A program made the translations under genes and the position numbers. DNA of 63,899 nucleotides, the filler included. It is 8 parts of 8 records of this genome, joined end to end, with 100 filler letters (N's around TTAATTAATTAA, not from the genome) between each part and the next. Parts side by side here need not be neighbours in the genome. Positions count along the whole stretch, not along the records: positions 6,151 to 14,013 come from SRR31156797_33631; 7 more parts are not named here. One strand, given 5' to 3'. The notes beneath the pieces are model-generated. The model was not told the DNA's origin. It ran no database searches and saw only the letters and a list, made by a program, of their open reading frames with translations. This document shows, one piece after another, positions 1-63,899 of the stretch. Within the stretch, counting starts at the first letter, position 1; each line of letters begins with the position of its first letter.

Positions 1-2
1 GA

Positions 3-3000
3 ACGTCATCCCTGCTCCATAAACGAATCGAAAACGATCCTGATGATTTTCAAGCATATTATTACCTGTGCCAAGTTTACATGCAGATGAGAAAAATACG
101 CAAGAGCATCGATTTTGCGCATCTCTGTCTTGAAAAATTACCCTCCCCGGAAAAAACCGGTATTGACATATCGCTCTACGACTCGCTCTATCATACCATT
201 GCAAGCGGACAGATCGCATTAAAAGAATATGATGCAGCTGTAACAACCGCCAGAAAGGGACTTGAACGCCTTCCAGATGAGGTGGACCTCTATTACGACC
301 TTGCCTGCGCCGGGTATTTCAGCCGGAATTTTCACCTTCTTATTGAAGGGGCCGAAAATTACCTAAAAGTCGTGGACAGATTCAGAAGCACCACCGGAAT
401 CGCCGGTACCAGGGTGTTTTTTTCAACCGCTAAAAAAATCCAAGGCACCCTGGAATACTGGCTCATGACAGCCTATATTGCAACAAACAAACTTGACCGA
501 TTCCATACCCTGTGGAACCAGGCCAGATTGCACTTAATCGACACCCCAATACTCCAAAAAGAGCTCCTGACAATCCTTGAACGATCAAACGCCTGGGACG
601 CACTTGAATCGGTTGTGGCTTTTCTGTTTGAACACCGGAAAGAATGTGATCCGGCAGCCCGGGGACTTCTATTGGAGCATGCTATTTTCTTTGCACGAAC
701 CCATAAAGAAGATGACCGTCTCGAATCTCTCTTAACGGAATACCTGGATTTAACAAACGCTTACGAGGAAATCCCCCCCGAAACCAGCGTCATTATAGCA
801 GAGTTTCTTCTCACAAAAGGAATGGGAGACTTTTTTCTGGATCTAACCCTGGTCATGTTTGAAAAGCTGCAGACAACTAAAATGGCGGCGATTAACGATA
901 TTGCCGATACAGCCCATGGATACGGCCTCCTATCAAAAAAGCAACCCCACACCACCAAAGGACGGCTGACCGCTTCCATATGCTTAAGCCTTGCATGGAA
1001 TCTAACAAAAAACGAACAATACTTGGCAGATCTCGCAAATCTTGAGCAAAACAGCGATTCTTCCGAACAGGCAGGCATGACCGGAAAGAAAAACACGATC
1101 CCTTCCATATCGGGCAAGGAATCTCGATTCATCGCCCCCGTAGGCTTCAGAGCAGCCTTTAAAGAAATTGATATCACACCGGTAACTTCCGAACACACCC
1201 CTGTCCAGCTTCAAGGCATGACAGAAAAGGCAAGAAAAGCATATCAAGTTTCATCTCCCTTAAAACTGCAAATGCTTCTCATCGAAGACAAAAATCAGAC
1301 GAAACTGTTTTTTGTAACCGCTGACATTATAGGTTTTGACAACCACATTACAAATCACATAAGAGAAGCTGGAGAGCTTTGGGGAATTGCTCCTGCAGGT
1401 ATCATCCTCAATGCATCCAATACAAACCATGCCCCGGGAACGGTTTCCCATATTTCTAAAACTTTCGGAGAGTACGACAAGGACTATTCTCAAAAGATTG
1501 CCAACAGAATAGTCCACGAACTGACGATGCTGCATGGTGCCCTTGAAAATTCCGAACTCTATGTCGGAGACACCGAAGCCTGCATCGGTTCAAATAAAAG
1601 ATCACAAAAAATAGAGGACCTGAAATTTAAAAATACCGACGGAAACGGCTACGACCCCCATACTCCTTTCCTTATCCTGGACATAAATAAAAGTACCCGC
1701 CGAGTCGCATTGATAAATCATGGTTGCATCCCGTCGATTATTGACACAAACAACGGTCTATCTGCAGATTTCCCAGGTTACCTCAGGAAAGAACTGATTC
1801 ACAAAGGCAATATCGATAATGTCATGTACCTTCAAGGCGCTGCAGGAGACACCCAAGAAGCGTCTGAAAAAAACCATGGTTCAGGATTCTCCGGAACAGA
1901 ACTTGATGCAAAAAGAAATGGCAATTTACTGGCAGAAGCAATTAACAAAGCGCTTGAATCGGCACTGACGCCACTAGATGATCCAACCATATCATACACC
2001 AGTCAAACCATGTACCTTCCACTCAAAAAACTTCCAGACATACATCGCATCAAGCAATTGAAAAATGACGCAAACCGTGCTCCCCACGTAAGGGAATGGG
2101 CATCAAGACTGATTGCGGCCTACCCGACCGGCAATTTCCCCAACGCATTTGCAATGGATATCCAAATTGCATCAATCGGAAAAGGCGCAACCTTTATCTG
2201 CTTTCCGGCCCTCCCTGCTCCTGAGGTTGGAAAAGCACTTAAACAAATGACCGATGCGCCTAAAAATACATTTATCCTAGGTAATACGAACGGCCTTGGT
2301 TATATTCCAGACGAAGAAACCATCGAAAGCCAAGGGTATGAATATGAAACCTATCCATATTTTCATATGATGCCATCCCTGTTTGCCAAGGGAATAAAAA
2401 AAGAAATACAAACCAAGGCACAACACTGTTTAAACGAAATTCATGGTCCCTCCAGCCCTTCAAAGTGTAACAAACACGAAGAAAAAGGGACCATTTGGGA
2501 TTTTACCCGCTTCAAACACCAAAAATTCCCTGAGTACAACCTGAATAGTGATTTCTTTAAAAAAAACAATCCTGTAGCCTCTTTGATCAATCAAAAAACA
2601 GAGATCTCTTCTATGGGAAGTTGTTTTGCACGTAACATCGCAATTTTTCTGCAAAACAATGGATACAACTATCTTGTCACCGAAATACCAGCGAAGCAGG
2701 CGAGTGCCCACTGGGACCAGGTTGTTAACACACCCTGCATGCGCCAAATTTTTGAGTACACTTTTAATGATAAATGGGAGCCGATTGTCCGTTGGTGGCC
2801 CAAGGGAGACATGGTCCAAGACCCTTTCCGAAGACAGATTCTCTATAACAAAAATACATGCGAAGCTGATTTTCAAAGACATCGACAGGCTTCTTACAAG
2901 GCCCTTGCAAATGCACGAGTAATAATCATAACCCTTGGCTTGGTTGAAACCTGGAGAGATAGAAGAGACAAAATGACCTTTTACAAGGTTCCTTCTCCCA

Positions 3001-3374
3001 AAATCTATGACCCGGAAATCCATGAATTTTATTTACAGACTCCCCAGGACTGTATCACAGACCTTGAAAAGATACATACCCTGCTTCAACAGAACAATCC
3101 GGAAGCATCTATTATTATAACGGTTTCACCTATCCCCCTTATAGCGACATTTCGTAAAGGGGTGGACCCTGTGACGGCAAATGGCTATTCCAAAGCCACT
3201 CTAAGGGTAGCAGCGGAAACGTTTGCAAATGCGCATGAAAATGTCTATTATTTTCCTTCCTATGAAATCATAACCAGCGCAATGAAGACCCCCTTTGAAC
3301 CGGACGATAGACATGTCACCCAAGACGCCATAAAGGAAATGATGGAAATTTTTAAGACATGGTTCATGAGTTAA
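3..3374 (+). CDS. 5'-truncated multidomain protein: TPR region + neutral/alkaline ceramidase-like domain (degenerate) + C-terminal GSCFA (SGNH-like) domain
   Basis: Frame is open from base 3 (TSSLLHKRIENDPDDFQAYYYLCQVY), so the true start is off-contig. TPR-like helices come first. The middle has ceramidase-family hallmarks (FKEIDITP, LSADFPG, YLQGAAGD, GYIP..GYE). The C-terminus has SMGSCFARNI, ITLGLVETW, TVSPIPL, YFPSYE and DDRHV. Confidence 0.8.
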   Translation, partial: TSSLLHKRIENDPDDFQAYYYLCQVYMQMRKIRKSIDFAHLCLEKLPSPEKTGIDISLYDSLYHTIASGQIALKEYDAAVTTARKGLERLPDEVDLYYDLACAGYFSRNFHLLIEGAENYLKVVDRFRSTTGIAGTRVFFSTAKKIQGTLEYWLMTAYIATNKLDRFHTLWNQARLHLIDTPILQKELLTILERSNAWDALESVVAFLFEHRKECDPAARGLLLEHAIFFARTHKEDDRLESLLTEYLDLTNAYEEIPPETSVIIAEFLLTKGMGDFFLDLTLVMFEKLQTTKMAAINDIADTAHGYGLLSKKQPHTTKGRLTASICLSLAWNLTKNEQYLADLANLEQNSDSSEQAGMTGKKNTIPSISGKESRFIAPVGFRAAFKEIDITPVTSEHTPVQLQGMTEKARKAYQVSSPLKLQMLLIEDKNQTKLFFVTADIIGFDNHITNHIREAGELWGIAPAGIILNASNTNHAPGTVSHISKTFGEYDKDYSQKIANRIVHELTMLHGALENSELYVGDTEACIGSNKRSQKIEDLKFKNTDGNGYDPHTPFLILDINKSTRRVALINHGCIPSIIDTNNGLSADFPGYLRKELIHKGNIDNVMYLQGAAGDTQEASEKNHGSGFSGTELDAKRNGNLLAEAINKALESALTPLDDPTISYTSQTMYLPLKKLPDIHRIKQLKNDANRAPHVREWASRLIAAYPTGNFPNAFAMDIQIASIGKGATFICFPALPAPEVGKALKQMTDAPKNTFILGNTNGLGYIPDEETIESQGYEYETYPYFHMMPSLFAKGIKKEIQTKAQHCLNEIHGPSSPSKCNKHEEKGTIWDFTRFKHQKFPEYNLNSDFFKKNNPVASLINQKTEISSMGSCFARNIAIFLQNNGYNYLVTEIPAKQASAHWDQVVNTPCMRQIFEYTFNDKWEPIVRWWPKGDMVQDPFRRQILYNKNTCEADFQRHRQASYKALANARVIIITLGLVETWRDRRDKMTFYKVPSPKIYDPEIHEFYLQTPQDCITDLEKIHTLLQQNNPEASIIITVSPIPLIATFRKGVDPVTANGYSKATLRVAAETFANAHENVYYFPSYEIITSAMKTPFEPDDRHVTQDAIKEMMEIFKTWFMS

Positions 3375-3418
3375 GGCGTTAACCTGTGACTCAAAAACGA
3401 CAAAAGGCAATAACAAAG

Positions 3419-4627
3419 ATGCATCAGCAACCGGAAAATTCAAGCACGCTGTTGAAACAGGGAGAGCTTTATTTCCTGCAAGGGAATCACCAGCTTGCGG
3501 AAAAACACTTTCTCCATGTAATCAAACGATATCCCAACCTTGCAGAAGCCCATAACAACCTTGGGGTTATTTACTGGCAAACAAATCAACTAGAAAAAAG
3601 TATTGAACATTTTAAGCGGGCACTATCAATTAATCCGCAGAACCAGGATGCGATTGCCAACCTGAAACAAATCTCAGATATGCTTAAAAATGATTCCCAG
3701 ATAAAAAACAGCCCCATGGCACAAACAGCATCCGTATCAAAAGTGCTGGCAAGTTTGTCTGATTCTAAGGCCCACACCGGAATAGAGCAAGGAGGACTTT
3801 ACCTTGTGGACCTTGAAAAGAGGGAATGGGAACAGGTCATTAACCTGAACGATCTGCCCATGCCCCCGGAGAAACGGTACCGGGACAGACGTATCAGCGG
3901 AATCGCACAACACAAGGATCAGCTCTATTTAACTGCTGGGGATAAGCTTTTTATCTACAACCGACAGTTCGAACCAATAGAAGCCCACGACAATCCATAC
4001 CTGGAAAACTGCCATGGAATTGTCGCGTCAGGCAACAGGCTTTTTCTGACATCAACCGGGTTTGATTCGATCCTGGTGTTTGACCTGGTCGCCAGAAAAT
4101 TCATTGAAGGTTACCATATAAAATATAGTGCCACCGCCCATAGCCTCCACCTGTTACCATTTAATCCCGAATCGGAGAAAGGCCCATCCTCCGGTAATAC
4201 CATTCATCTGAACACCGTATACATCCATGGGAGCAAACTCTATTTTTCCTGCCAAAAACTTGACCGCTTTTTTTGTGTGCAAGAAAACGGCGTCATGGAC
4301 GCCATGGCCCAAATCCCCTTGGGCACCCATGCTGCAAGACCTTACAAAGAGGGTTTTTTAATCCCTTCGACAAATGGGCCCACCCTGAACCACCTGGATT
4401 TTAACGGCACTATGATTGAATCCTTCAATGCCCCCCTTTCCGTTGAAAGGTCTGATTCCGGATTTACAAGCAGCCTCTGTGTCATCGACAATGATTTAAT
4501 TATAGCAAGCGCTTCTCCGTCCACCCTCCTGGGCTACAGATCCGGACATAATGAGCCGACATTAATTGTCAATATAGCGGTAAAAAACGCCTGCTCCATT
4601 GACGCACTTGAGGTATGGACCCTTTAA
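3419..4627 (+). CDS. TPR + beta-propeller-like conserved hypothetical protein
   Basis: N-terminal TPRs (AEAHNNLGVIYW, ALSINPQNQDA), then a beta-rich repeat domain (GGLYLVDL, NPYLENCHGI, LTSTGFDSILVFDL). ATG 3419 chosen; GTG 3386 is an alternative. Confidence 0.7.
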   Translation: MHQQPENSSTLLKQGELYFLQGNHQLAEKHFLHVIKRYPNLAEAHNNLGVIYWQTNQLEKSIEHFKRALSINPQNQDAIANLKQISDMLKNDSQIKNSPMAQTASVSKVLASLSDSKAHTGIEQGGLYLVDLEKREWEQVINLNDLPMPPEKRYRDRRISGIAQHKDQLYLTAGDKLFIYNRQFEPIEAHDNPYLENCHGIVASGNRLFLTSTGFDSILVFDLVARKFIEGYHIKYSATAHSLHLLPFNPESEKGPSSGNTIHLNTVYIHGSKLYFSCQKLDRFFCVQENGVMDAMAQIPLGTHAARPYKEGFLIPSTNGPTLNHLDFNGTMIESFNAPLSVERSDSGFTSSLCVIDNDLIIASASPSTLLGYRSGHNEPTLIVNIAVKNACSIDALEVWTL

Positions 4628-4643
4628 ACATGGTATTTTTTTG

Positions 4644-6050
4644 ATGAAATCGATTTCAAAAAGCAACAAACTTTTCACCGAAGCCCAAGGCTGCTTCCAT
4701 GCCGGCGACCTGCCAAAGGCCCGGACCCTTTGTCAAAAACTCATACGCATCTCCCCCAACCACGCCGACGCCTATAACATGATGGGATTGATTGCCCATC
4801 TGTCGGGAAAAAATGAGGAAGGGGCAACGCTTATACAAAAGGCGATTCAATTAAACCCGAACGCATCAATATTGCACAACAATTTTGGAAACATTCTTTT
4901 TGCCCAGGGGAAAACCAGACCCGCTCTTAAAGCTTTCTTGAAAAGCGCTGAATTACAACCTGATTTTGCTAAAGCCCATTATAACATCGGCCTTACGTCC
5001 CTGGCCTGCAATGAATATGACCAGGCAATCAATGGTTTTAAACAAGCCATTCAACTTAAACCCGGTTTGGGCGCGGCCTATTGGGGACTGGGCAACGCCC
5101 TGATGAAAAAAAACCAGGTGGTGGCGGCCATTGACTCTTTTACCAGGGCTATTGAAATCGATCCGGCCGATCAGAAATCCAGCGTAGCCTTAAGCATTGT
5201 CCTGACATCCGTCGGTAACACGAAGGCTGCAAAAACCGTGTTAAAGAAAGCGCTCACCCATTTACCGGACAATCCTGATATATTATTCAATCTTGGCAAT
5301 ATTTTTAAGGATGAAAATCAAACAGAAAAAGCCATTGAGTATTTCCAGAGGGCACTTCAAACAATGCCCGCCAATGCCAAGATTCTCTATAATCTTGGAA
5401 CGACCTTTATGGAAGCCAAGCAATACCCAAAGGCCTTGCCCTATCTTGAAAAGGCGCTGAAACAGTCGCCAAACGCCCCGGACATATTAAACAACCTGGG
5501 TCTTATCAATTTTAATTCCGGTAATTTTAAGACAGCCATTGACTATTACAGCCTGGCCATTGAAAAACAGTCCGGTTTTTTCAAAGCCTACAACAATGCC
5601 GGAATCGCCTATAAAAAGCTTGAGCAAGGAGATAAAGCCATGGCAAACTTCAAGAAAGCCATTGCCCTGTCTCCGGAGTTCACCGAAGCATATCATAACC
5701 TTGCCGAAGTCCTGTGGGAGGGAGGGGATCTTGATGGAGCGGCGGAAAACTGCAGACAGGCCATATCCCTGAACCCCGATTTAACCCAGTCCCTTGCCCT
5801 ATATGCCTACATTATGAAATATCAATGCAACTGGACGGAGTTTGAAAAGGCATCGCTTCGCATTGATGATCTTCTTCAGAAAGAACTGAATCAAGGAGAC
5901 GCCATTGGTGAGACTCCTTTTCTGAACCTGATCAGAACCGACGATCCCGTCTGTAACCGAAAAGTTGCAGACGCTTTTGCCCGAAGCACCTCACGATCAG
6001 CAAAAGCGCTGAATATCAACTTTTCATTTGATCCCCCGCCCCAAGCCTGC
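4644..6050 (+). CDS. multi-TPR protein, probable O-GlcNAc transferase (GT41/SPINDLY-like), 3'-truncated
   Basis: About a dozen TPRs (AYNMMG, AHYNIG, ILFNLG, AYNNAG, AYHNLA), followed by QCNW...ETPF, which resembles the linker that precedes bacterial GT41 catalytic domains. The catalytic part is cut off by the contig end. Confidence 0.65.
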
Positions 6051-6150
6051 NNNNNNNNNNNNNNNNNNNNNNNNNNNNNNNNNNNNNNNNNNNNTTAATT
6101 AATTAANNNNNNNNNNNNNNNNNNNNNNNNNNNNNNNNNNNNNNNNNNNN
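6051..6150. other. artificial contig linker
   Basis: N44-TTAATTAATTAA-N44. Confidence 0.99.
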
Positions 6151-6193
6151 CCTGTTTTTCAAAGAGCGAAATCAAAGATTGATGGCACATGAG

Positions 6194-6847
6194 TTATCCC
6201 TTTTTTATGGAAACTACGCGTATCTTGTCCACCATTAAGGAGATCAGGAAGACGCTGCCGGAAGCCATGATAACCGAAGCGCCTGATATGAGATCGTACC
6301 GATACGACAGCCACAGGCCGGTGACGGAAAAGACCGCACCGAGTAGACTTGAAGCCACCATCATCTGAATTAGGGAGTTGGCGTATTTTTCGACAATGAA
6401 CGAAGGAATCGTCAAAAGGGCGATGACCAGAATGAGGCCGACGACCTGTATGACCATAACAATGGTGACAGCCAGCATGCCGATCAGGCCGAAATAGAGC
6501 TTTTTAACCGGAACGCCCCTGATTCGGGCGTATTCCTCATCATCGGAGATGGCCAAAAGGTCCTGGTAATAATAAAAACCCGCAGTCGTCATGATAACGC
6601 CGATAACGGCCATGAGGTTGAGATCCGACCTGGGAACGGTGAGAATACTGCCGAAAAGATAGCTCATCAGGTCCACGTTATAACCAGGCGTCATGTCGAT
6701 AAAAATAATGCCGAAGGCCATACCGAGTGCTCATATCACCTCGATGATCGTATCGGCACGATACTTAGCAGTATAAAGGTTCACATCCTCAAGTACGGTT
6801 TCCCCACTATAGGCGAAATCAAGATTGTTAATGTAGATGATCGTCAT
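6194..6847 (-). pseudogene. znuB: znuC'-'znuB deletion fusion pseudogene (Zn/Mn ABC ATPase N-terminus joined to the permease C-terminal part, with an internal TGA)
   Basis: One frame reads MTIIYINNLDFAYSGETVLEDVNL (ABC ATPase start, no Walker A), then [43 protein letters not shown] (ABC-3 permease). The TGA at 6733-6731 lies where a Trp would be expected. Confidence 0.8.
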
Positions 6848-6858
6848 GAAAGGACCAT

Positions 6859-7821
6859 CTATTTCAGCGCTGCCTTGAACTTGTCTGAGACCTGACGCAA
6901 ATTGGCCATCCACTCTTCAGCCAAAGGATTGGCAAAAGCCACCTGGCCACCAATCTCCCGTGCGATGAGTTCCGCACTTTTGGTTGAAAACTGGGGCTGT
7001 ACGAAAATTACCTTGATGCCATTTTCCCTCGCATGCTGGATCAATTTCTCCAACTGAGCAGGTTTGGGGTCTTTGCCTTCAATTTCGATGGGCACCTGTT
7101 CGAGCCCATAGGCATCGGCAAAATAGCCCCAGGCTGGATGGAATACCATAAATTGCAGGCCCGTTTCACCAACGAAGGTCTTTTTCAGATCGGTGTCCAA
7201 TTGATCTATCTTCGCTGCAAATGCTTTATAGTTGGCTTCATAAACACTCCGATGCACCGGATCGACCTCTTGCAGCGCAGCCAGAATGGTTTGGGACTGG
7301 ATTTTCACCAGCGGTGGCGACAGCCAGATGTGAGGATCAAGTCCGGCGTTTTCGTGGTGACCTTCATCATGCCCCTTTTCCTCATGGTGGTCAGCTTTTT
7401 CATGATCATGCCCATCCTCATGATGGTCGGCATCATGGTGATCCTCTGCGGAGTCTTCATGGTGGTGGGCAGCCATGGCGCGCTTTTCGATACCATGGTC
7501 CGTGTGTACCACACGCATGCTTGGATTGGTCGCAGCGATTTTTTCAAGCCAGGCGTTTTCGAAAGGGACACCGATGGCAAGATATAGTTTTGCCTTTGAT
7601 AGATCGGCCATCTGTTGGGGTTTGGGCTCATAGGTGGCGGGGCTGGAACCGGGCTGGACCATGGTCTGCACGTCCACCAAGTCCTTGCCAATTTGTTGCA
7701 CGAAGAATTTTTGCGGCACGATGCTGACAAACACGGGGATCTTGTCGGATGCAAAACTATTTCCCATAAATGTCACAAAAACAAATACAAAGAAAACAAA
7801 TAGTGTAGTCCAGCGATTCAT
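6859..7821 (-). CDS. znuA: zinc ABC transporter substrate-binding protein with His-rich loop
   Basis: Signal peptide, SPATYEP, His/Asp/Glu-rich loop, DPHIWLSP, FHPAWGYFA, FVQPQF. Confidence 0.92.
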   Translation of the reverse strand: MNRWTTLFVFFVFVFVTFMGNSFASDKIPVFVSIVPQKFFVQQIGKDLVDVQTMVQPGSSPATYEPKPQQMADLSKAKLYLAIGVPFENAWLEKIAATNPSMRVVHTDHGIEKRAMAAHHHEDSAEDHHDADHHEDGHDHEKADHHEEKGHDEGHHENAGLDPHIWLSPPLVKIQSQTILAALQEVDPVHRSVYEANYKAFAAKIDQLDTDLKKTFVGETGLQFMVFHPAWGYFADAYGLEQVPIEIEGKDPKPAQLEKLIQHARENGIKVIFVQPQFSTKSAELIAREIGGQVAFANPLAEEWMANLRQVSDKFKAALK

Positions 7822-7972
7822 TTCAGCCTCCTTTCGCAGGGGAACGGTTTTAGTGATGAGTTTAAACTATGCAAATTTGTTTATCCTTCTTTATCGTTGA
7901 ATCATTCACCGAATAGACTTATTAATGCCTTAATATATATATTAGAAAATATAATTACACCAAAAAATAATT

Positions 7973-7991
7973 AATGCAATATTATTGCATT
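7973..7991. promoter_or_regulatory. palindromic operator, putative Zur (Fur-family) box
   Basis: Perfect 8-3-8 inverted repeat AATGCAAT-att-ATTGCATT between divergent znuA and the hydantoinase-like operon. An extra half-site AATGCAAT lies at 8001-8008. Confidence 0.6.
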
Positions 7992-8034
7992 GATTCTGGG
8001 AATGCAATATAGATTTCGGCGATGAGGTGATCAC

Positions 8035-9696
8035 ATGAATATTCGTTCCAGGGATGCGGTGTACGGTATTGGTATCGACACTGGCGGCACCTATACTGAC
8101 GCGGTTCTTTTCGATCTGCTAAACCATCAGATTATCAGGGTTAGTAAAAAACCGACAATCCACCACTGTCTTGAACAAAGCATTGTTCAGGCACTTGATG
8201 ATATTTTACCTCTCGGTAAAGCCGTAGCTGTTCGGAAAATCGCATTTTCCACTACATTGGCCACAAATGCCATTGTAGAGGGACGCATGAGCAGAGTCGG
8301 CCTGATCGTTATCGGTCAGGTAAAACCGTTTGAAGCGCCGGTGGTTTCGGTTCGGTATGTGGAGGGCGGCCATGATCACCTTGGCCAAGAGGTCATGCCT
8401 CTTAAAGTAGATCAAATCGTTGAAGCAGTTGATGGCTTTAAGGGGCATGTGGACGCCTATGCAGTCGCAGCTTCCTTGAGCATCGAAAACCAAACGCATG
8501 AGAAAGTGGCAGCCAAGGCCATTGAATTGGTGGATCGGAAACCGGTTGTCTGTTCCAGCGAAGTCAGTTCCAAAGCGGGCATCCGTGAAAGGGCCGCCAC
8601 CGCGGTCCTCCATGCCAGCTTGATGCCCGTCATCCAGGAGTTCGCCAACCAAATCAGCCAGCTAAAGAAGGATCGGCTCCTTATTGCCGACACGCGGATT
8701 ATTCGAGGCGACGCCACGGCCAGCGATCTGAAACATGCTGTCGCGCGTGCCGCCAGCACCGTGGCCAGTGGTCCTGCTGCAACGGCTTTTTTCGGGGCCA
8801 AATCCACTGCTGCCAAGTTGGCGATGGTTGTTGACGTCGGCGGTACGACTACGGATATCACCTTCATTAAAAATGGAAAACCGGTGATTTCAACTGAAGG
8901 CAGTCTGATCGACCTCTGGCAGACGCAAATTGATGCCGTCGATATGCAAACCGTCGGTATCGGTGGTGACAGCCTTGTACGGCTAAACCGGTCAGGACAG
9001 CTGAGCGTCGGTCCTTTGCGGGTTCAACCGTTGGCAATGGCCCAAGGCATTCCTGATCCGTCAAGTTGGATCGGAGAGGAAAATCGTTGCCGATGGATTA
9101 TCAACGTCAACTCAAAAAAACAAGCCCAACCCACCACCTTGGATCCCGTTCTCGCCCACCTTCTGCGCGAGAAAGGGGCAACCCCAGCTGATATGATCGC
9201 CCAAATGGGTATGTCCGAATTTGGGCTTGACCGCCGGTTGGAAGATTTGGCTTTCAACAATCAAATTTCCGCAGTGGGCTTTACACCGACTGATGCGCTT
9301 CATGTGCTCGGCAAGTCTCAATTGGGAAACGCGGCTGCATCCATTGCAGGCGCTCGAATTCTGGCGGATTTGCGAGACGAGGAGATTGAGGCCTTTTCCA
9401 AAGCGGTTCTTGATGCGACGTATCAGAAAATTTCGAACGCCATTTTAGCCTACGCGTTTACGAAACAGACCGGAACGTCCATGGAGGCACTCACCTCGTT
9501 AAACCAAGATGTTCCGCTTATTTCTTGCCGCTTCAAGCTCGAAGTCCCCATCGTTGGTATCGGAGCAGCAGCCCGTTATCTTCTGCCTGAAGTGGCCAAC
9601 AGGTTACAGACCCAGGCGATATTCCCGTCACACTTCGAGGTGGGAAATGCCCTGGGCGCCATTATGATTGCATTGAACGGTGAAAGGGAAAAATGA
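8035..9696 (+). CDS. hydantoinase/oxoprolinase A-family (actin-like ATPase) protein
   Basis: GIDTGGTYTDAV, STTLATNAIVEG, SGPAA, DVGGTTTD, GIGGDS, FTPTDALHVLG, EVGNALGA. RBS GAGGTG. Confidence 0.9.
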   Translation: MNIRSRDAVYGIGIDTGGTYTDAVLFDLLNHQIIRVSKKPTIHHCLEQSIVQALDDILPLGKAVAVRKIAFSTTLATNAIVEGRMSRVGLIVIGQVKPFEAPVVSVRYVEGGHDHLGQEVMPLKVDQIVEAVDGFKGHVDAYAVAASLSIENQTHEKVAAKAIELVDRKPVVCSSEVSSKAGIRERAATAVLHASLMPVIQEFANQISQLKKDRLLIADTRIIRGDATASDLKHAVARAASTVASGPAATAFFGAKSTAAKLAMVVDVGGTTTDITFIKNGKPVISTEGSLIDLWQTQIDAVDMQTVGIGGDSLVRLNRSGQLSVGPLRVQPLAMAQGIPDPSSWIGEENRCRWIINVNSKKQAQPTTLDPVLAHLLREKGATPADMIAQMGMSEFGLDRRLEDLAFNNQISAVGFTPTDALHVLGKSQLGNAAASIAGARILADLRDEEIEAFSKAVLDATYQKISNAILAYAFTKQTGTSMEALTSLNQDVPLISCRFKLEVPIVGIGAAARYLLPEVANRLQTQAIFPSHFEVGNALGAIMIALNGEREK

Positions 9697-10070
9697 AAAC
9701 GCTCACTCCCAGACAGGATCATGCCGGCAGCTGTTTTGAGGCAACATTGGAGGTCGCCAGTGAAACCAGGGATACTGTTGTCATTCACGGTTGGCTTTAT
9801 AACCAGGAAAACTGGATCCTGCATGCCTGGTGCGAAGTGGATGAATGGGTCATCGACCTTACCGAAACACGGGAACCCATCGACAAGTCCACTTACTATC
9901 GGATCATGGGCGCCACGCCCGAGAGATCCATCCGCTATAATCGACAGGATTTTTTTGCCATGGCGGCAAAGCATCGGCATTTTGGGCCATTCGACAAGAC
10001 CTTTTTCTTTTCGGAAAAGACGTTAAGAGATCCCCTGCTTTCTTTGAGGTCCCCACATGAGAAAAAATAA
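9693..10070 (+). CDS. small hypothetical protein with transglutaminase/papain-like C-H-D motif pattern
   Basis: ATGA overlap with the upstream gene. Motifs GSC14FE, H44AWCE, ID55LT. Confidence 0.7.
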
Positions 10071-11106
10071 AGATCAATCAAAAACGCCTTTCCAGCGGAT
10101 ACCAGTGACCATCCTCACTGGGTTTCTCGGTTCCGGGAAAACGACTTTACTGAATTGGATTCTAAAAGAAAATCACGGCAAAAAAATTGCGGTGATCGAA
10201 AACGAATTCGGCGAAGTCGGGATCGACAACGACCTGGTGGTCGGAGCCGAGGAAGAAATCTTCGAAATGAACAACGGATGCATCTGCTGCACGGTTCGAG
10301 GAGACCTGATCCGCATCCTGCGCAACCTGCTGAAGCGTCGTGACCAATTCGATTCCATCATGATCGAAACCACGGGCCTTGCCGATCCGGGGCCTGTGAT
10401 TCAAACGTTTTTCCTCGAAGAAAGCCTCCGGGAGGCGCTCAGCATAGACGCAGTGGTGACTGTGGTCGATGCCAAGTTCATCGAGGCGCACATCGATAGC
10501 AACGGCAAGACCAAGGAACAAATTGCTTTTGCAGACGTGATTTTGCTCAACAAGACGGATCTGGTCAATGCAGCAACCTTGGATCGATTGGAGGGCAGGA
10601 TCCGCAGAATGAATGCCGCCGCGGCCATCCACCGGACCGTCAATGCTGCCATCGATATGGATCAGGTGCTTAACCAAGGTGGTTTCAAGTTGGACCGAGC
10701 CTTGTTGGTCGACCCTGATTTTTTGCAACCAGAGTACCCCTTCGAAATGGACGGAATAGAACCGCTCGGACCCGTCGCCAGCCGTGAGTTCAAACATCGG
10801 CACGAACACGATGAAGATGTAACCTCTGTGGGCATTTCAATTCCAGGGGACCTCAGGCTGGGGTTGCTCGAAGCCTGGCTGCAGGTTTTGATAACAACAG
10901 AGGGGGAAAATATTTTTCGCATGAAGGGCGTACTGAGTATCAGCAACTATGAAGAGCGCTACATCATTCAGGGAGTTCACATGTTTTTGGAAGGAAAATT
11001 CGATCGTGCATGGGGGCAAGAAGAGCGCCGGAACAAACTGGTCTTTATCGGTCGAAACCTCAACCGCGATTTTCTCAATATTGGGTTTAAAGGGTGCCTG
11101 GCTTGA
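10057..11106 (+). CDS. COG0523/CobW-family G3E GTPase metallochaperone
   Basis: [33 protein letters not shown], His patch HRHEHD, C-terminal RMKG...QGV...LVFIGR. Confidence 0.95.
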
Positions 11107-11223
11107 ACAGCATTTTACTAGATATAGGAGAAAAATGATGACCAGTGATTCAGTACGTTGAAAAAAGGCGATTTAGCCCTCAATTATTACAAGCCTGTTT
11201 ATGGGCACTTAGATTTTTTTTAG

Positions 11224-12441
11224 ATGCGTTCTAAGTCAACTGTATCATACACTGAAACAAAACAGCTTATGCCAACCACACAAAAAACGAACCCGACCAC
11301 CCGTAACACAGGTCATGCACACGGTTCATCAACAAAAAAAACGTCTATCGCCTATCTCCCAGCGCTTTTTCTGGTAGCATCCATTCTTTTTCTTCCCACA
11401 GGATCTGATGCCGGGGCCCGCAATTCCCTGGCTATTGTTTTTATCAGTATCGTACTCGAGGCCATTCCTTTTATGTTGATGGGCTCCCTTGTAGGCGGGA
11501 TTATTGAAGCCTTTGTCAGCCGAGAGCGCATGGCCAATCTCTTACCCCGAAAGGGTTGGCTGACCGTATCTCTTGCGGCTGCCGCAGGGATTGTTTTTCC
11601 GGTTTGTGAATGCGCGGTCGTACCGGTGGTACGCCGTTTGATCGGTAAAGGACTGCCGTTTTCTGCCGCCATTGCCTATCTTTTAGGTGGTCCCATCGTG
11701 AACCCCATCGTAGCGGCATCAACGGCGCTGGCCTATGCATTTGATTGGCGAATCGTCATTCTGCGCCTGGGTTTGGGATATGGGCTTGCTGTTGCTATCG
11801 GAATGCTCATGGGCAGGATGTTTGCCGGCTCCGAGGCCATCAAGAACAATGCCTCCGACCTCGAGAACAATACCTTCTCCTGCGGCTGCCATGCCCCTCT
11901 TTTGGAGCATCCTCGTGGCAAGACGCTTTCCGAGACAACGATAGCTTCTCTGATTGTCACAAAACAAACTGACAACACCATGACATGCGGTTGCGGTCAC
12001 AGTCACCTGGCATTGGTGGACTGGGTCGACAAGGCCGGGGCGGCCTTGTCACACGCCATGGATGATTTTTTAGCAGTGGGGCACTATCTTATCATCGGCG
12101 CTTTCATCGCCGCACTGGCACAGACCTATATCGACCGTTCAAGCTTTTTGAGTTTGTCGTCCGCTCCTGTATTGTCCGTAGCAGTCATGATGGCCCTGGC
12201 GATCCTGCTCAATCTGTGCTCCGAGGCGGATGCTTTCATTGCCGCCTCTTTTCAAGGGTTGATGCCCTTGCCAGCTCAAATGGCCTTTTTATTGACCGGT
12301 CCCATGTTCGACATCAAACTTCTGCTCATGTATCAAAGCCTTTTTAAACGAAAAACCATTGTTGTCCTATCGACACTTATTCTTGCGGGAGTTCTGGTGA
12401 TTTCGGTTGGCCTTGAAATGATAAATGTGGGGTTTCAATGA
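11224..12441 (+). CDS. COG0701/DUF318 (YcgR-like) permease
   Basis: SIVLEAIPF, FPVCECAVVPV, PIVNP, LCSEADAFIA, GPMFDIK, and a loop with CGCH and CGCGHSH. Start uncertain (11224 or 11269). Confidence 0.88.
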   Translation: MRSKSTVSYTETKQLMPTTQKTNPTTRNTGHAHGSSTKKTSIAYLPALFLVASILFLPTGSDAGARNSLAIVFISIVLEAIPFMLMGSLVGGIIEAFVSRERMANLLPRKGWLTVSLAAAAGIVFPVCECAVVPVVRRLIGKGLPFSAAIAYLLGGPIVNPIVAASTALAYAFDWRIVILRLGLGYGLAVAIGMLMGRMFAGSEAIKNNASDLENNTFSCGCHAPLLEHPRGKTLSETTIASLIVTKQTDNTMTCGCGHSHLALVDWVDKAGAALSHAMDDFLAVGHYLIIGAFIAALAQTYIDRSSFLSLSSAPVLSVAVMMALAILLNLCSEADAFIAASFQGLMPLPAQMAFLLTGPMFDIKLLLMYQSLFKRKTIVVLSTLILAGVLVISVGLEMINVGFQ

Positions 12442-13211
12442 AACCGCTGGAAGAACATCTCAAGCGCTGGTTGCATCCTACTCTATTCGCCATCTGGACC
12501 GTTTTTCTGATCTATCTTTTGGCCAGCGGGAGGTATATGGCTTTCCTGCGGCCTGAATTTGGCCTGCTTTTGGCCGTTGCACACTTTGTCGCCATGGGCT
12601 TCATGCTCACGGCCATGTTTCGTCAAAAAGCAACAGTGATGGATGCGTCTGCTATTTTGCGTACCCTGGTGCTTTTAGTCCCGGTCGTCTATTCGTTAGC
12701 CATGCCTGACACCATGTTAGGGAATCAAGCGTTTAAAAAAAGATTCATCGGAACCAATTACGGCGCCATAAACCGGCAGACGCGCCCCATCCTTTCCCCA
12801 GAAGAATCTGGAGGCAATCCGGCTGTTACGGTACCACCGGAAGAATTGGAAAGCCCCCGGGAACAATCACCTCAGGAACGAACGATCCTTGAGGTTTTGC
12901 TCAATCCCAATCTTTACAACGGACAACGTGTAATCGTCACAGGAATGATTCTACGTGATGAGCAACTCAAACCGTATTTCGGTGGTAAGGACATCGCTGT
13001 CTATCGCTTCTTGATCAATTGTTGCGCCGCGGACGCGTTACCTCTGGCGATTGCACTGGATTCGGATCAGGCAGGTGAGTTTGTCCATGACCAGTGGGTG
13101 CAGGTGGATGGGATATTCGATCTTCAGCAGATCAATGGCAAGCCGGTTCCAATGGTTTCAAACCCCCGAATCAAGCTGGTGGAAGCGCCTTCAGTTCCTT
13201 ATCTCTTCTGA
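12438..13211 (+). CDS. TIGR03943/DUF1980 (YcgQ-like) membrane protein
   Basis: Three N-terminal TM segments, YNGQRVIVTG, RFLINCCAADA, WVQVDG, terminal PYLF. ATGA-coupled to the permease. Confidence 0.88.
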   Translation: MKPLEEHLKRWLHPTLFAIWTVFLIYLLASGRYMAFLRPEFGLLLAVAHFVAMGFMLTAMFRQKATVMDASAILRTLVLLVPVVYSLAMPDTMLGNQAFKKRFIGTNYGAINRQTRPILSPEESGGNPAVTVPPEELESPREQSPQERTILEVLLNPNLYNGQRVIVTGMILRDEQLKPYFGGKDIAVYRFLINCCAADALPLAIALDSDQAGEFVHDQWVQVDGIFDLQQINGKPVPMVSNPRIKLVEAPSVPYLF

Positions 13212-13482
13212 CCGAACACTTCATTGAAAGCCGGAACACAAGCGCCCGGTACTGGCGCCGCGAAGGCATTCGCATCTCTTTCGGTCAGCCAATGGGGGCC
13301 TGAACATCGATACCATCCTATTATTTTTGCTAAAAGACCTAAGAAAAAAGGACCTTTGCGGTATCGGAAACCTCGCCTCCAATTTGACAACCGTATTGTC
13401 ATCAGAAATTTTCGGAATAAAAAAGAAACCTTCTCTTTTTAACGATCCATGCCAATGCACTTGATAAAACCAAAAAGAAGAT

Positions 13483-13845
13483 GTGCCCGTTCAAATCGAT
13501 GTGCCCGGCGCTACAGCCAGACAGCAGACCGATTTTGGCGACGTTTCCGGATATGACAAGATGGGAGCAGAATATTTTTCTTTTGGGGCCGGGACTGACA
13601 TAACCGAGTTGCTCCATGGACTTGATGGTGACAGCTGCCAGTGTCCGCACTGGGGTTACGTTGTTAAGGGGGCCATCACGGCAATTTTCACAGGTGGTAA
13701 AGAAGAGACTTCACGGTTTGGCGATCTGTTCTACTGGCCTCCAGGACACAGTGTGAGAGCGGAAGAAGACACCGATATAGTCATGTTTAGTCCACAAAAA
13801 GAACACAGTGAAGTAATAGCTCATATCCTACAAAAGGTTAGCTGA
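13483..13845 (+). CDS. cupin-domain protein (5' end possibly frameshifted)
   Basis: CQCPHWGYV, GDLFYWPPGH, MFSP..EH. In-frame KEDV precedes the GTG, but a TAA lies at 13465. Confidence 0.75.
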   Translation: MPVQIDVPGATARQQTDFGDVSGYDKMGAEYFSFGAGTDITELLHGLDGDSCQCPHWGYVVKGAITAIFTGGKEETSRFGDLFYWPPGHSVRAEEDTDIVMFSPQKEHSEVIAHILQKVS

Positions 13846-13889
13846 TAAGCAATGTTAAACAATTGCTACAACCAAAGCTAACTTTATTT

Positions 13890-13927
13890 AAAGCGTAGAA
13901 CCTACCAACGTTCTACGCTTTCATTTT
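13890..13927 (+). terminator. intrinsic terminator
   Basis: 12-bp stem AAAGCGTAGAAC/GTTCTACGCTTT followed by a T-rich tract. Confidence 0.7.
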
Positions 13928-14013
13928 ATTCCGAGTTTCGGAATTTGCTGAAATCAAAAGTTCAAGTCTCTATTTTCCGATTAATGAGACAAAGTTCAAC
14001 AGGGCCAATGCAA

Positions 14014-14113
14014 NNNNNNNNNNNNNNNNNNNNNNNNNNNNNNNNNNNNNNNNNNNNTTAATTAATTAANNNNNNNNNNNNNNNNNNNNNNNNNNNNNNN
14101 NNNNNNNNNNNNN
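14014..14113. other. artificial contig linker
   Basis: N44-TTAATTAATTAA-N44. Confidence 0.99.
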
Positions 14114-14130
14114 CTGATGCAGTAAGAACG

Positions 14131-14235
14131 ATGCCTCCGGCGGCTGGGGGAAGGGAAGAGGGCAACCCTTTGAAAAGGGCTTTCCCTCTTCCCTTCCCCC
14201 AGACCCCCATCCCATCTTCCTTCCTAAACTTTTTG
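14131..14235. repeat. palindromic extragenic element (REP/MITE-like)
   Basis: ATGCCTCCGGCGG head, then a perfect 19-bp inverted repeat CTGGGGGAAGGGAAGAGGG (14144-14162) / CCCTCTTCCCTTCCCCCAG (14184-14202) with an inner CCCTT/AAGGG stem. Located at a contig edge. Confidence 0.65.
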
Positions 14236-14359
14236 TAGCGTCTTCGGCAAAAACAAATGGGAGCATAGGGTGTGCTGTTTATCACCCGTTTTGTGGTCAA
14301 AGCAGTCTGTTGACTCTCCGTGCTTGCCAATGGGGTGAGTCAGTCGGTATGGTCGTTAG

Positions 14360-16747
14360 ATGGCTGCATCTTCTTGGAAAAAACTAGCGAAATGGTCGCT
14401 CATCATAACGCCATGGTTCCTTGCGGTTGTACTGGCAGCGGGATGGGTATTGACTGTTTGGACTCCAAAATATCTGGAAGGATTCATCCCTCGGTTGGCC
14501 CTCGACATGGGGGTGGAGCTGACTGAATTTCGGATCAATCAGGCAGGCCTTTTCTCCGCTGATATCGGACCGGTTCAAGTAGGCGAAGACGCTGATGCGC
14601 TCAGACTCTCCAATATTCATCTGACCTACACACCGGCTTCACTTAAATTGAAGCGCATAGACACTGTTGTTCTTGATGGCGTCAATGTGGCCTGTTCATA
14701 TGAAAACGGAGAATTGACTCTACCGGTACTCGATCTCCTGCCGAAATCTGAGAGCAATGACGAAGCAGGCAATACCATTCCAGACATGCCATTTGATGAA
14801 CTCGTCATCCAAAATTCCATTTTACATTGCACCATTGACGGCAAACCGATTTCCATTCCTTTTGACGCAGCCATCACACCGGACAAAATTATCCAGTTCA
14901 ACATTCGACTTCGTCCACGCGATCAAATGATGGTCGTTAGCGGCAAACTTGGTCCCACGCTTGATGACCTGTCCTTTGCCGTAAACACCGACACATTTCG
15001 ACTAGGACCGTTCAACAATTTTCTGCCAGTCCTCATCAACGGAGAAGTGACCCTCGACATGAATGGTGCCATCAATCTGTCGCAGCCCGAAGCCATGACT
15101 GGCGAGTTCAAGTTGTCCATAGGGAGAAGTGACCTTTCCAGTCTGGGAGTTCAATTAGTCAAGAATGCTGTCATCTCGGTGAAAGGGAAACTGGAAGAAC
15201 AGGAAGTATTCTTTTCCATGCCTCCAGTTTCTGTCGTTACTCCCTTCCCAATTACAGCGGAAATCCGATCAGGCAGGATTGCCAAAGAATCTCTTTTCGC
15301 CCAATTCTCGCTGGCCGGGGCCGGGGTGGAAATGGGTGGGCGACTTGAGGCTGACAAAATCGCTGATGACACAAACGGACTCTGGGACGTCGCATTCACG
15401 GCGGCCAACCCGAACAATCTGGTCGTCAATACCAGTGGTCGGGTTATCAATCTCGCCGGATTCATTTTCTCCATGCAGGGCACAGCAGGACCAAAGTCCG
15501 CAAATATGACACTGAATTGCGCAACAAACGGTGCTGGCCTTGGTGGTACGACTGTTCGTTCGGGCCGGATGCGGCTGACACTCCCGCTTGCATGGCCTGT
15601 CCCCAAACAGCATACGTCCGGCAAAATGAGCCTGTCCAATGTCCGCATGGATGATCGCACTCTGGGAAATATTTCAGCACGAATCCGGCAACAGGGAACC
15701 GATGTAGCTTACAACGGGACACTCTTTACAAAACTACTGCCTGACCTGCGTATTCCTTTTTCCGGGGCAGCGTCGATGATCAGCAACCGTGCTTCGCTGA
15801 ATTTCGGTATCAAAAAATACACGTTGCCCAACGCATTTTCTCCAGAGACACTGGCACCGGCACTAAAGGACATCATTCTGGCGGGAGTGCTGGATGTGGA
15901 TGGCGCAATCACAATGAACGAAGACGGCCTGCACAGTCGACTGGGAGCCTTCTTTACCAACGGGCAAATGACCATGTCCGAAGGGGCAACTTCGATTTCC
16001 GGCATTCGTCTTTCCTTTGCCTCACCGGATCTGCTTTCCATGCGCAGTGCGCCTGCCCAAACACTTTCCTTTGACGAGATTAAAGCCGGTGGCATTGTTA
16101 TCCGCAACGGTGAAATCGCGTACCAACTTGAACCCAAAGGCGTTGTTCTTGTGGAACAGGCCGGATTTGACTGGGCAGGGGGCCATGTTTCCAGTCGTGC
16201 ATTCCGGGTCGTTCCGGGGTCCGAAGAATACGCGGTCACCATGTTCTGCTCCGAACTCAGGCTTTCGGAAATTCTGTCTCAACTCGGACTGGCTGAGGCA
16301 CAGGGCGAAGCCGCCATGTCCGGCGAGTTGCCCATCACATGGAAAAGCGGGAAAATTTCGTTCAACAGCGGATTTTTGCACTCCACACCAGGGCAAGGTG
16401 GGGTTATCAGAGTGCAAGCCATGGAAGATTTGGTAGCCGCCATCCCTGAGGGCACCCCCCAACGCGGCCAGATCGAACTGGCACAGGCTGCCGTACGTGA
16501 TTTCGAATACAAATGGGTGCGCATCAAAGCCGACACTGTGGGCGAAGACCTGTTGGTACGCCTCTCTGTAGACGGCAAGCCTGCTGGGACTCTTCCCTTC
16601 GTATACAAACGCGAATTCGGCGGGTTTATGCGCGTCACAGGCGATGTCAAAGGATCAAATTTTCAAGGGCTGCGCCTCGATGTAAATTTCAGCGTACCCT
16701 TGGACCGCATTTTGCTTTATAAAGACATAGTGAACATGATCGAATAG
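14360..16747 (+). CDS. ydbH: YdbH-family (AsmA-like) bridge-like intermembrane lipid transport protein
   Basis: N-terminal TM anchor, long beta-rich body, C-terminal MSGELP..W, GGVIRV, AVRDFEY. Followed by ynbE- and ydbL-like genes. Confidence 0.85.
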   Translation: MAASSWKKLAKWSLIITPWFLAVVLAAGWVLTVWTPKYLEGFIPRLALDMGVELTEFRINQAGLFSADIGPVQVGEDADALRLSNIHLTYTPASLKLKRIDTVVLDGVNVACSYENGELTLPVLDLLPKSESNDEAGNTIPDMPFDELVIQNSILHCTIDGKPISIPFDAAITPDKIIQFNIRLRPRDQMMVVSGKLGPTLDDLSFAVNTDTFRLGPFNNFLPVLINGEVTLDMNGAINLSQPEAMTGEFKLSIGRSDLSSLGVQLVKNAVISVKGKLEEQEVFFSMPPVSVVTPFPITAEIRSGRIAKESLFAQFSLAGAGVEMGGRLEADKIADDTNGLWDVAFTAANPNNLVVNTSGRVINLAGFIFSMQGTAGPKSANMTLNCATNGAGLGGTTVRSGRMRLTLPLAWPVPKQHTSGKMSLSNVRMDDRTLGNISARIRQQGTDVAYNGTLFTKLLPDLRIPFSGAASMISNRASLNFGIKKYTLPNAFSPETLAPALKDIILAGVLDVDGAITMNEDGLHSRLGAFFTNGQMTMSEGATSISGIRLSFASPDLLSMRSAPAQTLSFDEIKAGGIVIRNGEIAYQLEPKGVVLVEQAGFDWAGGHVSSRAFRVVPGSEEYAVTMFCSELRLSEILSQLGLAEAQGEAAMSGELPITWKSGKISFNSGFLHSTPGQGGVIRVQAMEDLVAAIPEGTPQRGQIELAQAAVRDFEYKWVRIKADTVGEDLLVRLSVDGKPAGTLPFVYKREFGGFMRVTGDVKGSNFQGLRLDVNFSVPLDRILLYKDIVNMIE

Positions 16748-16759
16748 GGAGACAAAGCA

Positions 16760-16975
16760 ATGAAAATGACATTAATCACACTGGCGGCATGTGGATTACT
16801 CCTGACCGCATGGGGATGCTCCACAAGCCATAAGGTCGAAGTGGCCCCCGTGGAAGTCAAACCCATCCACATCACCATTGACGTCAACGTCAAGGTAGAC
16901 AAGGAACTGGATGATTTCTTCTCTGACATCGACGATGCACCAGTAGCAGCACCGGAGGCACCCAATGCGCAATAA
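16760..16975 (+). CDS. ynbE: YnbE-family lipoprotein
   Basis: Lipobox AWGC, KPIHITIDVNVKVDKELDDFF. Confidence 0.85.
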   Translation: MKMTLITLAACGLLLTAWGCSTSHKVEVAPVEVKPIHITIDVNVKVDKELDDFFSDIDDAPVAAPEAPNAQ

Positions 16976-17327
16976 AACACAACTCATCATTGTCATGGCC
17001 CTCATCGCCTGCCTCGCAGGTGGCTCGGCTATTGCCGGAGGAATCAAAGACCGTATCAAAGCCCGCAGGCCTGCTGTAATGGCCCTGCTGGGTGACGGAA
17101 CCGTGGGCGAAAACAATCAGGGTTTCCTTGAATTCAAGGGAGCGAAAAAGCAAACTGACGTGGTTGCCGCCGAAAACAAAGACCGGTCCACAGTCTATCA
17201 GGCCATTGCCAAGAAAGCAGGCACGACTCCTCAGTTGGTCGGCCAACGACGCGCTGCCAAGATTGCCCAGTCTGCCCGCCCCGGCACATGGCTTCAAAAC
17301 CCAAGCGGCAGTTGGTATAAAAAATAA
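16965..17327 (+). CDS. ydbL: YdbL (DUF1318) family protein
   Basis: Signal peptide, GTVGENNQGFL, ENKDR..Y..IA, G.W.Q...G.W..K. Confidence 0.88.
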   Translation: MRNKTQLIIVMALIACLAGGSAIAGGIKDRIKARRPAVMALLGDGTVGENNQGFLEFKGAKKQTDVVAAENKDRSTVYQAIAKKAGTTPQLVGQRRAAKIAQSARPGTWLQNPSGSWYKK

Positions 17328-17347
17328 CCCCTCACCTCAATCAATTT

Positions 17348-17388
17348 GGCGGCGTTATGACATCTCGACATAACGCCGCCTTCTCTTT
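17348..17388 (+). terminator. stem-loop / probable terminator after ydbL
   Basis: 12-bp stem GGCGGCGTTATG/CATAACGCCGCC followed by TTCTCTTT. Confidence 0.55.
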
Positions 17389-17399
17389 ACTCTCATCAC

Positions 17400-18302
17400 A
17401 TGCCTAAAGCACAATTCATTACCGTTTCCGATGCCGAGTCAGGCCAAAAGCTGCTCCAACTCCTTGAACGACGACTGACCGGAGATGTTCCGCGTTCAGC
17501 GATTCAGAAATGGATACGCAAAGGACAGGTGCGCGTGGACAAAGGGCGCAAAAAACCCTTTGACCGTATCACTGCAGGGCAGATCGTCCGAATCCCGCCG
17601 TACACTCCCGGCGAATCCAAAGCCACTGTCTCAGCCGGCAACCTTGTTACGGCCTACGAAGACGACGATTACATGGCCATTGCCAAACCAGCAGGACTGG
17701 CGGCTCACGGCGGAGACAAGATCACCGACTCGGTCACAGCTCGACTCCGCTCCATCCATTCGGACGCAGAGTTCATGCCGACACTGGCGCATCGGCTGGA
17801 CCGAGACACTTCCGGCCTTTTGCTCGCAGCGAAGAGCTATGAGGCTCTGCGCACACTCAATGACCTGTTTGCATCAGGCGATGTTGGCAAACTCTACCTT
17901 GCATGGGTGGAAGGCGAATGGAAGGAACGAAAGACAATACTCCTTGAAGACCGTATGGAGAAAAAAGGAATGCCGGGGCAGGAAAAAATCCGCACAGGCA
18001 AAGGTAAAACCGCCCTCGCCAAAGTGACAGGTCTGGTTTCTGGACGTCGGCAAAGCCTCGTGGCGGTACGATTAATCACTGGACGCACCCATCAAATTCG
18101 GGTGCAGTTGGCATCACGTAAACACCCTGTCTGCGGGGATCATAAATACGGAAAATCCAAAGACCGTACATCCATGCGTCTGCATTGTTATGCCATGCAA
18201 ATAATGGAAAAAACTATCACTCTCGCTCCGCTCTGGTCTGGCAAGTGGGAAGTTCCGTCCGATGCGTTGAGGGAAGCCTTATCGCTTCTGTACGACGACT
18301 AG
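17400..18302 (+). CDS. RluA/RluC-family RNA pseudouridine synthase with S4 domain
   Basis: S4-like N-terminus, KPAGL, HRLDRDTSG, TGRTHQIR, GDHKYG. Confidence 0.93.
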   Translation: MPKAQFITVSDAESGQKLLQLLERRLTGDVPRSAIQKWIRKGQVRVDKGRKKPFDRITAGQIVRIPPYTPGESKATVSAGNLVTAYEDDDYMAIAKPAGLAAHGGDKITDSVTARLRSIHSDAEFMPTLAHRLDRDTSGLLLAAKSYEALRTLNDLFASGDVGKLYLAWVEGEWKERKTILLEDRMEKKGMPGQEKIRTGKGKTALAKVTGLVSGRRQSLVAVRLITGRTHQIRVQLASRKHPVCGDHKYGKSKDRTSMRLHCYAMQIMEKTITLAPLWSGKWEVPSDALREALSLLYDD

Positions 18303-18311
18303 CCGTCAGGT

Positions 18312-18863
18312 CTACTTGATGATCATGTGGATATTCTCATCCGCACTTTTGTCGAAATCAGCCAGCATATCGAACCGTTCTGCCATAACTTCATCGAGTG
18401 TTGTCCAATCGGAACACATCGACTCATCCGTGGTGGGTGTCTGCAACTTGACTGCTGACACCACATCCATGTCCAACGTTGTGACATAGGTCCGAACCAG
18501 CTTACAGTAATGGCTCTGAAAGATGGTTTTGGGAGGATAACTCTTGATGCTGTTAGCAGGAGCATCAAGGGTGAAACCGATCAGGTCCTCGAACTCGACG
18601 CGGGGCATTTTTGAAACAAGAATGGCTGATTTATCTTTTGCCCGAAACAAATAGCCTCGAAAATCCGTCCCCTTGAACGAGCGCTTCACAAAAGAATCAT
18701 ATGTATATTCACTGCCTATTTCCACGATCACGGACTGACCGGTTTCAGCAACCGTAAAGATCACGCGGTTGTCATTCCGTGCTTCAACCACCGGACTCTT
18801 GGTGGCACAACCGACAACAAGAATCAGGAGAAGAAGGGGGAATACTATCTTAAAACATTTCAT
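18312..18863 (-). CDS. hypothetical lipoprotein
   Basis: AAGGAG RBS and MKCFKIVFPLLLLILVVGC lipobox. The longer ORF-track start overlaps the neighbouring gene. Confidence 0.75.
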   Translation of the reverse strand: MKCFKIVFPLLLLILVVGCATKSPVVEARNDNRVIFTVAETGQSVIVEIGSEYTYDSFVKRSFKGTDFRGYLFRAKDKSAILVSKMPRVEFEDLIGFTLDAPANSIKSYPPKTIFQSHYCKLVRTYVTTLDMDVVSAVKLQTPTTDESMCSDWTTLDEVMAERFDMLADFDKSADENIHMIIK

Positions 18864-18873
18864 GGTCGTCTCC

Positions 18874-19302
18874 TTATTTCCAGCCGACCACTTCGTACCC
18901 TTTCTCTCGCAGGCACTTGTCGACAAAATTTTTGTGAATGGAAGCCGGGTCGCCAGATTTGGCGGCCTCATACACAGTGGAACCGGCGGCAGCGGCTCCG
19001 GCTGAAGCACCAGCCGTTCGCAACACGTCGTTCCCCATGATCGCACCAAAAACGGCACCGGCCGCGGCGGCGACACCCGCTGAAGTCGCAACATTTTTCG
19101 CGGATTCGCCAGAATCCCGGGCCGTTGCACCTGCAGCCTCGGCCTTCATGATACAATCATCAATATCAGCCTGAGCTACCTGCATTCCCACGGAATCCAA
19201 ATGATCATTGGGGTACAGCACAGGTCGTTTTGGCCCACAGCCCGCAGCAAAGAGCAACAGGGAAGCCATTCCCAGCAACAACAAAAATCGCACTTGTCTC
19301 AT
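18874..19302 (-). CDS. glycine-zipper lipoprotein
   Basis: GGAGG RBS, AAGC lipobox, RPVLYPN, Gly/Ala zipper, CLREKGYEVVGW. Confidence 0.8.
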   Translation of the reverse strand: MRQVRFLLLLGMASLLLFAAGCGPKRPVLYPNDHLDSVGMQVAQADIDDCIMKAEAAGATARDSGESAKNVATSAGVAAAAGAVFGAIMGNDVLRTAGASAGAAAAGSTVYEAAKSGDPASIHKNFVDKCLREKGYEVVGWK

Positions 19303-19471
19303 CTCGCAACCTCCAAAAATAATCAATGAGATCATACTGTATACATCGCTCGGGTCAATGGCTAAAGTGCTATTGTACGACCAAAGGTTGCACAACCTTG
19401 CAGGCTCATATGAAAATCGGTATATAGACAAAGTCTAGAAACCAAGAGTCACTCTGAGTAAGGAGTTTTCC

Positions 19472-20029
19472 ATGCACCGTTTTCTCCCCATATTTCTGCT
19501 GCTCGCTACGCTAGCGTTCGGCGCAATGGCTTCCGGCTGTGCCGTTTATGACGTGGCAGTAGAAGAGCGTAACGCAGGCGACTGGGCCGACGATAAAACA
19601 ATTTCCTTTGTCATTGAAAAGGACTTTCTGGCCGATGACCAAGTCAAATATCTCGACTTTGACGCATACAGCTACGAAGGTCACGTCTACATTATCGGTG
19701 AATACGAAAACCGGGCTCAGGTCGATCAAGCCGTCAAAATTGCCAAGGCCGTCAAAGGTGTCCGTACTGTCACAACGTACGTTCTGCCCAAACGAGCCCA
19801 TGACTACTGCGGCACAACAGACAGTCTGGATATATATGCCAAACTCAAAGAGAAGCTGATCAGCGACAAGAACATCTGGTCCACCAACATCGAATTTGAA
19901 GTGGTCCAGTGCAATGTCGTCATGGTCGGTCTACTCGGCAGCAGTAACGAAATCTCGAGAGCCATCAGCCATGCGAAGAGCGTTCCCGGCGTTCGCAACG
20001 TCAAATCGTTCCTCAAGGTCAAGAGGTAG
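19472..20029 (+). CDS. dual BON-domain lipoprotein
   Basis: Lipobox ASGC and two BON repeats ending VKGVRTV and VPGVRNV. Confidence 0.88.
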   Translation: MHRFLPIFLLLATLAFGAMASGCAVYDVAVEERNAGDWADDKTISFVIEKDFLADDQVKYLDFDAYSYEGHVYIIGEYENRAQVDQAVKIAKAVKGVRTVTTYVLPKRAHDYCGTTDSLDIYAKLKEKLISDKNIWSTNIEFEVVQCNVVMVGLLGSSNEISRAISHAKSVPGVRNVKSFLKVKR

Positions 20030-20035
20030 ACAATC

Positions 20036-20563
20036 ATGGGCGACGCAATGAAAACACACTCCATGGCTCGCCCTTTCCTTCTATTCTTGGCACTCTGCAT
20101 TCTTGCCGCGATCATGCTCTCTGGGTGCGGGACAAAATCCCCTACGCCCATATCACCCGATTCAGTCGCCCACAGTCAACCAGCCTCGCCAAAGGCTGCC
20201 TCGATCATTCGCACGGCGCGAGTATTGGTGGGGTATCCATACAAATGGGGTGGGCACATGCCAGAAACAGGATTCGACTGTTCAGGACTAATCTGGTTCG
20301 TGTACCGACAAAACGGCATCAACCTGCCCCGCGTATCGTGGCAGCAGTTCGGCACGGGAGCATCGGTCAAACGAAGTGACATCCGTCCCGGTGATCTCGT
20401 TTTCTATGATGTGAAAAAAACAGGGAAGTCCCTGCATGTCGGCATTGTTACGGACCGCGCCACCTTTGTGCATGCTCCCAGCTCCGGCAAACAGGTTATG
20501 GAATCAAGTCTGAACTCCCCATACTGGGCACAGCACTATTTGGGAGCACGCCGCGTTCTCTAA
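20036..20563 (+). CDS. NlpC/P60 (C40) peptidoglycan peptidase lipoprotein
   Basis: LSGC lipobox, PYKWGG, GFDCSG, LPR.S..Q, HVGI, HAPS. Start may be 20048. Confidence 0.93.
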   Translation: MGDAMKTHSMARPFLLFLALCILAAIMLSGCGTKSPTPISPDSVAHSQPASPKAASIIRTARVLVGYPYKWGGHMPETGFDCSGLIWFVYRQNGINLPRVSWQQFGTGASVKRSDIRPGDLVFYDVKKTGKSLHVGIVTDRATFVHAPSSGKQVMESSLNSPYWAQHYLGARRVL

Positions 20564-21945
20564 TCTTCGTCAGCTTTTTCTTTCGGCGTACGGTTCTTGC
20601 CGGGGACAATATTCCGAATTGTCCGAGCGGTCTTCTCAACAGATTTTCCTGCCGAACGAATAAAATTCTTGGCCTTATCCGCTGCTGCATCAACTTTTTC
20701 CACGGCAGGAGCAAACTCGCGCGTAACTCTTTGCGTAGATTGCTCGACCTTATGGATTGATCGCTTTACACCGTTAGCGGCCTTATCCACCACTTTCTCG
20801 GCGCTACGGGCAACAGACTTGGCTCCGTCTCCGACCGACCGGGCAGAGCCTTTGACACCATCACCCACGGCCTTCGCAGATCCCTTCACGCCTTGTTTTA
20901 CGGCTCTGGCCGACCCCTTCACGCCGCGCCCGACAGACTTCGCGGAGTTGGAAACGCCACGCCCCACGGATTTGGCTCCCGACCCGACCGCTCCGGCTGT
21001 GCCCGTCACGGACGAGCCCATGGTTTTGACCGCTTTTTTCGCACCTTTCTTTACGGCGCCAGTCGATCCCTTAATTAAAAGCTTGGTCACCTGAGTCACG
21101 GTTTCACTGCTGATGGACATAAACATTTTTGCGGCCTCAAGGGTCGCAGACCGACGCATAAGGCCTTTGGAATCCAAGTCCAGGCTCATGTAATTCCGAG
21201 CGACGATACCGCACCGCATGGCGAGAAGCGCATTGGTGGAACCGCTCAAAATCGACGTGGTCACGGTCCCGGCAATGGCCTCGGCACCGGGCATGGCCCC
21301 CACCGCTGAACTGGCAATCATCGGTCCCATCAATTCATGGATATATTCTTCGATGCCAAATTCTTCGATGCTCCCGGCCAGAAAAGAAGTCGCCGCGATA
21401 TTGGCGTAAAGATTGATAAGCTCCCGATAATGCGGACGTTGATTGTATAGCTTGGATATCCGCCACGCCAGACGCGAGATGAGGAACAGAACCACCAGAG
21501 AATCAAGCCGCCCGTTTTGAGAAACAGCCGTACCAACAAACACACGTTTGGCCGTGCTTCTGATCTCCTGATCCGCCCGGTCTCGCAACACAGCAAGCCC
21601 GGTTTCCAAATCTGATTCGTCAGCTACACGAACATCGGCATTTTTCAGAATACGATTTTTCCCAAGTCGTTTCACGAGCGCCTGGCGAAACTTCACCATT
21701 TCTTCAGGCGAAGGTTCGGCATGAACCATCATGGGCCTCGGCCTCAACAAGGCAGTCGCTACCAGCCAACCGAATGAAACAACAACGATCAACAAAAGTC
21801 CCCAGAACACCCACGGGGTTGCAGCCACATTGATGCGCCCAGCAAAATCGGACAGCCCGACGATACAATCATATATGAAGGCGAAAAACGCCCCTATGAC
21901 AATGACTCCAATTAGGGTCAAAAAATTCTTCATCTGTTTGGACAT
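20560..21945 (-). CDS. YcjF/DUF697-family membrane protein with basic 11-mer repeat tail
   Basis: Two TM segments, TAVSQNGRLDSL, ISKLYNQRP, GSTNALLAMRCG. GGAGG RBS before ATG 21945. Confidence 0.8.
   Translation of the reverse strand: MSKQMKNFLTLIGVIVIGAFFAFIYDCIVGLSDFAGRINVAATPWVFWGLLLIVVVSFGWLVATALLRPRPMMVHAEPSPEEMVKFRQALVKRLGKNRILKNADVRVADESDLETGLAVLRDRADQEIRSTAKRVFVGTAVSQNGRLDSLVVLFLISRLAWRISKLYNQRPHYRELINLYANIAATSFLAGSIEEFGIEEYIHELMGPMIASSAVGAMPGAEAIAGTVTTSILSGSTNALLAMRCGIVARNYMSLDLDSKGLMRRSATLEAAKMFMSISSETVTQVTKLLIKGSTGAVKKGAKKAVKTMGSSVTGTAGAVGSGAKSVGRGVSNSAKSVGRGVKGSARAVKQGVKGSAKAVGDGVKGSARSVGDGAKSVARSAEKVVDKAANGVKRSIHKVEQSTQRVTREFAPAVEKVDAAADKAKNFIRSAGKSVEKTARTIRNIVPGKNRTPKEKADED
20812..20976 (-). 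repeat. coding tandem 33-bp (11-aa) degenerate repeats
   Basis: AKSVGRGVSNS / AKSVGRGVKGS / ARAVKQGVKGS / AKAVGDGVKGS / ARSVGDGAKSV. Confidence 0.8.
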
Positions 21946-22143
21946 GCATTCCTCCACGAACAAGATAAGGCCATGCCTTCAAATGGCAAAGCAAGAACTT
22001 GTCCGATACATTTCAAAACCCTGTAAGCAAAACACCCCGGCTGTTCAAGAGTGTGCAATAAAAACACAAAAAAAAGGTCAAACCCTCGACATACTCGCCG
22101 TACGCAAGGGCTTGACCGTTATGAAACAATGCAGTGAACGTTT

Positions 22144-22599
22144 TTACTCTTCGGGAGTCAGCGGCTTATAATACATACCAATCTTGATGCGGTCAGTGGA
22201 GTACTGGCTCTTGAGCTTGATCTTAAGCTCTTTATTTTCCCAACGGTAAACATCCCAATTGTCGATTTTTTTATGATCTGGAACACCATAGGAGTCCATA
22301 AGCGTGGTAACCACTTTCTTGACGTCTTTGGCTTTGTCGATCTCAATCAATGCCGTATAGAGCTTACCACCTAAAAATCCATAGGTGACCTCCCCCTGCT
22401 CCACTTCAAAAATACCACACGGGTCCACCTTGGTGACAGAATAATACTTCACACCATCCACGGTGTGGGAAAAAGTAATCTGTTCCACAGTAGAAATGGG
22501 TTTTCCCCAGGGAATGGCATTACACTCATCCGCAGCATATGCGGATACAGAGAATGCTACGGCCAGCAGGGCAGTGAAAACAAATACGCGTATTTTCAA
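22144..22599 (-). CDS. exported hypothetical protein
   Basis: AAGGAG RBS before TTG; signal peptide ending AYA. Confidence 0.7.
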   Translation of the reverse strand: MKIRVFVFTALLAVAFSVSAYAADECNAIPWGKPISTVEQITFSHTVDGVKYYSVTKVDPCGIFEVEQGEVTYGFLGGKLYTALIEIDKAKDVKKVVTTLMDSYGVPDHKKIDNWDVYRWENKELKIKLKSQYSTDRIKIGMYYKPLTPEE

Positions 22600-22664
22600 A
22601 CCAGTCTCCTTGGTCTTTGGTTCATTCCATGACAGGGCCATACTCACGGAGAGCACAATCCGTG

Positions 22665-22898
22665 TCAACTGTTGGTTTTCGTTCCCTTATAGGTAAACGC
22701 CTTTTTATCCATGGTATAATACGACCCGCGATCAATACCCACAGCTTTTCCGCAAGGACAAAACACCTTGCCGTCCCGTTCTTCCATATTCCACACCTTT
22801 TTGATGCGATCCTTGTGACAACGGTGCACTTCTCCTTGGCCGATCTTATAATACTTCCAAAGTTTGCGACGACAGGCTGAACATTTGAGTGTGAGCAT
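22665..22898 (-). CDS. small Cys-rich (zinc-ribbon-like) hypothetical protein
   Basis: MLTLKCSACRRKLWKYYKIGQG.VHRCHKDRI...CPCG. Confidence 0.7.
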   Translation of the reverse strand: MLTLKCSACRRKLWKYYKIGQGEVHRCHKDRIKKVWNMEERDGKVFCPCGKAVGIDRGSYYTMDKKAFTYKGTKTNS

Positions 22899-22954
22899 GT
22901 CCAAATGATAGCGCACTGAAAGACAACCGTAAACGCCTTGTCTCCAGATCACAG

Positions 22955-22986
22955 AAAAAGGCCATGCAGACTCACTGCATGGCCTT
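22955..22986 (-). terminator. intrinsic terminator of the mod-tsaA operon
   Basis: 12-bp stem AAGGCCATGCAG/CTGCATGGCCTT followed by a T-run on the minus strand. Confidence 0.75.
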
Positions 22987-23014
22987 GATAAAACATTTTT
23001 CAACGCAATCGGGC

Positions 23015-23509
23015 TTACTCGGATTTCGCCACAAAACGATGATCCGACCGCAATGTCTCGGCCTTATCCGCATTTTGATCCAACCAACCAAAACGATCTG
23101 CCGGAGCAACGTCGAACTTGGCAACATAGGGTTTGATGTCCAGAAGAGGCGTTCCATCGAGAACATCAATACCACGAATTCGAAGGATATTACCTTCAAT
23201 GGACTCCAACCGGACCACGGACATGCCGATCATGTTTGGCCGTCGAGGGGCCCGCGTGGAGAATAATCCGCGTGGTACTGTGTCCATGAACGGCGTAACC
23301 TTGAGCTTGAAGTCGCTATTCTTGTGCAGGTGATACAATAAATGGATATGAGAAAATCCATCCAAGTCCTCCAACCCTTCCACGAACTCTTCATTCAACC
23401 GAATTTCACCGACCACATCTTTGGCCCCGGTGGGCTGGATAGGCATATCGTCCAAAGACGTAAACGGTGTATGAATCACACCAATAGGAGTAAAAACGAC
23501 GCTATTCAT
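23015..23509 (-). CDS. tsaA: TsaA/TrmO (YaeB)-family SAM-binding methyltransferase
   Basis: PIGVIHTPF, GLEDLDGFSH, GLFSTRAPRRPN.IG, DVLDGTPLLDIKPY. Confidence 0.9.
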   Translation of the reverse strand: MNSVVFTPIGVIHTPFTSLDDMPIQPTGAKDVVGEIRLNEEFVEGLEDLDGFSHIHLLYHLHKNSDFKLKVTPFMDTVPRGLFSTRAPRRPNMIGMSVVRLESIEGNILRIRGIDVLDGTPLLDIKPYVAKFDVAPADRFGWLDQNADKAETLRSDHRFVAKSE

Positions 23510-23529
23510 ATGAGGCTCTCCGCTGTGTT

Positions 23530-24591
23530 TCAGGCAAGTGTTACGTTTGCTGCCTTGACACCAAGGCACATGGTGTCATCCCGGTGAATATCCAACTCCT
23601 GAAATGCGCTGGCAGTAATGACTGCTGGAATGCGCACACCCTGCGACCGGAACGACAAGTGATACAGGATGCCTTCCTGATAATAGTCTTCAAGCGTCGC
23701 GTCCACAAGGTTCTGAATAGATGTCTTTTGCGGTCGATCACGGAAGACCATTACATTTTCAGGCCGCAGAAACACACGGACATTGTCACCGCTCTGGGCA
23801 GACTCAATAGAATTCAAGACCAAACCACCGACGTCAACCTGACACTGGCCGTTAGCTCCGGGCTGAACTGTCCCTTCAAAAACACTCGCCCCCACAAAAT
23901 CAGCGACAAACCGATTGCTCGGTCTATTGAACACATCATGCGTGGTGGCATGCTGTTCCAATCGCCCGTTTCGCATGATGGCAACCTTATCAGCCAGCGC
24001 CCAGACGTCATCCATATCATGAGTAATATGCAGAACGGTAATATCACGCTCACGCATAATCCGACGTAAAAGAGCGCGCGTGGTGTGTCGAGTTTGCGGA
24101 TCCAGAGCCGAAAGGGGTTCATCCATAAGCAAAAGACGAGGTTCGACCACCAAAGCACGAGCCAAAGCTGCGCGTTGCTGCTCCCCACCAGATAATGTTG
24201 TGGGTTTGCGATGCAACACATGGGTGATGTTCAGGGCTTCGGCCATCTCCATGATCTTCGCCTTTCGGCTTACCTTGTCTCGATCAACTTTTTTCAGACC
24301 ATACTCGATATTTTGAAACACGTTCTTGTGAGGCAGGAGAGCATAGTCCTGATAGACGATGCCAATACGCCGTTTTTCCGGCGGGTCATCCGTGATATCG
24401 CGCCCTTCCAGAAACACCCGACCTTTGGACGGTTTGTAAAACCCGATAATACACTCGAGCAAAATAGTCTTTCCGGAGCCGGTCGGTCCCATGACAGTCA
24501 GATATTCGCCACGTTCAAATTCCAGAGATACACCTTTGAGTGAGAATTCTCCGAGATCGATATGCATGTCTTCAACGCGCAGGAAACTCAT
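23530..24591 (-). CDS. modC: molybdate/tungstate-type ABC ATPase with C-terminal TOBE-like region
   Basis: GPTGSGKT, LSGGEQQR, LLMDEP, HITHD. Confidence 0.85.
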   Translation of the reverse strand: MSFLRVEDMHIDLGEFSLKGVSLEFERGEYLTVMGPTGSGKTILLECIIGFYKPSKGRVFLEGRDITDDPPEKRRIGIVYQDYALLPHKNVFQNIEYGLKKVDRDKVSRKAKIMEMAEALNITHVLHRKPTTLSGGEQQRAALARALVVEPRLLLMDEPLSALDPQTRHTTRALLRRIMRERDITVLHITHDMDDVWALADKVAIMRNGRLEQHATTHDVFNRPSNRFVADFVGASVFEGTVQPGANGQCQVDVGGLVLNSIESAQSGDNVRVFLRPENVMVFRDRPQKTSIQNLVDATLEDYYQEGILYHLSFRSQGVRIPAVITASAFQELDIHRDDTMCLGVKAANVTLA

Positions 24592-25370
24592 AATTTCGCC
24601 TCCGTTTTTTCAAAAATGAAAATGGCGATGAAGGACACACCTATCAGCAGGATTCCACTGGTCAAGGCCATGCCCATGTTGCCGTAAGAGATGTTCAAAT
24701 AGAGGGTAATGGGAAGAGTTTCTGTTCGCATGTACGAGCCACCCGCCAGAATCAACACTGTGCCAAACGTTCCGATACACCGGGCAAAGGCAATAACGGT
24801 CGAAGCGAGAATACCGCTCCCGGCCAAAGGAATTGAGACCCGAAGGAACGTCTCGAACTGCGTATAGCCGAGACTTCTGGATACGAATTCCATGCGAGGA
24901 TTGATATAGTCAAACGTGGACTTCATGATCCGCACCGAATATGGCAGGGCCGTAAAAAACTGGGCCGCAACAATACCTTTCTTGGTAAAGACAAAATCCA
25001 ACCCTACGGAACTCAAAGCCTTGCCAATAGGAGTCTTCCCAAACAGCAAGAGCAGGCACAGGCCGAGAACCAATTCTGGGAAGGCCACAGGAAGATCAAT
25101 AATTGTCTTCACCACGCCCTTACCCCAAAAATCCAGTCGGGAAAGAGTGTACCCAATAGGAAGCGCAAACAGCATAACCAACACTGTAGACACAAGCCCC
25201 GTGACCAGCGAAAGACGCAGTGAAAGCTGCATCTCCTCACTCCAGATATTGGTCATAATATCTTCAAAGGTCGGAACAGTCAGCAACGCGCCTATCGCGC
25301 ACAGCAGAAAGAACGTAATGAAAAAAGAACTGAAAAGAAGCCCCGCTTTGAACGGCGTTACTTTGTGCAT
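24588..25370 (-). CDS. modB: molybdate-type ABC permease
   Basis: DLPVAFP..V.G, AQFFTALP, EAA-like loop, FARCIGTFG, TETLP. Confidence 0.85.
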   Translation of the reverse strand: MHKVTPFKAGLLFSSFFITFFLLCAIGALLTVPTFEDIMTNIWSEEMQLSLRLSLVTGLVSTVLVMLFALPIGYTLSRLDFWGKGVVKTIIDLPVAFPELVLGLCLLLLFGKTPIGKALSSVGLDFVFTKKGIVAAQFFTALPYSVRIMKSTFDYINPRMEFVSRSLGYTQFETFLRVSIPLAGSGILASTVIAFARCIGTFGTVLILAGGSYMRTETLPITLYLNISYGNMGMALTSGILLIGVSFIAIFIFEKTEAKL

Positions 25371-26137
25371 GCTTCAAAGCCCCACTTCTCCCAAACAACA
25401 AGCCCTTCGGCAGAGGCTATATAATCATTGAGTTCAAGAGCCAGGGGATTATCTTTTGCAGAAACATGGACGGCGGTCGGAATTGTCTTGATCATATTGC
25501 GTTTGTCATCAATACGCACGACCTGCACCTTGCCCTTGCCCTCGGCCCATGTGGTAACATCAAGCCAGTTAATGGCGGCATCAGCCTGTTCCAGAGCAGT
25601 ATAAATAAGAAGCTGGTTACAGGTAGGAGCGTACACAACCACGTTCGGTGTCACTTGCTCCCACATCCCGGCCTTGCTCAACATCTTCTTGGACACTTTG
25701 CCAATAGCGGCAGCCTTTGGATCTCCCAAAGCGACCTTGACGCCCGGACGGGCCAGATCATCCAAAGTCTGAATATTTGCAGGATTGCCACCAGGCACAA
25801 CCATGACAGGCACATGCTTGACGATGGGCTTCATGCTCGGTTCATACACCCATCCATTTTTGATGGCATCGCGTGTGTATTTCTCGGCACCGGGAATAAA
25901 GACATCACACGTTTGTCCTACGCCAAGCATTCCAAAGATTTCACCGGAACTGCCATAATGCACATCGATATGCACATCGTGCGATTTCTCGAAGTTTTGA
26001 CGAAGCTCTTCCATCGGCTTCATCAACCCGGCTCCGGCAAAAATACGCAAATCATCGGCATATGCATTGGTAAACATGCCGGTAACGGCAAGGCACAAGA
26101 AAAAGACAAAAGTCATGGGCAAAAAACGGCGAGACAT
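25358..26137 (-). CDS. modA: molybdate-type ABC substrate-binding protein
   Basis: Signal peptide, AGAGL, YGSSG, GNPANI..L.DL, GDPKAAAIG. GGAG RBS. Confidence 0.85.
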   Translation of the reverse strand: MSRRFLPMTFVFFLCLAVTGMFTNAYADDLRIFAGAGLMKPMEELRQNFEKSHDVHIDVHYGSSGEIFGMLGVGQTCDVFIPGAEKYTRDAIKNGWVYEPSMKPIVKHVPVMVVPGGNPANIQTLDDLARPGVKVALGDPKAAAIGKVSKKMLSKAGMWEQVTPNVVVYAPTCNQLLIYTALEQADAAINWLDVTTWAEGKGKVQVVRIDDKRNMIKTIPTAVHVSAKDNPLALELNDYIASAEGLVVWEKWGFEACTK

Positions 26138-26297
26138 GGCCACACTCCAGAAAAGTTACAGATACAGTAGTTCGGCTCCATTCCGCCATGAAACAGACCA
26201 ATAAGACCGCCGTACCGACTTCCCTCAAATTCGACCTCGGCCCAGACTACGGACTACGCAAAAGTACACAGACCTGCGCGCTTAATATGTTACGAAG

Positions 26298-26326
26298 AAC
26301 ATAATGCATCCCGTCATAATGAGCAA
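26298..26326 (-). promoter_or_regulatory. putative sigma70 promoter of the mod operon, overlapped by a 6-6-6 palindrome
   Basis: Minus strand TTGCTC-N17-TATGTT. Palindrome TATGTT-acgaag-AACATA at 26286-26303. Confidence 0.4.
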
Positions 26327-26482
26327 GAATTTCAGCCCTACACAGGAGAATGACACGAACCTCAAAGGTATGGATTAGCAAAAGAAAAAAACGAGGAAGG
26401 AAGTATAGGCTATAGCGACTCTGAACGTTTTTGCATAACAGCACCAACCCCATTTATGATTGAACTATCTCATCTTTCATTT

Positions 26483-27955
26483 CTACACCTGTTCAAAATG
26501 CACGGTCTCCACTTCAGGAAAATCGCCTAAAGTTTTAGCGATGCCCGCCTGAAGGAAGGAATCCACCCACCAGAAAATGTTGTTTTTACGAACCTGCTCA
26601 CGCAATTTGGACATATGAAGGGAACGCTCTTCCTTACTCCAATGAAATGCCCTGTGTATTCCTTTGGCAATACCATCCATATCATAAGGATTAACCAGAT
26701 AAGCATGTTTCTGAAGTTGAGCCGCTGCACCGGCAAACTCACTGAGGACGAGAACACCATCTTCCGAGGTGTTACAAGCACAATATTCTTTGGCTACCAG
26801 ATTCATGCCATCGCGCAGAGGAGTGACAAGGCCGATATCAGCGGCAGCGTAATAAGCCACCAATTCATCATGGGGCAAATTGCGATAGTGATAATGGACA
26901 GGCACCCAACCGGGAAAAGAAAACTCACCATTGACCCGGCCCACTAACTGTTCAATCTCAGTGCGCAAATCCTTATACTCGTCAACTTCTTCACGACTTG
27001 GCACGGCAATCTGCACGAAATTCATTCGTCCCTTCAAATCAGGATACCGCCGCAACAATGTCTGGATGGACCGGATTCGTTCAGGAATACCTTTCGTATA
27101 ATCCAGCCGATCCACGCCGAGAATAATTTTGCGATGACGCAACGCCTCTTTCAATTCAAACGCTTTTCGCGCGACATCCGGTCGCTTGGCCAAATCCGAG
27201 AACTGATTATAATCAATAGAAATAGGAAAAGCCCCAAGTCGGAACTGCCGATTGCCCGCATGCACTGTCACCACAGCGCCACGTCCCTCGACCCTTGCAT
27301 CTGGCATGAGTCTTTGCAAACACCCCACAAAATTCCGACGATCCTGAATAGTCTGAAATCCCACAAGGTCATAATCGATTAATGCCTGAATGAGTTTCCA
27401 ACGCCACGGCAACTTCATGAAAATATCCGGCGTGGGAAAAGGAATATGCAGGAAAAAACCGATATTCCGTTTCACCCCCATGCTCTTCAAGAAAAAAGCC
27501 TGATGCATGAGATGGTAGTCCTGAATCCAAATGTAATCGTCCTGATCAGACTTGCGGGCCACGACTTCGGCAAACTTGAAATTCACGTCCAGATACGCCC
27601 GCCAATACTTAGGGAAAAACCGACAGCGTGTCTGTAAATCATGGAACAGAGGCCAGATAATCTCGTTCGAAAAACCAAAATAGTACCCGTCAACTTCTTC
27701 CTTGGTCAAAGGGACGGTGCACAACTCATAGCCAGCTTCCTTTGAAAAATCAGCGAGTAAACCATCAACGTCAACATCCGGTTCAGATGCGCCGGACCAG
27801 CCTATCCAGACGCCGCCTCGATTTTTCAGCACCGGAGCCATGGCCGTGACCAACCCACCAGAACCGGGGTTGACCTTCCACTGACCCTTTTCCCTTTTCA
27901 ACGCTGCGGGAAGGCGATTTGAGACCACCACAAGTTTCTGCATTCCGGATTCCAT
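26483..27955 (-). CDS. otsA: GT20 trehalose-6-phosphate synthase (or glucosylglycerol-phosphate synthase)
   Basis: [62 protein letters not shown]. Confidence 0.9.
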
Positions 27956-28079
27956 TAATCATCTCCCAAATTCAGGTATGAAGAATGGATTTTCTTCATT
28001 AATAGACTGTTACCGCTCTTTGATGGGGATTTCAACCTCACGAGTAAAACAGAACGGTAAAAATTATGGTCCCAAACAG

Positions 28080-28107
28080 TTGACAAGAGCGACCGCATAC
28101 TTATCTT
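28080..28107 (+). promoter_or_regulatory. putative sigma70 promoter of groES
   Basis: TTGACA-N16-TATCTT. No CIRCE repeat visible. Confidence 0.45.
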
Positions 28108-28171
28108 TTGCCGCAGTCGACATTATACGCCGCGCAGGGTTGCGGCGAATATACTATAAGGAGATAATTTC

Positions 28172-28432
28172 ATGGGTTTGAAACCATTGCATGATCGCGT
28201 CATCGTCAAGAGGAAGGAAGAAGAGGAAAGGACTGCCGGGGGCATCTACATCCCGGACTCCGCCAAAGAGAAGCCGCAGAACGGCGTTATCATGGCAGCC
28301 GGTCCCGAATGCAAGACCGTTCAGGACGGCGACATCATCCTGTTCGCCAAGTATGCGGGCAGCGAATTCTCCATGGACGGCGACGAGCTGATCATCATGA
28401 GAGAAGACGACATCCTCGGCGTCTTTGCATAA
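28172..28432 (+). CDS. groES: co-chaperonin GroES (short form)
   Basis: LKPLHDRV, TAGGIYIPDSAKEKP, KYAGSE, MREDDILG. Confidence 0.97.
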   Translation: MGLKPLHDRVIVKRKEEEERTAGGIYIPDSAKEKPQNGVIMAAGPECKTVQDGDIILFAKYAGSEFSMDGDELIIMREDDILGVFA

Positions 28433-28552
28433 ACTGTCCATCAAGGCTTGATTGCTTCGTTGCTTTAAAAGAATCAAATCCACGCGAAGGAAACTCCGCT
28501 TCGGTCCTTGATCCTTTTCTGCCCCTCGCACTCGAACCTTTCTGCACAGTTT
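28431..28552. repeat. about 120-bp imperfect palindromic element in the groES-groEL spacer (MITE/REP-like)
   Basis: Terminal inverted repeat AAACTGTcCA/TGcACAGTTT. Internal arms AAAGAATCAA/TTGATCCTTT and GCGAAG/CTCCGC. Confidence 0.55.
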
Positions 28553-28597
28553 CACGATGTTTTTTTGTAGTTAACAAACAAATTTCACAGGGAATAA

Positions 28598-28823
<226 letters not shown>

Positions 28824-28923
28824 NNNNNNNNNNNNNNNNNNNNNNNNNNNNNNNNNNNNNNNNNNNNTTAATTAATTAANNNNNNNNNNNNNNNNNNNNN
28901 NNNNNNNNNNNNNNNNNNNNNNN
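28824..28923. other. artificial contig linker
   Basis: N44-TTAATTAATTAA-N44. Confidence 0.99.
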
Positions 28924-29006
28924 AGTTCCGCCTGGGACGAAATCCCGGTAGCGTTCATGATCCGGCTGATCAATATATCAACTTTATTTTCCGTCACGCC
29001 TGCCAT
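28924..29006 (-). CDS. N-terminus of an HTH regulator (phage CI-repressor/XRE-like), truncated
   Basis: Manual translation MAGVTENKVDILISRIMNATGISSQAEL, running off the contig. Not in the ORF track. Confidence 0.5.
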
Positions 29007-29358
29007 CCTTTTATTAAATTTTATAAACGTTATATTTTACATGCCATCAATGTTTAAAAAATGCAACATATTTTCAATCAATTTTTCTGCGGGTTAAAAT
29101 CACGTTAAACCATTCGCCCTGCAAAACGAATTTGAGTGACTGCCCCCCAAGGGCTGATTTCAAATTTTTTTTACCCAATGCGCTGGTTATACCGGATTTG
29201 GGGAGCTATGCTCGAAAAACGATAAAACAGACTGAAAAAATACATTTCTTTAAATTATGTAGAATTGCTGAAAACGCATTAAATTACTTGCCTTTAGGTG
29301 TTTGTTTGTCTAAACTAATTTTTCAATTTTTCACACTCAAAAATAACACAAGAATCAA

Positions 29359-31212
29359 ATGAATCAAAATCACGATAAATTAATTGAGCAAATCAATAGC
29401 CTCAAAGATCAGTTAAAAAAGAAAACTTTTGACCTTGAAGAAAGAAAAAAAGAACTTCATTGCTTATATACAATTTCAAAAATAGCCGAAATAAAAAATC
29501 TTGACATTGATTTTCTAATGCAGCAGGTGGTAGACCTCATCCCTTTCGGTCTTCAGTATCCCGAGATATCCGCCGCGACAGCAGTCGTCTTGAATAAAAC
29601 ATATAAAAATCAGCCCCATGATCTTAGCCAATGGAACTTTTCTGCGCCAATAAAATCTTCGGGGAAAAAGATAGGATCGTTGACCGTATGCCTGACCCGG
29701 CAACCTCACCAAAACCTTCAAAAGCCGTTCCTCAAGGAAGAACAGGACCTGATCAATGGTGTTTGCGAACGGGTCGGGAAGATCATAAAACGCATACAGA
29801 TCACTGAACAACTCAAAGAGGTGGAAACCAGATACGACCTGCTTACTGAACGTTCGTCCCAAGGCGTCTGTATCCTCCAAAACAACCAATACCGGTTTAT
29901 CAATGAAGCGTTTATTGAAATGACGGGGGTGGACAGCCCCAAAGAGATAATCGGCAAGCCGTTCCATGATCTGGTGTTAAAAGAATTTCACGATCAATAT
30001 GAGAGGCATCTGGAAATGGTGCTGAACGCCGGGCCCGGACCTTACACCATTGAGTATGAACTGTATTCAAAACAGGGAAATCGGATATGGGTGGAAGAAA
30101 ATCAGACCGAAATTCCCTGGAACACCTCGCCGGCACTGTTTTGCATCCTGCGGGATATAACCCGGGAAAAAGAAAAAGAGCTGCTGGTTAATCAGGAAAA
30201 AAAACGGTTGCAGCAGGAAAATATCCGGCTTCGATCCAGCATAAAAGACCGGTACCGGTTTCAGAATATTATCGGAATGAGCCAGCCAATGCAGCACGTA
30301 TATGATCAAATACTGACAGCTGCCAACTCCGATGCCAATGTTTCCATCTACGGCGAATCCGGCACAGGAAAAGAACTGGTTGCCAGAGCCATTCATGATT
30401 TAAGCCCCCGGGAAGCCGATACCTTTGTCACCATCAACTGCGGCGCCATTCCTGAACCGTTGATGGAAAGCGAATTTTTCGGTTATAAAAAAGGCGCATT
30501 TACCGGTGCTGTCTTTGACAAACACGGATATCTGGACCTGGCAGACACCGGTACTTTGTTTCTGGATGAAATCGGAGATCTGCCGGTAAGCATGCAGGTC
30601 AAATTGCTGCGGGCTATTGACGGCGGCGGGTACTATCCCATCGGCAGCCACTCAAAGCATACATCGGATTTCCGGATTGTCGCCGCCACCAACAAAAATT
30701 TGAAACAATTAGTCGGTCAGGGATTGATGCGGGAAGATTTTTATTACCGTATCCAGGTCATCCCTATCTTCCTGCCGCCTTTGAAAGATCGAAAAGAAGA
30801 CATTCCGCTCTTGGTTGATCACTTTACCGGCATATACGCCAAAAACAGTCCTTTAAAAAAAATTCCCAACCATACTGCTGCACAGATTTTAAATCACGAC
30901 TGGCCCGGAAATATCCGTGAACTGCAAAACGCCCTGTTACGTTTTTTTTCCACCGGCGAATTTGAAATTTTAAATATGACGGTCCCCCCCATCCAGTCTG
31001 ATGATTTCAAGCGATCCGTTCCGCTTGGAGACAAGAGCAATGACCTTTCCCATGCCATTGAAACAATTGAAAAAGAACAGATTATCAATGCACTGCAATC
31101 GACGAACTGGCATCGTTCCTGTGCGGCGGCAAAACTTGGTATATCCCGAAGCACCCTGTTTCGCCGGATGAAAAAACATGGTTTAGAATTGAAACAAAAC
31201 GTTCGATATTGA
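29359..31212 (+). CDS. PAS-domain sigma54-dependent transcriptional activator (Fis HTH)
   Basis: [46 protein letters not shown]. Confidence 0.95.
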
Positions 31213-31268
31213 CACAACCCTCACAAAACCACATAAATTCAGGCTGTTCCATAAAAAAACCCAGTTAT

Positions 31269-31286
31269 CGTTTCAAAATTGACACG
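31269..31286. promoter_or_regulatory. putative upstream activator sequence
   Basis: Imperfect palindrome CGTTTCAaaatTGACACG about 100 bp upstream of the -24/-12 site. Related TTGA(A/C)AC half-sites near 31189 and 31209. Confidence 0.45.
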
Positions 31287-31365
31287 GTTGCCTGAATCAA
31301 GCAGGCAACCGGATAACAATAAAAAAACCACATATTATTAAATCATTACAACAAAAAAAGAAGAC

Positions 31366-31382
31366 TTGGCATTGCTATTGCT
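31366..31382 (+). promoter_or_regulatory. sigma54 (-24/-12) promoter
   Basis: TTGGCATTGCTATTGCT, with GG (31368-31369) and GC (31380-31381) exactly 12 nt apart. Confidence 0.8.
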
Positions 31383-31416
31383 ATCAACATCTTCCCATTA
31401 CGAATATGGAGGCTAT

Positions 31417-31776
31417 ATGAAAATTCTTATTGTTGACGATGACCCCCAGGTTGCCGCCTATATTCAAAAAAGACTGGAACGATGGGGATATGACTATGAG
31501 GCAGCAGGCAATGGAAAAGAGGCATTGCAGCACATTTTAGAAACCGTCTTTGATGTCATTTTACTGGATATCATGCTGCCGGACTACCTGGGATATGATC
31601 TCATCCCTGAATTCAGGCACATTGATCCAAGTATCGATATTATCACCATGACCGGAGAAAATTCCCGGGAATTAGAGCAACGTGTCAGAAAAAAGGGGAT
31701 TTTATATTACATGGTTAAGCCGATTGAAACCCAAAACCTTAAACTCTTATTGGCGCATCTGTGCAAAAACCGATAG
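31417..31776 (+). CDS. single-domain response regulator
   Basis: GGAGG RBS; ILIVDDD, LLDIMLP, MTG, VKP. Confidence 0.9.
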   Translation: MKILIVDDDPQVAAYIQKRLERWGYDYEAAGNGKEALQHILETVFDVILLDIMLPDYLGYDLIPEFRHIDPSIDIITMTGENSRELEQRVRKKGILYYMVKPIETQNLKLLLAHLCKNR

Positions 31777-31859
31777 TCGGCAAGAACCCGTTCCGAATTA
31801 TTTTTACGAGATTAGATTTCAACGTTAGAAATACGATTTTTCAAAAAGGAGACGAGGCA

Positions 31860-32372
31860 ATGCCCCAGGACAGAAGCCCCATGGACCAAGTCATCAAGGA
31901 CACCACTACAAAAATCGGGAAATACCTGACCTTTTCCCTGGAAAAAGAAGAATACGGGATCGGGATTCTCAAGGTAAAGGAAATCATCGGAATGTTGCCC
32001 ATTACATCCGTTCCCCGGACCCCGCATTTCGTTAAAGGGGTGATTAACCTGAGAGGGAAAGTGATTCCCATTGTGGACTTGAGAGCCAAATTCGGCATGG
32101 CCGGCATTCCATATACGGAACGAACCTGCATTATTGTCGTGGAGATTGATGCCGGCGATGCCGTGATTCTCATCGGTATCGTGGTGGATGCAGTATCAGA
32201 AGTTTTAAATCTCCATGGTGATGAAATTGAAGAGACCCCGGACTTTGGCACCCATCTGGACACCAAATATATCATGGGTATGGCCAAAATGGAGGGGACG
32301 GTTAAAATTTTGCTGAATATTGACCAGGTTCTTTCCGGCGCAGAAATCCAAGCTTTTCAAAATGTCGCGTAA
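31860..32372 (+). CDS. cheW: chemotaxis coupling protein CheW
   Basis: [39 protein letters not shown]. Confidence 0.95.
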
Positions 32373-32407
32373 CGGATTTAAAATCAAAAATAAAAGGGAA
32401 TGAAAAA

Positions 32408-34390
32408 ATGAAACATCTGAGCTTAAGCGTTAGAATTTTTGGGGGATTTGGACTGTTGATCCTTATTGCCATTGCACTTGGCGGGATGGCGGTCTGGGAA
32501 ATGAATACGGTTAAAACACAGAGTGTGATGCTGGCTGACGAATACGTACCCGAAGTAGACATGGCCATGGAGCTAAGGGGAGCCGTGAATCGGTTGATAT
32601 TCGAAATGCGAGGGTATGGATTTACCGAGGACGACGCTTTCTATCAAAAAGCCCGGGAAGAGATGGCGGCTGTGGAAAAAATATTTGCATCGGGAAGGCG
32701 TCTGGATGAAAAAGCAGTGAATCTTAAAAAGCTCAAGGGCCAGTTGGCCACGGCGATCAAGGGTGTTCACGATTATGAGGCATTGATTGAACAAACCGTG
32801 GAAACAAGTGCAAAACTGACAAAGAACCGCAGAATGCTGGATAAATCCGCAACCAAATACATGGCCAACAGCAATGCCTTCCTGACCAGTCAAAGGGAGC
32901 AGTTCAAAACAGATCTGGCCAAAGGGCACCAGGAAGAATTAACCCGGGTTCTGCTGGATCGGCAGAATAAAATTACCCTGGTGAGTGATGTGATTGATCT
33001 GGGAAATGATTCGCGTATAGGTGCGTTTAAAGCCCAGGCCATGAGAAGCCCGGAAGTAATGAAAAAAGCCATGGAAAATTTTTCCAAAGTCAATGACAAA
33101 CTGGATGCCCTCAAAGCCGCGACACGTGCAGCAGAAAACCTGAAACAGATTGAAGCGATTCGGCAGGCGGGCACCACCTATAAAACAGCTATGTCTGATT
33201 TTCTAACCAACTGGACCCTGCTTCAGGAAATCGGCCGTGAGCGCGGGGAAGCGTCTGACGTGGCCATTGCCGCATGCAATGCCATGGCTGACGCCGGAAT
33301 GTCCGCGACCAACAGCATTGCCCACGGGGCGGTCGCGTCCCTTGGCAATGCATCCACTGTTATGACTATCGGTTTGGTCGCCGCCCTCATTGTCGGATGC
33401 ATAATCGCATTTTTCGTCACCCGGGGCATCACTGCACCCGTGAACCGAATCATTGCCGGGCTGAATGAAGGTGCCAATCAGGTGGCATCAGCATCCACGC
33501 AAGTGTCGTCATCCAGTCAGTCCATGGCAGAAGGCGCCTCTCAACAGGCGGCTTCCATTGAAGAGACCTCTTCCTCCATGGAAGAGATGTCATCCATGAC
33601 AAAAAAGAACTCCGAAAACGCTAACCAGGCGGACCACCTGATGAAAGAAGCAAACCAGGTGGTTAAAACGGCCAATGATTCCATGGACGAGTTGAATCTC
33701 TCCATGAGTGATATTTCAAAAGCCAGCGAGCAGACCTCTAAAATCATCAAGACCATTGATGAAATTGCATTCCAGACCAATCTTCTGGCATTGAATGCGG
33801 CTGTGGAAGCGGCCCGTGCCGGTGAAGCCGGCGCCGGGTTTGCCGTGGTCGCTGATGAGGTCAGAAATCTTGCCATGAGAGCAGCGCAAGCAGCCAAAAA
33901 TACGGCAGCATTAATTGAAGACACCGTAAGAAAAGTAAACCATGGATCCGAACTGGTCTCCACCACCCATGAGGCTTTTTCAAAAGTGGCCCAAAGCTCT
34001 GGTACGGTCGGGGAGATCGTGACCGAGATATCCGAAGCGTCCAATGAGCAGGCCAACGGCATTGAACAAGTCAATTTAGCGATTACGGAAATGGATAAAG
34101 TGGTACAGCAAAATGCTGCCAATGCAGAAGAATCTGCTTCAGCATCAGAAGAAATGAACGCCCAAGCCGAACAACTTAAGGAGTATGTGGGGGACCTGGT
34201 ACTCCTGGTCAAGGGCAGCGGCAGACAAAACGAATCTATACCCGGACGGACGCATATTAAAGCCATATTTTCTTCCCCCAAACCCCTCCCTGGAATGAAA
34301 AAACAAGCGCCGCCCCAAGCATCATCCAAAGCGATCAGACCGGACCAGGTGATTCCTCTGGATGACGATGATGATTTCTTTGATTTTTAA
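32408..34390 (+). CDS. methyl-accepting chemotaxis protein
   Basis: Two TM segments with a large periplasmic domain, [34 protein letters not shown], and C-terminal DFFDF (NWETF-like tether). Confidence 0.95.
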
Positions 34391-34404
34391 CCCATTCATA
34401 AACA

Positions 34405-34438
34405 GCGTCAGGATGGAAAACTTTCCATCCTGACGTTT
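34405..34438 (+). terminator. stem-loop / terminator after the MCP gene
   Basis: GCGTCAGGATGGAAA/TTTCCATCCTGACGT. Confidence 0.65.
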
Positions 34439-34537
34439 AAGAATGAGTCCCAAATAACGGCCATGGATAAAAAAACAACCAACTAAGGCGAACCCTGCTG
34501 AATAATGGATTAGCCCCCCGCTTTCGGAGAGTGTGTA

Positions 34538-37500
34538 ATGGGCAAAGGTACAAACGATTTTTGGAATCAGATCCCAGGGCTTAAGTTTCCTGGAATGCGT
34601 TCCTACCAGTTGACCGTGGCGGTTGTATTCGGATTGATCGGATTCGGCGTCAATTTTTTGGACATTGAATTTTTAAAAACCGCAGATTTTAAAATCAGCA
34701 TTCTGTTCGGGGTATTTTTTCCCCTGATCATTGCCTTGGCCTGGGGCTGGCGCTACGGACTGATTTGCGCCCTGGCCGGCGGATGCCAAGCCATATGGTG
34801 GCTATGGTACGAGGACGGTTGGGGAATACTTTACTCGGTGCCGGTCTTCACCTTATGGATCGTTTGGCACGGTTGGTGGGCCGACCGACGCTCCGGTAGC
34901 TCCCCTTGGTATATGTCCTCGTTTGCCGTGGAGATTCCATTCCGAATTATTATTGAACTTGGCTGGCTAATGGTATTTCCATGGCTGGTCTCTCTGAATC
35001 CCCCTCCCTGGGACCCCTTGCTGGTAGGGGACCACGTGAGTTTGGCCTGGATACGGACGGTGGTCATCAAACACACGGTGACGGCCTATATTTTTCTGAT
35101 GGCAGCCTATGTGACCCTCAGCCTGGGGCCTGTAAGGCGTTTTTTCGGCCTGCCGTCACGATCGGCCCAGGTCGATACCATGGTCATATATATCACTGCC
35201 CTGATGTTCGGACTGGTTTTGTGGATACTGGATGCCCTGATGAATTACTTTTTTTTCCCCAGTGAGGGACAAACCTTCTGGGGCCTTGCAGTGCATGGGG
35301 CGAGCCCCAAAGAGATGCTCTTTCGATCCTTTTACGTGACTGCCGCTCTGTTTGTGGGGATCGTGATGGATCGCTTCAACCGTGGCCGCGTGAAACTGCA
35401 AGAGCGCCTGGGCCACCAGAACCGTGTGCTGGCAGCCGTCCGTAACGTCAACCAGCTCATTGTCGAAGAAAAGGATCCGGACCGTCTTTTAAATCAAGCC
35501 TGCTGCCTGCTGGTGGAAACCCGCGGCTTTTATAACGCATGGATCGTTCTAACCAAGGACGGGCAGCCCAAGAAACCATTTTATCATGCGGGGTTTAAGG
35601 GCGAATTCACACCCATGGCAGAACGTCTGCTCGCCGGGGATGTGCCGGCTTGTGCCAAAGCGGTTCACACATCCGGCACTATTCAGGTAAAAGAAAATCC
35701 GTCAGACCAATGCAAGGAATGTCCCCTGACCTTTTACTATGCCGACCGGGCCGGGCTGTCTGTGGGACTGAATCACGCTGACAAGAACTTTGGCTGGCTC
35801 AGCCTGTCCTGCCCCGTTGGATTTGCCCACTGCCCCGAAGAACACGATCTCATAAAAGAAGTGGCTGGCGACATTGCCTTTGCCCTATGGGCCATTGAAA
35901 ACGAAAATCAACGTAAAACCGTTGAACGCCAATACGCTGATGTATTGGCGGTTTCAGTTGATGCGGTGGTGGCCACTGATATGGATGAGAGGATCACCGT
36001 GTTCAACCCCAGCGCGGAAAAAATGTTTAACTGTGAGGCAAAAGAGGCCCTGGGTTCCCCTATCACACGTTTCTGCCCCGAAGACCGCCTGGCAGAACGG
36101 GAAAAAATGCTGCGCCGTTTGCATGAAACCGGGGAAGTCGCCGGTTATGAGTCAGAAAGGCTGACTGACGATGGCGAACGGATATGGGTGGAATTCTCAA
36201 AGAGCTTGAGCCGAAACGATCTGGGCCGACCCCAGGGAACCAATTCTATTTTACGGGATATCAGCGAACGAAAAAAAATGGAACTTGAACTGATAAGGAA
36301 TCAAGCGCTTTTAAAAACCACTGAAGAGTTGAGTCAAATTGGAGGCTGGCAATGGGATGTGGACCGGCAGAAGATGTCCTGGACCGAAGGCTGTTACCGT
36401 ATTTATGAACTTGATAAAAAAATGTTTGACCCCAATATTTTGAATCCCTTTCAGCACAGTCTGGCCTATTTTGATTCAAATTATCACGACAAAATCACCA
36501 ATGCTTTCCTGAAGTGTTTGCGAGACGGTATACCCTATGATTTTGAATGTCCGCTGACTACAGTAAAAGGCCAAAAAAAATGGATTCGCACCATGGGCCG
36601 GGTCGTTCGCAGGAAGAGTCGGATTGTCCAAATAGTAGGCAATATCATGGACATAACTGATCGCCGACAGATGGAAGAAGAAGCAGTTCGATTGGAAAAG
36701 CGGATGCAGCAAGCCCAGAAAATGGAATCCATCGGTTCTCTGGCCGGGGGTATTGCCCATGATTTTAACAATCTGCTTTTTCCGATTATCGGTTTTTCAG
36801 AAATGCTGATGGAAGACAGTTCTGAAGAGAGTACCGAATATCAAGATGCCCGGGAGATATTAACGGCTGCCAGAAGGGCCAGCGAACTTGTCAAGCAGAT
36901 CCTTTCTTTCAGCCGTCAATCCGAAGACAAAAACATGCCGGTCCGGGTTCAAAGTATTCTAAAAGAGGCATTGAAGCTGTGCAGAGCAACCATCCCAACT
37001 GATATAACAATACATCAGGAAATCAATCCCCAATGCGGTTTTATAATGGCAAATCCAACACAGCTGCACCAGATCGCCATGAACCTCATTACCAATGCCT
37101 ATCATGCCATAGCACCGGACCATGGAGAAATATCATTAAGGCTTTGTGAAAAGCAGTTCTGTCAGGAGGATGCCTCGGCCTTTTCACTTGAACCCGGTCG
37201 ATACGTGATGCTGACCGTTTCTGATACAGGCAAAGGTATTGCCCCTGACATTATAGAAAAAATATTTGATCCGTACTTTACCACCAAAGAAAAAGGTAAA
37301 GGTACCGGATTAGGTCTCTCTGTTGTTCACGGAATTGTCAATGAGTATGGCGGTGAAATAAAAGTGTATAGTGAAGTTGGACAAGGAACGGTTTTTAATG
37401 TCTATCTTCCTTTGATGGAAAAGTTGGTCGAAACACCAACCGAAAAAAAAATAAAAATAAACCCGATCGGCAATGAACATATTCTTTTGGTTGATGACGA

Positions 37501-37849
37501 AGAACCGATTGTTCATATGATGAAAACCATGCTTGAACGGCTTGGCTATCGCGTAACTTTCCGTACTGGAAGTATAGAAGCCGTGGAAGCGTTCAAAGCA
37601 AACACCGATGCATTTGATCTGGTTGTCACAGACATGACCATGCCCAACATGACCGGTGATCAATTGGCAAAAAACTTGTTAGCCATTAACCCGGATATCC
37701 CTATCATCATACTTACCGGCTTCAGTGAAAGGATCAACAAAGATAAAATAGAGAACCTGGGGATAAAAGGATTCCTTATGAAACCTGTTGTGATATCTGA
37801 CATGGCTCAGAAAATCCGAAGCGTATTAGATGAAAGTCAGGGTTCTTAG
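34538..37849 (+). CDS. membrane-bound hybrid histidine kinase (multi-TM sensor, GAF, 2 PAS, HisKA, HATPase, REC)
   Basis: [47 protein letters not shown]. Confidence 0.95.
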
Positions 37850-37934
37850 GGATTATCCTAAAAATAATGTACATGTCCTGTGCCAGGGGCATAGTCGGTG
37901 TTTGTAAATAAAATTATAAAATCTGGACAAAAAT

Positions 37935-39218
37935 ATGCCTTATGAAACCATAATATCAACTACGGAAAGTCTAATATCTGAACTTATTTTATCTAATCCC
38001 GATAAACCGGATGATGAAGCACAAAATGACGAATATGGGGAATTAGGAACAAAGCTGGATGAGCTGGCCATAGAGGTTGCCGCTTTTTGCCCAGGTGAAA
38101 TCCCTGATCTGGGACTGATTCTTAACACCCTCGATGACTTGATTAATATTTCTAAATGCATTGATCCTACAACTTTTTATGACATTTCAAAACGCTGCAA
38201 AAAATATGTAGAGAACATGATTTTTAAAAATCATGATGACACAAAACCGATCGAAGAGGTCATCGCCCTATTAAAATCCATACTAAGGCATTTAAAAAAA
38301 GGGGAAGCATTTACATTTGATTATTCAGATGTACTTGAGATGCTGGAAGAAAATCTGTCAAGAGATGTTCAAGAGCAAATAGAGCATGCCGAAAAAAAAG
38401 ACGACGATGATAGCACTCAAAGCGCACCTGAAAAATTCTCTAATGATGACATGGAAATCCTCACTGATTTTATTTCAGAGGCGCAAGAGAATCTGGATAC
38501 GATTGAAGTTTTTTTGATTGAACTGGAACATGATCCGGTGAATACAGATATCATCAATGACATATTCCGGCCGTTCCATACAATAAAAGGGGTTTCCGGA
38601 TTTTTGTCCCTGACGAAAATTAACAAGCTTGCCCACGCAACCGAAAATTTGTTAGACAGTGCCCGAAGTGGTGATTTTATCATCAGCCACACGGTCACAG
38701 ATACGATACTGGCCTCCGTAGACACCCTTAAGGCACTTTTGGACAGGGTAAAACAGGGCCTTCAGACAGGCTACAGGCAGTCGGAGGATGACATTGATGT
38801 AGATTCTTTAAGGGGGCGACTCAAGCAACTTCAGATATCACTTACCAAAGGAGAAAAAGAACCTTTGGGGGAAATCCTTGTCCGTAGAAAAGAGCTAAAT
38901 CAATCCGACCTTGATCAGGCGCTTGAAATTCAAAATAAAAATTCAGAGAAAAAACTCGGGGAAATTCTGGTTGAAGAAAAAAAGGTGGAACCTGAACAGG
39001 TTGCCTCAGCCTTGATGGATCAATCTCCTGTTAAAAAGAAAATAGATGTGCAAGTAAAGGTCAGCACCCAAAAACTGGATGATCTCGTGAATTACGCCGG
39101 GGAGCTTGTTATTGCGCAATCCATGCTCCGACAGCAGACTAAAGAGGATGTCCTTGTTAATAAGACTGTTTCCCAATTGGGACAAATCGTAAACAATATG
39201 CAGAATATTGCCATGTCC
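37935..39218 (+). CDS. cheA: chemotaxis kinase CheA, 3'-truncated
   Basis: Hpt FRPFHTIKG..GFL, dimerization domain KLDDLVNYAGELVIAQS, and an extra N-terminal helical domain. Confidence 0.92.
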
Positions 39219-39318
39219 NNNNNNNNNNNNNNNNNNNNNNNNNNNNNNNNNNNNNNNNNNNNTTAATTAATTAANNNNNNNNNNNNNNNNNNNNNNNNNN
39301 NNNNNNNNNNNNNNNNNN
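39219..39318. other. artificial contig linker
   Basis: N44-TTAATTAATTAA-N44. Confidence 0.99.
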
Positions 39319-39340
39319 CTGCCAATTGAGCTAGTGACCC
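39319..39340 (-). tRNA. 5' fragment of a tRNA (Lys-like acceptor/D arm; anticodon not in window)
   Basis: Minus strand reads GGGTCACTAGCTCAATTGGCAG up to the contig edge. TTGACA upstream at 39406-39401. Confidence 0.7.
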
Positions 39341-39437
39341 ACTCGGTGCTGAACGGTGTTGCGCTCAACGGAGAGAATAACTATAAGTCAGGCTTGAATT
39401 TGTCAACAACATTTTTTCACTTTTTACCATTTTTACA

Positions 39438-41243
39438 ATGAAGATAACTAAGCAAATTTTCACGCTGTTTTACGCCCTGCTGCTCTCTCTGTCCTGGACA
39501 GTTGCCCATGCACAGATTTCACCAGGGAACATCCCCATGGTCACTCCGGTGAAAGCCTATAGGCTTGCCCCGGACTCACTACTCCTGACACTCTCTTTGG
39601 ACATGGAACCGGATTGGTACACCTATGCCGATGTTCCCGGCGGCATGGGCAAACCTACACGTCTTTCAGGCACTACGGCTTCCGGTGCTGCGATCAAACC
39701 ACTATACCCTGATCCGATTGTCAAACCAGATGCTTTTGATCCGAGTTCGATGGTCAACACATATAAAAGTGGTACCAAACTTTTTGCGATAGTACCGATT
39801 GATAAACCGATCTTCCCGATAAATCTGCAATTAGACCTTCTTTTATGCCACCCAACCAAATGTGTACCGGCTCGTTTGGACCTTACCTTTGGTGACACCA
39901 GCCTTGATATTGCAACTTTACCACTTGCAGACAAACAGCCATGGTGGAATACATTTAACCTACTAACCCCAAAAACTACGGCACAACCTGCCGAGGCTTT
40001 AGTCGATTCCAATCAGCCCACGATCGTTGAGTGGCAGTTTACCCCCACATATCTCCAACCGGGGCTGGAAGTAGCCAGCCTGCTGTCTGCTGTCCTCATG
40101 GGGTTGTTAGCTGGTCTAATACTGAATATTATGCCCTGCGTCCTGCCCGTGGTAAGCCTCAAGCTCTCTGCCCTTCTTGGCGCAAACACATCTACAGATG
40201 GCAAAGACCCCATCGCCGCATTTCGCGAACACAACCTCTTTTTCGTCTTAGGCGTCCTCAGCTTCTTCCTCTTTCTCGCCATTGTACTTGGAGCAACAGG
40301 TCAAGCGTGGGGAGCGTTGTTTCAATATAGGTGGCTTGTCCTTGTCATAGCCGCCATCATGGGAGCACTTGGCCTCAGTCTGTTCGGATTGTTTCATCTG
40401 CCAGTCATTGATTTAAAATTCGGTGCAGGGCATGCCAACCCTCGAAAACAGGCCTTTTTCACAGGGATGTTAACCACACTCCTCGCCACTCCCTGTAGTG
40501 GCCCGTTTCTGGGCGGCGTACTTGGTTGGGCGCTTATTCAAGGACCACTGGTCATTACCATTGTTTTTATTTCCATCGGTATTGGCATGTCCAGTCCTTA
40601 CCTTTTGTTGATCCTCAATCCGAAGTTCGCCCGATTTCTCCCCAAGTCAGGTCCATGGATTGAGTACGTGGAAAAAGGCATAGCCTTCTTCCTTCTGGGC
40701 ACAGCTTTCTACTTGGTAGCCATCGCCATTGGCAGTGACAGCTTGCGTATTCTAGCCCCACTCTGGGCCATTCTGCTTGGTAGCTGGCTATGGGTACGTA
40801 CCCAATCAGTCAAAGCGACAACACGCTGGGGCGTTCGGGTAGGCACTTTGATCCTATTGGCAAGTTCTGTAATATGGACAATGCCATCCTCAGTCGAATC
40901 CGATCCATGGATTCCTTTTGACCCTGTGGCTGTTCAGCAAAATATGGGCAAAGAAATTTTACTTTTAGATTTCACTGCCGATTGGTGTCCCACCTGCAAG
41001 GTACTGGAAGCAACAGTCATGACACATAAAAATGTCAGCCGTTGGAAAAAAGAATATTCTATCAAATTCATCAAGGTTGACATGACTAAACGTGATTCTG
41101 AAGCTGAAGCCTTACTCAAGGCTCTGGGAAGCAGGAGCATCCCCACTGCAGCCATTTTCACAAAAAACGATCCATCGTCACCTATAGTCCTTCGCGATCT
41201 CTTCACAGAAGACCAACTTGAAAACATCATGAAATCGCTATAG
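39438..41243 (+). CDS. dsbD: DsbD/ScsB-family protein-disulfide reductase
   Basis: Periplasmic CHPTKC, TM cysteines NIMPCVLP and ATPCSGP, thioredoxin ADWCPTCK. Confidence 0.9.
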   Translation: MKITKQIFTLFYALLLSLSWTVAHAQISPGNIPMVTPVKAYRLAPDSLLLTLSLDMEPDWYTYADVPGGMGKPTRLSGTTASGAAIKPLYPDPIVKPDAFDPSSMVNTYKSGTKLFAIVPIDKPIFPINLQLDLLLCHPTKCVPARLDLTFGDTSLDIATLPLADKQPWWNTFNLLTPKTTAQPAEALVDSNQPTIVEWQFTPTYLQPGLEVASLLSAVLMGLLAGLILNIMPCVLPVVSLKLSALLGANTSTDGKDPIAAFREHNLFFVLGVLSFFLFLAIVLGATGQAWGALFQYRWLVLVIAAIMGALGLSLFGLFHLPVIDLKFGAGHANPRKQAFFTGMLTTLLATPCSGPFLGGVLGWALIQGPLVITIVFISIGIGMSSPYLLLILNPKFARFLPKSGPWIEYVEKGIAFFLLGTAFYLVAIAIGSDSLRILAPLWAILLGSWLWVRTQSVKATTRWGVRVGTLILLASSVIWTMPSSVESDPWIPFDPVAVQQNMGKEILLLDFTADWCPTCKVLEATVMTHKNVSRWKKEYSIKFIKVDMTKRDSEAEALLKALGSRSIPTAAIFTKNDPSSPIVLRDLFTEDQLENIMKSL

Positions 41244-41269
41244 TAATCCAACAAAATAAGGAGCCTTCA

Positions 41270-42460
41270 ATGTTAAATTTTCAATATTTCATGCCCACAC
41301 GGGTAATCTTTGGTCCAGACACCCTGAAACAACTGGGTGATACACCGCACCTTCCCCGTGGCAATAAAGCCATGGTGGTTATTGGTGAGTCCGGTGTCAT
41401 GATCAAACAAGGGTATCTGGCGACCGTCCAAAGTCAACTGGCCAAACAAGATGTACAAACCATCGTATTTGACAAAGTCCGCCCGAATCCTGAATCAGAC
41501 ATGGTAGACGAAGCCGCAGCTATTTGCCGTGAGAACGACGTAAACTTCATTGTCGGCCTCGGCGGCGGATCAACCATTGACTCTGCAAAATCAATCGCGC
41601 TCATGGCAACCAACGACGGCAAGTACTGGGATTACATGCAATCGGGTAGTGGCGGAGGACTGGAACCCGAAAAGGATGCTTTACCGATTGTCGCTATTCC
41701 AACAACAGCAGGCACCGGCACAGAAGCCGACCCGTGGACCGTTATTAGCAAATCAGGCACCAACGAAAAGATCGGATGGGGAAATGATTCCACCTTCCCG
41801 GCCCTGTCTATTGTTGACCCATCACTGATGCTGTCCGTACCTCCCAAACAGACAGCTTACACAGGCATGGATGCCTTTTTCCACGCGACCGAAGCGTATC
41901 TGGCAACCTGCCGTCAGCCTGCCAGTGACATGCTCGCTCTGGAAGCCGTACACCTTATCGCGCACACCCTGCCCCAAGCAGTTGCCAACGGAAACGACCT
42001 CGAAGCTCGCACCATTATGGCATGGGCCTGCACTGCAGCCGGCCTGTGCGAATCATATTCTTCCTGCATCTCTCAACATTCGCTGGAACACGCCCTATCC
42101 GCTTTTCACCCGGAGTTGCCTCATGGAGCCGGATTGGTACTCATTTCAAGAGCCTACTTTGGTTTCTTGGCTGCATGCGGTGAAGAACGACTGGAAGACC
42201 TTGCTTTGGCCATGGGAGACACTCTGGCAGAAAGCATTGATGAAGAAGTCAGCGGCGTAGCTTTCCTTGATGCACTCGACAAACTCATCACTGACATCGG
42301 CCTGGCTGACGAAAAGCTCTCCGACTACGGTGTGACTCGCGAAGAAATTCCGGCGTTAGCAGAGAATGCCCTGACGACCATGGGCGCACTCTTTGACATC
42401 ACGCCAGTACAAATGTCCATTGAAGACGTTATCGCGATTTTTGAAGCAGCTTACGAATAA
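41270..42460 (+). CDS. iron-containing alcohol dehydrogenase
   Basis: GLGGGSTID, PTTAGTG.E, DAFFHATE, QHSLEH, PHG. Confidence 0.95.
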   Translation: MLNFQYFMPTRVIFGPDTLKQLGDTPHLPRGNKAMVVIGESGVMIKQGYLATVQSQLAKQDVQTIVFDKVRPNPESDMVDEAAAICRENDVNFIVGLGGGSTIDSAKSIALMATNDGKYWDYMQSGSGGGLEPEKDALPIVAIPTTAGTGTEADPWTVISKSGTNEKIGWGNDSTFPALSIVDPSLMLSVPPKQTAYTGMDAFFHATEAYLATCRQPASDMLALEAVHLIAHTLPQAVANGNDLEARTIMAWACTAAGLCESYSSCISQHSLEHALSAFHPELPHGAGLVLISRAYFGFLAACGEERLEDLALAMGDTLAESIDEEVSGVAFLDALDKLITDIGLADEKLSDYGVTREEIPALAENALTTMGALFDITPVQMSIEDVIAIFEAAYE

Positions 42461-42464
42461 AATT

Positions 42465-42495
42465 AAAGGCGCACGGTTTAGACCGTGCGCCTTTT
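42465..42495 (+). terminator. intrinsic terminator
   Basis: AAAGGCGCACGGT/ACCGTGCGCCTTT. Confidence 0.75.
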
Positions 42496-42507
42496 CAGGA
42501 AAACATT

Positions 42508-43002
42508 ATGCCAACTCATTACTTTGCATCCATTCCTGAACTCGCCCCGCTTTTCGAAAACAGTGACTACACAGACCTCAAGTCCATTGACACATCAAAA
42601 ACACTTCGAGAATTCCTACCGGGATTCATCTACTATGCTCCCAAATGGTTATGTTTTATTTATAAGATTCGAGCTGTATTCGTCAGACTCCTTGGCATGC
42701 GTCAGGAAAGCGTCGATTTAACGCCAATAGCACCAGAAGATGTCTCTTTTACCCCGGGAGATCCGTGTCAGGCCTTCACCGTGACCCACGGCAGGGACAA
42801 CGTTTATCTGGCTGTTGAACATGCAGCAGATCACCTGTGCGCAAAGCTTTTGATTGCAGCAGAACCACATGGCAACGGAATGAATACAATGCACATTGGC
42901 ACCATTGTTCATTACAACCGCTGGACCGGCCCCTTCTATTTTACCTTTGTCCGCCCTTTCCATCATCTTGTCGTTAATAGAATGATGAACGCCGGAAAAT
43001 AA
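42508..43002 (+). CDS. DUF2867-like protein
   Basis: PKWL..IYKIR..FV, HL.A.L, T.VHYNRWTG.FYF..VRPFH.LVV. Confidence 0.75.
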   Translation: MPTHYFASIPELAPLFENSDYTDLKSIDTSKTLREFLPGFIYYAPKWLCFIYKIRAVFVRLLGMRQESVDLTPIAPEDVSFTPGDPCQAFTVTHGRDNVYLAVEHAADHLCAKLLIAAEPHGNGMNTMHIGTIVHYNRWTGPFYFTFVRPFHHLVVNRMMNAGK

Positions 43003-43112
43003 TCTTTTTTCTTTATATTATAAAAATCAACACAGACGTAAAAGCTCCCATTTGAGAGTCTCTTTTAACATGGCAATTCAATTCTCTATTTCAAAATATT
43101 TCCTATGCAAAA

Positions 43113-44336
43113 CTATTCAATAGGAATCATTTCATATGAATCGCCAGAAAGGCACCGACATCCGTCGTCCGTAATTTCAAACGTATTTTCCACTCCTACC
43201 ATAGCAACACCACGTATACTCTGTTTTGGCTCAATGGCGATAACCATGCCCTTCTCAAACGGAACATCAAATCCCTTGGCAATGGGTGGAAACTCATCAA
43301 TGGTTAACCCTATACCATGACCGATGAAGGGCACTTTGTTTTCATCCAACCCCATAAAACCATCTGCAAAACCTTGCTTGTCCGCTTGATTAACACAATA
43401 TTCATACAGTTCAGCAGGAGTCACACCCGGACGAGCTGTTTCACAACACCAATTCTGCATCTCAATACAAAAATCATGTGCCTTACGGATTTCGTCAGTC
43501 TTGGCTGATTCAGGTCCTGCAAAATACGCTTGTGTCTTATCTGTATGATATCCTTCGATCTGAAAGCCTATGTCGAGCATAAGCGGCTCACCTAATTCCC
43601 ACACTTTGTTCGCATTCCCCATAAAGACGGAAGCGGGATGTTCGCCACGCAAGCCAAGCGGCCCATTAAAACCACTAGGATAATTTCCTGAATCGCCAGC
43701 CGCTATATGACCAAGAAATATTTCTTCACCATGGGCCTGCATACGCATCATGCCCATATGCCCCTCTGCAAAAAACGCCTCCCAAGCAAGATGAGAAACT
43801 TCTCGTTCTGTCATGCCCGGTTTCAACTTTTCGGGTAACAACTCATACAGGCATTTATGATGCAAGGCTCCACAACGACGCATGATTTCCAATTCAAAAT
43901 CTGACTTGACCATCTTTGCCAATGCGACAGCATGATCCCCGGGAACAATGGTATAATCCTTGAGCTTGGAAGACAGCATAACCCCGAGCTGCCATGTCAA
44001 TCCGGCCATAACAGCCGCAAGAGTAGTGGTAAATGGGCTACCAACGTCAGCACATAAATTCGGAAGTTCTGAATAGGATTTAAACGACAAAACATATTCA
44101 ACCCCAGCCTCAATACGCGCACGTTCAATACCATTTCGAATGAGTAAAACAGGTTTACCTTCCAGAGGAAGCCACAATACTCCTTGACCGAAAGTCCCTG
44201 TCAAATAGTAGATATTAAGACGTGAAAAAACCAAAATACCACCTGCGTCTGGGGCAACCGTCTGTAAATGACGTCGAACGGCATCTTGACGACGATTCAA
44301 TTCAATTTCAGGGATATGGGCAATGGCTTCAAACAT
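43113..44336 (-). CDS. M24-family (Xaa-Pro) metallopeptidase
   Basis: Creatinase-like N-terminus; LDIG...GYHTDKT, GHGIGL..DE.P, IEPK, GVENT. Confidence 0.9.
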   Translation of the reverse strand: MFEAIAHIPEIELNRRQDAVRRHLQTVAPDAGGILVFSRLNIYYLTGTFGQGVLWLPLEGKPVLLIRNGIERARIEAGVEYVLSFKSYSELPNLCADVGSPFTTTLAAVMAGLTWQLGVMLSSKLKDYTIVPGDHAVALAKMVKSDFELEIMRRCGALHHKCLYELLPEKLKPGMTEREVSHLAWEAFFAEGHMGMMRMQAHGEEIFLGHIAAGDSGNYPSGFNGPLGLRGEHPASVFMGNANKVWELGEPLMLDIGFQIEGYHTDKTQAYFAGPESAKTDEIRKAHDFCIEMQNWCCETARPGVTPAELYEYCVNQADKQGFADGFMGLDENKVPFIGHGIGLTIDEFPPIAKGFDVPFEKGMVIAIEPKQSIRGVAMVGVENTFEITDDGCRCLSGDSYEMIPIE

Positions 44337-44417
44337 GGGAACTCCTTCACTCTATTACAACTAGGCAATCGGCATCGTTTGCTGTACAAGTCGTCACAGT
44401 CAAACGAGGTAGATACA

Positions 44418-44837
44418 ATGTTGATTGATATGAAAGAGCTAGCCCCACTGTTGCGTGAGGTCAAGACCATTGCAGTGGTCGGCGCCATAGATAAACCGTC
44501 CAGACCTGTGGATGGTGTTGGCCGGACGATGATCGATATGGGGTTCGACATCATCCCTGTTCACCCAAAACGTTCGGATGTATGGGGACTTCCCACCTAC
44601 CAGACAGTAACGGATATTCCGACTCCCGTAGATGTGGTGGACCTATTCAGAGCTGCACAATTCTGTCCAGATCATGCTCATGAAGTTTTGAAGATGAATC
44701 CGCTTCCCAAAATTTTTTGGATGCAGTCCGGTGTTGTCAGCCCCGAAGCACGAAAGATCTTAGAAGGAAGCGGCATCGTTGTTGTTGAAGACCGTTGCCT
44801 TAAAGTCGAACTCCAAGCAATGGGGATCACGAGATGA
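44418..44837 (+). CDS. CoA-binding protein (YccU-like)
   Basis: GAGG RBS; TIAVVGA, IPVHP, VDVVDLFR, WMQSG, DRCLK. Confidence 0.9.
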   Translation: MLIDMKELAPLLREVKTIAVVGAIDKPSRPVDGVGRTMIDMGFDIIPVHPKRSDVWGLPTYQTVTDIPTPVDVVDLFRAAQFCPDHAHEVLKMNPLPKIFWMQSGVVSPEARKILEGSGIVVVEDRCLKVELQAMGITR

Positions 44838-45146
44838 GTGAAATAGCTTTTGATTGTCAAATGTGTGGGCATTGTTGCCAAGGCGAAGGCGGCATCGTCA
44901 TGACCGCCAAAGACCGCAAACGTCTGGCCGAACACCTCAACATTTCTGTCGATGAATTAGTCAAAAAATACGCACATCAACGCGGTGGAAAACTTCACCT
45001 CAACGTTGGGAAAGACAACTACTGTATCTTCTACAAGGAAGGATGCGGTGTGCATCCGGGACGCCCTGACATTTGTCGTGCATGGCCGTATTTTCGAGGT
45101 AACCTTGTTGATGAGTTGAGCTGGGAAATGATTCAGGACTACTGTC
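44834..45146 (+). CDS. YkgJ-family cysteine cluster protein, 3'-truncated
   Basis: FDCQMCGHCC, CIF, C.VH..RP.ICR.WPY. Confidence 0.88.
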
Positions 45147-45246
45147 NNNNNNNNNNNNNNNNNNNNNNNNNNNNNNNNNNNNNNNNNNNNTTAATTAATT
45201 AANNNNNNNNNNNNNNNNNNNNNNNNNNNNNNNNNNNNNNNNNNNN
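45147..45246. other. artificial contig linker
   Basis: N44-TTAATTAATTAA-N44. Confidence 0.99.
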
Positions 45247-45873
45247 AGCATCGGCCGGGTCCGGCGCATTCAAAAGACGGGAACCAGGAGCCTTCTGACC
45301 CTGAGCCATGACTTCGGGGAGATCCCCCGCAAGGGGGACTCTATCGCCGTCAACGGTGTCTGTCTGACCGTCAGCAGCGCCGACAGCCGGAACTTCTCGG
45401 CCGAGTGCTACTACGCCACATTGGCGAAAAGCAATCTGAAAAATCTGAAGCCGGGAGATCGAGTTCATATGGAACCGGCCCTCAGGATGGGGGACGCCCT
45501 GGACGGTCATTTCGTACAGGGCCATGTGAACCGGACCGTAAAGGTCCTCTCCCTGAAGCCGGTCGACCGCGGGGCCGCTCTCCGCATGAGCCGCCCCGAA
45601 AAGGACGACGGCGCCCTGATCCCCGAGGGATCGGTGGCCCTGAACGGGGTCAGCCTGACGATCAGCGCCCTGGACGGCGCATCCTTCTCCGTCCAGCTGA
45701 TAGGGGAGACCCTCAAGGACAGCCTGCTGGGGAAACTGAGGCCCGGAGCCGAGGTCAACCTGGAAACGGATATGCTGCTGCGGGGCAGAACCGCCGCAGA
45801 GAACGACGGCCCGCAGAGGAGCGCCTCTCCGGGCTTAACGAAAGAAAAATTATTACAGTGGGGATATGTATGA
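45247..45873 (+). CDS. ribE: riboflavin synthase alpha chain, 5'-truncated
   Basis: Frame is open from the contig edge: GDSIAVNGVCLTV, GHFVQGHV, GSVALNGVSLTI, VNLETD. Confidence 0.93.
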   Translation, partial: SIGRVRRIQKTGTRSLLTLSHDFGEIPRKGDSIAVNGVCLTVSSADSRNFSAECYYATLAKSNLKNLKPGDRVHMEPALRMGDALDGHFVQGHVNRTVKVLSLKPVDRGAALRMSRPEKDDGALIPEGSVALNGVSLTISALDGASFSVQLIGETLKDSLLGKLRPGAEVNLETDMLLRGRTAAENDGPQRSASPGLTKEKLLQWGYV

Positions 45874-47120
45874 GCAGTGTGAATAACGTGGATAAGAGTA
45901 TGAACATCAGTGTGGAAGAGGCCCTGAAGCGGATCGCCGCCGGGCAGATGGTGATCGTGACCGATCATGAGGACCGGGAGAACGAGGGGGACCTTGTGGG
46001 CGCCGCCCGCTTCGCCGCCCCCGGGATGGTGAACTTTATGGCCCGGAACGGACGGGGACTGATCTGCGTCGCCCTGGAGGAGAGCCTCTGCAAGCGGGCG
46101 GGTTTGAGCCTTCTGGATCAGGAGGCTGGTCCCGAAGCCATCCACGGCACCCGCTTCTGCACTCCCATCGACGCCATAGAGGGCTGTACGACAGGGATCT
46201 CAGCCTACGACCGCTCGGTCACCCTGACCCGTCTCTGCGCCGATGACTGCCGGCCCGAAGACTTCGCCCGTCCGGGGCATATGTTCCCCATCATGGAGGC
46301 CGAGGGGGGGCTGGCCGTTCGTCAGGGCCATACGGAGGCTTCCGTCTATCTGGCCAGGGAAGCCGGGCTCGAGGGCGCCGCGGTGATCTGCGAGATGATG
46401 GATGTGGACGGCCATATGGTCCGGGGCGCCAGGATCGACGAGCTGGCGGCCGAGTGGGGCCTGGGCGTCCTGAGCGTGAACGACATCGTGGAGTACTTCA
46501 ACGGCCGGGCGGAGGGAGGCGCTTCCGCCGACGCCGGCCCGGTTCCCGAGCTTGCCCTGCCCACCGAGGCCGGAGAGTTCCGCATGGAGTTCATCAACCC
46601 CGAAGAGGGCGCGACGGACGAGCATTTCTGCCTCTTCAAGGAACAGGGTGGTTCTGTCCATCCCGACGGGCCCCTGGTCAGGATCCACTCCGAGTGTCTG
46701 ACCGGAGACCTTCTGGGCTCCCGCAGATGCGACTGCGGAGCCCAGCTGGACGCGGCCAGAAGCCGGATCGAAGAGGAGGGCAGGGGCTATCTGATCTACC
46801 TCCGCCAGGAGGGCAGGGGCATCGGCCTCAGGGCCAAGATCAAGGCCTACCACCTCCAGGACAAGGGGCTGGACACCCTGGACGCCAACCTCCACCTCGG
46901 CTATCCCGCCGACGACAGGGACTATCGCATGGCAGCCGCTTACCTGCTGAAGCGGGGCGTGCGCAAGATCCGTCTGATGACCAATAATCCCGACAAGATC
47001 AGCCAGATGGAAGGCGCCGGCCTCGAGGTCGTCCGGATTCCCCTGATCGTCGGAGAGGGAAAGGACAACCGCTTCTATATAAGGACCAAACAGGAACGGA
47101 TGGGACACCTGTCCGCCTGA
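45870..47120 (+). CDS. ribBA: bifunctional DHBP synthase / GTP cyclohydrolase II
   Basis: [52 protein letters not shown] overlap with ribE. Confidence 0.95.
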
Positions 47121-47176
47121 AGATCATAGAGCAGATTGAAAACATATTGAAACCATTTGAATTACAGGAGAATAGG

Positions 47177-47644
47177 ATGAGCAATACACAGATAAGAGAA
47201 GGCCTGCTTCAGGGCGAGGGAATGAAATTCACCTTTGTGGTGAGCCGCTTCAACGACATTATCACCTCCCGTCTGGAGGAGGGCGCCCGGGACTGCCTGG
47301 TCCGTCACGGGGTAAAGGAAGAGGACATCAAAGTGGTCCGGGTTCCCGGCGCCTTCGAGATCCCCCTCGCCGCCCGCTGGGCCGCCGATGAGGACTGCGA
47401 CGGGGTGATCACCCTGGGCGCCGTCATCCGGGGCGGAACCCCCCATTTCGACTATGTGTGCGCCGAGGTGTCCAAGGGCGTGGCTTCCGTCTCCCTGGAC
47501 AGCGGCAAGCCCGTGGGATTCGGAGTCCTGACCTGCGACAGCCTGGAACAGGCCCTCGAGCGGGCGGGCAGCAAGGGGGGGAACAAGGGCTGGGAAGCCG
47601 CCGTCACCGCCCTTGAGATGGCCTCTCTCAAGCGTTCCTTCTAG
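47177..47644 (+). CDS. ribH: 6,7-dimethyl-8-ribityllumazine synthase
   Basis: [33 protein letters not shown]. Confidence 0.97.
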
Positions 47645-47742
47645 CCTGAGGCCTTAAGAGGGGAGGCGGAAGGCGGCTCCTGAGGCACGGAAAACCGGAG
47701 GGCTGGATTTTATATCTGACTCAACCGATAATAGGGATATCC

Positions 47743-49188
47743 ATGACAGCCCGACAGATCCTGCGCCAGAAGTCCGCCTCCTACCTGAACCTCGCCCAGT
47801 GGGCTTCCATTGCCCTTCTATCGGCGGTGGCGGCCAATGCGGTCTACCAGGGCTTCTTCTTTCTGTACCGGAAGATGACCGGCTTCCTCTCCTCCCTGGA
47901 GGGGATCCCCCTCTGGATCTGGCCCACCCTGGCGGTCTTTCCGGTGGGGCTTGTCGTCTACAGGCTTGTGCCCTCCTCCATGGGGGAGGGAATCCCTTCC
48001 TATCTGGAAGGGATCAGAAGGAAAAAGGGAGCCCTCTCCTTCAGGGAGACGATTTTCAAATTCCTGGCGGCCCTGCTGACCCTCGGATGCTTCGGCAACG
48101 GAGGCTTCGTAGGTCCCCTGGGGAGGATGAGCGCCGGATTCATGTCCGGCTTCGGCCGCGTTCTGACACGGCTGGGGATGCGCAGGGAGCTGCTGCCCCT
48201 CTTTCCCGTATGCGGCATGGCCTCCCTGCTGGGGGCCCTGATGCACAGCTCCATTGGGGCCGGGATCTTTGCGGTCGAGATCATCCTCAAGACCAATATG
48301 CAGTACCGCCATCTCTTCCCGGCCATCCTCGCCAGTTCGGCAAGCGTTTCCATCGCCCGGAGCCTCGGGCTCTCTCCCCTCTTCAGCTTTGAAGCTCCCT
48401 TCAGCCATACGGATATGGATATCTTTCTCTGCGCCCTGTTCGTCATGGTCAGCGCCGGTTTCCTGGGAAAGGGATTTATCCTCAGTTACGGAGGGATCTC
48501 CCGCGTCTTTCTGCGGGACAGCCTGCTCCCATCCGGGAGGAGGACCCTCCTGATGATGGCGGGAACCATGACCGCATCCCTGACCCTGCTGATGAATCCC
48601 GCCCTCATAGGAACGAGCCACGGTATTGTGAAAGCGCTGTTTTCCATGGACAAGGCCGTGCTCTACGGTCGTCTTCCCGGGGAGGTTCCCCTCTTCGCGG
48701 TGCTTCTCCTTCTTTTGGTCTGTAAGGGCCTGGCCAATATCTTTACAGTCGCGTCGGGAATGAGCGCCGGTTTCACGGGGCCCGCCATCCTCATGGGGCT
48801 TCTTTTGGGAGCCGCCTTTGCCGAGTTCTTCGGCATCCCCGAGGGATCGGATGAGTTCTACACCCTGATGGCCGCGGGATTCGCCTCCTATTTCGCCAGT
48901 ATGATGAACACGCCCATAGCTTCGGCTGTGATTACGGTGGAGCTCTTCGGGCTTCATTACAGCCTGCCGGCGGGCCTGGCCGCGGTGGTAGGCTATATGG
49001 TCAACCAGGACCATACCCTTTACGACCTCGTCCTCGAGGAGCGGAGCGAACGGCTCGAAGAGCTGCATCAGACCGGCCAGGGGGAGCATGGTGACGCCGA
49101 ACCGGCGAAGGGGGACGGCGACGGCCTCGGTGTCTTCGACGAACTGATCGGAGTGAGCGAGAAGAGGAGGAGTGAGGATGAAGGATAG
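47743..49188 (+). CDS. CLC-family chloride channel/transporter with non-canonical signature motifs
   Basis: GEGIP, GFVGP, FAVEII, GFTGP, NTPIAS...VELFG, LY; multiple TM helices. Confidence 0.88.
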   Translation: MTARQILRQKSASYLNLAQWASIALLSAVAANAVYQGFFFLYRKMTGFLSSLEGIPLWIWPTLAVFPVGLVVYRLVPSSMGEGIPSYLEGIRRKKGALSFRETIFKFLAALLTLGCFGNGGFVGPLGRMSAGFMSGFGRVLTRLGMRRELLPLFPVCGMASLLGALMHSSIGAGIFAVEIILKTNMQYRHLFPAILASSASVSIARSLGLSPLFSFEAPFSHTDMDIFLCALFVMVSAGFLGKGFILSYGGISRVFLRDSLLPSGRRTLLMMAGTMTASLTLLMNPALIGTSHGIVKALFSMDKAVLYGRLPGEVPLFAVLLLLLVCKGLANIFTVASGMSAGFTGPAILMGLLLGAAFAEFFGIPEGSDEFYTLMAAGFASYFASMMNTPIASAVITVELFGLHYSLPAGLAAVVGYMVNQDHTLYDLVLEERSERLEELHQTGQGEHGDAEPAKGDGDGLGVFDELIGVSEKRRSEDEG

Positions 49189-50173
49189 GATACGCTGGGG
49201 AATCATCGGCGCCGGGGATGTGGCCGAGGTGAAAAGCGGCCCCGCCTTTCAGAAGGCCGAAAACTCGGAACTGCTGGCGGTGATGCGGCGCGATCCGGAG
49301 AAGGCCGCCGATTTCGCCAGGCGTCACGGCGTCCCCTCCTGGTACTCGGATGCGGATGCGTTGTTAAATCGCAAAGACATCGACGCCGTTTATATCGCCA
49401 CACCTCCCTCCTCCCACAGGGATCTGGCCGTACGCGCTCTGAAGGCCGGTAAGGACGTCTACCTGGAGAAGCCCGTGTCGCGCAGGGCCGCGGAGGCCCG
49501 GGAGATCCTTCCCGTTTTGAAGGAGAGCGGCCGGAAGCTGACGGTGGCCCATTACCGCCGGCGTCTTCCCTCCTTCCGGAGGATCAAGTCCCTGCTGGAG
49601 GAGAAGGCCGTAGGGGATATCCGTTTTGTGCAGATGAGGATCTTCAGGAGCGATGACGCCTCGGATATGACCCGCACGGATGACCACTGGCGTCTGAAGC
49701 CCGAGGTCTCCGGGGGAGGTCTGTTCTACGATATCGCTCCCCATCAGATCGACCTGATGCTCCATTACTTCGGAGCCCCTCTCGAGGTCGGCGGACGCTC
49801 GCTGAACCGAAGCGGAGTGGCGGGGGTGGACGATTATGTTTCGGCCCAGATCCTGTTTCCCGGAAGCATCCCCTTCCAGGGGCTCTGGTACTTAAACGCC
49901 GACCACGCGAGCCGCAACCTGGACCGTTGCGAGATCTACGGTTCGGAGGGCATGATCGCCTTCTCCCTCTTCGGAAGCGATGTGGAGATCTTCCGGGAGG
50001 GGCGGTGCGATCGTCTGCGCTTTGAGAATCCCCCCCATGTGCAGCAGCCCATGATCGCCGACGCGGCGGACTATTTTCTGGGCCGGGCCGGAAATCCCTG
50101 CTCTCTGGAGGAGGGGATCATGGTGATGGCCATCCTGGACGGGGTCAGCGGGGCGGAAGCCTTCACTCTCTGA
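49178..50173 (+). CDS. Gfo/Idh/MocA-family oxidoreductase
   Basis: WGIIGAG, YIATPP..H, YLEKP, GGG...D...H..D. Confidence 0.93.
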   Translation: MKDRIRWGIIGAGDVAEVKSGPAFQKAENSELLAVMRRDPEKAADFARRHGVPSWYSDADALLNRKDIDAVYIATPPSSHRDLAVRALKAGKDVYLEKPVSRRAAEAREILPVLKESGRKLTVAHYRRRLPSFRRIKSLLEEKAVGDIRFVQMRIFRSDDASDMTRTDDHWRLKPEVSGGGLFYDIAPHQIDLMLHYFGAPLEVGGRSLNRSGVAGVDDYVSAQILFPGSIPFQGLWYLNADHASRNLDRCEIYGSEGMIAFSLFGSDVEIFREGRCDRLRFENPPHVQQPMIADAADYFLGRAGNPCSLEEGIMVMAILDGVSGAEAFTL

Positions 50174-50753
50174 TGACGATTCCCAGGGGCGCCAGGAGGG
50201 ACAGGGCATCGGGGGCTGAGAATATGGCGCCCCTCAGCTTGTTCTGCTCCGGATTGATCGAGTAGCCCCGGGCTCCCGAAAAATCGGCCTTCCTCAGGTC
50301 GCATCCGCTGAACGGGGTCTCCCTGAATTCGCAGTTCCCGAATACCGCCTGCCTCAGATCTACCCTGTGGAACTCGCAGTCCCGGAAGCTGCTGTCCTTG
50401 AAAGAGCGCTTCTTCAGGTCCCCTTCGGCAAAGAAGCAGTGGCGGACCTCGCAGGCTTTCATGTTCAGATAGACCTGATGGGGGGCGCAGTCGGAGAAGT
50501 TAATCCCCTGCAGCCGGCAGTCAATGAAGTCACAGGAGGCGAAGGCGGCTCCCGCCACCTTGAGCAGGCTCAGCTCGCAGTCCTCGAAGCGGCAGCCCCG
50601 GAAGGCCGTCCCCCTGAGGTCCAGCTCCGAGAAGCGGCAGGAGCTGAACTGGCAGTCCTCGATGAGTCTGTGGGTTATCTCTTCTGATTCCAGGCGCAGT
50701 CCGTGGAACTCTTCGGCTTCCAGATATTCATTGTCAGGCAGGTTGTTCATCAT
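50163..50753 (-). CDS. pentapeptide-repeat protein
   Basis: Repeating xxFxx/xxLxx pentamers (CQFSS CRFSE, CDLRK ADFSG) and a terminal LL..LGI. Confidence 0.9.
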   Translation of the reverse strand: MMNNLPDNEYLEAEEFHGLRLESEEITHRLIEDCQFSSCRFSELDLRGTAFRGCRFEDCELSLLKVAGAAFASCDFIDCRLQGINFSDCAPHQVYLNMKACEVRHCFFAEGDLKKRSFKDSSFRDCEFHRVDLRQAVFGNCEFRETPFSGCDLRKADFSGARGYSINPEQNKLRGAIFSAPDALSLLAPLGIVIRE

Positions 50754-50846
50754 GGTAACAGCCTAGCCCGAGCGGCGACCGGCGTCAAGGACCCGGATCC
50801 GCTGCGCGAATAGGGTCTGGCGCAGGTTCGCTCAAGGCGGGAGACC

Positions 50847-52727
50847 TTACTGGCGCCGCCTCTTGGTGAGGAGGATCACCGAGCGCATCTCCTCGGGGGT
50901 CCTCGCCTTGTGCCAGAGGCTGTGGAAGTCGGGATCCTGCAGGATCTGGGCGATGGACATCAGGGCCTTGAGGTGGAAGTGGCGCTCGTCCTTGCTGCCC
51001 ACCAGGCAGAAAGCGGTATAGACCACGTCCCCCGCCTCGTTCCAGACTATCCCCTTCTTGTTCCGAACCAGGACAATATCGAAGCTGCGCTCCCCCTCTA
51101 TGATGATATGGGGGATGGCATGGGGGACGGCCACGCCCGGATAGATCAGGGTGGAGGCCTGCTCCTCCCGGATCTGGAGCTTCTCCTCCACCTTGGCTGG
51201 ATCTATATCCCAGCGGCCGCCGATCAGCCGGGCCGCTTCGGCAAAGAACTCCTCCCGGCTCACCCGCCGGTCCATGTCCATGATGGGGGCGTCGGCGATG
51301 ATGCCGTCGAAGCGGTCCTCCCTGATCTCATCCCGCTCCCGGAGGATCTGAAAGAGCTCGGCCTCCAGCTCCGATTCGTCGTCTACGATCTCCTTGTTGG
51401 TCAGATTCTCCACCATATGGACGAAGGCGGACTTGCGTGACTCCCGTCCCCGGTTCCAGAAGAGGTACCAGACCATGGTCAGGACGAAGAAGGCGGTGGT
51501 CAGCATCAGGGGAAGCCGTCCCATCTGAAGGATCAGGGCGATGTAGATCACGATTCCCACTGCCGGCAGGACCGGGTAGAGGGGGGTCTTGAAGCTGGGG
51601 CGGTAGGAGACGATCTTGCTCTGGCGCATCAGGATGACCGATATGTTTCCGAAGAGGAACATCAGGAGTTTCATAGTCGAGGCCACCTTGATCAGGTCCT
51701 CTATCTCCAGAAAGACGATGCAGCTGATCATAAAGGCGGAGGTCAGGATGATGGAGGTCACCGGGGTCTGATGCTTTTTGCTGACCCGTCCGACAAAGGC
51801 GGGGAGCAACCCGTCCCTGGACATGGCCATGGGGCTCCGGGAGGCCGCCATCAATCCGGCGTTGGCGGTGGTGACGAAGGCCAGCATGGCCGCCAGGGCG
51901 AGTATCACGAAGCCGGGGCGCCCCAGAAAGACCGCCGCCGCCGAAGACAGGGGGGTGAGGGTCGCCGACATCTCTTCGGGGCTGAGCACGCCCAGGGTGA
52001 TGAAGATGGTCAGGAAATAGAGAAGGGAGACCACCCCGAAGGCGCCGAACATCCCGGCGGGGATGGCCCGGCCGGGATCCTTGATCTCTTCGGCCACCGA
52101 GGCCACCTTGGTCAGTCCTCCGAAGGATATAAAGATCATGCCCGTTATCAGAAAGATGGACCTTCCTCCTTCCGGAGCGAAGGGCTGAAGGTGCTGCAGG
52201 TCCACATGGCTGATCCCCAGAACGGAGAAGGCCGCGAGGATAAGCAGGAGGATCGTTACCATGATGACCTGGGCCCTGCCGCTCTCCTTGACGCTGAACA
52301 GATTCAGTACCGTAAAGACGAGGGTAAAGGCCACGGCGATCAGCTTGACCATATGGGGCGAGGCCCCCGGAAAGAGGGGCTCCAGGAAGATGCCTATACC
52401 CACCAGAGCGAAGGCGCTCTTCAGGGAGAGGGAGAACCAGGCCGCAAAGCCCGTGAAGCTGCCCAGCATGGTTCCGAAGCTCCTGTCTATAAAGAAGTAG
52501 TCCCCTCCGGAACGGGGCATGGCCGTGGCCAGTTCGGCCTTGGCGAACATGGACGGGATAACGAAGAGGGAGGCCAGGAGGTAGCCCGCCAGGACGGCGG
52601 GACCTGCCTTGAGGTAGGTGACGGCGGGCAGGACGAAGAGCCCCGAACTGATCATGGCGCCGGCGGCTATGGCGAATACCTCTCTGGTTCCCAGTGTTCT
52701 GTGCAGTTCCTTTCCCGTATGGCTCAT
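50847..52727 (-). CDS. APC-family amino acid permease fused to a PTS EIIA (fructose/Ntr-type) domain
   Basis: GAMISSGLF, AELATAMP..GG.Y, EEIKDP; C-terminal RE...ST....GVA.PH and HLKAL..IA. Confidence 0.9.
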   Translation of the reverse strand: MSHTGKELHRTLGTREVFAIAAGAMISSGLFVLPAVTYLKAGPAVLAGYLLASLFVIPSMFAKAELATAMPRSGGDYFFIDRSFGTMLGSFTGFAAWFSLSLKSAFALVGIGIFLEPLFPGASPHMVKLIAVAFTLVFTVLNLFSVKESGRAQVIMVTILLLILAAFSVLGISHVDLQHLQPFAPEGGRSIFLITGMIFISFGGLTKVASVAEEIKDPGRAIPAGMFGAFGVVSLLYFLTIFITLGVLSPEEMSATLTPLSSAAAVFLGRPGFVILALAAMLAFVTTANAGLMAASRSPMAMSRDGLLPAFVGRVSKKHQTPVTSIILTSAFMISCIVFLEIEDLIKVASTMKLLMFLFGNISVILMRQSKIVSYRPSFKTPLYPVLPAVGIVIYIALILQMGRLPLMLTTAFFVLTMVWYLFWNRGRESRKSAFVHMVENLTNKEIVDDESELEAELFQILRERDEIREDRFDGIIADAPIMDMDRRVSREEFFAEAARLIGGRWDIDPAKVEEKLQIREEQASTLIYPGVAVPHAIPHIIIEGERSFDIVLVRNKKGIVWNEAGDVVYTAFCLVGSKDERHFHLKALMSIAQILQDPDFHSLWHKARTPEEMRSVILLTKRRRQ

Positions 52728-52857
52728 GCGATCTCCTTGACTGGATGCTTAAAGGGTCTGTTCCTATACAGTATATATCAGAACCTGCTTCCTGGAATGA
52801 AAATTACGGCATTGCTGTTTTCGCCGGACACAAACAACGGAAAAAGGGGCAAGATAC

Positions 52858-52887
52858 AAAAAAGCCCCGCCCAACGGACGGAGCTTC
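52858..52887 (-). terminator. intrinsic terminator
   Basis: Minus strand AAGCTCCGTCC-gtt-GGGCGGGGCTT-TTTT. Confidence 0.6.
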
Positions 52888-52924
52888 TGCAATTGTATAA
52901 ATATTTGTAGGAGAAATAGATATT

Positions 52925-53152
52925 TTATATTATTTCTTTTGGTCCTTCGCTGATGAAACACTTGAGCCCTTCATCGGGATACATATTTTTTAAACTTTTT
53001 ATCACAAAGCGCAGGGACTCGATATCCTCCTCCTGCAGAAACAGGAGGAGGACCGTGTTGGTTTCGGGCCAGACCGCTGATCCCTCCCGGGGGCCGGCGT
53101 TCCCCAGCCCGTAGACGGGGCTCCAGCGGGTGCAGGCCTCCATAAGGCCCGC
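52925..53152 (-). CDS. PG0541-family (PII-like) transporter-associated protein, 5'-truncated
   Basis: V.G.G..GPREG..VWPE.N and LK..YPDEG.KCF. Confidence 0.65.
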   Translation of the reverse strand, partial: AGLMEACTRWSPVYGLGNAGPREGSAVWPETNTVLLLFLQEEDIESLRFVIKSLKNMYPDEGLKCFISEGPKEII

Positions 53153-53252
53153 NNNNNNNNNNNNNNNNNNNNNNNNNNNNNNNNNNNNNNNNNNNNTTAA
53201 TTAATTAANNNNNNNNNNNNNNNNNNNNNNNNNNNNNNNNNNNNNNNNNNNN
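53153..53252. other. artificial contig linker
   Basis: N44-TTAATTAATTAA-N44. Confidence 0.99.
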
Positions 53253-53356
53253 TCAGGCCTAGCTTATTAGCTTATTGTCGTTACGAAGCTGGCGGCAAGG
53301 TCTCCCACATTGTGTGTTAGGCAAAAAATCTAACCATTTGTGAAGGAGGGAGTGTT

Positions 53357-54133
53357 ATGCCGGAAACCGACCTTATCTACACCCGGGAGGAGGCCATCGC
53401 CCATATCACCATCAACCGTGAAGCCCATCGCAACGCCATCTCCGGCCAGGCGGTCAGGCTGTTCCTCGACTACCTGGACAGGGCTGAAAACAACCCGGAG
53501 GTGCGGGCGGTCTGCATCACCGGCGCAGGCGACCGGGTCTTCTGTTCCGGGGCCGACCTTGGGGGCGGCATGACAGAAGGCGGCGCCGCGGCGAACATGT
53601 TCCGCAGCTATGCCCGGCTTCTCACAAGGCTTTACCAGTTTCCCAAACCCACGGTGGCAAGGGTCAACGGCCACTGCCTTGCCGGGGGCACCGGGTTCAT
53701 GCTGGCCTGCGACATGGTGATCGCAACGGAGGACGCCCTGTTCGGCACCCCGGAGGTGAACGTGGGGCTGTTTCCCATGATGATCGGCGCCCTGATCTTC
53801 AGGAACGTGCTGCGGAAAAAGGCCATGGAGATGATCCTGCTGGGAGAGAAACTCACGGCAGCCCAGGCCCTGGAGATGGGAATGATCACCCGCATGGTGC
53901 CCCGGGAGGACTTTGACAACGAGGTCAACAAGGTGCTTTCCGCCCTGGCCGCAAAGAGCCCCATTGGCCTGGCCCTGGGTAAAAAGGCCTTTAACGCCGT
54001 TGAGGGCATGGCGCTGGAGGAAGCGGTCAACCATCTGTCGGACCAGCTGGCACGGGTGGCTTCAACCAAGGATGCCGCGGAAGGAATCACCGCCTTTCTC
54101 GAAAAACGCAAGCCCGTCTTCAAGGGCGAGTAA
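53357..54133 (+). CDS. enoyl-CoA hydratase/isomerase (LiuC/AtuE-like)
   Basis: FCSGADL, G.CLAGG.G...ACD, PEV.VG, EGI.AFLEKR.P.F.G. Confidence 0.93.
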   Translation: MPETDLIYTREEAIAHITINREAHRNAISGQAVRLFLDYLDRAENNPEVRAVCITGAGDRVFCSGADLGGGMTEGGAAANMFRSYARLLTRLYQFPKPTVARVNGHCLAGGTGFMLACDMVIATEDALFGTPEVNVGLFPMMIGALIFRNVLRKKAMEMILLGEKLTAAQALEMGMITRMVPREDFDNEVNKVLSALAAKSPIGLALGKKAFNAVEGMALEEAVNHLSDQLARVASTKDAAEGITAFLEKRKPVFKGE

Positions 54134-54145
54134 CAAGGAGAGACC

Positions 54146-55903
54146 ATGAAGGAGAAACTGATCATCGCAAACTGCAGCGGTTTTCTGGGCGACCGCATGA
54201 CCGCGGCCAAGGAGCTCATCGAGGGAGGAGAGATCGATGTACTCACGGGGGATTACCTGGCCGAGCTCACCATGGCCCTTCTCTTCCGCATGAAGATGAA
54301 ATCCCCGGAAGCAGGCTATGCCGCGCCCTTCCTGAAACAGATGGAGGGAGTCATGGCCGCCTGCATGGAAAAGGGGATCCGGATCGTCGCCAACGCGGGC
54401 GGGCTCAACCCCAGGGGACTGGCTGCGGAGCTGGGAAAGATCGCAAAGGCCCTGGGCATCAGCCCCGTCATCGCCTGCATCGAGGGGGACGATCTTTTGC
54501 CAAGGATCAGCGAACTCCAGGAAAAAGGGGAAGAATTCTCCCACCTGGACAAAAACATCCCCCTGAAGGAGGCCAAGGCCCAGCCCATCACGGCCAACGC
54601 CTACCTGGGAGGCTGGGGCATCACCACCGCCCTGGACCAGGGGGCGGACATCGTGGTGGGGGGCCGGATCGCGGACGCAAGCCTGGTATCCGGTCCCGCC
54701 GCCTGGAAGTTCGGCTGGAAAAAGGATGACTGGGACAGGCTGGCCGGGGCCTATGCCGCGGGCCACATCATCGAGTGCGGCACCCAGGCCACCGGGGGCA
54801 ACTACGCCTTTTTTGAGGAGGTACCTTCGTTCAAAAACATGGGCTTTCCCATTGCCGAAATCCATGACGACGGATCATTCGTGATCACCAAGCATCCGGG
54901 CACGGGGGGACTTGTCTCCGTCGGCACGGTCACGGCCCAACTCATGTACGAAATACGGGAGCCGGGCTACCTCACCCCGGACGTCACGGCACGGTTCGAC
55001 ACCATCCGCCTGGAGCAGCAAGGGCAAGACCGGGTTGCGGGCTCCGACACCAAAGGAGAGCCGCCCACGCCCTTCTCCAAGGTGTGCATCAACAATCTAT
55101 GGGGATTTCGCAACACCATGACCGTTGTTCTCACCGGCCTGGACATCGAAAAGAAGGCGGCCCTGGTGGAACAGTCCCTGTTCGACCTCCTCGGTGGCAA
55201 GGACCGGTTCGCAGCCGTGGATGTCCAGCTGATCCGGTCGGACAGCCCCCTTCCCGCCAACAACGACGAGGCCCAGGCCCGGCTCAGGATCGCCCTCATG
55301 GACCCGGACCAGAAAAAGGTGGGCAAGCTTTTTTCCGCAAAGCTTGTGGAGCTCGCCCTCTCAAACATCCCGGGCTTCACCCTCACCGCCCCCCCGGCCA
55401 AAGCCGCCCCGGCCATCCAGCACTGGCCCACCCTGGTGAGCAAGAAATTCGTAAAAGAAAAGGTGTTTGTGAACAACACGGAGCTTGTCGTGGACAGCGT
55501 CGACCCCATGGACGAAACCGTCACGGTGGAACCCGTGACCATACAGCTGGAAGCGGTCGCCATGGACGACCTGACCGAGATTCCCCTGGGACGGTTGTTC
55601 GGGACCCGGTCCGGGGACAAGGGCGGCAACGCGAACCTGGGGGTATGGGCAAAGGATCCCAAGGCGTTCTCATTCCTGCGCACCTTTCTGACCGTCAAGA
55701 CACTGAAGCAGCTTCTGCCCGACATGGCGGAGTTTGAGATCGACCGGTACGAGTTCCCCAACCTCCTGGCCGTCAATTTCTACCTCAAGGGGGTCCTGGG
55801 AGAGGGGGTTGCCGCCTCCCTCCGGAGCGATCCCCAGGCAAAGACACTGGGCGAGTATCTCAGGGCAAAGACCATCAAGGTGCCGGCCGCCATTCTAAAC
55901 TAA
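54146..55903 (+). CDS. atuA: acyclic terpene utilization AtuA (DUF1446) family protein
   Basis: NCSGFLGDR, GDYLAELTM, NAYLG, GR.ADA, ECG.QATGGN, RSGDKGG.AN.G, DPQAK.LGE. Confidence 0.92.
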   Translation: MKEKLIIANCSGFLGDRMTAAKELIEGGEIDVLTGDYLAELTMALLFRMKMKSPEAGYAAPFLKQMEGVMAACMEKGIRIVANAGGLNPRGLAAELGKIAKALGISPVIACIEGDDLLPRISELQEKGEEFSHLDKNIPLKEAKAQPITANAYLGGWGITTALDQGADIVVGGRIADASLVSGPAAWKFGWKKDDWDRLAGAYAAGHIIECGTQATGGNYAFFEEVPSFKNMGFPIAEIHDDGSFVITKHPGTGGLVSVGTVTAQLMYEIREPGYLTPDVTARFDTIRLEQQGQDRVAGSDTKGEPPTPFSKVCINNLWGFRNTMTVVLTGLDIEKKAALVEQSLFDLLGGKDRFAAVDVQLIRSDSPLPANNDEAQARLRIALMDPDQKKVGKLFSAKLVELALSNIPGFTLTAPPAKAAPAIQHWPTLVSKKFVKEKVFVNNTELVVDSVDPMDETVTVEPVTIQLEAVAMDDLTEIPLGRLFGTRSGDKGGNANLGVWAKDPKAFSFLRTFLTVKTLKQLLPDMAEFEIDRYEFPNLLAVNFYLKGVLGEGVAASLRSDPQAKTLGEYLRAKTIKVPAAILN

Positions 55904-55926
55904 CCTTAACCTTATCAACAGAGGAT

Positions 55927-57084
55927 ATGACCATGGGAAGCGACATCTACTTTACCAAAGATCATGAACTGGTTCGAAAGGCTGTGCGGGATTTTGTCAA
56001 CAAAGAGATCAACCCCTATGTGGACGAGTGGGAAGAGGCGGGCATGACCCCCCTCCACGATCTGTTCAAAAAAATGGGGGAACTGGGCTTCATCGGCATC
56101 CGCTACGACGAGAAATACGGGGGCGAGGGCCTTGACTACTGGTACGAAACCGTTGTGCTGGAGGAATTCGCCAGGATCCAGTGCGGCGGCATCCCCATGG
56201 CCATTGCGGTCCAGTCCAACATGGCCACCCCGGCCATCAACGATTTCGGCTCCGAATACCTGAAACAAACCTATCTCAAGCCCGCTCTCAAGGGCGAGAT
56301 GGTGGCCGCCATTGCCGTGACCGAACCCGATGCCGGTTCGGATGTGGCCGCCCTGAGAAGCTATGCCAAAAGAGAGGGGGACCACTACATCCTCAACGGG
56401 TCAAAGACCTTCATCACCAACGGTCTCCAGGCCGACTTCCTCACCCTCCTGGCCCGGACCAGCGACGATCCCGGCTACCACAGTTTCTCGCTGTTCGTGG
56501 TGCCCACGGACATCGAGGGCTTCAGCGTGAGCAAGAAGCTGGACAAGCTGGGCATGCGGTCCAGCGACACGGCCGAGCTCTTTTTCGACAACATGAAGAT
56601 CCCGGCTGAGAACCTGATCGGCACCGAGGGCGAAGGCTTCATCCAGCAGATGATGCAGTTCCAGCACGAGCGGTTCAGCGCCCTGCCCCTCTCCTACATC
56701 GGCGCCCGGGAGATCATCGACGAGACCATCGAGTATCTCAAGGGCAGAACCGTATTCGGCAGGCCCCTGATCAAGAAGCAGGTGCTCCGCCACCGCCTTG
56801 CGGAATGGCTCACCGAGATCGAAGCCCTCCAGCAGCTCACCTACCACATCGTACGCATGAAGACGGCGGGCCGGGACGCCTCAAAGGAGATCTCCATGGG
56901 CAAGCTCATGGGCGGCACCCTCCTCAACAAGGTGATGGACGGCTGCCTCCAGATGCACGGGGGCATGGGCTTCATGAACGAAATGCGGGTATCCCGGGCC
57001 TTCAGGGATTCGCGGCTCATCTCCATCGGCGGCGGCGCCAATGAGGTGATGAGCGATGTAATTGCTAAAATGTCAGGATTTTAA
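55927..57084 (+). CDS. acyl-CoA dehydrogenase (AtuD/citronellyl-CoA dehydrogenase-like)
   Basis: AVTEPDAGSD, NGSK.FITNG, K.GM.SSDTAEL.F, QHER, GGMGF, IGGGANE. Confidence 0.93.
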   Translation: MTMGSDIYFTKDHELVRKAVRDFVNKEINPYVDEWEEAGMTPLHDLFKKMGELGFIGIRYDEKYGGEGLDYWYETVVLEEFARIQCGGIPMAIAVQSNMATPAINDFGSEYLKQTYLKPALKGEMVAAIAVTEPDAGSDVAALRSYAKREGDHYILNGSKTFITNGLQADFLTLLARTSDDPGYHSFSLFVVPTDIEGFSVSKKLDKLGMRSSDTAELFFDNMKIPAENLIGTEGEGFIQQMMQFQHERFSALPLSYIGAREIIDETIEYLKGRTVFGRPLIKKQVLRHRLAEWLTEIEALQQLTYHIVRMKTAGRDASKEISMGKLMGGTLLNKVMDGCLQMHGGMGFMNEMRVSRAFRDSRLISIGGGANEVMSDVIAKMSGF

Positions 57085-57092
57085 GGAGAGCC

Positions 57093-58361
57093 ATGTATAC
57101 GAACCTATTCAACCCCATCACCCTGAACACCCTTGAGATTAAGAACAGGATCGCCTACCCGTCCCTGGGGGTTCTTTTCTCCTATGACAGGAAACTCAAC
57201 GACCGCTACCACCATTTTTTCAGCGAGATCGCACGGGGCGGCGCCGGCATCGTCACGGTGGGACCGGTGGGGGTCGATTATGTGGGATCGGGCATTGCCG
57301 CCCTTGCCATCGACAATGACGAGGCGATCCCGGAATTCCAAAAGCTCACCCAATCCATCCGGGAGAACGGGGCCAGTCCCTGGATCCAGCTCTTCCATGC
57401 CGGGGGGTACAGCCATCCCTTTCTCATCGACAACCAGACGCCGCTGGCCCCCTCCCCCATCTTTTCCAACTACTCCAAGACCACGCCCAAGGAGATGGAC
57501 GACCAGGATATCGACACAGTCCAGGGCGCGTTTGCCAAAGCCGCCCAGCGGGCCAGGGAGGCGGGATTCGACGGGGTGGAGATCATCGCGTCGGCAGGCT
57601 ATCTCATGACCCAGTTCCTCTCTCCCCTGAAGAACCAGCGCACCGACCGCTACGGCGGCAGCTTTGAGAACCGGACCCGGTTTCCCCGGGAAACCATCGA
57701 GCGCACCCGGAAGGCCCTGGGCAGCGACTTCCCCCTTGGCATCCGCATGGCGGGCAACGACTTTGTGGAAGGCAGCAACACCGATGTTGAAACCCCGAAG
57801 ATCGCCAGGGTGTACCAGGACGCCGGGGTGAACGTGATCAACGTCACCGGCGGATGGCACGAATCCAGGGTGCCCCAGCTGCCCATGGAGCTGCCGCGGA
57901 AAGGATTTGCCTTTCTGGCCAAAAACATCCGTGAAAATGTCACCGTGCCCGTGATGGCCTCCAACCGCATCACCCGCCCGGAAGAGGCGGACACCCTCAT
58001 CCGGGAGGGGTATGCCGACATGGTCAACCTGGGACGGGTGCTGATCGCGGATCCCTTCTGGCCCCAGAAGGCCGCCGCCAACCGGGCCGACCAGATCCGG
58101 CCCTGTGTGGCCTGCTCCCAGGGATGCACCGACCAGATCTTCTCGGGCCAGCCCGTGTTCTGCATCGGCAACCCCCGGGCCGGATTTGAAGCGGAACGCA
58201 CCGTTAAAAAGAGCGATGTCTGCAAAAAAATAATGGTGGTGGGCGCCGGGGTGGGAGGCCTCGAGGCGGCCGTTACCGCGGCCCAGGCAGGCCACCGGGT
58301 GGAGGTGTATGAAAAGGCGGGCGATATCGGCGGCCAGATTCCCATTGCCGCAGCCCCGCCC
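57093..58361 (+). CDS. NADH:flavin oxidoreductase, 2,4-dienoyl-CoA reductase (FadH)-like, 3'-truncated
   Basis: OYE barrel (GFDGVEI, GYL..QFLSP..N.RTD.YGG), GGWHE, CVACSQGC..C Fe-S motif, VGAG..G.EAA. Confidence 0.9.
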
Positions 58362-58461
58362 NNNNNNNNNNNNNNNNNNNNNNNNNNNNNNNNNNNNNNN
58401 NNNNNTTAATTAATTAANNNNNNNNNNNNNNNNNNNNNNNNNNNNNNNNNNNNNNNNNNNN
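58362..58461. other. artificial contig linker
   Basis: N44-TTAATTAATTAA-N44. Confidence 0.99.
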
Positions 58462-59916
58462 GAGGAACTGCAGGCCGCGGTTGGTGTATTTTTTGGCGAT
58501 CGAAATGACCAGGCGCAGGTTGGCCTCGATCATTTCCTTTTTCGCCTTGGCGGCCTCGCGTTCGCCCTTCTGGACGGTGGCGACGATACGCCTGAATTCG
58601 CTGACCGGAAGCCCGGTCTCGCGTGAGATCTCGGCGACACTGTCCCTGAGATCCTTGATGTCGATGGCGTGTTTCTCGACGAACTTCTTCCAGCCGCGGC
58701 CCGGCAGCTTGCCCACCGTGCGCGTCCAGTTGGGCGTCAGCTCGTTGCCGTAATACTGATCGAGGAAGTCTTCGCGCTTGACCCGGCAGCCGACCGCCAG
58801 GCGCAACAGGCGCCCTTCCAGATGCATCAACAGCTTGTTCAGCTCATAAAGCTGTTCGACCAGTTGCTCGATACGGCCGTTGTTCAGGCGAACGTCCTCG
58901 AGAAGGCCGATCAGTTCCTGGCGCAGCTTCTGATAGCGCTTTTCCTGCGCCGTTTTCAGCGTCTCGCCCTTGTGCACGGCTTCGACCCGCTGCACCTGAA
59001 GGCGGTGGAATTTTTTGTAGGTGCCGTTGATCTGCTTGAAGATCTCCAGAACCTGCGGCGTCAGCTGCAATTCCATGGCAGCCAAGGACACATTGAATTC
59101 CTCGGTATCGTCGTCCTCGCCGTTGGCGTCTTCCGTCTTGGCTTCGCCCTCTTTGCCTTCCTCACCTTCCTCGCTTACGGCCGTTTCGTCCGTGGAATCG
59201 TCGCCGGCTTCGTCGGCGTCTTCAACTCCGTCGCCCTCTTCGGCCGCGGCGTCCTTGGACTCGCCTTCGCCGTCCTTGGCTTCTTCGCCTTCTTCGCCTT
59301 CCTCATCTTCGGCCATCTCGGCGGCGGCGGCTTCGATCTGCTGGCCGTTCGGCCCGCCGCCGTAGGTTGCCTCGAGATCGATGATGTCGCGAAGCAGAAT
59401 GTGTTCCTCGACCAGGTCGTCGTGCCATTGGACGATGGCGCGCACCGTCAGCGGGCTCTCGCAGATGCCGCCGATCATCATTTCGCGGCCGGCTTCGATC
59501 CGCTTGGCGATGGCGATCTCGCCTTCGCGCGACAGCAACTCGACGCTGCCCATTTCGCGCAAATACATGCGGACCGGATCGTCGGTGCGTCCGATGTCGT
59601 CCTCTTTGACATTGCCGGCAACCGCCGTTTCCGTCTCCGCCGGCTCGGCCTCGCTGGACGCCTCTTCGGCCTCTTCGTTTTCGACGACATTGACCCCCAT
59701 CTCGGAGATCATCGACATCGTGTCTTCGATCTGCTCGGAGGAAACGCTGTCCGGCGGCAGAGCCGCGTTCAGCTCGTCATAGGTGATGTAACCGCGCTCT
59801 TTGCCGCGCGCGATCATCTTCTTGACTGCCGCACCCAGGCTGTCGATCAGCGGGCTGTCGGTTGTGTCTTCCTGGGTTTCGGTGGCTTCTGCCGTCGCAG
59901 CTTGTTTTTCCGTCAT
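58462..59916 (-). CDS. rpoD: primary sigma factor RpoD, 3'-truncated
   Basis: Region 1.1 (GKERGYITYDELN), RTDDPVRMYLREMG, acidic non-conserved region, EANLRLVISIAKKYTNRGLQF. Confidence 0.98.
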
Positions 59917-60285
59917 AGAACCTTCCGTTCCTGAAAGGACGAATTCCGCCCCGCCTCGGATTTCGCGGAGCCGTCCGAACCTCTCACGTCATGCCACCCT
60001 GGGCATCCGTTGGATCTTGGCATTATCAAGAGGACCATCGCGGTTATCCGGAAAACCTTCCGGCGGTGCTTCAACCGCGTTTGTCTTGTTCGGCAGTTCG
60101 GCGCGCAACCGCGCCACAATTTCGGGGGGCGCCTGCATTGGGCCCGCTCCCGTCACCATCATCGACCGCCGAAAAAACCAAATGTCCCCGCCCGATCCTT
60201 GGATTCCGAGGGAATTACAATTTAATACCCCCCTTTTTTGGCCCCCCCGGACCGTCAAAAGGCGGCTTCTAATTCATAGGCCGTG

Positions 60286-60314
60286 AAATGGGCCTGTTCG
60301 TCCATCAAGTCAAG
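60286..60314 (-). promoter_or_regulatory. putative RpoH (sigma32) promoter for rpoD
   Basis: Minus strand CTTGAC-N16-CCCATTT. Confidence 0.5.
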
Positions 60315-60390
60315 AGAGGATTTTCCCGGAAATCCGCCAATTCAGCCACTTTGCCGCTTCGGCGATCGGTAAAACCCCTCATCGCGCCGT

Positions 60391-62184
60391 TCACCCGGGC
60401 TCCTCTCCCAGGTTTGCATTGATCACCGGATGGTTTTTTCCCCAGTTCTCCTTTGTAAAGTCATCGGTCAAATCACTCTGTACCCGGCTTACGTCCAGGG
60501 CCAGTTCCGCCTTCTGCAACAGCCCCTCGTTTTCGTCCCATAACTCGCGCGCTTTCGAATCGTCGGCATCGACCCTGATCAGCCGATTGGATCGAACCAT
60601 CGGGTCGCCGAACAGGGTCTCGAGCGTACCCTTGCAGCCCATTTCCTCAAGCCGGAAATACAATCGATCGCGGGTCATGTCGGGGTTGTCCGACAGCACC
60701 TCGACCGTCTTCTGGCGCAAATCGTCCAGCGCCGGATCTTCGAAGGCCATGCGCCCCAAGCGCTCGCCGACCTCTTCGAACAGGGCCGGATGATTGACCA
60801 TCACGGCCAGCAGTTGGCAATGGATCAGCCGATTTCGATCGATCGGCTGACCGGCCGCCTTGACGACCGGTCCGGAAGCGGCCCCGGCGCGGCGGTTCGG
60901 CCCGCGGTTCCGGGCCGCCCGCGTGCCTTCCCAGACCCGGCTTTTCAGGAAGCTCAGGAAATGGCTTCGGACGATCGGATCGCCGATCCGGCTGGCCTTG
61001 GCTTCGAGCCGTTTCTGCAAGGCTGCAAAATCCTCGGGCGTGCGGATCTGTCTGTCGCCGGCCTCCATCCGCCACAGGACCTCGGAATAGGCTTGGGCAT
61101 TGGTCAGCACGTTTTCCATCGCCTCGCGGCCGCGGCTGCGGATCAGGCTGTCCGGGTCCTCGCCGGAAGGAAGTTCGGCGAAGCGCATGCCGAACCCGGC
61201 CTTGAGCAGCGGCAGGGCGCGTTCCGCAACTCTGAGGGCCGCCTTGCGCCCGGCCATGTCGCCGTCGAAACAGAGGATCGGCTCGGGCACCACCTTCCAC
61301 AGGATCTGGATCTGGTCTTCGGTCAGGGCCGTGCCCAACGGCGCCACCGCGTTTTCGAATCCGGCCTGATGCAGAGCGATCACGTCCATATATCCTTCGG
61401 TGACGACCATGCTGCCGGCGTCCCGCGCCGGGCGCAGGCTTTGGCCCAGACCGTACAGCACGTGGCGCTTGGTGAAGACGGCGGTCTCCGGCGAATTCAG
61501 GTATTTCGGCTCGCCGTCGCCCAGGATTCGGCCGCCGAAGGCGATAACCCGGCCGCGGCGATCGCTGATCGGGAAGATGACGCGGCCGCGGAAATAGTCA
61601 TAGGGCGCGCGTCCATCGTCGGGCTGGCGGATCAGTCCGCCAGCCAGCATCAGCTCCTCGGTGATGCCTTCCCGCGCCAGGGCGGCTTTCAGCCCGCCGC
61701 GGCCGTCGGGCGCGAAACCCAGCCGGAATTTGGCAATGGTTTCATCGGTCAGTCCGCGCTCCTGCAGATAGGCCAGCGCCCGCCTGCCTTCCGGCATGCG
61801 CAGGGTTTTCTCGAAATAGCCGGTGGCCGCGTCCAGCACCTCGATCAGGCCCTGGCGCGCCTGGTTGCGTTCGCGTTCCTCCGGCGAATCGACCGGCACT
61901 TCCATCCCCGCCTCGGCGGCCAGGCGTTCGACAGCCTCCGGAAAATTCAGCCCCTCGGTCTTCATCACGAAATCGATGACGTCGCCGTTTTCCCCGGATG
62001 AAAAGCAATGATAGAAGCCCTTGTCGGGCACCACCGTGAAGGACGGCGTTTTTTCCTGCTGAAACGGGCTCAGGCCGACATATTCGCGGCCGCGCCGGAT
62101 CAGCTTGACGCGCCGGCCGACGACGTCTTCCAACGAAACGCGGGCACGAAGCTCATCGAGAAACTGCGGTGAAAAAGAAGCCAT
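60391..62184 (-). CDS. dnaG: DNA primase
   Basis: Zn-domain variant GLSPF..EKTPSF..YHCFSSG, FGGR, KYLNSPET, EGYMDV, APLGTA, CFDGD.AG, DPD. Confidence 0.97.
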   Translation of the reverse strand: MASFSPQFLDELRARVSLEDVVGRRVKLIRRGREYVGLSPFQQEKTPSFTVVPDKGFYHCFSSGENGDVIDFVMKTEGLNFPEAVERLAAEAGMEVPVDSPEERERNQARQGLIEVLDAATGYFEKTLRMPEGRRALAYLQERGLTDETIAKFRLGFAPDGRGGLKAALAREGITEELMLAGGLIRQPDDGRAPYDYFRGRVIFPISDRRGRVIAFGGRILGDGEPKYLNSPETAVFTKRHVLYGLGQSLRPARDAGSMVVTEGYMDVIALHQAGFENAVAPLGTALTEDQIQILWKVVPEPILCFDGDMAGRKAALRVAERALPLLKAGFGMRFAELPSGEDPDSLIRSRGREAMENVLTNAQAYSEVLWRMEAGDRQIRTPEDFAALQKRLEAKASRIGDPIVRSHFLSFLKSRVWEGTRAARNRGPNRRAGAASGPVVKAAGQPIDRNRLIHCQLLAVMVNHPALFEEVGERLGRMAFEDPALDDLRQKTVEVLSDNPDMTRDRLYFRLEEMGCKGTLETLFGDPMVRSNRLIRVDADDSKARELWDENEGLLQKAELALDVSRVQSDLTDDFTKENWGKNHPVINANLGEEPG

Positions 62185-62330
62185 CCGTAAGTCCGTTGTC
62201 CAACCGTCCGCGCGAGCGTGCCTTGCCGGTCCCGAGCGGTTGCGGCTTGGCGGACTATAACGCCGGATCGAAAAATCAGGTGCTTGTTAATCGTGGGATT
62301 AACGGGGAAAAAACGGATCGGCCCTGTTTC

Positions 62331-62786
62331 TCAGCCGAGCTTCTGCTTGACCACGGCACTGGCCTTGGCGAAATCCATCTGCCCGGCAAAGCGTTCCTTC
62401 AGCGCCGCCATGGTCCGGCCCATGTCCTTCAGGCTGCTCGCACCGAGCTCGGCGATCACCCCGCCGACTGCGGTCGCCATGGCATCGTCGTCCATCTGCT
62501 CCGGCAGGAAGCCCTGGATGATCCCGATTTCCTGCTCTTCTTTTGTGGCCAGTTCATAGCGGCCGGCGGTTCGGTACATATCGATGCTGTCGCGGCGTTG
62601 CCGGATCATCGACTGCAGGAGTTCGAGGATCTCATCGTCGCCGATTCCGGACAGATCGCCCTTTGTGCGGGCGGCGATATCCCGGTCCTTCAGGGCGGCG
62701 ATGATAAGGCGCAGGGTCGAAACGCAAAGTTCGTCCTTCGCCTTCATCGAGGCCGACAGGCTTTCCTTCAAGCGGGTACGAATCAT
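62331..62786 (-). CDS. GatB/YqeY domain protein
   Basis: MKAKD....STLRLI.AA.KD.DI, QRRDS...Y...GR..LA..E, KDMG..M. Confidence 0.92.
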   Translation of the reverse strand: MIRTRLKESLSASMKAKDELCVSTLRLIIAALKDRDIAARTKGDLSGIGDDEILELLQSMIRQRRDSIDMYRTAGRYELATKEEQEIGIIQGFLPEQMDDDAMATAVGGVIAELGASSLKDMGRTMAALKERFAGQMDFAKASAVVKQKLG

Positions 62787-62906
62787 GCTCCTGGCTCCGC
62801 TCCCTCGCGAGAACCGGCAGACCGTAAACAAAGCGGGGCCAAATTGCAAATTCTTATTTCCGTTTAACGTATTGAAATAAATAGCGTTTTTTTATTCGTA
62901 CGGGGG

Positions 62907-62935
62907 TTGACCGCGGCACGCATTTTGCTTATCAA
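62907..62935 (+). promoter_or_regulatory. putative sigma70 promoter of carA
   Basis: TTGACC-N17-TATCAA with an AT-rich upstream tract. Confidence 0.5.
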
Positions 62936-63012
62936 ATCGCCGATTTCGCGCATCGCCGTTCTGCCCAAGGTTTTCAAAGGGCACAACCGCTTCTGGCCTT
63001 CCAGGGGCGACG

Positions 63013-63054
63013 AAAGCCGAGCCGGACGATAAATGCGTCGGGGCGGCTTTTTTT
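63013..63054 (+). terminator. terminator-like hairpin in the carA leader (possible attenuator)
   Basis: AAAGCCG...GACG-loop-CGTC...CGGCTTT with a T7 tract ending 15 nt before the carA ATG. Confidence 0.55.
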
Positions 63055-63069
63055 GGAACCTGCACGGTC

Positions 63070-63899
63070 ATGACCCTTTCACTGCAAGCTAACGTTCGCC
63101 CGCCTTACGCCAACGCCGCTCTGGTTCTCGGCGACGGCGAGGTTTTCTGGGGAATCGGCGCCGGCAATCCGGGCCTGTCGGTCGGCGAGGTCTGTTTCAA
63201 CACCTCGATCACCGGCTATCAGGAAATCCTGACCGATCCGTCCTACGCCGGGCAGATCATCAATTTCACGTTCCCGCATATCGGCAATGTCGGCACCAAT
63301 TCCGAGGATATCGAAACATTGACGCCGGCGGCGCGCGGCTGCGTGCTCGGCGCCGCCATCACCGAGCCGAGCAACTGGCGGGCCGCCAGGCATCTCGACG
63401 AATGGTTGCTATCCTTCGGCATGACGGCGCTGACCGGCGTCGATACACGGCGCCTGACCCGGCGAATTCGCGATAAGGGCGCCCCAAACGGCGCCCTTGT
63501 TTTTGACCCCTCCGGCGATATCGACATCGAGGCCGCCTTCGCCACCGCCCGCGACTGGCCCGGCCTGGAAGGCATGGATCTGGCCAAGGATGTGACCTGC
63601 GCCCAGACCATAAGCTGGGACGAATCAGCCTGGTCGATCGCCGGCGGCTACGGCCGGCAGGAAAATCCGAAGCATCATGTCGTCGCGATCGATTTCGGGG
63701 CCAAGCGCAACATCCTGCGCTGTCTGGCCAATGCCGGCTGCCGGGTCACCGTCGTCAAGGCGACCAGCAGCGCCGACGAGGTCCTGGCCCACCAACCCGA
63801 CGGCGTCTTCCTGTCGAACGGGCCGGGCGATCCGGCGGCGACCGGCGACTATGCGGTGCCGATGATCCAGGGTCTGTTGGAAAAGAACCTTCCGGTCTT
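63070..63899 (+). CDS. carA: carbamoyl-phosphate synthase small subunit, 3'-truncated
   Basis: Manual translation: [61 protein letters not shown]. Absent from the ORF track because there is no stop in the window. Confidence 0.97.

Follow-up and report, generated by a model that had tools for sequence, protein, structure and literature searches.

A run of five co-directional genes behind a perfect palindrome and opposite znuA raises the question of whether it forms one unit of the response to zinc shortage, and of what an ATPase of the hydantoinase type and a small hydrolase-like protein would do in such a unit. As read from the open reading frames, the genes occupy positions 8035–13211 on the plus strand of the 63,899-nt stretch of DNA analysed here (the window), which has two runs of N, at 6052–6094 and 6108–6150.

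Layout of the locus and its predicted operator

The genes, called g1 to g5 here, encode a 553-aa stand-alone HyuA-type (hydantoinase/oxoprolinase A) ASKHA ATPase (g1, 8035–9696), a small papain/transglutaminase-like protein of 125 aa whose family is uncatalogued (g2, 9693–10070), a 349-aa COG0523 G3E GTPase and putative zinc metallochaperone (g3, 10057–11106), a 405-aa polytopic permease of the ArsP_1 family (COG0701) (g4, 11224–12441) and a 257-aa putative permease subunit, TIGR03943/DUF1980, of the YcgQ/ScfB type (g5, 12438–13211). Overlaps of 4 nt (ATGA) join g1 to g2 and g4 to g5, g2 and g3 overlap by 14 nt, and 117 nt separate g3 from g4. The overlaps and the comparison of sequences support an operon structure, and g1–g5 are probably one Zur-repressed zinc-starvation operon. 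The gene directions, the box, the divergent znuA and the overlaps are all as a sequence-only reading of this DNA had described them.

Divergent from g1, with an operator region common to both, znuA (6859–7821, minus strand; ZnuA Pfam 2.5e-68) encodes a 320-aa zinc ABC-transporter binding protein, and in relatives a znuA 61–76% identical holds the same position. On the same strand, at 6194–6847, a znuC'-'znuB remnant was recognised by tblastn with ZnuC and ZnuB of locus L003 and by reading of the sequence, with ZnuC codons 1–24 fused in frame to ZnuB codons 81–271. As it carries a deletion of about 1 kb and an in-frame TGA (6731–6733), this locus is probably non-functional; a Logan contig from run X1, which probably represents the source sample, covers 6160–13900 with 0 gaps.

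The palindrome (ATGCAAT-ATT-ATTGCAT; ATGCAATATTATTGCAT), a predicted Zur-type operator of 17 bp at 7974–7990, lies 44 nt ahead of the g1 ATG and 152 nt from the start of znuA, and its half-site ATGCAATAT occurs again at 8002–8010. With at most one mismatch, ATGCAA-N5-TTGCAT is found a single time in the window, against a mean of 0.08 in shuffled sequences (n = 50). Apart from two symmetric changes, the palindrome fits the consensus predicted for Desulfovibrio Zur (Zur_D, ATGCAACnnnGTTGCAT) in the passages of Rodionov et al. 2004 on this site (PMC545781). The hexamers TAGAAA-17-AATAAT (plus strand, 7943–7971) show 9 of 12 consensus matches and end 2 nt short of the operator; they are a weak promoter candidate from a consensus scan, which returned 11 sites in all versus 5.8 ± 2.6 in shuffles.

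We compared 48 related loci, 28 of which were able to show a box before g1. Within 700 bp upstream it was present in 19 of the 28 and not found in the other nine, and a SAR324 locus (L006) keeps it with no zinc genes nearby. Four genomes of 6.6–9.6 Mb hold only 14 exact copies of the box, and 0 of its reverse used as control. Nine of these copies are neighbours of znuA, COG0523, ArsP_1/TIGR03943 or g1-g2, and five are not beside zinc genes. By these comparisons the box is linked both to g1-g2 and to zinc genes, and it would be bound by Zur and respond to zinc. The zinc-starvation unit proposed earlier is supported by the fit to the predicted Zur_D site and by the two counts.

The g1-g2 core

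In Pfam, g1 matches Hydant_A_N (2.2e-24) and Hydantoinase_A (2.3e-25), the latter over profile positions 1–145 of 291 only; the HyuA C-terminal domain was not detected by Pfam, and no TM-like segment was found. Its PDB profile matches are alpha-type subunits (6yra, 4.1e-39; 5l9w; 7hk5; 5m45), and GIDTGGT, DVGGTTTD, GGDS and GFTPTDA are invariant across 38 g1 sequences. Hence g1 has the two domains and the ATP-binding motifs of ATP-dependent hydantoinase, oxoprolinase, caprolactamase and ketone carboxylases, but it has 553 aa versus about 690 in the HyuA type, matches half of the Hydantoinase_A profile, lacks HyuB in cis and has a 125-aa Cys-His-Asp protein as partner. It also falls far under all curated NCBIfam cut-offs (CapA 94.7 vs 1000, MfnF 16.7 vs 520). 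A profile scan of the 54 window ORFs of at least 90 aa found no Hydantoinase_B, in agreement with the earlier claim. HyuB was not found anywhere in two of the five genomes with the g1-g2 pair (G002, G004), and the sole HyuB of G001 and G003 is fused to its own HyuA.

For g2 there was no match in Pfam, NCBIfam (even at E ≤ 10) or PHROG, and its relatives number 71 close and 253 representative sequences. The AF2 model (pLDDT 91.4) has a papain/transglutaminase-like fold, in which Cys14 opens helix 13–24, His44 lies on strand 41–49 and Asp55 comes right after strand 52–54; each of the three is at least 90% conserved in 97 sequences, down to 21% identity, and Tyr68, Tyr69, Tyr82 and GHFGPFD are conserved as well. 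Structural neighbours (VIA, Z 5.3–4.3) are Cys-His-Asp folds, the best being the amidases or proteases 3c9q (Z 5.3; which we take to be the N-terminal glutamine amidase), SseI (5.0), LapG (4.8) and protein glutaminase (4.3), although Z values up to 5.3 are modest and may reflect a common arrangement; Foldseek with the model gave nothing at E ≤ 1e-3. Among the relatives, six of 97 touch NCBIfam lasso_biosyn_B2 (best 1.6e-5) and two of 36 touch Pfam Transglut_core3, under its cut-off. The predicted fold and putative triad are therefore supported by comparison, and the name "transglutaminase-like" given earlier stands on fold and remote relatives, not on a direct family match. g2 shares its core fold with lasso peptide B2 protease, LapG/BTLCP, protein glutaminase and 3c9q, and its Cys, His and Asp come in the same sequence and lie in the same places as theirs; it differs from transglutaminase/papain-like hydrolases in being much smaller and in its extra tyrosines and GHFGPFD, and from lasso peptide systems in that genes for a lasso precursor, B1 and C are absent. 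We know of no studied hydrolase of this kind that is linked with a HyuA-type ATPase.

Of the 41 loci whose upstream DNA is long enough to tell, 38 have g2 directly downstream of g1, to which g2 is translationally coupled as judged from the ATGA overlap. Among the 21 loci with at least 3 kb downstream, COG0523 follows the pair in eight and the permease pair does so in ten. By comparison of loci, then, g1-g2 is the constant core, with its conservation supported, and g3, g4 and g5 are variable add-ons. The five genes of the sequence-only reading are thus not one fixed system, but their order is found beyond this contig as well, with g1-g2-COG0523-...-ArsP_1-TIGR03943 recurring in L070, L071, L080 and L084. 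In relatives the pair keeps company with zur-znuB-znuC-znuA, TonB receptors, L33/DksA, HisI, Amidase_2 and DUF3299-NicO. L101 and L103 have it without zinc genes, as is also the case for FolE2 and other isozymes that do not depend on zinc.

In the tree of g1 proteins, those from zinc-linked loci group in a single clade (support 100/98; 15 of 26 tree rows). Unrelated, non-zinc contexts, the other possibility raised earlier, are seen for distant g1 homologues with 37–46% identity (L050–L055), which lack g2. As the six genomes with these distant homologues yielded no g2-like gene, g1 may suffice as an enzyme by itself, with g2 just an accessory. The pair also looks dispensable or decaying in places, because one locus keeps the box and g2 without g1 (L092), another joins g1 residues 1–72 to g2 residues 25–124 (L090), G002 has a g1 stub ahead of ArsP_1, and an internal TAA lies within g1 in G002 and G003.

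The putative chaperone, the membrane pair and known systems

g3 matches cobW (1e-61) and CobW_C (2.6e-19) in Pfam, and its translation contains GCICC (CxCC) and the His-rich HRHEHDED. Its nearest NCBIfam models, both under cut-off, are YjiA-type PRK11537 (253.8 bits vs 361) and ZigA (182.7 vs 600). g4 (ArsP_1, 5.7e-63) has about 7–8 hydrophobic segments and loops rich in Cys and His (FSCGCH..., TCGCGHSH); g5 matches TIGR03943 (102 bits, cut-off 88.8) and DUF1980_C (8e-16), with N-terminal hydrophobic segments, a domain at the C-terminus and two adjacent Cys. Among the control genomes, Bacillus subtilis has a TIGR03943 match too. The family of g4 stands behind Zur-type boxes in L121, L122, L124 and L129 as well, and in L121, L124 and L129 the ArsP_1/TIGR03943 pair has its own boxes without g1-g2.

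The closest described pair is ScfA/ScfB (YcgR/YcgQ) of S. pyogenes, for which the article's account gives an 8-TM permease and a 2-TM partner encoded bicistronically, an infection phenotype and a substrate that is not known (PMC5584981). g4/g5 would be a bicistronic membrane pair of this kind, but unlike ScfAB such pairs are found in this genome and three others behind Zur-type boxes and beside znuA, a placement that points to zinc. Metal transport by g4/g5 would most likely be inward, a direction suggested by regulation; against it, the closest named NCBIfam model for ArsP_1 describes an efflux transporter (SO_0444, 97.7 bits vs cut-off 300).

The locus resembles Zur regulons as set out in the printed articles of Haas et al. 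2009 (PMC2770081) and Rodionov et al. 2004 (PMC545781) in its Fur-family-type palindrome, divergent znuA and CxCC COG0523, and regulons with zinc-independent paralogues in the L33/DksA, HisI and amidase neighbours of its relatives. Word searches of the printed lists in both articles gave no hydantoinase-type or transglutaminase-like member; "hydantoin" has 0 occurrences in the article text of PMC2770081, and in the Zur passages and Table 5 of PMC545781 the members given are znuABC-zur alone. In the literature looked at, we found no printed description of a g1-g2 zinc-starvation operon. What appears to be new is a HyuA-like ATPase with an uncatalogued cysteine-hydrolase-like protein as the constant core of such an operon.

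Proposed function and its alternatives

Studied HyuA-type subunits transfer phosphate to the oxygen of an amide or enol, and a HyuB subunit normally completes the reaction begun by HyuA. In the scheme that we infer, from g1-g2 contact through chemistry and substrate to transport direction, Zur would sit on ATGCAA-N5-TTGCAT, abutting the promoter, common to znuA, and the operon would be switched on at zinc shortage. Its ancient constant unit would be a cytoplasmic two-protein enzyme, and g1 and g2 probably do act together. Made in step with g1, g2 would be a minimal Cys-His-Asp hydrolase replacing HyuB, whose thiol attacks the ATP-activated amide or acyl phosphate before water frees the product. 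On this view the two proteins would make up an amidohydrolase that runs on ATP and needs no metal, standing in for a zinc-dependent one or degrading a zinc-buffering amide. That g1-g2 is such a thiol enzyme, sparing or freeing zinc, is possible but doubtful. The whole statement, in which a Zur-controlled operon joins this zinc-free core to g3 allocating scarce zinc and g4/g5 (YcgR/YcgQ = ScfAB type) carrying metal, is put forward tentatively.

The sequence-only reading had suggested a metal-binding metabolite, or g1 and g2 as COG0523 clients, and nothing in the analysis shows either. A metallophore would arise if g1 activated a carboxylate with ATP and g2, as acyl-transferase or amide synthase, added an amine, the permease pair and TonB receptors then moving the zinc-chelating product. 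TonB-dependent receptors adjoin the pair in L003, L009 and L010, weaker g2 matches include amide synthases and N-acetyltransferases (GdmF, Z 3.5; CtaG, 3.4; NAT, 3.8), and in seven of 21 loci the pair is followed by an FAD oxidoreductase that is linked to a Zur box and weakly matches the Lys/Orn N-monooxygenase type (28.9 bits). We still regard this as unlikely: beyond g1-g2 the window offers no biosynthetic gene and lacks the FAD gene, a pathway would be expected to need more than two genes, L006, L101 and L103 have the pair without a transporter or zinc gene nearby, the FAD gene of Desulfosarcina variabilis pairs with COG0523 rather than g1-g2 (L127), and an oxygen-dependent hydroxylase would suit strict anaerobes poorly. 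Under the client view, g1 and/or g2 would require zinc, be metallated by co-translated g3 and so be kept running at low zinc. Some COG0523 proteins do have dedicated clients, the 14-nt overlap points to coupled synthesis of g2 and g3, and metal could be bound by conserved Cys14, His32, His44, Glu48 and Asp55 of g2 or by GGH.H and H155/E156 of g1. This is very unlikely, however, with COG0523 following the pair in so few loci and the g2 residues occupying papain-type triad positions and kept in phage relatives without a zinc link.

Quite unlikely, too, is zinc mobilisation from proteins or the cell wall by g2, working without zinc as a peptidase, deamidase or muropeptide amidase, with g1 as coupled kinase or ATP-driven helper; g2 would then take over from zinc-dependent amidases/peptidases (AmpD/AmiA/MpaA-type) or remove the metal from proteins that hold zinc. 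The nearest g2 folds (3c9q, protein glutaminase, LapG, SseI) act on proteins, and PeiW/PeiP/PeiR endoisopeptidases, an NlpC/P60 endopeptidase and a CHAP-type amidase follow at Z 3.0–3.5. Phages carry members of the wider g2 family, and a 1553-aa toxin-like protein ends in one, a zinc-type Amidase_2 gene comes after g2 in L085 and L086, and Zur-regulated amidase paralogues are in print (article text of PMC2770081). Yet studied HyuA relatives act on small molecules, going by PDB titles, no substrate-recognition domain is present, and g2 cannot reach the wall because it has neither signal peptide nor TM segment. Finally, another regulator might bind the palindrome, the zinc link being shared neighbourhood and g1-g2 an ordinary lactam/amide catabolic enzyme. 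The Zur assignment of the motif is a prediction both here and in the printed account (PMC545781), the five exact sites away from zinc genes would fit, and remote pairs and unpaired g1 occupy non-zinc contexts. We hold this highly improbable, as a Fur-family gene closes the divergent znu operon in seven loci (L069, L070, L071, L076, L081, L084, L085), the nine sites flanking zinc genes compare with 0 control sites, and SAR324 retains the motif ahead of g1.

The locus, its predicted operator and its order in relatives

ORF calling confirmed, with unchanged coordinates, all five genes which an earlier sequence-only reading had proposed as a zinc-starvation system: g1 (8035-9696, plus strand), with Hydant_A_N and the first half of Hydantoinase_A in Pfam and NCBIfam; g2 (9693-10070, plus strand), an ORF only, without a Pfam or NCBIfam family; g3 (10057-11106, plus strand), with cobW and CobW_C; g4 (11224-12441, plus strand), with ArsP_1; and g5 (12438-13211, plus strand), which matches TIGR03943 with a score above the cut-off. 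ATGA overlaps of 4 nt join g1 to g2 and g4 to g5, g2 and g3 share 14 nt, and a gap of 117 nt separates g3 from g4. The znuA gene (6859-7821, minus strand) is divergent from g1, and between the two lies a perfect 17-bp palindrome, ATGCAATATTATTGCAT (7974-7990), which begins just downstream of a weak promoter-like match (7943-7971).

This palindrome agrees with ATGCAA-N5-TTGCAT at 12 of the 12 outer positions, and at one mismatch or fewer the pattern has a single occurrence in the 63.9-kb window (shuffle mean 0.08). For two species of Desulfovibrio, Rodionov et al. (PMC545781) predicted the Zur site ATGCAACnnnGTTGCAT ahead of znuABC-zur; the window palindrome departs from it by two symmetric changes (one pair) over 14 specified positions, that motif being itself a prediction and not a footprint. 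In the genomes of four relatives (6.6-9.6 Mb) the exact pattern has 3, 3, 4 and 4 copies and the reversed control 0. Nine of these 14 exact sites adjoin zinc genes, namely znuA operons, a COG0523 gene, ArsP_1/TIGR03943 pairs or g1-g2, and the remaining five lie within or beside unrelated genes, as seen in the 50 of 105 neighbouring ORFs scanned for domains. The Zur-like box of the earlier reading thus matches the published predicted motif and recurs before g1 and zinc genes in relatives, and comparative evidence, here and in PMC545781 alike, makes it a predicted Zur operator. It is very likely that znuA and the g1-g5 operon are repressed by Zur and expressed at low zinc: when zinc is low, Zur would leave the shared operator, and both would be transcribed. 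That a regulator other than Zur binds the palindrome seems highly improbable, even with five of the exact sites beside unrelated genes.

The g3 protein contains a CxCC motif (GCICC) and a His-rich stretch, HRHEHDED, scores below the NCBIfam equivalog cut-offs for YjiA-type proteins and ZigA, and is a putative zinc-type metallochaperone of COG0523. For g4, ArsP_1 gave 213.3 bits; the protein has roughly 7-8 hydrophobic segments and two loops rich in Cys and His. For g5, TIGR03943 gave 102 bits (cut-off 88.8); its hydrophobic segments are N-terminal, and two of its Cys are adjacent. Together g4 and g5 are a YcgR/YcgQ pair, that is, of the ScfA/ScfB type. Among the control genomes, B. subtilis has a TIGR03943 match as well. 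According to PMC5584981, ScfA/ScfB of S. pyogenes are needed in infection, and no substrate is assigned to them there. In the genomes of three relatives (G002, twice, G003 and G004), ArsP_1/TIGR03943 pairs adjoin znuA with a Zur-type box ahead of them, independently of g1-g2. This is the best evidence that YcgR/YcgQ-type pairs handle zinc, and the clearest zinc link so far for this uncharacterised pair, a streptococcal virulence factor. For g4/g5, we infer the direction of transport from regulation only. The loci of such pairs by znuA with exact ATGCAA-N5-TTGCAT boxes, in three genomes other than that of the window, are L121, L122, L124 and L129, and L122 has a 121-aa g1 stub between box and ArsP_1. 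ZevAB of Haemophilus, whose proteins a review describes as ABC-type, was dropped as the named relative of g4/g5.

A search with a 30-sequence g2 alignment found 10 loci in species-representative genomes and 38 in metagenomes; because several come from related samples and nearly duplicate each other (L071/L080, L076/L077, L085/L086, L101/L102 and L074/L075, with L010 being the same contig as L056), the locus counts are not independent events. It can be seen that g2 is immediately preceded by g1 in 38 of the 41 loci with at least 300 bp upstream (exceptions L092, L104 and L105). Of the 28 loci holding the g1 start and more than 150 bp beyond it, 19 have the box no more than 700 bp ahead of g1; no box was found before g1 in the other nine (L005, L009, L010, L085, L086, the remote L099 and L101-L103), and in L005, L009 and L010 g1 is preceded by co-directional ABC-3/TonB genes. 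Downstream of g1-g2, the 21 loci with at least 3 kb contain a COG0523 gene (8/21), an FAD oxidoreductase (7/21), ArsP_1 (10/21) and TIGR03943 (10/21). The fullest loci (L070, L071, L080 and L084) read zur-znuB-znuC-znuA, box, g1-g2-COG0523-FAD oxidoreductase-(DUF3299/NicO)-(248-aa protein)-ArsP_1-TIGR03943, and the window locus is a shorter form of this island. The gene order is not unique to this contig; uniqueness is what the earlier reading had named as refuting its proposal. Further neighbours in relatives are TonB-dependent receptors, L33/DksA, HisI, an Amidase_2 gene and a YidD-like fusion; the neighbour scans covered 71 of 133 ORFs in L001-L010 and 43 of 68 in a second set, leaving out distant ORFs and those overlapping g1/g2. 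A SAR324 locus (L006) has two boxes ahead of g1, and zinc genes are absent nearby among its scanned ORFs.

The FAD oxidoreductase, of about 400 aa (NAD_binding_9/DAO, with a weak match of Lys/Orn monooxygenase type), is a recurrent island member of which the window has none. It was observed in L001, L003, L070, L071, L074, L075, L080, L081 and L084, and in D. variabilis (L127, G001:C1:7047976-7057992), where an exact box of its own precedes it and a COG0523 gene runs divergently from it; its reading as an N-hydroxylase is a weak lead. YidD-domain genes also recur near zinc loci (L009 8011-8913, L010 4365-5225, L072 2606-2821 and L122 3365-3736, the last two on the minus strand), and the gene directly after g2 in L009 and L010 encodes a protein of 286-300 aa that contains a YidD-like domain.

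Protein families and ancestry of g1 and g2

The g1 protein gave 86.6 bits with Hydant_A_N (cut-off 25.2) and 89.9 bits with Hydantoinase_A (cut-off 22.9), the latter over profile positions 1-145 of 291 only. D15, G17, G18 and T19, together with D267, G269, G270 and T271, are invariant in 38 g1 sequences as ASKHA phosphate motifs, and we take the D15-T19 and D267-T271 motifs to be ATP-binding. A profile of these 38 sequences matches solved alpha-type subunits, i.e., those of caprolactamase (6yra, 4.1e-39), acetophenone carboxylase, N-methylhydantoinase and acetone carboxylase. The earlier reading had also noted that hydantoinase B is missing, and indeed none of the 54 window ORFs of at least 90 aa has a Hydantoinase_B domain. 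No HyuB adjoins g1 in L001-L010 (71/133 neighbour ORFs scanned), PF02538 (Hydantoinase_B) was not found in genomes G002 and G004, and the sole HyuB of G001 and of G003 is part of a 1250-aa frame, fused to a HyuA of its own; therefore, g1 is without a HyuB partner, unlike canonical HyuA/HyuB enzymes, in which HyuB is encoded alongside or fused. An MfnF-like or H4MPT-linked stand-alone hydantoinase-A was rejected (MfnF 16.7 bits vs 520; TIGR03123 18.8 vs 244.1). Neither g1 nor g2 has a hydrophobic segment.

For g2, of 125 aa, no family match was found in Pfam (E<=10), NCBIfam (<=0.01) or PHROGs. It has 71 close relatives, and a profile search of 1.84 billion representatives returned 253 relatives at E<=1e-3 and 44 at <=1e-10, so that g2 founds a family with 253 or more representative clusters, of which many are from phages. 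In an alignment of 97 small single-domain relatives, from which multi-domain and fragmentary rows were dropped, Cys14, His32, His44, Trp46, Glu48, Asp55, Tyr68, Tyr69, Tyr82, Gly98 and Pro99 are at least 90% conserved. With this alignment, AlphaFold2 gave a pLDDT of 91.4, superseding a model from 30 close sequences with a pLDDT of 57. In the predicted structure Cys14 is at the start of helix 13-24, His44 within strand 41-49 and Asp55 just past strand 52-54; by the model's secondary structure, this placement is the layout of papain and transglutaminases. A VIA-align comparison with 48,161 chains gave a best Z of 5.3 (3c9q, rmsd 3.8, 96 residues aligned), a modest score, followed by SseI (5.0), LapG (4.8) and protein glutaminases (4.3-3.9); most of the recognised top rows are Cys-His(-Asp) folds. 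Foldseek against PDB found nothing at E<=1e-3, and a PDB sequence profile search gave chance-level rows only (E>=0.29). Among the relatives, 2 of 36 remote ones touch Pfam Transglut_core3 below its cut-off, 6 of 97 touch NCBIfam lasso_biosyn_B2 (best 1.6e-5) and 2 of 97 match unnamed PHROGs families. BFVD gave one match, to an unnamed phage protein (1.4e-5), and the nearest ESM Atlas clusters are likewise unnamed phage proteins, YunG-type rows at 0.88 being probably chance. The name "transglutaminase-like" used in the earlier reading is thus a reasonable one, given the model, VIA-align and the remote relatives, but no catalogued family includes g2.

A lasso-peptide or RiPP enzyme was rejected, as B1, C and precursor genes are absent and g2 itself misses the lasso_biosyn_B2 model. 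No longer or fused forms of g2 itself were found, which is weak evidence. Domains like g2 were observed inside proteins of 468-1553 aa without another Pfam domain (P0089, P0109, P0111, P0120 and P0193), in P0111 at the extreme C-terminus, like polymorphic toxins.

In a sample of 401 genomes from the phylum of Desulfosarcina variabilis, a g2-like gene is present in 5 and a g1-like gene (E<=1e-60) in 24, and the two are adjacent in only two, G001 and G394. The g1 homologues without g2 (L050-L055) share 37-46% identity and are full-length (L050 aligned over 540 columns), in unrelated surroundings, e.g., DsbD/thioredoxin, sensor kinases and chemoreceptors (57 ORFs scanned), and solitary g2-like genes (L057-L060) have phage-like or other surroundings. 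In L050 and L053 the unpaired homologue is closely followed by a DsbD_TM gene and one of thioredoxin/AhpC type, which may be shared synteny or a functional tie to thiol-disulfide systems. A g1 tree was built of 26 rows (17 paired, 6 unpaired and 3 outgroups), leaving out truncated and frameshifted copies and most short or duplicate contigs. All zinc-linked paired copies fall in one clade (support 100/98), the remote paired L101/L103 are basal, and unpaired copies lie between these two groups; therefore, the pairing is either old and was lost several times, or arose twice. The g1 genes of G002 and G003 have internal TAA stops, and G002 also has a g1 stub. L092 was seen to have znuA, box and g2 without g1, its close relative L093 keeping both, and L090 joins g1 residues 1-72 to g2 residues 25-124 in a deletion fusion.

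Proposed working of g1 and g2

Zur regulons are the main guide to bacterial life without zinc, and to our knowledge nearly all of their described members are transporters, COG0523 chaperones or paralogues of known zinc enzymes. In this locus, after znuA, the genes most tightly linked to the operator are g1 and g2, two proteins without an assigned function. In a search of papers without their supplements, which may hold regulon tables, no paper was found in which Zur or COG0523 is tied to a protein of hydantoinase type or one resembling transglutaminases, and no relevant literature on DUF1980/TIGR03943/COG0701 in such a combination; "hydantoin" has 0 matches in the COG0523 survey PMC2770081. 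The Zur regulon frame with COG0523 and transporters is known; the constant core of g1 and g2, and the family of g2, are not known from earlier descriptions.

Since g1 and g2 are adjacent in nearly all loci and coupled by ATGA, they are probably made together and act together. Their chemistry might possibly be that of a thiol amidohydrolase powered by ATP, in which g1, like its relatives, would use ATP to activate the oxygen of an amide or carboxyl group, and Cys14 of g2 would attack, taking the role of HyuB. Such an enzyme would not need zinc, and therefore could replace a zinc-dependent amidohydrolase or degrade a zinc-buffering amide. To hypothesize further, and rather doubtfully, g1-g2 could be a new HyuA-class architecture in which the large HyuB is swapped for a 125-aa Cys-His-Asp protein, a metal-free, ATP-driven ring-opening or amide-cleaving enzyme which under Zur control would be a non-homologous substitute for a zinc-dependent cyclic amidohydrolase in Desulfobacterales and SAR324, with a dihydroorotase-, hydantoinase- or oxoprolinase-type step as the obvious candidate. 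Zinc-independent isozymes are known that are regulated only where the matching zinc enzyme coexists, a pattern which the pair without zinc genes in the remote lineages L101 and L103 fits. Against the proposed role stand the g1 homologues which apparently work without g2 in other lineages, the modest structural scores of g2, and the signs of decay in L092, L090, G002 and G003, with no replaced enzyme found.

Other roles were weighed beside it. A metallophore route via g1-g2 seems unlikely, and action at the level of protein or muropeptide quite unlikely; that g1 and g2 are clients of the COG0523 protein, whose gene follows them in a minority of loci, is very improbable. If g1-g2 makes or cleaves a zinc ligand, this would open up zinc handling in sulfate reducers, in whose habitats zinc is scarce owing to sulfide. 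If the pair is instead a replacement enzyme that works without zinc, the zinc-sparing repertoire would gain a non-homologous case and the HyuA reaction a new completion, and a function would be named for an entire family of small proteins, from phages and bacteria, that is in no catalogue. Desulfosarcina variabilis is a cultured carrier, which makes the readings of g1-g2 testable; in str. Montpellier the locus (L004/L012) has znuA, divergent across the box from g1-g2.

Truncated and possibly truncated genes in the window

The znuC and znuB genes, intact at the matching position in relatives, are reduced in the window to a remnant (6194-6847, minus strand) in which ZnuC codons 1-24 are in frame with ZnuB codons 81-271 and a TGA interrupts the frame at 6731-6733; the junction is identical in a Logan contig of the probable source run. 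Two N runs of 43 bases each (6052-6094 and 6108-6150) lie between a TPR gene and the znuB remnant, and because of them the end of ORF 4599-6098 is uncertain. Elsewhere, an rpoD-like ORF (58414-59916, minus strand) has regions 1.1, 1.2 and the non-essential region, lacks regions 2-4 at E<=1e-8 and abuts an unrelated gene, and a 92-aa ORF (28601-28879, plus strand) matches just the first 51 positions of the Cpn60 profile; both may be further truncated genes or assembly joins.
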